This document shows, piece by piece, positions 1 to 24,411 of a DNA stretch of 24,411 bases; position 1 is the stretch's first letter; the number at the start of each line of letters is the position of its first letter. Below the pieces are notes generated by a model that saw nothing but the letters and a program-made list of their open reading frames with translations, did not search any database and was not told the origin of the DNA. Position numbers and translations under genes: made by a program. The stretch comes from a virus (lineage: Duplodnaviria; Caudoviricetes): positions 1-24,411 of the IMG/VR virus record IMGVR_UViG_3300028588_000082; one strand, 5' to 3'.

Positions 1-2
1 AT

Positions 3-149
3 GGCTGGTATGGCGGTCTAGTTGAGGATGGTACTTCCCGGTCGCGGCGGCATCCGTTCGCCCGTCCCGCAGTCGACGGCAAGGCGGAGGAGGCGGCGGA
101 CGCAGTCGTCCAGGACCTCATGCTCAGCCTGCAAAAGGTAATCCGGTGA
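3..149 (+). CDS. 3' end of HK97 gp10-like tail/neck protein (partial)
   Basis: Frame 3 reads GWYGGLVEDGTSRSRRHPFARPAVDGKAEEAADAVVQDLMLSLQKVIR*, matching the gp10 Y..xxE.GT...PF.RPA pattern; GTGA overlap with next gene. Confidence 0.75.
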   Translation, partial: GWYGGLVEDGTSRSRRHPFARPAVDGKAEEAADAVVQDLMLSLQKVIR

Positions 150-556
150 GCTTCGAGGTAGCCCTTGCCAAACGGCTGCTCGACGCGCCCGCCGCGAAGG
201 AGAAGGTCGAGACAAGGGTCGACTGGGATCGCCGCTGGGGCCGATCCCTTCCGGCGTACACGCTCAACATAGCCAGCGATGTCCGACTGCAGCACATGAA
301 GGGGTTCCAGCGGGTCCGCCAGACGCGCGTCGTGGTGGAGTGCTGGGGCGCGACGAAGGTTGACGCCATCGCCCTGCGAGGCATCGCCATTGCCGTCCTG
401 ACACCCTCCGCGCTGCTCGACGGCGTGCGATTCCAGCGAGCGCAGGTGCCGCTCGTTCGCCCTGGCTTCGACGGTGACGGCACGGCGAGCGACGAGCAGC
501 CGCAAGGCGAAACCTACCGCGAAATCATCGACTTCATCTTCACCCACAACGGCTAA
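146..556 (+). CDS. Tail terminator/completion protein (DUF3168-like)
   Basis: 136 aa between gp10-like and tail tube genes; RV.W..R, RVVVECWG and IIDF motifs. Confidence 0.75.
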   Translation: MSFEVALAKRLLDAPAAKEKVETRVDWDRRWGRSLPAYTLNIASDVRLQHMKGFQRVRQTRVVVECWGATKVDAIALRGIAIAVLTPSALLDGVRFQRAQVPLVRPGFDGDGTASDEQPQGETYREIIDFIFTHNG

Positions 557-574
557 CCACAGGAGGCCAGACAC

Positions 575-1051
575 ATGGACGCAGACGGCAACAGCGAAGC
601 CCGGATCGGCTGGGGCAGCGAGTTTTTCCTCGGCAACGCGGCCGGCGAACTCGTCGAACTGGACGAGGTGACCGAGGTCGCTCTCCCGGAAGAGACTGTC
701 GACGATGTCGAGGTCACGCACATGAAATCGAAGGGCAAACGCAAGGAATATAAGGGCGGCATGATCGAGCCCGGCGACGGCTCGGTCGTTTTCAACTACA
801 TCCCCGGCTCGCCATCCGACACTCTGGTGCGCGAGGCGCAGGGCAAGGTTCGCGCGTTCAAGACGACGCTCCCCGACGAGGACGGCAATCCTGCCTGGCA
901 GGTGGAGGGCTTCCTCTACGTCAAGTCGCGCAGCCGTGCGGTGCCGATCGGCGACCGCATGACCTGCACCGTCGCGGTGGGGTTCACGGGTGCCAGCGAA
1001 GAAAGCGCGGTCGCGGGCGGGGCCGCTGCTGCTCAGGCGGAAGACGCCTGA
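575..1051 (+). CDS. Major tail tube protein
   Basis: AGGAGG SD; VDDVEVTHMKS..KRKEYKGG.IEPG motif typical of lambda-like tail tube proteins. Confidence 0.85.
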   Translation: MDADGNSEARIGWGSEFFLGNAAGELVELDEVTEVALPEETVDDVEVTHMKSKGKRKEYKGGMIEPGDGSVVFNYIPGSPSDTLVREAQGKVRAFKTTLPDEDGNPAWQVEGFLYVKSRSRAVPIGDRMTCTVAVGFTGASEESAVAGGAAAAQAEDA

Positions 1052-1078
1052 TGATCGGCGAGGTCGTGTTCGAAGCTC
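1051..1078 (+). pseudogene. 5' stub of probable tail assembly chaperone gene (MIGEVVFEA)
   Basis: Coupled start at the tube stop (TGATG); after ~9 codons the DNA is tape-measure interior in another frame (LVGQTNLSSAADLTTDIMTQFG). Confidence 0.55.
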
Positions 1079-2275
1079 GTCGGCCAAACCAACCTGTCGA
1101 GCGCTGCCGACCTCACCACCGACATCATGACGCAATTCGGGAAGTCGTCGAGCGACCTGCCCGGCATCGTCGACAAGGTGGCTGGCGCCCTGGATGCGTC
1201 GAAGCTGAGTTTCGACGACTATCGTCTTGCCGCCGGGCAGGCGGGCGGCCTGGTCGGTGCGCTCGGCTATAGCTTCGACGACTTCAACACCGCGCTGGCG
1301 GCGACCGCGCCGCTGTTCGACTCCGGCTCGGACGCGGGCACATCGTTCCGGACCTTCCTCACCTCGCTCAACGCCAAGAGCGAGGATGCCGTTCGCACGA
1401 TGAACAAGCTCGGCCTGTCGTTCTACGAGGCGGACGGATCGGCGCGGCCGCTGGCGCAGATCGCGGACGAGTTGCAGAAGAAAATGAGCAACCTGTCCGA
1501 TCGCTCGAAAAACGAGGCGTTGCAGAACATCTTCGGCGTCGACGGTGCGCGCACCGCGCTGGCACTGATGAAGCTGGGGCTGGAGGGTGTGGAGGACGCC
1601 CGCAAGAAGATCGGCGCAGTCACCGCCGATCAGAAGCTGGCAATCCTGCTGGACGGCGAGGCAGCGGCAACCCAGCGGGTGGCGAGCGCCTGGGAGAAGC
1701 TCAAGATCGTGTTCGGCGAAGCCGGCATCATCCAATTCTTCACCGCCATCAAAACCTTTGCGGCGGACGCCATCAACGTGATCGCCAGCGCACCGCCCTG
1801 GTTCTACAAGCTGGCCGCTGGCGTCGCGATCGTCGTCGCGTCTATCGGCCCCATGATCCTGGTGGGCACGGCGCTCGCCAAGGTTTTGCTGCCGCTGTTG
1901 CTGCTGCGGCTCGGCCCGGTTGCGCTAGGCTTCGCCGCGCTGATCAACCCGGTCGGCGTGGTCGTTCGCCTTCTTGGCCAGCTCGCCTTGCAGGCCGGTG
2001 CCGCGACCCTGATGGGGCGTCTGGGGACGGCGATGATCGGCGTCGCGGGTCCGGCCGGCCTGTTCATCGCTGCGCTGTCCCTGTTGATCCCCGCCATCAT
2101 GCAGGGCGGGCAGGTTTCCGAGTTCTACGCCAAGGCGCAGGGCGCGGTCAGTGCTGCGCAATGGGCCAACGCGGACCAGCGCAAGCGCGATCTGGACGGT
2201 GCTTATGCGGATAAGCGGGCTGGCGTGATGCGCCAGACCGAAGGCCCGGCCGAAAGCTTCATACGATCACTCAAT
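1076..2275 (+). pseudogene. Tape measure protein, 5'-truncated and internally deleted
   Basis: TP901-type core (GSDAGTSFRTFL, LGLSFY...G..RPL..I..EL, IFG.D..R) then a hydrophobic region; lacks its N-terminus and runs in frame into the next gene. Confidence 0.85.
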
Positions 2276-2877
2276 GTGAGTGAGCTTGTCCAACTCCCCG
2301 ACTGGCCGGCGCCGAATGGCGCCACGCCGGGTCTGATTGACTTTGGCGGCTTTCTTGTCCCGTTGCTGGGCGGGCGCGTGCAGCGCCTGGATCGCATGGG
2401 CAATCGCCACCGGATCGCGATCACGATCCCTCCGCTGGGATATGGCGACGAGGGCCGCATATGGATCCAGCGGCTCAAGCGTGGAAAGACCGCGGGCGTC
2501 CGGATGGAATATCCGCTGCTGGACTTCGAACCCGGCCCCTGTGGGAAGCCGGTGGCGGACGGCGCGGACCAGGGCGGGCGTCTGCTGAAGCTGCGCGGCC
2601 TGCGGCGCGGCTATGCGGTTCGTGAAGGCCAGCCCTTCTCGTTGGTCCAGCCTGAGGGCCGCTACCTTATTCGGCGGACCTTCCCGTGGCAGCGGATGCC
2701 AGCGGGCGAGCGACGGTGCAGGTCACACCTATGCTGCGCGCGCCGAGCATAGATGCGGGTGTGGTCGAGATGGCGCGGCCAATGATCGAAGGGTTCATCC
2801 GCGGGGACGAGCTGAGCTGGGAGCTTGATGTCGCTCACAATGTCGGACTGCAATTCGAGGTCGAGGAGTTCGCATGA
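2276..2877 (+). pseudogene. Distal tail (Dit)-like protein, fused to TMP and frameshifted at ~2668
   Basis: GTG 2276 starts MSELVQLPDWPAP...PLLGGRVQRLDRMG.R; the C-terminus (SADLPVAADASGRATVQVTPMLR...FEVEEFA*) continues in another frame. Confidence 0.7.
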
Positions 2878-3454
2878 CACCGACTATGCAAGCCGCCCTC
2901 TCGGGCCGCAGGGCGATGATCGTCGGGCTGATCGACATCGATCTGCCAGGCTACCACCTCTCGATCTGCGACGGCGGCTGGGTCGATCATGGCGGGCGGC
3001 GTTACCTGTCGCGGGATGCCCGCTTCGGCACCGTGCAGTCGGTGGAGGACTTCACCGACGGCGTAGGCGACGAGGCACCCGCTGGTCAGCTGACCTTCCT
3101 GCCCGCCTCGACCTCCGCTGCGGTTCAGTTGTCGTCGCCAGCCTATCAGGGTTCTGCGTTGAACTTCGCGTGGGCGGTGGTCGATGAGATGACCGGCAAA
3201 ATCATCGCCGAGCCAGACCTGATCTTCGACGGCGAACTGGACACGACCACGCTGAACGAAGAGCGGGCGGCCGCACGCTCGACATGGGTTTCGTGTCGTC
3301 CTCCGAGCGCTTCTTCGAAGACAATGAGGGCGCGCGGCTGTCCGATGGCTTCCACCAGGAAGTCTGGCCGGGCGATCTGGGCATGGCGAACGCAACCGGC
3401 ATCGGCAAGCGTGACTATTGGGGTGCCGACAAGGCGCCGAGCGGCCTGGGCTGA
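2874..3454 (+). pseudogene. Tail hub/minor tail protein, frameshifted at ~3266
   Basis: After FDGELDTTTLNEER the phage-like C-terminus (GRTLDMGFVSSSERFFEDNEGARLSDGFHQEVWPGDLG...YWG..*) lies in another frame and ends at TGA 3452-3454. Confidence 0.7.
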
Positions 3455-3457
3455 TCC

Positions 3458-3859
3458 ATGATCCTAGAAAAACGCCGGAAGGCGACCGAGGCGACGATCG
3501 CGCGCTTTTCGGGCCGCGCGTTCGCATGGGGCAAGAACGATTGCGCTCGGCTGGCATACCGGCAGATGCGCGAGATGGGGCACCGGCCCAAGGCGCTGCC
3601 GCGCTACCAAAGCGCGATCGGCGCGCGCACGGCGCTGTCGAAGCTTGGCCACGCGGACCTGGTCGGCGCGCTCGACGCGATGCTGCCGCGCGTGGTCCCG
3701 GCCATGGCTTGGCTGGGCGACCTGGTCGCTTTGAAGGGTGACGTGTTCGAAGCGATCGGGGTCGTGGTCGGCAATGGCCGCGTGGTGTGCTGGGCGGAGG
3801 GTGCGGAAGTGCCGGTGATCTTCCAGCCAACCGAGTATCTGGGGGCGTGGCGACTGTGA
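3458..3859 (+). CDS. Tail-associated NlpC/P60-like protein (DUF6950-like)
   Basis: F.WG..DC motif, GDLV and terminal AWRL; located just before the tail tip gene. Confidence 0.75.
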   Translation: MILEKRRKATEATIARFSGRAFAWGKNDCARLAYRQMREMGHRPKALPRYQSAIGARTALSKLGHADLVGALDAMLPRVVPAMAWLGDLVALKGDVFEAIGVVVGNGRVVCWAEGAEVPVIFQPTEYLGAWRL

Positions 3860-5583
3860 GCAAGGCGCTGACGACGTTCGGCACGATCATCGCTGCCGCG
3901 GGGCTGGTGATGACCGGCATCGGTGCCGTCGCGCTTCCAGGCTTGGCCGGCGCCGTCTCTGTGTTCGGCGTCTCGGCCGGCACGCTGACGGCGATCGGCA
4001 GCGGGCTGGCGGCGGTCGGCTCAATGACCGCCAGCAAGCCGAGCACCACCTATGCCGGCGATCAGACCGAGTGGTCGCTCGATCCCACTTCGCCCATCCC
4101 GTACCATATCGGCCGCACCTACAATGCCGGGGTGGTGCGGCATGTCGACGCCTATGGCTCCAAGCGGGCCTATCGCTCGCTGGTAATGGTCTATTCCGGC
4201 GCGGGGCCGGTCCAGGGCACCGAGGCATGGTTTGCCGATGACAAGGCCGTGCCGTTCGCCGGGGGTGCCGCGCAGGGCTATTATTCCGGGTGGATGTGGC
4301 TGGATGCGCAGGCCGGCCAGACACCCGAGGCGCGGGCGCTCACCCCGCCCGTTGCCGGGTTCCCCAATTGGGGTCCGGCGCACAAGCTGTCGGGTTATGA
4401 CGCCGCGCTGCTGACGCTGAAGTGGGACAAGAAGGGCAAGGTCTTTAGCGCCGGCACGCCCAAGTTCGGCAAGGTTGGCGATGGCGTTCGCGTTTATGAT
4501 GCGCGGCAGGACAGCACCTGGCCCGGCGGGGACGGCCCATGCCGCTTCGGTGACGAAAGCACCTACGTCGGCGGGTCAGCGGCGCGCAATCCGTGGTGCC
4601 ACGCGCTCACCTACGCGATGGGGCGTTTCCATAATGGCAAGCGGGTGGTCGGGGTCGGCAAGCCGAAGAACGGCATCGACATCGCCGCCTTCGTCGCCGC
4701 GGCGAATGTCGCGGACGCGAATGGCTGGACGATCGGCGGCGTCACTTTCGACGATGGCGAAGGTGCCAAGTGGAACAACCTCAAGCTGATGTGCCAGGCG
4801 GGCGGCGGCGAGCCGATCCATGTCGGTGGGAAGTTGTCCTGCAAGGTCTCCGCGCCACGCGTATCCGTGGGGCGGATCGGGCCGGACGACCTTGCCGAAG
4901 GGCGGATCAGCATCCCGGCCATGCTGTCGCGCCGAAGCCGCATCAACGGGGTCGTGCCGAAGTACCGTTCCGAAGGGCACAAATGGGAGATGATCTCGGG
5001 CAGCGTGGTGCGGATCGGCGCCTATGTGGCCGAGGATCGCGGACAGCGTACCAAGGAAATCGAATACAGGCTGGTGCAATGCTTCGCCGGCCAGGAGGCC
5101 AAACAGGCGGCCCAGCTGGCGGCCTATGACGTGGTCAATGCCCGCGAGTTCGGGCCGATCGTCATCCCGTGCAAGCCGCGCATGTGGGGGTTCAAGCCCG
5201 GCGATGCGGTGACGATCGACCTGCCCGCGCAGGGTCTGAACGGCCAGCTGGCGGTGATCCTCAACCGCAAGCTGAACGTGGCGACGGGGGCGGTGGAACT
5301 GACGCTTGCCAGCGAAACCACCGCGAAGCACCCGCTGGCGCTGGGCGCAACTACGGTGGCACCGCCTACGCCTGCGCTGAGTGATCCCGAAGTGATCGAC
5401 GCGGCCGCGGCCGATGACACCGACACGGCGGCGATCGTCGTGTTGCAGCAGGGCGTGGAGGGCCAGGGGGCGGCTCTCCAGCAGCAGGCGGCTGTGATTG
5501 CGCAGCAGGCTGCGACCCTCGCCGGCGCTGAAAGCCGGATACTCGAACTGAAAAACCGCCTCGACGCGATGCAAGCGGCATAG
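3856..5583 (+). CDS. Tail tip / central tail protein (J-like)
   Basis: GTG 3856 overlaps the previous stop; IPY.IGRT, RVYDAR, NPW, F..AA..AD and L.PGD.V motifs; short C-terminal coiled coil. Confidence 0.85.
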   Translation: MSKALTTFGTIIAAAGLVMTGIGAVALPGLAGAVSVFGVSAGTLTAIGSGLAAVGSMTASKPSTTYAGDQTEWSLDPTSPIPYHIGRTYNAGVVRHVDAYGSKRAYRSLVMVYSGAGPVQGTEAWFADDKAVPFAGGAAQGYYSGWMWLDAQAGQTPEARALTPPVAGFPNWGPAHKLSGYDAALLTLKWDKKGKVFSAGTPKFGKVGDGVRVYDARQDSTWPGGDGPCRFGDESTYVGGSAARNPWCHALTYAMGRFHNGKRVVGVGKPKNGIDIAAFVAAANVADANGWTIGGVTFDDGEGAKWNNLKLMCQAGGGEPIHVGGKLSCKVSAPRVSVGRIGPDDLAEGRISIPAMLSRRSRINGVVPKYRSEGHKWEMISGSVVRIGAYVAEDRGQRTKEIEYRLVQCFAGQEAKQAAQLAAYDVVNAREFGPIVIPCKPRMWGFKPGDAVTIDLPAQGLNGQLAVILNRKLNVATGAVELTLASETTAKHPLALGATTVAPPTPALSDPEVIDAAAADDTDTAAIVVLQQGVEGQGAALQQQAAVIAQQAATLAGAESRILELKNRLDAMQAA

Positions 5584-5607
5584 CGCGCAACCTTACTGGA
5601 GACCCTA

Positions 5608-7899
5608 ATGGCCGACACTGCTGCCAACGTCGCACTTGCCGTGCGGCGCTACGAAGTTGCGCGTTTCACGATCGCCGTGACCGGCATCGATCTGACCGGC
5701 GTGCCGATGAACATGCAGGTGCGGCCAGAGCGCGGCACCCCAGGGCCGCCGTTCATCCAACTCGGTACGGTCGCGACCGCTTCCGCCGAGGGCCTGAAGC
5801 TCGACAGCGTCACCGTCGTCGATGGCGTGCCTACAAGCATCATCAAGGGCCGCATCAACCAAACGACCATGTCGGACGATGACAAGGTTCCGTACTCGGG
5901 TGAGATGGGCTCCGACACGGTGATGGCGTACGCCATGCAGTGGACGCTGGGCGGTGACGCGCGGACGCGGATCGAGGGCGAGTTCACCGTTCGCGACAGC
6001 GCCTATGGCTCGGACAACGCGCCGCTGAGCCGTCCGCCGAGCTATTGCGGAGGCAGCGCGCGCCGCACGGGGGCGAGCAGCGGCTCGCTGACGTTTGGTG
6101 ACCAGGTGGTGCGGGTGAGCATCGCCGATATTGATCTCGCGGCTCCTGCAATTGCAGAGGCCACGCGGGCCGCGGCAGAAGCGGTGGCGGCGGCCGAGGC
6201 CGCCACCCGCGGCTTTCCCGCCCTCAGCGCCTCGCTCGGCTACGACCTGTCCGCCACCTCGACGCAGACCTATGGCTCGACCGCAGGGGACACGGGCTCC
6301 TATGCGTCCGGCTTCACGGTTGGCATCATTCATGCGATCCGCGAGCCTGCGCTGCTCGATAGCATCCAGCTCCGGCTCAGCGCGGCCGGCACCGGCAAGG
6401 TGCAGATCGTCGGCGCGGACAACGTGATCCGTGATGAGTATGCCGTGGACGCTCCCGCGGCCGGTCTGAACACGATCAACCTACTCGCCGCGTCGATACA
6501 GCTGCGCCCCGGCGACAAGCTGTTCTACAGGCGCCAGGCCGGCGGGTTCGTCCGCTACGGCACCGGGGGCGGCACCAATGCCGCCTATCCCGACGCGGCG
6601 CTCGGCGCGACGGTGACCATCACGAACGCGCAGACCAGCTCGTCCGCCATGGCGATCGTAGTGCGCAGCGTTTCGGGCAGCGCGGCGCGACGGGTGGCGA
6701 AGCTGGAGGCGCAGGTTGATCGGCTGACGTTCGGGCGCCCGGCACTGCGGCAGGTGGCGACGCGGTGCTTCGTCCCCAACCAGTTTTCCAGCAGCAAGAG
6801 CGGCAACGGGGAGTCGATCCACTACAATCGCTCGGGCACCACGCTGCGCGCGCTGGCGGTGGTGTTCGCCAACTGGATCATCTCGACGCCTGTCAGCAAC
6901 GCGGGTGCGCAGAACGGCACAAAGCACGCGAACCCCGGCGCGGTGACCTATACCGCCTCGATCGAATATCCGATCGGCAGCGGCATCCGGACGCTATTGA
7001 CCTGGGATGGCGGCGCGGTCTCCAAGGTGGCGGCGGGCGGCGCGACCATCACTTCCGACCATGTGCCCCTGCTGCGTGCCATTCCCGAAGGCGACGCGTT
7101 CAAGGTCATCAATCACCAGGAGGCTCAGAGCGGCATCGTCTACACCGCAGTGACCGGCACAACGCTCAAGATGACGGGCGACTTCCAGTTTGGCGCGGCG
7201 AGTGCGAACGGCACCAACGACGTGACGCCTGGCGGCATCATGACCGGCGGCAGCGCGGCTGGCTTCTGCCCGCCCCTCGCCATCCTGGGGACCGGCGTGA
7301 ACAAGGCCGCGCTGCTGATCGGCGATAGCCTCGTGCTCGGACAGACCGACGTGGCGGACCCGGCGGTGGGCAACAGCGGCATCTTCGCGCGCAGGATCGG
7401 GCAGACGCGCCCGTACATCGATGCGGGCGTCTCGGGTGATCGAGCGCAGTGGTTCCTCGCCAATGGCGCTGACCGGGCGGCGCTCGCGGCCTTCTGCGAT
7501 ACGGTCTACTGCGACTACGGCAACAACGACCTCTACAGCGGTGGTCGCACGGCCGAGCAGCTGGAGACGGACCTCGCCGCGGTGCGCGCGCTCTTCCCGA
7601 CGCTGCCGTTCCTCCAGTCCACCATCACGATGCGGACGGGCGGCAGCTGGGGCAGCGCCGGTGCGCAGACTGTGGATGACAAGGAGCCGGTGCGCGACGC
7701 GGTTAACACGTCGATCGCAGCCGCATCCGGCGGGATCACCACCCCGATCGACGTGGCCGGCTTCTTTGAGGACCCGGCAGCGAACGGCAAGTGGCGCAGC
7801 GATGGGCAGGCGTGGACGTCCGACGGCATCCACCCGAACGCCCATGGCTATGCACAGCTTCAGGCGGCGGGCGTCGTGCCGGTGACGGTGCTTGCCTGA
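5608..7899 (+). CDS. Tail spike/receptor-binding protein with C-terminal SGNH/GDSL esterase
   Basis: GGAG SD; all four SGNH blocks present: LIGDSL, AGVSGD, YGNND, DGIHPN. Confidence 0.85.
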   Translation: MADTAANVALAVRRYEVARFTIAVTGIDLTGVPMNMQVRPERGTPGPPFIQLGTVATASAEGLKLDSVTVVDGVPTSIIKGRINQTTMSDDDKVPYSGEMGSDTVMAYAMQWTLGGDARTRIEGEFTVRDSAYGSDNAPLSRPPSYCGGSARRTGASSGSLTFGDQVVRVSIADIDLAAPAIAEATRAAAEAVAAAEAATRGFPALSASLGYDLSATSTQTYGSTAGDTGSYASGFTVGIIHAIREPALLDSIQLRLSAAGTGKVQIVGADNVIRDEYAVDAPAAGLNTINLLAASIQLRPGDKLFYRRQAGGFVRYGTGGGTNAAYPDAALGATVTITNAQTSSSAMAIVVRSVSGSAARRVAKLEAQVDRLTFGRPALRQVATRCFVPNQFSSSKSGNGESIHYNRSGTTLRALAVVFANWIISTPVSNAGAQNGTKHANPGAVTYTASIEYPIGSGIRTLLTWDGGAVSKVAAGGATITSDHVPLLRAIPEGDAFKVINHQEAQSGIVYTAVTGTTLKMTGDFQFGAASANGTNDVTPGGIMTGGSAAGFCPPLAILGTGVNKAALLIGDSLVLGQTDVADPAVGNSGIFARRIGQTRPYIDAGVSGDRAQWFLANGADRAALAAFCDTVYCDYGNNDLYSGGRTAEQLETDLAAVRALFPTLPFLQSTITMRTGGSWGSAGAQTVDDKEPVRDAVNTSIAAASGGITTPIDVAGFFEDPAANGKWRSDGQAWTSDGIHPNAHGYAQLQAAGVVPVTVLA

Positions 7900-7925
7900 C
7901 GGTCCAACCTCATGCGGCACCGTTA

Positions 7926-7951
7926 TGCCGCCGGCTTACCTCCCGGCGGCA
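7926..7951. terminator. Hairpin between convergent spike and moron genes
   Basis: TGCCGCCGG / CCGGCGGCA 9-bp stem; no strong U-tract. Confidence 0.45.
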
Positions 7952-7994
7952 ACTTCGTCGTACCCAGCCCTGCCTACCGATCTTACTGAAGGCT

Positions 7995-8243
7995 CTAATG
8001 CGTTCCGCCGTGGACGTGGTGAACTTCGATTTCGCTTTCTCCGAGAGCTTTCGCTTTCTTCCATAGCGTGGCGGTCAGCATTAGGAGTTCGCGAACTCTC
8101 TCACGGCCGAGCTGATTTTCCGAACCGGCAATCAGTTTCGTGATGGCAAAACACACCGACTGAATCGAAGCGTCCGGGCAATCGGTGGATATCGCGTCGA
8201 TCAGGCCCAGAAGCTCTTCCGGAGTGCCTGCATCGCCGGGCAT
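7995..8243 (-). CDS. Hypothetical 82-aa protein, last gene of the moron operon
   Basis: Start overlaps the FkbM stop (TAATG). Confidence 0.45.
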   Translation of the reverse strand: MPGDAGTPEELLGLIDAISTDCPDASIQSVCFAITKLIAGSENQLGRERVRELLMLTATLWKKAKALGESEIEVHHVHGGTH

Positions 8244-8986
8244 TATTTTGCCGTCGGCTTCAGGAATACGCCGTCACACTGGAGGAGATCCTGCGCGTTG
8301 ATGCGGCGTCGAAATCCGGGCGTGATGTCGGCTAACTTGAAGCCTAGTGCCGTGATCTTTTCGTAAACCTCGATAAACAGCGGCTGGCCTTCATAGAGGG
8401 AGACGAATGACATCTCCGTCTTGATGCCGACTATGCGATCAAGCGCGCCAGACGCGCCCTCGAGCACATCCATTTCGGTCCCCTGAGTATCAATCTTCAA
8501 GAGAACGTCGCCCTCTGGCACCAGGGCATCCAACATCGCATCGAGGCGATCCAGTGCCACTTTGATTTTCCGCACCTCTACGCTTTGCGGGGCAGCGGCT
8601 AGATGCAAGTCGCCCATTGGCAGAAGCGAACTGCTGATGCTGTTACCGGCTACGTGAAATTCGGCAGTGCCGGAGCGGTTGCTAAGTGCAACTGCCGGCG
8701 CGACGATCCATCGAGGGTTGCCTGCGGCGTTCTTGGCCAGAGTTTTGTGCTCGTCTGGCATGGGCTCAAACGATATGATCGTGCCGGTATAGCCGGCGGC
8801 AAACAGCTTGGTGGCGAATTGCCCCTCATTGGCGCCGACATCGAGCACGAACCTGATATTACGACGCTCTAGAAAGCCGGTCAGCTCGTCGAACTCCGGC
8901 GGATAAGGTCGATACTTCACGATCTTCAGTCCGAGTCCGTTGGTAACCCGGTGGAAGGATGTCTTTAGCGATTTGCGAACGCTCAT
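8243..8986 (-). CDS. FkbM family SAM-dependent methyltransferase
   Basis: VLDVGANEGQF, ISFEP and LLKIDTQGTEMDVLEG motifs. Confidence 0.92.
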   Translation of the reverse strand: MSVRKSLKTSFHRVTNGLGLKIVKYRPYPPEFDELTGFLERRNIRFVLDVGANEGQFATKLFAAGYTGTIISFEPMPDEHKTLAKNAAGNPRWIVAPAVALSNRSGTAEFHVAGNSISSSLLPMGDLHLAAAPQSVEVRKIKVALDRLDAMLDALVPEGDVLLKIDTQGTEMDVLEGASGALDRIVGIKTEMSFVSLYEGQPLFIEVYEKITALGFKLADITPGFRRRINAQDLLQCDGVFLKPTAK

Positions 8987-8989
8987 TGC

Positions 8990-10381
8990 CTACCGAGCTC
9001 CCTTGTGGCTTGCACCTTGTAACCGCCGCCGATGTAGCCGCAAGGCGCGAACTGACCGAGTAGCGCGGGTCCGTAGCCGCCTCAGGATGCCCTTTGCGCT
9101 ACCGGCCTCTACCAGATCAGCGGCGACGACAGCCTGCTGCTCCAGCGCCGTTCGCGTCCATGACATACGCAGCGCGACCTCTTGGGAACGGGGCAATGGA
9201 CTAATGATGGGCGACAGGTCCGCGGCCGCAAGCTTTGCATCGAACGCGCGGCCGCCATCGCCATCGGAGTAAACGTTGCCTAGGCCGTTCTTGCTTAGGA
9301 ACGTGGCGAAGGTCTCGAAGCGCTGGCGGTGACCACTAACCATGCGAGAATAATCAGCGCTCTCGTAAGCGAAACGAGGATCGCAGTCCGGCACAACGTC
9401 GGTCACCTTGAAATGCGGAATATCAAAATACTCGGCAATCTCCAGGGTCCTTGAATCGGTGGCCACGAGCCGAGCGGCTGTTCCAGCCAGCAACCCGGCG
9501 ATGCCTCCATGCAATCGGGTGCCGAAGACAAACTGACGGTCCCGTAGATAGTCCATCCAAGCGCGCGGATCGACAACGGCCTTGACGCCGCCGGCATCGT
9601 AGATTTTGGCGAAAGCCTCTGCTGGAATGGCTGCATGCTCCCCGTGGTCGCGGGGGGTGCCGAACAGCAGGTCATGAAGGCTGCGATCTTCCTGGGATAT
9701 GTAGCCGATGTCGTCGTATTTGGCGACTGCATGCCCGATCACCTGGCCCATGACGTCCAGGCGAGCCGCGAATTTTGACTGATGGCTTGGGGAGGTGACG
9801 TTCATTGCAAGCTTGGTTGATCGGTCGAATGAAGAAATTGGGCGCGGAGAAGCGAGGGTGGGGCCGTCCATGAACATCGAAGGACAGCCGATCACGTCGA
9901 CTGCATTGAAGCCAAGGCTTGTGAGGTAATCGCCTGTGCAGTGTCCTCGCACCCCGATCGTAGCCGACTTGTCCAGAACCGCGCCTACAAAGCGTTTGAC
10001 CGACGCGTCGATCGGACGAAGGTTATCGAAATTATAGAGCAAGTCGGTCTGGCATCCGACACCGACAACCACGACCGGCACTTTCAACTTGCGGATCGTG
10101 GTCGCCATCGCATCTAGCCGGTCGCCAAACTCGAGACGAAATTGATTGGCCAGCGGCAGGACCAGCATGTCGCAACTGTCATTGATCCTCGGAGCGTCTC
10201 CGGGCCTTAGGCCGAAGCCATTCGCGCGAAGGTCGTTCTGAGGCAGCGAGAGCGCTTTGAAGACGGATTGAGAGAATAGCATATTGCCGACGTTCGTGCC
10301 GGTCACGACCGTCCTGAGCGACGTGAAAGGGTCCATCGGCTCATAGGGAAGTTTGCCCGCTCTGATCAATATTCGCGGCAC
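8990..10381 (-). CDS. Polysaccharide pyruvyl transferase family protein
   Basis: NVGN, VVVVGVGCQ, IGVRG, GCPSMF and FGTRLHG motifs. Confidence 0.85.
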   Translation of the reverse strand: MPRILIRAGKLPYEPMDPFTSLRTVVTGTNVGNMLFSQSVFKALSLPQNDLRANGFGLRPGDAPRINDSCDMLVLPLANQFRLEFGDRLDAMATTIRKLKVPVVVVGVGCQTDLLYNFDNLRPIDASVKRFVGAVLDKSATIGVRGHCTGDYLTSLGFNAVDVIGCPSMFMDGPTLASPRPISSFDRSTKLAMNVTSPSHQSKFAARLDVMGQVIGHAVAKYDDIGYISQEDRSLHDLLFGTPRDHGEHAAIPAEAFAKIYDAGGVKAVVDPRAWMDYLRDRQFVFGTRLHGGIAGLLAGTAARLVATDSRTLEIAEYFDIPHFKVTDVVPDCDPRFAYESADYSRMVSGHRQRFETFATFLSKNGLGNVYSDGDGGRAFDAKLAAADLSPIISPLPRSQEVALRMSWTRTALEQQAVVAADLVEAGSAKGILRRLRTRATRSVRALRLHRRRLQGASHKGAR

Positions 10382-10603
10382 CTATCGCAACTCCCCGGCC
10401 AAAGTGTGCCCCTTAGGGGCGCGTGCCTCGCCGGGTCAACAAGGTCTGGTCGACGTGGGCGGCCTGTGACCGCTGTATTTAAACGAAGGAGACTGAAGAT
10501 GGCACCTGAAAGCGAACGCCGCGAGCGACGTTGCCAAGGCGCTCCACATGGGTGCGCTGATTGCGATGCCCATACCGCGCCTTTGCGAACATGAGCGCTT
10601 GAC

Positions 10604-10667
10604 GTGACCACGCCCCCCCCCGCCGCGCTGGCTGGACTATCTGCCGGCGATCTCGCTCGCGGTGGTG
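10604..10667 (+). pseudogene. Remnant 5' copy of the first lysis-cassette gene
   Basis: 10626-10657 is identical over 32 nt to 11506-11537 (RWLDYLPAISL); out of frame with its GTG and truncated. Confidence 0.85.
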
Positions 10668-10816
10668 ACTATACTTCGTCGCATCTCCGATCTCGCTAGC
10701 CACTGAACGCACTAGCGCGCGCGAGCCTTTTACAGGAACAGTTTCGTGAGGCCCTTCGTCAGCCTTTTTGTTTTCCGGCGGCAACTCCGCCGCACCGCCG
10801 TTACCCCCTTCACCTG

Positions 10817-10993
10817 CTAATCGGTGCGGTCGCCCCGACCGTCATCCGTAAGCCTGATCGATCTGCTTCGATCGTGCCCTCTTCGGCGGCGGTGTTGGTG
10901 GGATGGGTGCCCGCGCCGATCGAGCCAGACGAAGAGCAGGGCAACGCAGGCAAACGTCGCCAGCAGGATGATGTACATGGTAATCGATCGCAT
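10817..10993 (-). CDS. Small membrane protein B (copy 1), 58 aa
   Basis: One TM helix ending LFVWLDR plus a basic tail; homologous to 23696-23842. Confidence 0.7.
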   Translation of the reverse strand: MRSITMYIILLATFACVALLFVWLDRRGHPSHQHRRRRGHDRSRSIRLTDDGRGDRTD

Positions 10994-11173
10994 CTTCTTC
11001 CGTTCTCCCCGGCCCGTAGCCGGTGGACGCTTCGAAGCGTCGACCATCCGTTGCCAGTCGGGGTAATCCGCAGATCCTGCGGATGATCCCTGCATACCTC
11101 CATAAACTTGCAGCATCCCTTCGTTGAGGAAGCCACTTCGCTGCCCAACGGCAGCTGCGCGGCGCCGGTGCGG

Positions 11174-11299
11174 TCAGATCAGCAGGTACGTCGCCGACCA
11201 CACCGCGCACATGAGTAGCATGGCCAGGGCGATGCCGCTGCCGTGTGGGACCGGCGAGTCATTCTCGTCTTCGAGAGTTGGGGTGATGACTGTCTGCAT
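11174..11299 (-). CDS. Small membrane protein A (copy 1), 41 aa, not in ORF track
   Basis: GGAG SD; MQTVITPTLEDENDSPVPHGSGIALAMLLMCAVWSATYLLI; homologous to 23445-23573. Confidence 0.8.
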   Translation of the reverse strand: MQTVITPTLEDENDSPVPHGSGIALAMLLMCAVWSATYLLI

Positions 11300-11327
11300 G
11301 AGCCGTCTCCTTCGAACGGCCACTGAA

Positions 11328-11376
11328 TAGCGCTGCCATCTTTCGGCTTCATTGCGTCAGCGGGACGGTTTCATGA
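11328..11376. promoter_or_regulatory. Conserved 49-nt non-coding element (copy 1)
   Basis: 37/49 identical, ungapped, to the reverse complement of 23367-23415. Confidence 0.6.
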
Positions 11377-11428
11377 CAAACGGCAGCTTCGCGTCTCAAG
11401 CTCATCCTCATGTCCACTGGAGTACCAC

Positions 11429-11482
11429 ATGACCAACAGCAGCTTCGCGGCCCAGGCGGCCGCGGGACGCGGTGACGCGTGA
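11429..11482 (+). CDS. 17-aa leader ORF coupled to the lysis cassette (copy 1)
   Basis: GGAG SD; MTNSSFAAQAAAGRGDA*; GTGA overlap with 11479; same-length homolog at 23212-23265. Confidence 0.6.
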   Translation: MTNSSFAAQAAAGRGDA

Positions 11483-11745
11483 CGGCGCCAGCACCGCCCC
11501 GCCAACGCTGGCTGGACTATCTGCCGGCGATCTCGCTTGCCGTCGTGCTGTTCGGCGGCGCGCAGGCGGGAGGTGGGTATCTTTCCCAGTTGAAGGACAA
11601 CACGCGCCGCATCGAGCAGCTGGAGAAGGATGGGCGCGAGAAAGAGGCACTCCGAACGGAGATGCTCCAAAAGCTCGACCTGCGGCTGGCGCGTATCGAG
11701 GTAAAGCTGGAGATGATGGTGCCTGCCAAGGACAAGGCGCCATGA
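11479..11745 (+). CDS. Lysis-cassette membrane protein (TM + coiled coil), 88 aa
   Basis: N-terminal TM, ends LARIEVKLE; homolog at 22949-23215. Confidence 0.75.
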   Translation: MTAPAPPRQRWLDYLPAISLAVVLFGGAQAGGGYLSQLKDNTRRIEQLEKDGREKEALRTEMLQKLDLRLARIEVKLEMMVPAKDKAP

Positions 11746-11996
11746 CAGCGGACGGTGGAATGGTGCTGATGGTTATCGGCTCCATCGGCCTTCTCTGGTC
11801 GGCCCTGGAGCCCGTTCTTACTTACCGTCGCTGGTTGCGTGTCATCATCGACTTGTTCAAGCCGGCGTTGCGCGGCGCTTTCCCGCCGCCGCCAATTGCC
11901 TTTGACCTTGAGCGTCTGGTGGCCGCGGCGGACTCCGCCTTGAAGAGCGACGAACTCACCCGACAACGTCGCCGCTGGCTGCGCCGACGCCACTGA
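11742..11996 (+). CDS. Lysis-cassette membrane protein, 84 aa
   Basis: ATGA overlap; N-terminal TM, AFPPPPIA.DLERL, Arg-rich end; homolog at 22698-22952. Confidence 0.7.
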   Translation: MTADGGMVLMVIGSIGLLWSALEPVLTYRRWLRVIIDLFKPALRGAFPPPPIAFDLERLVAAADSALKSDELTRQRRRWLRRRH

Positions 11997-12036
11997 ACCG
12001 CACGCGGCCGGTAGCCGCGAACCAAAGGAGACATCG

Positions 12037-12312
12037 GTGAAACTGATCGACGGCTGGCGCCAAGCCTGGCGCCTGTGGTCCGTGCGCGTGTCCGCGCTCG
12101 GCACCCTTTTGATGGGGCTCGCGACGCTCGCGCCCGACGCCCTCACGCAGGTGTGGAACATGCTGCCCTACGATCTGAAGGCGATGCTGCCGGCGCCTGT
12201 CGGGCAGGCCGTGCCATTCGTGCTGTTCGGCCTGGCGCTGATCGCGCGCCTGGTGCCGCAGCCCAAGGCGGCGGCCAAGATGCAGGAGGCCGCCGATGGC
12301 ACCGCGCAGTAA
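12037..12312 (+). CDS. Putative holin
   Basis: AGGAG SD; MKLIDGWRQAWRLWSVR, two TM helices, LARLVPQ; directly before the endolysin. Confidence 0.8.
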   Translation: MKLIDGWRQAWRLWSVRVSALGTLLMGLATLAPDALTQVWNMLPYDLKAMLPAPVGQAVPFVLFGLALIARLVPQPKAAAKMQEAADGTAQ

Positions 12313-12859
12313 GCCGGTCGGCAAAAAGACGCTGGCGGGCGTGATCGGATCGGTCGCAGCGGCCGCCGCGCTGTTCGTGCTGGTGCCGAAGGAAGAGAGC
12401 GGCCGGACGGTGACAGCCACGGTCAACGCCGACCAGTCCGTCACGGTCCAGCATGTCGCGGGCAAGCAGTATCTGAAGGCCTATCTCGACATCGTGCGCG
12501 TGCCGACCGCGTGCGACGGGATCACTAAGGGCGTGCGGATGGGGCAGACCTTCACCCCGGCGCAGTGCAACCAGATGCTGGAAGAGGAACTGATCGCGCA
12601 CGCCGAGCCGATCATCCGCTGCATTCCCAAGCTGCACGGACGCACCAACCAGGTGATCGCGGCGGTGTCGCTCTCCTACAACATCGGCACCGCAGGGTTC
12701 TGTAAGTCCAGCATCGCCAAGCTCTGGAACGCGGGGCAGTGGCGGGCCGGGTGCGAGCGCTTCGCGCTGTTCAGGATGGCAGGCGGGCGCGTGGTGCAGG
12801 GGCTGGTCAACCGCCGCGCACGCGAACGTGCGATCTGCTTGACGGGGCTTCCAGCATGA
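12296..12859 (+). CDS. GH24 lysozyme, probable SAR endolysin
   Basis: Weakly hydrophobic N-terminus; AYLD...VPT.CDGIT, SLSYNIG and GLVNRR..ER..CL motifs. Confidence 0.92.
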   Translation: MAPRSKPVGKKTLAGVIGSVAAAAALFVLVPKEESGRTVTATVNADQSVTVQHVAGKQYLKAYLDIVRVPTACDGITKGVRMGQTFTPAQCNQMLEEELIAHAEPIIRCIPKLHGRTNQVIAAVSLSYNIGTAGFCKSSIAKLWNAGQWRAGCERFALFRMAGGRVVQGLVNRRARERAICLTGLPA

Positions 12860-13178
12860 CTCGCACCCGCATCATCATCGGCGGGATCGTCGTGCTGGCG
12901 ATCGTCGCCGCGATCTTCGCGATCCGGCACAGCGGCGAAAAGGCCGGTGAAGCCAAGGTGACCACCAAGATCGAGCGGCAGCATGCCGAACTGGTTGGCG
13001 AGGCGCGGGCCGACGAACGCCAGGCCGCTGCCGTCGCGGACTCGATCAGCCGGCGCGTCGACCGCGCCGACACCCTTTCCACCGCTGCCGTTCAGGCCAC
13101 CATCAAGGATCTTCGCGATGCTCTCGACGCCGTCCCGCCTGCGCCTGCTGGCGCTCCTGTCCCTGCCGCTCCTGTCGA
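12856..13178 (+). pseudogene. Truncated i-spanin (Rz-like) with embedded o-spanin start at 13118
   Basis: Homology to copy 2 ends at CCTGTCGA (13178), just before the o-spanin lipobox Cys; the ORF reads on into unrelated DNA to 13308. Confidence 0.8.
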
Positions 13179-13504
13179 GAGCCGTCTGCGATCCGCATTC
13201 CGATTCCTCGACAATCGAAGAAGCGGTGCTCGTCTGGATGGCCTGCTGGTAGGACGCAAAGACCGCCCTCTTCGGCTGGCGCTTTGCAAGCGCCGATTTC
13301 GACGATGAAATGGGGGTCTGGCTTTCGAAGCATCGTGCCCCATACCTGATGCAAGTCGAACGGGTAACGGGGATCAGGCCCGTATAAGAGATAGGTCCTT
13401 GAGTTAAAGGTTGGACTCTTCGTGCTGCGCAATTGCGGCTTAAGCCAGCCTGTCTGGAGTGTACTTCCGCGCTTGCGGCACTAGATGTGGCGCGCTGTAT
13501 GCGG

Positions 13505-13746
13505 TGCGGCAGGCCGAGCTGGCGGACGTTGGTCATCGGGAACTTGGCCTGGCCGCCCAGCACGTCCCAACTCATCACGTCGAGCCCGCAGCCGCGTTCG
13601 TCCTGGCGCACCACCCATGCCCGGCTGCGCGGCGCCAGCTCCACGGGATTGAAGCGGTTGTCCATCGGCCTGTCTGCCTTCCAGTCGGACTCGAAGTGCG
13701 CGAAGATGGTGGGCGCCTCTTTGATGTTGCGGGCTCGGTTGCACAT
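13505..13746 (-). pseudogene. SRAP family protein, 3'-truncated (~80 codons)
   Basis: MCNRARNIKEAP...MTNVRQLGLP closely matches the N-terminus of 19948-20598, then diverges abruptly. Confidence 0.9.
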
Positions 13747-13753
13747 GCTGTCC

Positions 13754-13945
13754 TCAGTCCACCGGCAGTGGCGCGTGGTCGGGTTCGTCATGGTGCACCA
13801 CATCGCCTAGCCGCCGCAGATCAAGTGCCTGACCACATTCGAGACAGACTGCGAAGTGATCGGCCTCGCCAGGGACGACGTCGTCGCTGCTAGCTGTCAG
13901 CTGGTTCAGCCGCTTGCGATCGTCAGAGGAAATAGGGGTGTTCAT
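13754..13945 (-). CDS. Small putative metal-binding protein, 63 aa
   Basis: GGAG SD; HFAVCLECGQALDLRRLGDVVHH; directly upstream of SRAP. Confidence 0.65.
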   Translation of the reverse strand: MNTPISSDDRKRLNQLTASSDDVVPGEADHFAVCLECGQALDLRRLGDVVHHDEPDHAPLPVD

Positions 13946-14214
13946 GCCGCACAAGCTCCACGGCCTTCTAGATCGCGTCAAGATCACGCTTGCGGCCGCG
14001 TGGGTGAGCCCGCCAGTTGCAGCGAACATTGAAGTGGGTGGGTAGCTGCTCGACTTCGCCGATCGCGCGATTGATCGCGGGTATTGCCGGCTGCGCCTTC
14101 CAGCAGTTCGGCGAGCGGTCCTGCATCTGTGAGGGTGTCGGGATCATGTGGGCTCGACTCCTTTCGAGCGGGTCGCGTTTCGATACCTGATGCAAATAAA
14201 GCGGGTAATGGAAT

Positions 14215-14832
14215 TTGGTTACCATCGGACGTATTTGCGACGCGCCGCGGAACCACTACGCTAGGGAACAAACGAATCGGGGGTCAGAGTTGCACGACAT
14301 TCTAAACGAATTATCGCAGCTGGTAGAACTGGAGTTTGGCGTAGCTTCGGTTTTGCTCGCCCTTTCAATACCGGACGCTGCTGGAGCAATCGATTACCCA
14401 GATCTCAAGAATGGGCCTCGCTACGTAAAGTGGTTTGACACGTGGGTCGAAGAGCTGAATCTACCGGACGGCTTTGTTCTTGATGGAAAGGTAGCTTGGG
14501 CAATAAGGAATGCGCTCGTTCACGCATCGCGTTTGGATGAGGAGCGATTGGGCTTCAAGCAGGTAACGTTTCTACATCCCAAATCGCCAGTGCAGTATAA
14601 TGTGGTCATTTCCGACAATGGTGACGGAATTAGCCTCTCTATCGGAGCGCGATGGTTCTGCGAAAAGGTTCATGCTGCAACCGCGAGCTGGCTCGCCGAG
14701 GTGCACGAAGATCCGACGAAATCGGAGGGCCTTGCTTCTTTGTTGAGTCTCGGAATGAGGTCTCCAAACTTTGTTGTGGGACTTCCACAGATTGGCTCGT
14801 TCCCCAGTTGGCCGCCCCCTCTCACGGGATAA
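14215..14832 (+). CDS. Hypothetical protein with HEPN-like RxxxxH motif (start may be TTG 14290)
   Basis: Helical N-terminus LALSIPD, Y..WFD and AIRNALVH; visibly lower GC. Confidence 0.6.
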   Translation: MVTIGRICDAPRNHYAREQTNRGSELHDILNELSQLVELEFGVASVLLALSIPDAAGAIDYPDLKNGPRYVKWFDTWVEELNLPDGFVLDGKVAWAIRNALVHASRLDEERLGFKQVTFLHPKSPVQYNVVISDNGDGISLSIGARWFCEKVHAATASWLAEVHEDPTKSEGLASLLSLGMRSPNFVVGLPQIGSFPSWPPPLTG

Positions 14833-15077
14833 TGGGGCATGGCGGGCGGATTTTGAGATCGACCATATCGACCGGCTTGTTCTTCGCCTCATCGACCGAA
14901 AATTGGTCCAGCCGTCGTCCGCGATGCAGATAGCCATGGCGCGTATGAGGTGGGTCAATCCGGGGCTTTGGGCATATGTCGGCTTCGAAAGTGAAGCGTA
15001 AGCTGCTTCGGGAATAGTTCGGGACACCTAGCGCCGATCAGTTCCGTTTGTATCCGCTCCGTTCCGCAAAGGCCGTA

Positions 15078-15105
15078 TTGACGACGCCGCAAAATGGCGT
15101 AAATC
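15078..15105 (+). promoter_or_regulatory. Sigma70-type promoter of the tRNA fragment
   Basis: TTGACG-16 bp-TAAATC followed by a GC-rich discriminator, ~18 nt before the tRNA start. Confidence 0.6.
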
Positions 15106-15123
15106 CGCGGCTTCCACGCGAGT

Positions 15124-15167
15124 GGGCGCTTAGCTCAGTTGGTAGAGCATCTCGTTTACACCGAGAG
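15124..15167 (+). tRNA. 5' half of tRNA-Val(TAC); T-arm and 3' acceptor strand missing (probable att scar)
   Basis: GGGCGCT-TA-GCTC AGTTGGTA GAGC-A-TCTCG TTTACAC CGAGA-G, then unrelated sequence; anticodon TAC at 15157-15159. Confidence 0.9.
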
Positions 15168-15209
15168 AAATCAGCCCCGTTCCGGGCGCTGCGCCCCTTC
15201 AGCACGACA

Positions 15210-15235
15210 GAACATAGCACGAACGAGTGCTGTAC
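15210..15235. promoter_or_regulatory. Tandem GAAC-N7-GAAC-N7-GTAC (LexA box or integrase arm sites)
   Basis: Matches the alphaproteobacterial SOS-box forms GAAC-N7-GAAC and GAAC-N7-GTAC. Confidence 0.6.
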
Positions 15236-15539
15236 ATGATGGCATTTGCTGTCCATCTGCGGGCCACTTTTTGCGGCAGTGCTGACCTACGTGGAAGGCC
15301 AACGGCCTCATAAACCAGCGCATCCGCTCTATCTTTTTTCGGTTGCCCGTCCGTTCTCTTGCCTTTCGAGCAGGCGAGGATTGACCATGCGTCGCAACGG
15401 GTTCGACTTAGACACGGCAAAGTATCGGCACAGTTACCCGGGAATTAACACTTGTGTCCCTCTGCTCTTTCGCACAGCTTGTGGTGGTCGCACTGAGTGG
15501 CAACCTCTAGCGCTGGTTCTCAGGACGACGAAAAAGCAA

Positions 15540-15571
15540 AGGCCCGGCAGTCCTGCCAGACGACCGGGCCT
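15540..15571 (+). promoter_or_regulatory. Leader hairpin upstream of the KilA-N gene
   Basis: AGGCCCGG/CCGGGCCT outer stem, GTC/GAC inner stem, loop CTGCCA. Confidence 0.55.
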
Positions 15572-15680
15572 CGCATACTGAAGCCTGGGATGGCTTGGCA
15601 GTCGCTCACAACCGTTAGGTGCGATCATCTGACGAGACGGTCAAGCCCTTCCACAACATGCAACGGAAGGTTTGAGACGA

Positions 15681-16526
15681 ATGACATTTAATAGCTCACC
15701 TGTAGGGGAGCAGCAGCTCGCCCTCGTGCCGCACACTTACCAAGGTTCGCTGATCCAGCAGCGGGCTGCGGACGGCTACATCAACGCCACGGCTATGTGC
15801 AAAGCTGCCGGAAAACTCTGGGCCGACTATAACCGGCTCGCAGCAACCCAAGCGTTCTTGGCGGCACTGTCGAGCGATATGGGGATCCCCATATCGGAAA
15901 TAGTGCAGTCCATTCGGGGCGGCGATACCGCGCTGCAGGGAACTTGGGTGAACCCTCAAGTGGCCGTGCATTTGGCGCAGTGGCTTTCCCCCGAGTTCGC
16001 AGTGAAAGTTAGCCAATGGATCGTTGAGTGGATGTCGGGCAAGCGCCCGTCAGATCGGGTGTGGCGCCAGTTCGAAGACCGCGTGTCACTCGTGTACGAC
16101 AACGTGCCTGTGGGCTACTTCTGCGTTTTCCAGCAAATCGCCGATTTGTTCGCGTCGATGATCAGCAACGGCGCTGACTTCGGCACAAAGATGATCTTAG
16201 ATGGAAGCGTCGGCTGCTGCTGGGGCCCACATTGGACGAAGACGAATCTGGAAGCGCAGTTCGGCCCCCGAATGAAGTTCGACCACCACTATCCAAGCTA
16301 CTTCCCGCAGGCTTGGTCGAACCCGCAGGACGCGTGGTGCTATCCGGAAGACGCGCTTCCCACGTTCAGACGCTGGCTGCGCGATTTCTACATCCCTCAG
16401 AAGATGCCGGCGTACCTAAAGAACATGGTCAGCCAGAAGAAGCTGGCAGCTCCGATCGCTAACAACACGCTGGCGGCTCTCGCAGCCCGCGAGGCTGGGC
16501 GCGCTCTTGCCCGTCCCGGCAAGTAA
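15681..16526 (+). CDS. KilA-N domain protein with BstA-like C-terminal domain (putative abortive-infection protein)
   Basis: KilA-N: DGYINATAMCK, QGTWV.P.VA.HLAQWLSPEFAV.V. C-terminus W.QF.DRVSL...VP.GYF.VF...D.SVG..W...YP.YFPQA.SNPQ..W.YP..AL..FRRW resembles BstA as I recall it. Confidence 0.8.
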   Translation: MTFNSSPVGEQQLALVPHTYQGSLIQQRAADGYINATAMCKAAGKLWADYNRLAATQAFLAALSSDMGIPISEIVQSIRGGDTALQGTWVNPQVAVHLAQWLSPEFAVKVSQWIVEWMSGKRPSDRVWRQFEDRVSLVYDNVPVGYFCVFQQIADLFASMISNGADFGTKMILDGSVGCCWGPHWTKTNLEAQFGPRMKFDHHYPSYFPQAWSNPQDAWCYPEDALPTFRRWLRDFYIPQKMPAYLKNMVSQKKLAAPIANNTLAALAAREAGRALARPGK

Positions 16527-16534
16527 GGAGTTCG

Positions 16535-16681
16535 ATGATGCCGAAGAAGCAGACCACTCCGTCCGTATCGTCGCTCGCATCGCGGGTGCTTAGTGGGTCC
16601 AAAAAGGCGACCGCTGCCGAGACTAAGAGGCTCGCCGCATCAGTTCTGTCGCAGGACGAAAAGCGAGGAAATCGAAAGTAG
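16535..16681 (+). CDS. Small basic 48-aa protein, not in ORF track
   Basis: AAGGAG SD overlapping the upstream stop; MMPKKQTTPSVSSLASRVLSGSKKATAAETKRLAASVLSQDEKRGNRK. Confidence 0.75.
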   Translation: MMPKKQTTPSVSSLASRVLSGSKKATAAETKRLAASVLSQDEKRGNRK

Positions 16682-16692
16682 CTGCGCAAGGG

Positions 16693-16723
16693 AGCCGGGT
16701 TGCGCTTTGGCTGCAACCCGGCT
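16693..16723. terminator. 11-bp perfect hairpin after the two-gene unit
   Basis: AGCCGGGTTGC / GCAACCCGGCT; no canonical U-tract. Confidence 0.5.
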
Positions 16724-16801
16724 GGCAAAACGTTGTCTTCGGAGGGAAGAGTATAGCGCTGGAAACGGCGGAACCATGCTAACCGCATATTAAATGCACG
16801 A

Positions 16802-16827
16802 GAACGCGCAGAGAACAAACCGGGAAT
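16802..16827 (+). promoter_or_regulatory. Tandem LexA-type box GAAC-N7-GAAC-N7-GAAT abutting ATG 16828
   Basis: GAAC gcgcaga GAAC aaaccgg GAAT ATG. Confidence 0.7.
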
Positions 16828-16958
16828 ATGGGCAAGTTGCACCGGAGTTGCACCGGAGCGATTGGGAGCGCGTCCGCGCGCGGCTGGAGCAGTCCGAGTC
16901 CGACAGCGGCATCTTCGACGCGCTGTACGACGCAGAGCGCGTCTGGTTGCGCCAATGA
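16828..16958 (+). pseudogene. Small SOS-boxed gene frameshifted by an 11-bp tandem duplication
   Basis: AGTTGCACCGG twice (16835-16856); removing one copy gives MGKLHRSDWERVRARLEQSESDSGIFDALYDAERVWLRQ*. Confidence 0.5.
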
Positions 16959-17108
16959 GGATCATGCTCGCGGACCGGCGGTAGGCGATCTGATGACGCC
17001 CGGCCGGGAGTTCGCAGCTCCCGCCTTCACTTCGGCAGCGCGCGGTGCTCGCGCAGATCGGTTGCCTCAGACCGGCTGCCAGGCTTAGGCTGCCACAGGG
17101 GAGAGAGT

Positions 17109-17330
17109 ATGGCTGAACACGTCGATCGCGAAGAATGGGGAGCTCTTCGGTTGCTCAACCGCGAGTGCGGCCTAGCGCCTGACCCCGTCATGGTTGATCA
17201 CCTGCAAAGCCGCGGTCTCGTCAATACACGACTAGAGGTGACGGAAGCAGGGCGTGCATCCTTGGACGAATACGCAGGCGCTTACCCGGAGCGGCCGATG
17301 CGACGAAAGTTCTTCGGGAGAGGGTTCTGA
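17109..17330 (+). CDS. Hypothetical protein, winged-helix-like
   Basis: GGGGAG SD; L.SRGLV....EVTEAGR pattern; coupled to the next gene. Confidence 0.6.
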   Translation: MAEHVDREEWGALRLLNRECGLAPDPVMVDHLQSRGLVNTRLEVTEAGRASLDEYAGAYPERPMRRKFFGRGF

Positions 17331-17665
17331 TGACGCCTATCGCCCGCGCCGTCGCAGCCCTCATCGGGGACCTGCATAGGCAGGAGGAGGCGTCCGGTTG
17401 TGTTGCAGAGGACAACGGCTCGTTGGCTCAGGTCGATGGCAGCTTCAAGGTTGAGCCTCTCGTGCGCGCAGTCATACTGGCAATGCGCGAGCCAAGCGCC
17501 ATAATGTCCGAGGCTGGCGGCTTACAGCCCGGGTTAGAGGGTCATCACGTGACGCCACAAATCGCCACATGGATCTGGGAGCGGATGGTGGACGTTTTGC
17601 TGGCTGAGCCGGCTGCAGCGAAAGGCTTGGGCGATTGGATCGACGGCGGCGATCAGAACGGATGA
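17330..17665 (+). CDS. Hypothetical phage-type protein
   Basis: TGATG coupling; RAVI.AMREPS..M.EAG motif. Confidence 0.65.
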   Translation: MTPIARAVAALIGDLHRQEEASGCVAEDNGSLAQVDGSFKVEPLVRAVILAMREPSAIMSEAGGLQPGLEGHHVTPQIATWIWERMVDVLLAEPAAAKGLGDWIDGGDQNG

Positions 17666-17853
17666 AGCCGGAGCAAGAGCGCTTGGCCGAAGCGATCGCT
17701 GTCGAGCGCGTGCATGGCGACCACGCGAACGAACACGTCAATGAACGCGTGAATGCGCTCGCTGAGGCCGGCGACATGGCCGGGATGAAGCGCTGGACGG
17801 AGATTGGCGAATGGCTCGAGCGGCTCCGTCGCCCGGGCGGGCCAGCGAACTAG
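17662..17853 (+). CDS. Small hypothetical protein (DUF6961-like)
   Basis: ATGA overlap; A.AVER.HG..A..HV.ER..AL..AGD.AG..RW..I pattern. Confidence 0.7.
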   Translation: MKPEQERLAEAIAVERVHGDHANEHVNERVNALAEAGDMAGMKRWTEIGEWLERLRRPGGPAN

Positions 17854-17954
17854 CACGCGACCAGGTGGGAATCACCGCTAGAGCCCGTTCTCTGCCGTAC
17901 ATCGCTAAAGAGTTGGGCCGCTCAAGCATGTTGCAGGTCCATTGCGTGTTCGAG

Positions 17955-18194
17955 CTACACGATGATTTCTAGCGCATCCGTGAACGGCACCGTGGCAACA
18001 GGCACGCCGACGTCATTGATGATCTCTATTCGACAATCGAGGCAGAGACGGCCGGACTTGACTTCGTCGGCCATCACTGCCCGGGCGGCGAGGATGGCCT
18101 CCGCTAAGGCTGCCTCGGAACCCGAAAGGGTGTGGCCCTCCTCATCGAGTGTGCATGTGTTTCGCTCGTACAGATGAAAGTAGAAGCGATGCAT
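17955..18194 (-). CDS. DUF6894-like small protein
   Basis: M.RFYFHL......DEEG...AL.EA..AAR pattern. Confidence 0.75.
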   Translation of the reverse strand: MHRFYFHLYERNTCTLDEEGHTLSGSEAALAEAILAARAVMADEVKSGRLCLDCRIEIINDVGVPVATVPFTDALEIIV

Positions 18195-18303
18195 CGAGCT
18201 AGAGCGCAGCGCCACTCCACCCGTTGCAGATATTATCATAAGTTACGAGGATTCTACCCGCTCCGCCACCTGAGAACAGCCAGCTCGAACGCTACTCCCT
18301 TTG

Positions 18304-19038
18304 TCACGCTGCCGCCACGTGGAGATAAGCAGGGTCGAAGTCGGCGACCTGCTGCATGCGTTGCCAGTCGACAATCCGGAAGTGGCGCACTTTGCGCTCA
18401 ATCACCCCGTCCTGCTCCATTACTTGGAGCGTCCTATTGACGTGGACAGAGGTGAGGCCGGTTGCGTCGGCAATGTCATGTTGTGTCATCGGCAGCTCAA
18501 ACTGCTGCGGGCTGCCCAGCCCGGCTGCTTCCATCCGCGTTACGAACTCGCATAACATGTGGGCGATCCGCGTCTTGGAGTCTCGCCGGCCCACATTCAG
18601 CACCCACTCTCGAAAGATCGATCCATCGATCAATGTGTCACGCCACAACGCGTGGTTGATACTGGAGTGCGCGGTGAGAACCTCGCGAATTGCTCCCGCC
18701 GGGACCCAGGCTACGGAAGCATCGGTAATAGCCATCGCGCTGTGATCCGCCCGTTCGAGCAGCAGATGCTGTGCGTCCAGTACGTCACCAGCCATGTGGA
18801 AGGACACGATCTGCCGTTCACCCTCACTAGTGACCTTATAGCGGCACGTAAAACCGCGGAGCAGCACGCAACAGTCCGTCGGGCGGTCGCCTTCACGCAC
18901 CAGGATATGCTTTTTGAGAACGCGGGCGACCCTGAAGGGCAGGGCGCGTACCGCCGCTGTGGCAGCTTCATCAAGGTCAGCCAACCTGCCCAGCTTTCCG
19001 ATCAACAGCTCTAAAGGATTGACTTGATTTGCCAGCAT
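18304..19038 (-). CDS. Crp/Fnr family transcriptional regulator
   Basis: cNMP-fold region (REGD, GERQIVSFH.AGD) and C-terminal HTH LPMTQHDIADATGLTSVHVNRTLQ. Confidence 0.93.
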   Translation of the reverse strand: MLANQVNPLELLIGKLGRLADLDEAATAAVRALPFRVARVLKKHILVREGDRPTDCCVLLRGFTCRYKVTSEGERQIVSFHMAGDVLDAQHLLLERADHSAMAITDASVAWVPAGAIREVLTAHSSINHALWRDTLIDGSIFREWVLNVGRRDSKTRIAHMLCEFVTRMEAAGLGSPQQFELPMTQHDIADATGLTSVHVNRTLQVMEQDGVIERKVRHFRIVDWQRMQQVADFDPAYLHVAAA

Positions 19039-19253
19039 TGAGCCCCCCCCTCCAGATATGCCTCAGCAGCAGAGCGCGAGCCGGCACGGACAATTAATAT
19101 ATGTTATTTTCTCTTCGGGGGGGTAGTGCTTTTGGTCTTAGTAAGGCAATGATCTATGTTGCAAAACGCCTGTTCTGCCGCATCGTAATCCGATTAATTT
19201 GCGGATCCACCAGCCGGGAATTCGTCGTAATCCCGCCCAACGTGGAACGCACC

Positions 19254-19397
19254 ATGTCCGAAGCCAAACTCCGTGAGCTGCTCCGCCGTGCTGATGAAGC
19301 TAAGACGAAAGCTGAGGCGACGTTGGAGCGCACACGACAGCGTTTGAAGGAGGCCGCAGAACGGTCAAGGGGTGGCGCCGGAAGGCTTCGTTCTTGA
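19254..19397 (+). CDS. Small coiled-coil protein, 47 aa
   Basis: MSEAKLRELLRRADEAK...; amphipathic; divergent from the Crp/Fnr gene. Confidence 0.45.
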   Translation: MSEAKLRELLRRADEAKTKAEATLERTRQRLKEAAERSRGGAGRLRS

Positions 19398-19445
19398 GGC
19401 TCGAGCAATACCTGGAGCATAGGGGGTCGGGAGTCGCCTAACCGC

Positions 19446-19661
19446 TCATTGCCCCGACGATGGTGCTAGCATAGCGGCAACGGCGGTTTTGCTCTCCGCG
19501 TGGGCCTGCCGTCGACCAACGCCTTCTGCTCGCTCGGCCATACGCTCCCAATTCTCAGCCGCGTGAATGCAACGAGCGCGAACATTCACCAGTGTTGCGG
19601 CTTCGGCGGCGGCGCGCTGCTCACGCGCTCGATCACGACAAAATTCAGGACTATCAGCCAT
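19446..19661 (-). CDS. Small hypothetical helical protein
   Basis: GGAGG SD; A..A.L.NVR.R...AA..W..MA.RAE pattern. Confidence 0.65.
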   Translation of the reverse strand: MADSPEFCRDRAREQRAAAEAATLVNVRARCIHAAENWERMAERAEGVGRRQAHAESKTAVAAMLAPSSGQ

Positions 19662-19754
19662 TCACCCCTCCAACGGTTGGGCGAACGCGTTTCGCATGAA
19701 AACGTTGCGGGCATCGCGTAGAGAAGTCGCCGAAGGGGCGAGTGGAGAGACTCG

Positions 19755-19946
19755 ATGACTAACGAAGCGGCAGGGACAGATCCAGCAACCGGCATCGTCG
19801 TCAACTATGAGGCGTACCTCGCACCCAGACTGCCGGCGATGGCAGATGACGAGTTGAAGGCAGCGCTGAACGACTTCATCGAGCATGGGCCGCGGGAGGC
19901 TGTGCGCGCCGTCAGCGCGGAGATGAATCGCCGGGGGTTGGGCTGA
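19755..19946 (+). CDS. Hypothetical 63-aa protein upstream of SRAP
   Basis: GGAG SD; ends 1 nt before the SRAP start. Confidence 0.6.
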   Translation: MTNEAAGTDPATGIVVNYEAYLAPRLPAMADDELKAALNDFIEHGPREAVRAVSAEMNRRGLG

Positions 19947-19947
19947 G

Positions 19948-20598
19948 ATGTGCAACCGAGCCCGCAACATCAAGGAAGCCCCAACGCTACGCACCGCGTT
20001 CGGCGCCGAATGGCTGGCCGACCGGCCAATGGACAATCGCTTCAATCCGGTCGAGCTTACACCCAAGAGCCGGGCGTGGGTGGTCCGCCAGGACGAGCGC
20101 GGGCGCGGCATCGACGTGATGAGCTGGGACGTGCTGGGCGGCCAGGGCAAGTGGCCGATGACCAACGTCCGCCAGCTCGGCCTGCCGCAATGGAGGCGGC
20201 TCGCCGCAAACCCTGAGAACCGCTGCTTGATCCCGCTCACTGAGTTCTGCGAGTGGACGCCGGAGCCGATCGACCTGAATGACGGCAAGAAGCCGGTGAA
20301 GGGCGAGATGTGGTTCGAGGTAATAGACCAGCCCCTGTTCGCCGTCGCCGGGTTCTGGCAGCCCACCGCGCAAGGCAACGGCTTCACCATGGTCACCTGC
20401 GACCCGAACGAACTGGTCGAGCCGATCCACCCCAAGGCGATGATCACCGTCCTGCATCAGGAGGATTGGGACCGGTGGCTCACGGCGAGCTACGACGAGA
20501 TCGTGCAGCTGCAGAAGCCATATCCGGCCGATCGCATGACGGTGCGCGGGCCGGTGTTTCCGACGCGCGAGAAGCAGCCACTGAAACTGCTCCTGTGA
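19948..20598 (+). CDS. SOS response-associated peptidase (SRAP/YedK family abasic-site protection protein)
   Basis: N-terminal MC, RCLIP..EF.EW, FAVAGFW and IHPKAM motifs. Confidence 0.92.
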   Translation: MCNRARNIKEAPTLRTAFGAEWLADRPMDNRFNPVELTPKSRAWVVRQDERGRGIDVMSWDVLGGQGKWPMTNVRQLGLPQWRRLAANPENRCLIPLTEFCEWTPEPIDLNDGKKPVKGEMWFEVIDQPLFAVAGFWQPTAQGNGFTMVTCDPNELVEPIHPKAMITVLHQEDWDRWLTASYDEIVQLQKPYPADRMTVRGPVFPTREKQPLKLLL

Positions 20599-20684
20599 GA
20601 AAGTGGGCGCGGCGGATCGAGTATGTTGTCGTCGGTCTGCTGGTTCTAGGGGCGGCCGTGTCGACTTGGGCGGCTTGGTTCTAG
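20595..20684 (+). CDS. 29-aa single-TM peptide coupled to SRAP
   Basis: GTGA overlap; MRKWARRIEYVVVGLLVLGAAVSTWAAWF. Confidence 0.45.
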   Translation: MRKWARRIEYVVVGLLVLGAAVSTWAAWF

Positions 20685-20920
20685 CGGCCGATCGGGCGAA
20701 TGGTTGCCCACCCCTTGCCCCCGCACCGGGAGCATTTCAGCCGAGCGCACACCTCTCGATAGGTCACGGCGCCGGGGCAGAGTCTCATAAGCTGACTGGC
20801 AATCGCGCGCGTCGAGTACCCGCAATGCCCAACCCCACGAGGGCAGCCGCATACGATCTCGACATGCGTGGCGTGGTCCAGAGCTTCGTCGAAAGGCTGA
20901 TCGATTCGGTTGCCGTGCAT
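20681..20920 (-). CDS. Zn-ribbon small protein, 79 aa
   Basis: C.C......C and RLKCSRCGGK; SOS box 12 nt upstream of its ATG. Confidence 0.7.
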   Translation of the reverse strand: MHGNRIDQPFDEALDHATHVEIVCGCPRGVGHCGYSTRAIASQLMRLCPGAVTYREVCARLKCSRCGGKGWATIRPIGR

Positions 20921-20932
20921 GCGCGTGACGTA

Positions 20933-20947
20933 GAACGGATGGGGAAC
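20933..20947 (-). promoter_or_regulatory. LexA box GTTC-N7-GTTC
   Basis: + strand reads GAAC ggatggg GAAC, a perfect consensus. Confidence 0.75.
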
Positions 20948-20973
20948 GTAGCGCCAGCCACCACGCCAGCGGA

Positions 20974-21333
20974 TTACGGGGGCGGACATCCCGCGCGGAC
21001 AACCCCGGTGCTGAACAACGCGGCGGTGCAGCGCCGCTCCAGCTTCACACCAGCCGCGCGGTTGTTTCCCCGCTCGACGGCGCCGGTCGCCTCGGCATAG
21101 CGTTCCACCAGCTCGCCCAGCCAGCCTTTGTCGATCGCCACCAGCTCGCCCGACGTGCGGCCGCTGAGCGGCGTCAGGCGCTCCACCCGCGTCAGCTCAG
21201 GGGATAGCTTCGGCAGCGTCGGCCGCTCGGTTCGCGCGATCGACGCCAGCGTTGAGGTTTTCGCGCAGCTGATCGACAGGAGCGGCAGGAACAGGAGCGC
21301 CAGCAGGCGCAGGCGGGACGGCGTCGAGAGCAT
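20974..21333 (-). CDS. o-spanin (Rz1-like lipoprotein)
   Basis: Starts inside the i-spanin gene in another frame; signal peptide LLALLFLPLLSIS-C lipobox. Confidence 0.8.
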   Translation of the reverse strand: MLSTPSRLRLLALLFLPLLSISCAKTSTLASIARTERPTLPKLSPELTRVERLTPLSGRTSGELVAIDKGWLGELVERYAEATGAVERGNNRAAGVKLERRCTAALFSTGVVRAGCPPP

Positions 21334-21595
21334 CGCGAAGATCCTTGATGGTGGCCTGAACGGCTTGGGTGGAGAGAGCGTCGGCGCGATCGACGCGGCG
21401 GCCGATCGAGTCCGCGACGGCGCTGGCGGCGCGTTCGTCCGCGCGGGCTTCGCCCACCCGCTCGGCATGCTGGCGCTCCACTTTCGTGGTCACCTTGGCC
21501 TCACCGGCCTCTTCGCCGCCGCGCCGAATGGCGAAGACAACGGCGACGATCGCCAGCACCACGACGGCGCCAATGATGATGCGGGCGCGCGTCAT
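21197..21595 (-). CDS. i-spanin (Rz-like)
   Basis: N-terminal TM plus Ala-rich coiled coil; ATGA overlap with the endolysin stop. Confidence 0.8.
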   Translation of the reverse strand: MTRARIIIGAVVVLAIVAVVFAIRRGGEEAGEAKVTTKVERQHAERVGEARADERAASAVADSIGRRVDRADALSTQAVQATIKDLRDALDAVPPAPAGAPVPAAPVDQLRENLNAGVDRANRAADAAEAIP

Positions 21596-22152
21596 GCCGG
21601 CAGCCCGGTCAGGCAGATCGCCCGCTCGCGTGCGCGGCGGTTCACCAGCCCCTGCACCACGCGGCCGCCCGCCATCCTGAACAGCGGGAAGCGCTCGCAT
21701 CCGGCCCGCCACTGCCCCGCGTTCCAGAGCTTGGCGATGCTCGACCCGCACACGCCGGCCGCACCGATATTGTACGACAGCGACACCGCCGCGATCACCT
21801 GATTGGTGCGGCCGCGCAACTTGGGGATGCAGCGGATGATCGGCTCGGCATGCGCGATCAGTTCCGCTTCCAGCATCTGGTTGCACTGCGCCGGGGTGAA
21901 GCTCTGCCCCATCTTCACGCCCTTGGTGATCCCGTCGCACGCGGTCGGCACGCTGACGATGTCGAGATAGGCCTTCAGATACTGCTTGCCCGCGACATGC
22001 TCGAAGGTGACGGACTGGTCAGCGCCGACCGTCGCTTTCACCGTGCGGCCGCTTTCTTCCTTCGGCACCAGCACGAACAGCGCGGCGGCGGCCGCCACCG
22101 AGCCGATCACGCCTACAAGCGTCTTTTTGGTTCGGGGCTTACCGGCCGTCAT
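21592..22152 (-). CDS. GH24 lysozyme, probable SAR endolysin (copy 2)
   Basis: Near-identical to 12296-12859. Confidence 0.92.
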   Translation of the reverse strand: MTAGKPRTKKTLVGVIGSVAAAAALFVLVPKEESGRTVKATVGADQSVTFEHVAGKQYLKAYLDIVSVPTACDGITKGVKMGQSFTPAQCNQMLEAELIAHAEPIIRCIPKLRGRTNQVIAAVSLSYNIGAAGVCGSSIAKLWNAGQWRAGCERFPLFRMAGGRVVQGLVNRRARERAICLTGLPA

Positions 22153-22657
22153 CGGATGCGCCCCCCTGCTTGCCCCAACGGAAGGCGATGTTGCCGTTCG
22201 GATAGTATACTGTGCCGCCGTCTGGCGTGATCACCGCCTCTCCTGTCCCTGGCTGCATCAACTCTTGCAGTCTGGACACTCCGCTGGCGAGGGCGCTGTC
22301 AGCTACTGCACGGGTGGTCTCTTCGGTAAACACGCGAGCGAGCGAGCTGCCCACATTGCCCCCGGTAATCTCTTCACCGCACCGAACGCGCCGGAGCCGA
22401 ACCTCCCTCTGCATCTTGGCCGCAGCCTTGGGCTGGGGCACCAGGCGTGCGAGCAGCGACAGCGCGAATAGCAGGAACGGCACGGCCTGCCCGACGGGCG
22501 CCGGCAGCAGCGCCTTCAGATCGTCGGGCAGCATGTTCCACACCTGCGTGAGGGAATCGGGGGCGAGCGTCGCCAGCCCCATGAGAAGGGTGCCGAGCGC
22601 GGACACGCGCACGGACCACAGGCGCCAGGCTTGGCGCCAGCCGTCGATCAGTTTCAC
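22139..22657 (-). CDS. Putative holin with 81-aa in-frame C-terminal extension
   Basis: First 83 aa nearly identical to 12037-12312; 172 aa versus 91 aa. Confidence 0.8.
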   Translation of the reverse strand: MKLIDGWRQAWRLWSVRVSALGTLLMGLATLAPDSLTQVWNMLPDDLKALLPAPVGQAVPFLLFALSLLARLVPQPKAAAKMQREVRLRRVRCGEEITGGNVGSSLARVFTEETTRAVADSALASGVSRLQELMQPGTGEAVITPDGGTVYYPNGNIAFRWGKQGGASDDGR

Positions 22658-22697
22658 CGATGTCTCCTGTTGATGCGCGGCTACCGGCCGCGTGCGG

Positions 22698-22952
22698 TTA
22701 ATGCCTCCGCAGCCAGCGGCGGCGTTGTCGGCAGAGTTTCTGGCTTTCCAACACCGCGTCGGCGTCGGCCGCGAGGCGTTCAAGATCGCGGGCAATGGGC
22801 GGAGGCGGGAATGCGGAGCGCAGCGCCGGCTCAATCACCGTCTCGACGGTTGCCTCCAGCCAGCGCCTGCGGGCAACGGCCTGTTCCGTCACAGACCAGA
22901 GCAGGGACAGCGCACCCAGGATCATCAGCACAAGGCCGCCGTCGATCGTCAT
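22698..22952 (-). CDS. Lysis-cassette membrane protein, 84 aa (copy 2)
   Basis: Homolog of 11742-11996. Confidence 0.7.
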   Translation of the reverse strand: MTIDGGLVLMILGALSLLWSVTEQAVARRRWLEATVETVIEPALRSAFPPPPIARDLERLAADADAVLESQKLCRQRRRWLRRH

Positions 22953-23215
22953 GGCGCCTTCCTCTCGGGCGGCACCAGCAGCTCCAGCTTCGTCTCGATC
23001 CGCGCGGTTCGATCCAGCAGCTTCTGCTGCATTTCCATCCGCTTGTCGGTGTCCTCGCGCGCGTCCTTCTCCAGCTGCTCGATGCGGCGCGTGTTGTCCT
23101 TCAGCTGGGAGATGTACTGGCCGCCTACCTGGAAGCCACCCGCCAGCACCACCGCAAGCGAGATCGCCGGCAGATAGTCGAGCCATCGTTGGCGTGGTGG
23201 CGTCGGTGTGGTCAC
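22949..23215 (-). CDS. Lysis-cassette membrane protein, 88 aa (copy 2)
   Basis: Homolog of 11479-11745. Confidence 0.75.
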   Translation of the reverse strand: MTTPTPPRQRWLDYLPAISLAVVLAGGFQVGGQYISQLKDNTRRIEQLEKDAREDTDKRMEMQQKLLDRTARIETKLELLVPPERKAP

Positions 23216-23265
23216 GCGTCACCGCCTTCCGCGACCGCCAAGGCCGCGAAGCTGCTGTCGTTCAT
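23212..23265 (-). CDS. 17-aa leader ORF (copy 2)
   Basis: MNDSSFAALAVAEGGDA*; GTGA overlap with 23215; AAAGG upstream. Confidence 0.6.
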   Translation of the reverse strand: MNDSSFAALAVAEGGDA

Positions 23266-23366
23266 GCGGTGTACCTTTCAGGTTGAGGGCCGTGCGGATC
23301 TTTACACAGGTGCGCAGATGATTTGCGCCTAGCGCCGCGCCAGTGGGCCGCGCCGAGCAACCAGCG

Positions 23367-23415
23367 TCATGAAGCTGCCTTCTTCACGCAACGATGCTGA
23401 AAGATGGCTGCGCTA
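23367..23415. promoter_or_regulatory. Conserved 49-nt non-coding element (copy 2)
   Basis: Reverse complement is 37/49 identical to 11328-11376. Confidence 0.6.
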
Positions 23416-23444
23416 GAACATGATGACCCGCAGGAGGATGCATC

Positions 23445-23573
23445 ATGCAGACGGCCATTCACGCGACGCTCGAAGACGAGAACAACTCGCCGATGCCCTA
23501 TGGAGGTGGCATCGCTTGGGCGCTTTTGACGACCATCGCCTGTTGGGGAGTGGCGATTTACCTGCTCGCTTGA
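23445..23573 (+). CDS. Small membrane protein A (copy 2), 42 aa, not in ORF track
   Basis: AGGAGG SD; MQTAIHATLEDENNSPMPYGGGIAWALLTTIACWGVAIYLLA. Confidence 0.8.
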   Translation: MQTAIHATLEDENNSPMPYGGGIAWALLTTIACWGVAIYLLA

Positions 23574-23695
23574 CCGCACCGGGTCGCGACGCCGCCGCGA
23601 AGTTCAGGCCCGCGAGAGCGCAATGATTGCGAAGGTATGCGGATCACGGCTGATCGGGTATGACGCAACCTGCTCAAACAGGGGGCGGCGAGCCT

Positions 23696-23842
23696 ATGGT
23701 CCTATACCTGGTAGTCTTGGCTGCGGCTTTTGCTAGCATCGCTGGCCTGTTCCTCTGGCTTGATCGGCCCAAGGGCCATAGATCGCGTGGTCGAAGAACG
23801 AAGCATGACATGACTAGGTCGCCGACCAAGACGGGCGAGTGA
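23696..23842 (+). CDS. Small membrane protein B (copy 2; alternative start 23660)
   Basis: TM ending LFLWLDR plus a basic tail. Confidence 0.7.
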   Translation: MVLYLVVLAAAFASIAGLFLWLDRPKGHRSRGRRTKHDMTRSPTKTGE

Positions 23843-23860
23843 AGCTGCTCTGGCTGCATG

Positions 23861-24190
23861 CTAACTAAGCGCTGGGCCTCTCGGTAGCAGGTAGTCCACG
23901 TTCGCGACGATGCGGTCGATCGTGGCCGCCAGCGCATCCATGTGCAGCGCCATGTTGTCGTCGCGGGTGGTGTTCGCGATGATGCTCTGCACCTTCAGGC
24001 GAATAGGCTCGAACTCGGCCATCTCAACTAGTTCGCGCGCCGCTGCCGTATAGCTGTCGCGCAGGGCCTGGCGGGCGGCATCCTCACGCGCTTTTCGGGC
24101 GGCAAGCGCTTGCTCCATCGCCGCATAGTCGTCGGAAGAAAACTCCTGATTGGGATCGGCAATGATCGGGGTTGAAGCGGCGTCAGCCAT
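23861..24190 (-). CDS. Hypothetical 109-aa phage protein after the tail genes
   Basis: AAGGAG SD; helical; same strand as the late operon. Confidence 0.65.
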   Translation of the reverse strand: MADAASTPIIADPNQEFSSDDYAAMEQALAARKAREDAARQALRDSYTAAARELVEMAEFEPIRLKVQSIIANTTRDDNMALHMDALAATIDRIVANVDYLLPRGPALS

Positions 24191-24271
24191 AGTCAGTCTC
24201 CTTGGTGGTGAAGGATGGACGCGCTCGGTCGCCCGCCCCGGTGGGTCGCGCGCAGCAGCGTCGGGTGAGTT

Positions 24272-24409
24272 TCAGAAGTTGGTCACGTCGATGATTACGG
24301 AGCGGTACTTCGACTGGACCGAAGCGGCCCCGCTCGGCGGGGTAGGACTGGTGCTGCACTGGAAAGGGGTCGAACTGCCAAGAAACGTTGCACCGTGCGC
24401 CGAAACCGT
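24272..24409 (-). CDS. 3' end of a probable tail-associated protein (partial)
   Basis: Open frame ...TVSAHGATFLGSS...KYRSVIIDVTNF*. Confidence 0.5.
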   Translation of the reverse strand, partial: TVSAHGATFLGSSTPFQCSTSPTPPSGAASVQSKYRSVIIDVTNF

Positions 24410-24411
24410 GG

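What the first reader, a model, noticed from the sequence alone, without database searches (positions are those of the whole stretch)
10817..11376. Unannotated two-gene micro-membrane-protein module conserved in both prophages, antisense between tail and lysis genes
Seen: protein A (41/42 aa; MQT....TLEDEN.SP.P.G.GIA + TM + YLL) and protein B (TM + LF.WLDR + basic tail) occur in the same order and orientation at 10817-11299 (-) and 23445-23842 (+). Protein A has an SD in both copies and a shared TGACCGCACCGG at its stop. Protein motifs are kept despite much DNA divergence, implying selection. A is below the ORF-track cutoff. Inference: a lysogen-expressed system such as superinfection exclusion, antiholin/lysis timing, or a type I-like toxin pair.
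Basis: partly seen in the sequence, partly recalled or inferred. Interest (0 to 1): 0.8.

Follow-up and report, generated by a model that had tools for sequence, protein, structure and literature searches.

The report
Prophage cargo of tiny membrane proteins
Two neighbouring prophage ends each carry, backwards between their tail and lysis genes, a conserved gene for a 41-42-residue predicted membrane protein of an unnamed family and a probable second small membrane gene; they are likely add-on cargo that would alter the host's surface sugars to keep rival phages out, but no function has been tested.

Summary
Gene A (41/42 aa, 61% identical) has a ribosome site in both copies, dN/dS about 0.2, one predicted C-terminal membrane helix, and eight homologues outside the window. 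It matches no Pfam, PHROG, NCBIfam or PADLOC family. Gene B is probably coding (dN/dS about 0.36 in its core), but no homologue was found.

'Conserved module' is overstated. The two copies share their lysis junction and probably stem from one capture. A was found in 0 of 14 related phage records, and the one outside homologue with readable DNA lies in a non-phage context without B.

The site is a swap slot. It is empty in 5 of 7 close relatives, holds an antisense sugar acetyltransferase in one, and holds two glycan-modifying enzyme genes behind copy 1. A's invariant motif resembles the loop and second helix of WecA/WbpL-type glycan-initiating enzymes, but this is not significant after correcting for search size.

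Best reading: moron cargo that likely remodels surface polysaccharide to exclude phages, working like D3 Iap (about 35%). Antiholin and type I toxin readings get little support. The scan's notes held nothing on this sequence.

The parts
11174..11299 (-). Gene A, copy 1: 41-aa protein with an acidic disordered N-terminus, a P-x-P-H-G-x-G-I-A-x-A motif and one predicted C-terminal membrane helix
23445..23573 (+). Gene A, copy 2: 42 aa, 61% identical to copy 1 and 73-76% identical to three homologues from other datasets
10817..10993 (-). Probable gene B, copy 1 (58 aa from the likely start): N-terminal membrane helix, LFxWLDR, basic tail
23696..23842 (+). Probable gene B, copy 2 (48 aa; alternative start at 23660)
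11328..11377 (-). Conserved non-coding block upstream of A, copy 1 (38 of 50 nt identical to copy 2); candidate promoter or regulator site, type unresolved
   Evidence: score 52 against 17 +/- 3, 0 of 1000 shuffles; no sigma-70 consensus
23366..23415 (+). Conserved non-coding block upstream of A, copy 2
11165..11176 (-). 12-nt element starting at the stop codon of A, identical in copy 2 (23571-23582, +); role unknown
8990..10381 (-). Polysaccharide pyruvyl transferase family gene in the same slot, co-oriented downstream of copy 1 (58% GC)
   Evidence: (PF04230, E 1e-10)
8243..8986 (-). FkbM-family methyltransferase gene in the same slot, co-oriented downstream of copy 1
   Evidence: PF05050; TIGR01444, over cut-off
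10596..10667 (+). Remnant of the 5' end of the 88-aa lysis-cassette gene, between B1 and the enzyme genes; probable scar of a separate insertion or recombination
11479..11745 (+). Flank: 88-aa membrane gene opening the left lysis cassette (no family match; holin-like role inferred from position)
22949..23215 (-). Flank: 88-aa membrane gene opening the right lysis cassette
5608..7899 (+). Flank: 763-aa tail-fibre-position protein of the left prophage with a C-terminal GDSL/SGNH esterase domain
   Evidence: PF13472, E 8e-11; tail-fibre role inferred from position

Best explanation
A, and probably B, are small cargo genes in a swap slot between tail and lysis genes; they are likely transcribed from their own promoter in the lysogen, and A's predicted single membrane helix would bind and dampen a host membrane enzyme of surface-polysaccharide synthesis, changing the phage receptor and so likely excluding related phages. 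Shown: the genes, selection on them, the hydrophobic anatomy, the variable slot and its glycan-enzyme cargo. Inferred: expression in the lysogen, membrane insertion, the target, exclusion, and any joint action of A and B. The candidate target class is the WecA/WbpL-type initiating transferase, whose loop and second helix A's invariant motif resembles.
For: Selection on A and B. One helix at residues 21-40 after a disordered N-terminus; peak hydropathy 1.7-2.5 in all 10 family members. The slot is optional: among 7 close relatives it is empty in 5 (L002, L003, L005-L007), holds a small antisense ORF in L004, and holds an antisense NeuD/PglB/VioB-family sugar acetyltransferase in L008. Copy 1 shares the slot and strand with a polysaccharide pyruvyl transferase and an FkbM methyltransferase, and the tail-fibre-position protein carries an esterase domain, which fits a polysaccharide receptor (inference). 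In 150 unselected Campylobacterota genomes the 7 best hits of the A profile, and 9 of 16 hit places, were WecA/WbpL-type transferases matched at the P-T-P-H/R-G-G-G-I-A motif. Precedent: the 31-aa D3 Iap mimics a Wzz membrane helix and inhibits Wzy (PMC12004945, passages); 40-90-aa Gnarl proteins alter O-antigen without phage enzymes (PMC12373910, passages).
Against: No expression or phenotype data. The transferase resemblance scores 19-20 bits: p about 0.001 per genome, but 0.12-0.2 over the 300 Mb searched, and the nine hits are one family, so they count once. A similar stretch of the profile (positions 14-38) also matches an unrelated macrodomain weakly (E 0.4), so it may be a generic glycine loop before a helix. 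A lacks the basic residues that precede the motif in the enzymes. The enzyme genes behind copy 1 are separated from B by a lysis-gene remnant and are absent from copy 2, so they may be a separate insertion. No replacement polymerase of the D3 type was identified nearby. The only outside homologue with readable DNA (L011) lies beside DUF6065 and IS transposase genes, not in a phage. No sigma-70 promoter or terminator was found.
Confidence: 0.35

Rival explanations
1. A and B are ordinary accessory small membrane proteins of the host lineage (stress or envelope modulators) that an ancestral prophage picked up once; they give a general fitness effect unrelated to phage exclusion and do not act as a pair.
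For: L011 has an A-like gene without B in a non-phage context. No true A homologue was found in 2.9 million viral contigs by peptide or DNA patterns, nor in 14 related records. A and B are not translationally coupled.
Against: All 8 outside homologues are singleton clusters or short-contig proteins, and the genome-contig scan found no close homologue among 185,579 species representatives, which fits a rare mobile gene better than a common chromosomal one. L011's protein is the most divergent member (30-38% identity).
Confidence: 0.27
2. A and/or B are inner-membrane superinfection-exclusion proteins that block DNA entry after adsorption, as HK97 gp15 does, without changing surface glycans.
For: Small single-pass membrane anatomy and moron-like position. 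gp15 is a small inner-membrane moron protein in a tail operon that blocks genome injection (PMC3594210, part 1 of 3 read).
Against: No family match in PHROGs, Pfam, NCBIfam or PADLOC. This reading does not explain the glycan-enzyme cargo in the same slot. A has no residues beyond its helix.
Confidence: 0.2
3. Type I-like toxin module: B (membrane helix plus basic tail) or A is a small toxin held off by an antisense RNA or by its partner, stabilising the prophage or aborting infection.
For: B has a hydrophobic N-terminus and a charged tail (11 and 9 K/R after the helix), the general build of type I toxins (recalled). Short non-coding elements around A are conserved.
Against: No Rfam antitoxin or toxin-leader match. 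Of 8 leader, spacer and downstream stretches folded, only one reached z -2.1 and its counterpart in the other copy did not (z -0.35). No antisense promoter or terminator. No toxin family match. B lacks the A-P-x-x-x-G motif recalled for Fst/Ldr toxins.
Confidence: 0.08
4. Antiholin or lysis-timing factors acting on the adjacent lysis proteins.
For: Both copies abut the lysis cassette, and both proteins are membrane-bound by prediction.
Against: They face away from the late operon. 7 of 7 close relatives with the same 88-aa gene lack them in the slot. A is far more diverged between the copies (dS 1.7) than the 88-aa gene (0.69) or lysozyme (0.35), which does not suggest a fixed partner.
Confidence: 0.06

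Closest known systems
Pseudomonas phage D3 Iap (31-aa inhibitor of the alpha-polymerase Wzy; PMC12004945 and PMC4815439, passages)
   Same: Tiny prophage-borne membrane peptide; proposed here to act likewise as a look-alike of a host helix on a surface-polysaccharide enzyme.
   Different: No sequence link shown (Iap itself was not compared). Iap mimics Wzz and needs a beta-polymerase and an O-acetylase; no polymerase was identified here, and A's resemblance is to WecA/WbpL-type transferases and is not significant after correction.
HK97 gp15 moron (PMC3594210, part 1 of 3 read)
   Same: Small inner-membrane protein inserted among morphogenesis genes, absent from related phages, different GC.
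   Different: gp15 lies within the tail operon with its own promoter and terminator and has a shown function. Here the genes are antisense at the tail-lysis boundary, no terminator was found, and there is no family match.
Gnarl1-3 phage accessory proteins (PMC12373910, passages)
   Same: 40-90-aa phage accessory proteins that change O-antigen as stand-alone effectors; same size class and same proposed benefit.
   Different: Found in E. coli phages; Gnarl3 binds GalU. Sequences were not compared here.
WecA/WbpL/MraY-type transferases (Pfam PF00953; TIGR02380-related)
   Same: Share the P-x-P-H-G-G-G-I-A-x-A motif followed by a membrane helix.
   Different: These are 320-340-aa enzymes; A is 41 aa, has no catalytic domain and has acidic rather than basic residues before the motif. 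A is not a member.
Salmonella phage epsilon15 conversion genes (alpha-polymerase inhibitor noted in PMC4815439 passages; gene layout recalled only)
   Same: Small inhibitor of O-antigen synthesis; recalled to lie near the tailspike and lysis genes.
   Different: The genome paper was not held, so the layout is unverified; no sequence comparison was made.

Membership tests
Phage moron (definition in PMC3594210) | Extra DNA absent from the same position in related phages | tested here: met
   A absent from the slot in 7 of 7 close relatives and from 14 of 14 records searched whole; slot empty in 5 of 7
Phage moron (definition in PMC3594210) | GC content differs from flanking genes | tested here: met
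   60.9% and 60.3% against 66.7% and 66.8% in the lysis cassettes; a modest difference
Phage moron (definition in PMC3594210) | Own promoter | tested here: inconclusive
   Conserved 50-nt upstream block, but no sigma-70 consensus; the scan does not cover other promoter types
Phage moron (definition in PMC3594210) | Own terminator | tested here: not met
   0 intrinsic-terminator-like sites around either copy
Phage moron (definition in PMC3594210) | Expressed from the repressed prophage | not testable with these tools
   Needs RNA or ribosome data from a lysogen
Iap-like conversion inhibitor | Single small membrane peptide | tested here: met
   41-42 aa, one helix at 21-40
Iap-like conversion inhibitor | Resembles a membrane helix of a host polysaccharide-synthesis protein | tested here: inconclusive
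   Best hits are WecA/WbpL-type; p 0.12-0.2 after correction; no host enzyme was available to compare
Iap-like conversion inhibitor | Adjacent replacement polymerase | tested here: not met
   Neighbours scanned are a pyruvyl transferase and a methyltransferase in copy 1 and none in copy 2
Iap-like conversion inhibitor | Sequence similarity to Iap | not tested
   Iap was not fetched; A hits no library family
WecA/WbpL/MraY transferases (PF00953) | Multi-pass catalytic domain of about 320 aa | tested here: not met
   41 aa; no PF00953 match in 10 of 10 members
Type I toxin-antitoxin | Small hydrophobic protein with a charged tail | tested here: met
   True of B, not of A; a generic feature
Type I toxin-antitoxin | Antisense antitoxin RNA and a structured, SD-hiding leader | tested here: inconclusive
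   No Rfam match, no structure conserved in both copies, no antisense promoter or terminator; RNA data lacking
Type I toxin-antitoxin | Toxicity on expression | not testable with these tools
   Bench test
Antiholin | Co-transcribed with the holin and kept with it in related phages | tested here: not met
   Opposite strand; absent from 7 of 7 relatives that keep the 88-aa gene

The most novel reading that the evidence does not exclude
Protein A defines a family of 41-residue membrane peptides that copy the active-site loop and second helix of WecA/WbpL-type initiating transferases and poison them from within the membrane, shutting down surface-glycan synthesis at its first step. With B and slot-borne glycan enzymes it would form a minimal receptor-conversion kit of alphaproteobacterial prophages, aimed at a target for which the paper searches made here returned no phage peptide inhibitor.
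Probability: 0.12. Interest if true: 0.8.

Novelty: new member of a known kind. Interest (0 to 1): 0.4.

Why it matters
Small membrane cargo of prophages is a proven source of exclusion factors and of natural inhibitors of envelope enzymes (gp15, Iap, Gnarl). This adds an unnamed family with 10 sequences, a sharp invariant motif and a cheap test (a 41-codon gene). If the transferase look-alike is real, it would be a natural peptide inhibitor of the first step of surface-glycan synthesis, in an enzyme superfamily that includes MraY. If not, it is one more orphan moron, plus evidence that the tail-lysis boundary of these prophages is a cargo slot worth mining.

Tried and rejected
Family libraries: no match for A or B in PHROGs or PADLOC. 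Only sub-threshold hits elsewhere: MotA/ExbB E 0.029 in 1 of 10 A members and TIGR04267 E 0.008 for B1, both rejected. ESM Atlas: unnamed clusters only, 0.93 for A and 0.86 for B. PDB profile search: macrodomain only, E 0.4.

Homologue rows dropped: 4 of 9 hits (P0006, P0008, P0010, P0011) are long, multi-stretch proteins; only P0010 was read. L012 and L013 are chance frames and L001 is a transferase. DNA-pattern scans of viral contigs gave only unrelated matches: 8 of 8, 2 of 2, 5 of 5. No match for the copy 2 module DNA in annotated phages, and only chance matches in plasmids; none for A proteins in plasmids. B: no homologue among 25 candidates or in viral contigs; because the window's own B copies were not found either, this blank says little.

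The 99-aa reading of B1 and a conserved upstream ORF before A were rejected: not shared between copies. The similarity of P0007's N-terminal extension to the upstream DNA was not significant (54 of 1000 shuffles at best); the upstream motif shared with L011 is weak (5 and 58 of 1000).

No RNA holder was listed. No whole genomes of the likely host group could be searched, and continuity of the contig between the two lysis cassettes was not checked in independent reads.

Papers: searches returned nothing on this family; PMC2698709 was not held; PMC9936078 was seen as abstract only and not used; PMC11436027 was seen as passages, background only. No supplements were read.

Full report
Setting. The window is a single virus record of 24,411 bases. 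It holds two converging prophage ends. On the left are tail tube, tape-measure and tail genes, a 763-aa protein with a GDSL esterase domain, and a lysis cassette. On the right, inverted, are a second lysis cassette and the end of a tail region. The cassettes are 78.5% and 88.4% identical in DNA. Between them lie half a tRNA gene, a BstA homologue, a Crp/Fnr gene and an SRAP gene. The best named matches to a tail protein are Caulobacter phages, and to the Crp/Fnr protein alphaproteobacterial plasmids.

The observation. A is 41/42 aa and 61% identical. Nei-Gojobori counts give pS 0.67 and pN 0.27, dN/dS about 0.2, p 8e-5, the same ratio as the lysozyme. An ungapped codon-position test agrees (p 0.012). 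B is alike mainly in its membrane segment and WLDR end. Its core gives dN/dS about 0.36 (p 0.037) and an ungapped position test p 0.038; the lower p for full-length B rests on a protein-guided gapped alignment and is biased. I put A at about 95% and B at about 75% likely to be a gene. Copy 1 DNA is not an assembly artefact: contigs from two other studies match it without differences at 10829-10979, 11065-11255 and 11321-11471, the last spanning the junction to the lysis leader (4 of 6 listed runs laid).

The A family. Three searches gave eight outside homologues: 4 of 4 candidates (two are the window's own), 5 of 9 rows kept, and 10 of 1042 candidates. Those looked up are singleton clusters, unnamed or 'hypothetical' (P0013 and P0014 were not looked up). 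The alignment has invariant P18, G20, G22, I23, A24 and A26, and near-invariant W34, Y38 and L39. All members end in a 19-residue hydrophobic stretch with almost no tail, and nine of ten have an acidic N-terminus. The model is a disordered N-terminus and one helix at 21-40 (pLDDT 89-95 there). Copy 1 is 88% identical to P0003, and copy 2 is 73-76% identical to P0004, P0005 and P0013, so both types circulate elsewhere. The only outside member with readable DNA, L011 (the most divergent), sits between a DUF6065 gene, an unnamed membrane gene and IS transposase genes, without B.

Is it a module? The evidence is two copies in one contig that share their junction with the lysis leader, which probably reflects a single capture. 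A was found in 0 of 14 related phage records (4 of them at least 90% complete), and B gave one stop-containing hit at E 0.03. Scans of 2.9 million viral contigs found neither. The genes are 122-180 nt apart. Retention of both ORFs while the spacer decayed shows that each is selected, not that they act together.

The slot. In 7 close relatives with the same 88-aa gene, the tail gene runs straight into the lysis leader in five. L004 has a small antisense ORF there and L008 an antisense NeuD/PglB/VioB sugar acetyltransferase above the family cut-off. Copy 1 is followed on the same strand by a polysaccharide pyruvyl transferase and an FkbM methyltransferase at 58% GC, though a remnant of the 88-aa gene lies between. 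The modules are 60-61% GC against 67% in the lysis genes and keep a 50-nt upstream block with 38 identical bases. This meets two of the features of a moron given in PMC3594210 (part 1 of 3 read); a promoter is unproven and no terminator was found.

The transferase look-alike. The single genome-contig hit of A was the loop and second helix of a WecA/WbpL-type transferase. That hit was selected by the pattern, so I searched 150 further genomes of the same phylum. Fifteen had a match at E 0.1 or better; the 7 best places, and 9 of 16 in all, were the same enzyme family. Profile-profile comparison gave 92.7% probability over 16 columns, and 0 of 150 column-shuffled profiles reached the real score on that set, but the set was chosen for resembling A. 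On 400 kb of decoy DNA, 200 shuffled profiles peaked at 14.4 bits; extrapolated, 19-20 bits has p about 0.001 per genome and 0.12-0.2 over all genomes searched. The same part of the profile weakly matches a macrodomain. The resemblance is therefore a lead, not a result.

Mechanism. I commit, at about 35%, to receptor conversion: a lysogen-made membrane peptide that hinders a host surface-glycan enzyme. It rests on the slot's glycan cargo, the esterase-bearing tail protein, the motif lead, and precedent: Iap is a 31-aa mimic of a Wzz helix (PMC12004945 and PMC4815439, passages), and Gnarl proteins of 40-90 aa alter O-antigen alone (PMC12373910, passages). Every functional step is inferred. Rivals are host accessory genes with a general effect (27%), a gp15-like entry block (20%), a type I toxin (8%) and an antiholin (6%). 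The last two have tested features against them: no antitoxin RNA or shared structure, and opposite strand plus absence from relatives that keep the lysis genes.

Verdict. A real, unnamed family of tiny membrane proteins riding as prophage cargo: a new member of a known kind. The kind is common; this scan's notes list several similar orphan membrane morons in other genomes but nothing on this sequence or genome. Interest 0.4, held up by the testable transferase-mimic lead and held down by thin synteny and the lack of any functional evidence.

Noticed in passing
window 11429-11482 (+) and 23212-23265 (-); L004 4948-5004, L005-L007 4909-4965, L008 4936-4992: A 17-18-codon leader ORF with its own SD-like site ends on the start of the 88-aa lysis gene in both window copies and in 5 of 7 close relatives. 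A similar N-terminus opens a 177-aa membrane protein at the same position in L014-L018. Between the window copies it shows 1 synonymous and 6 non-synonymous changes, so it may act by translational coupling or as an RNA/DNA element rather than as a peptide.
   Followed up: partly
window 15681-16526 (+): BstA abortive-infection homologue with an N-terminal KilA-N domain (PHROG 6287 E 4e-68; PADLOC E 2e-55) between the two prophage ends.
   Followed up: no
window 15124-15197 (+): tRNA-like sequence with a TAC anticodon whose 3' part looks replaced (Rfam hit, not called by ARAGORN), preceded by a TTGACG-17-TAAAT promoter-like site; probable integration scar.
   Followed up: no
window 8243-10381 (-): Polysaccharide pyruvyl transferase and FkbM methyltransferase genes at 58% GC, antisense behind an esterase-bearing tail protein; a candidate surface-conversion cassette in its own right.
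   Followed up: partly
L008 4251-4937 (-): NeuD/PglB/VioB-family sugar acetyltransferase, antisense, in the same tail-lysis slot of a related phage.
   Followed up: partly
window 13505-13746 (-) and 1127-2752 (+): Signs of decay in the left prophage: only about 240 nt of its SRAP gene match the intact copy at 19948-20598, and the tape-measure ORF is short (541 aa) and appears to run into downstream tail sequence.
   Followed up: no
window 10596-10667 (+): Third, truncated copy of the 5' end of the 88-aa lysis gene (83% identical), between B1 and the enzyme genes.
   Followed up: partly
window 14215-14832 (+): Lower-GC orphan gene (PHROG 18591, unknown function) after the left lysis cassette; possible further cargo.
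   Followed up: no
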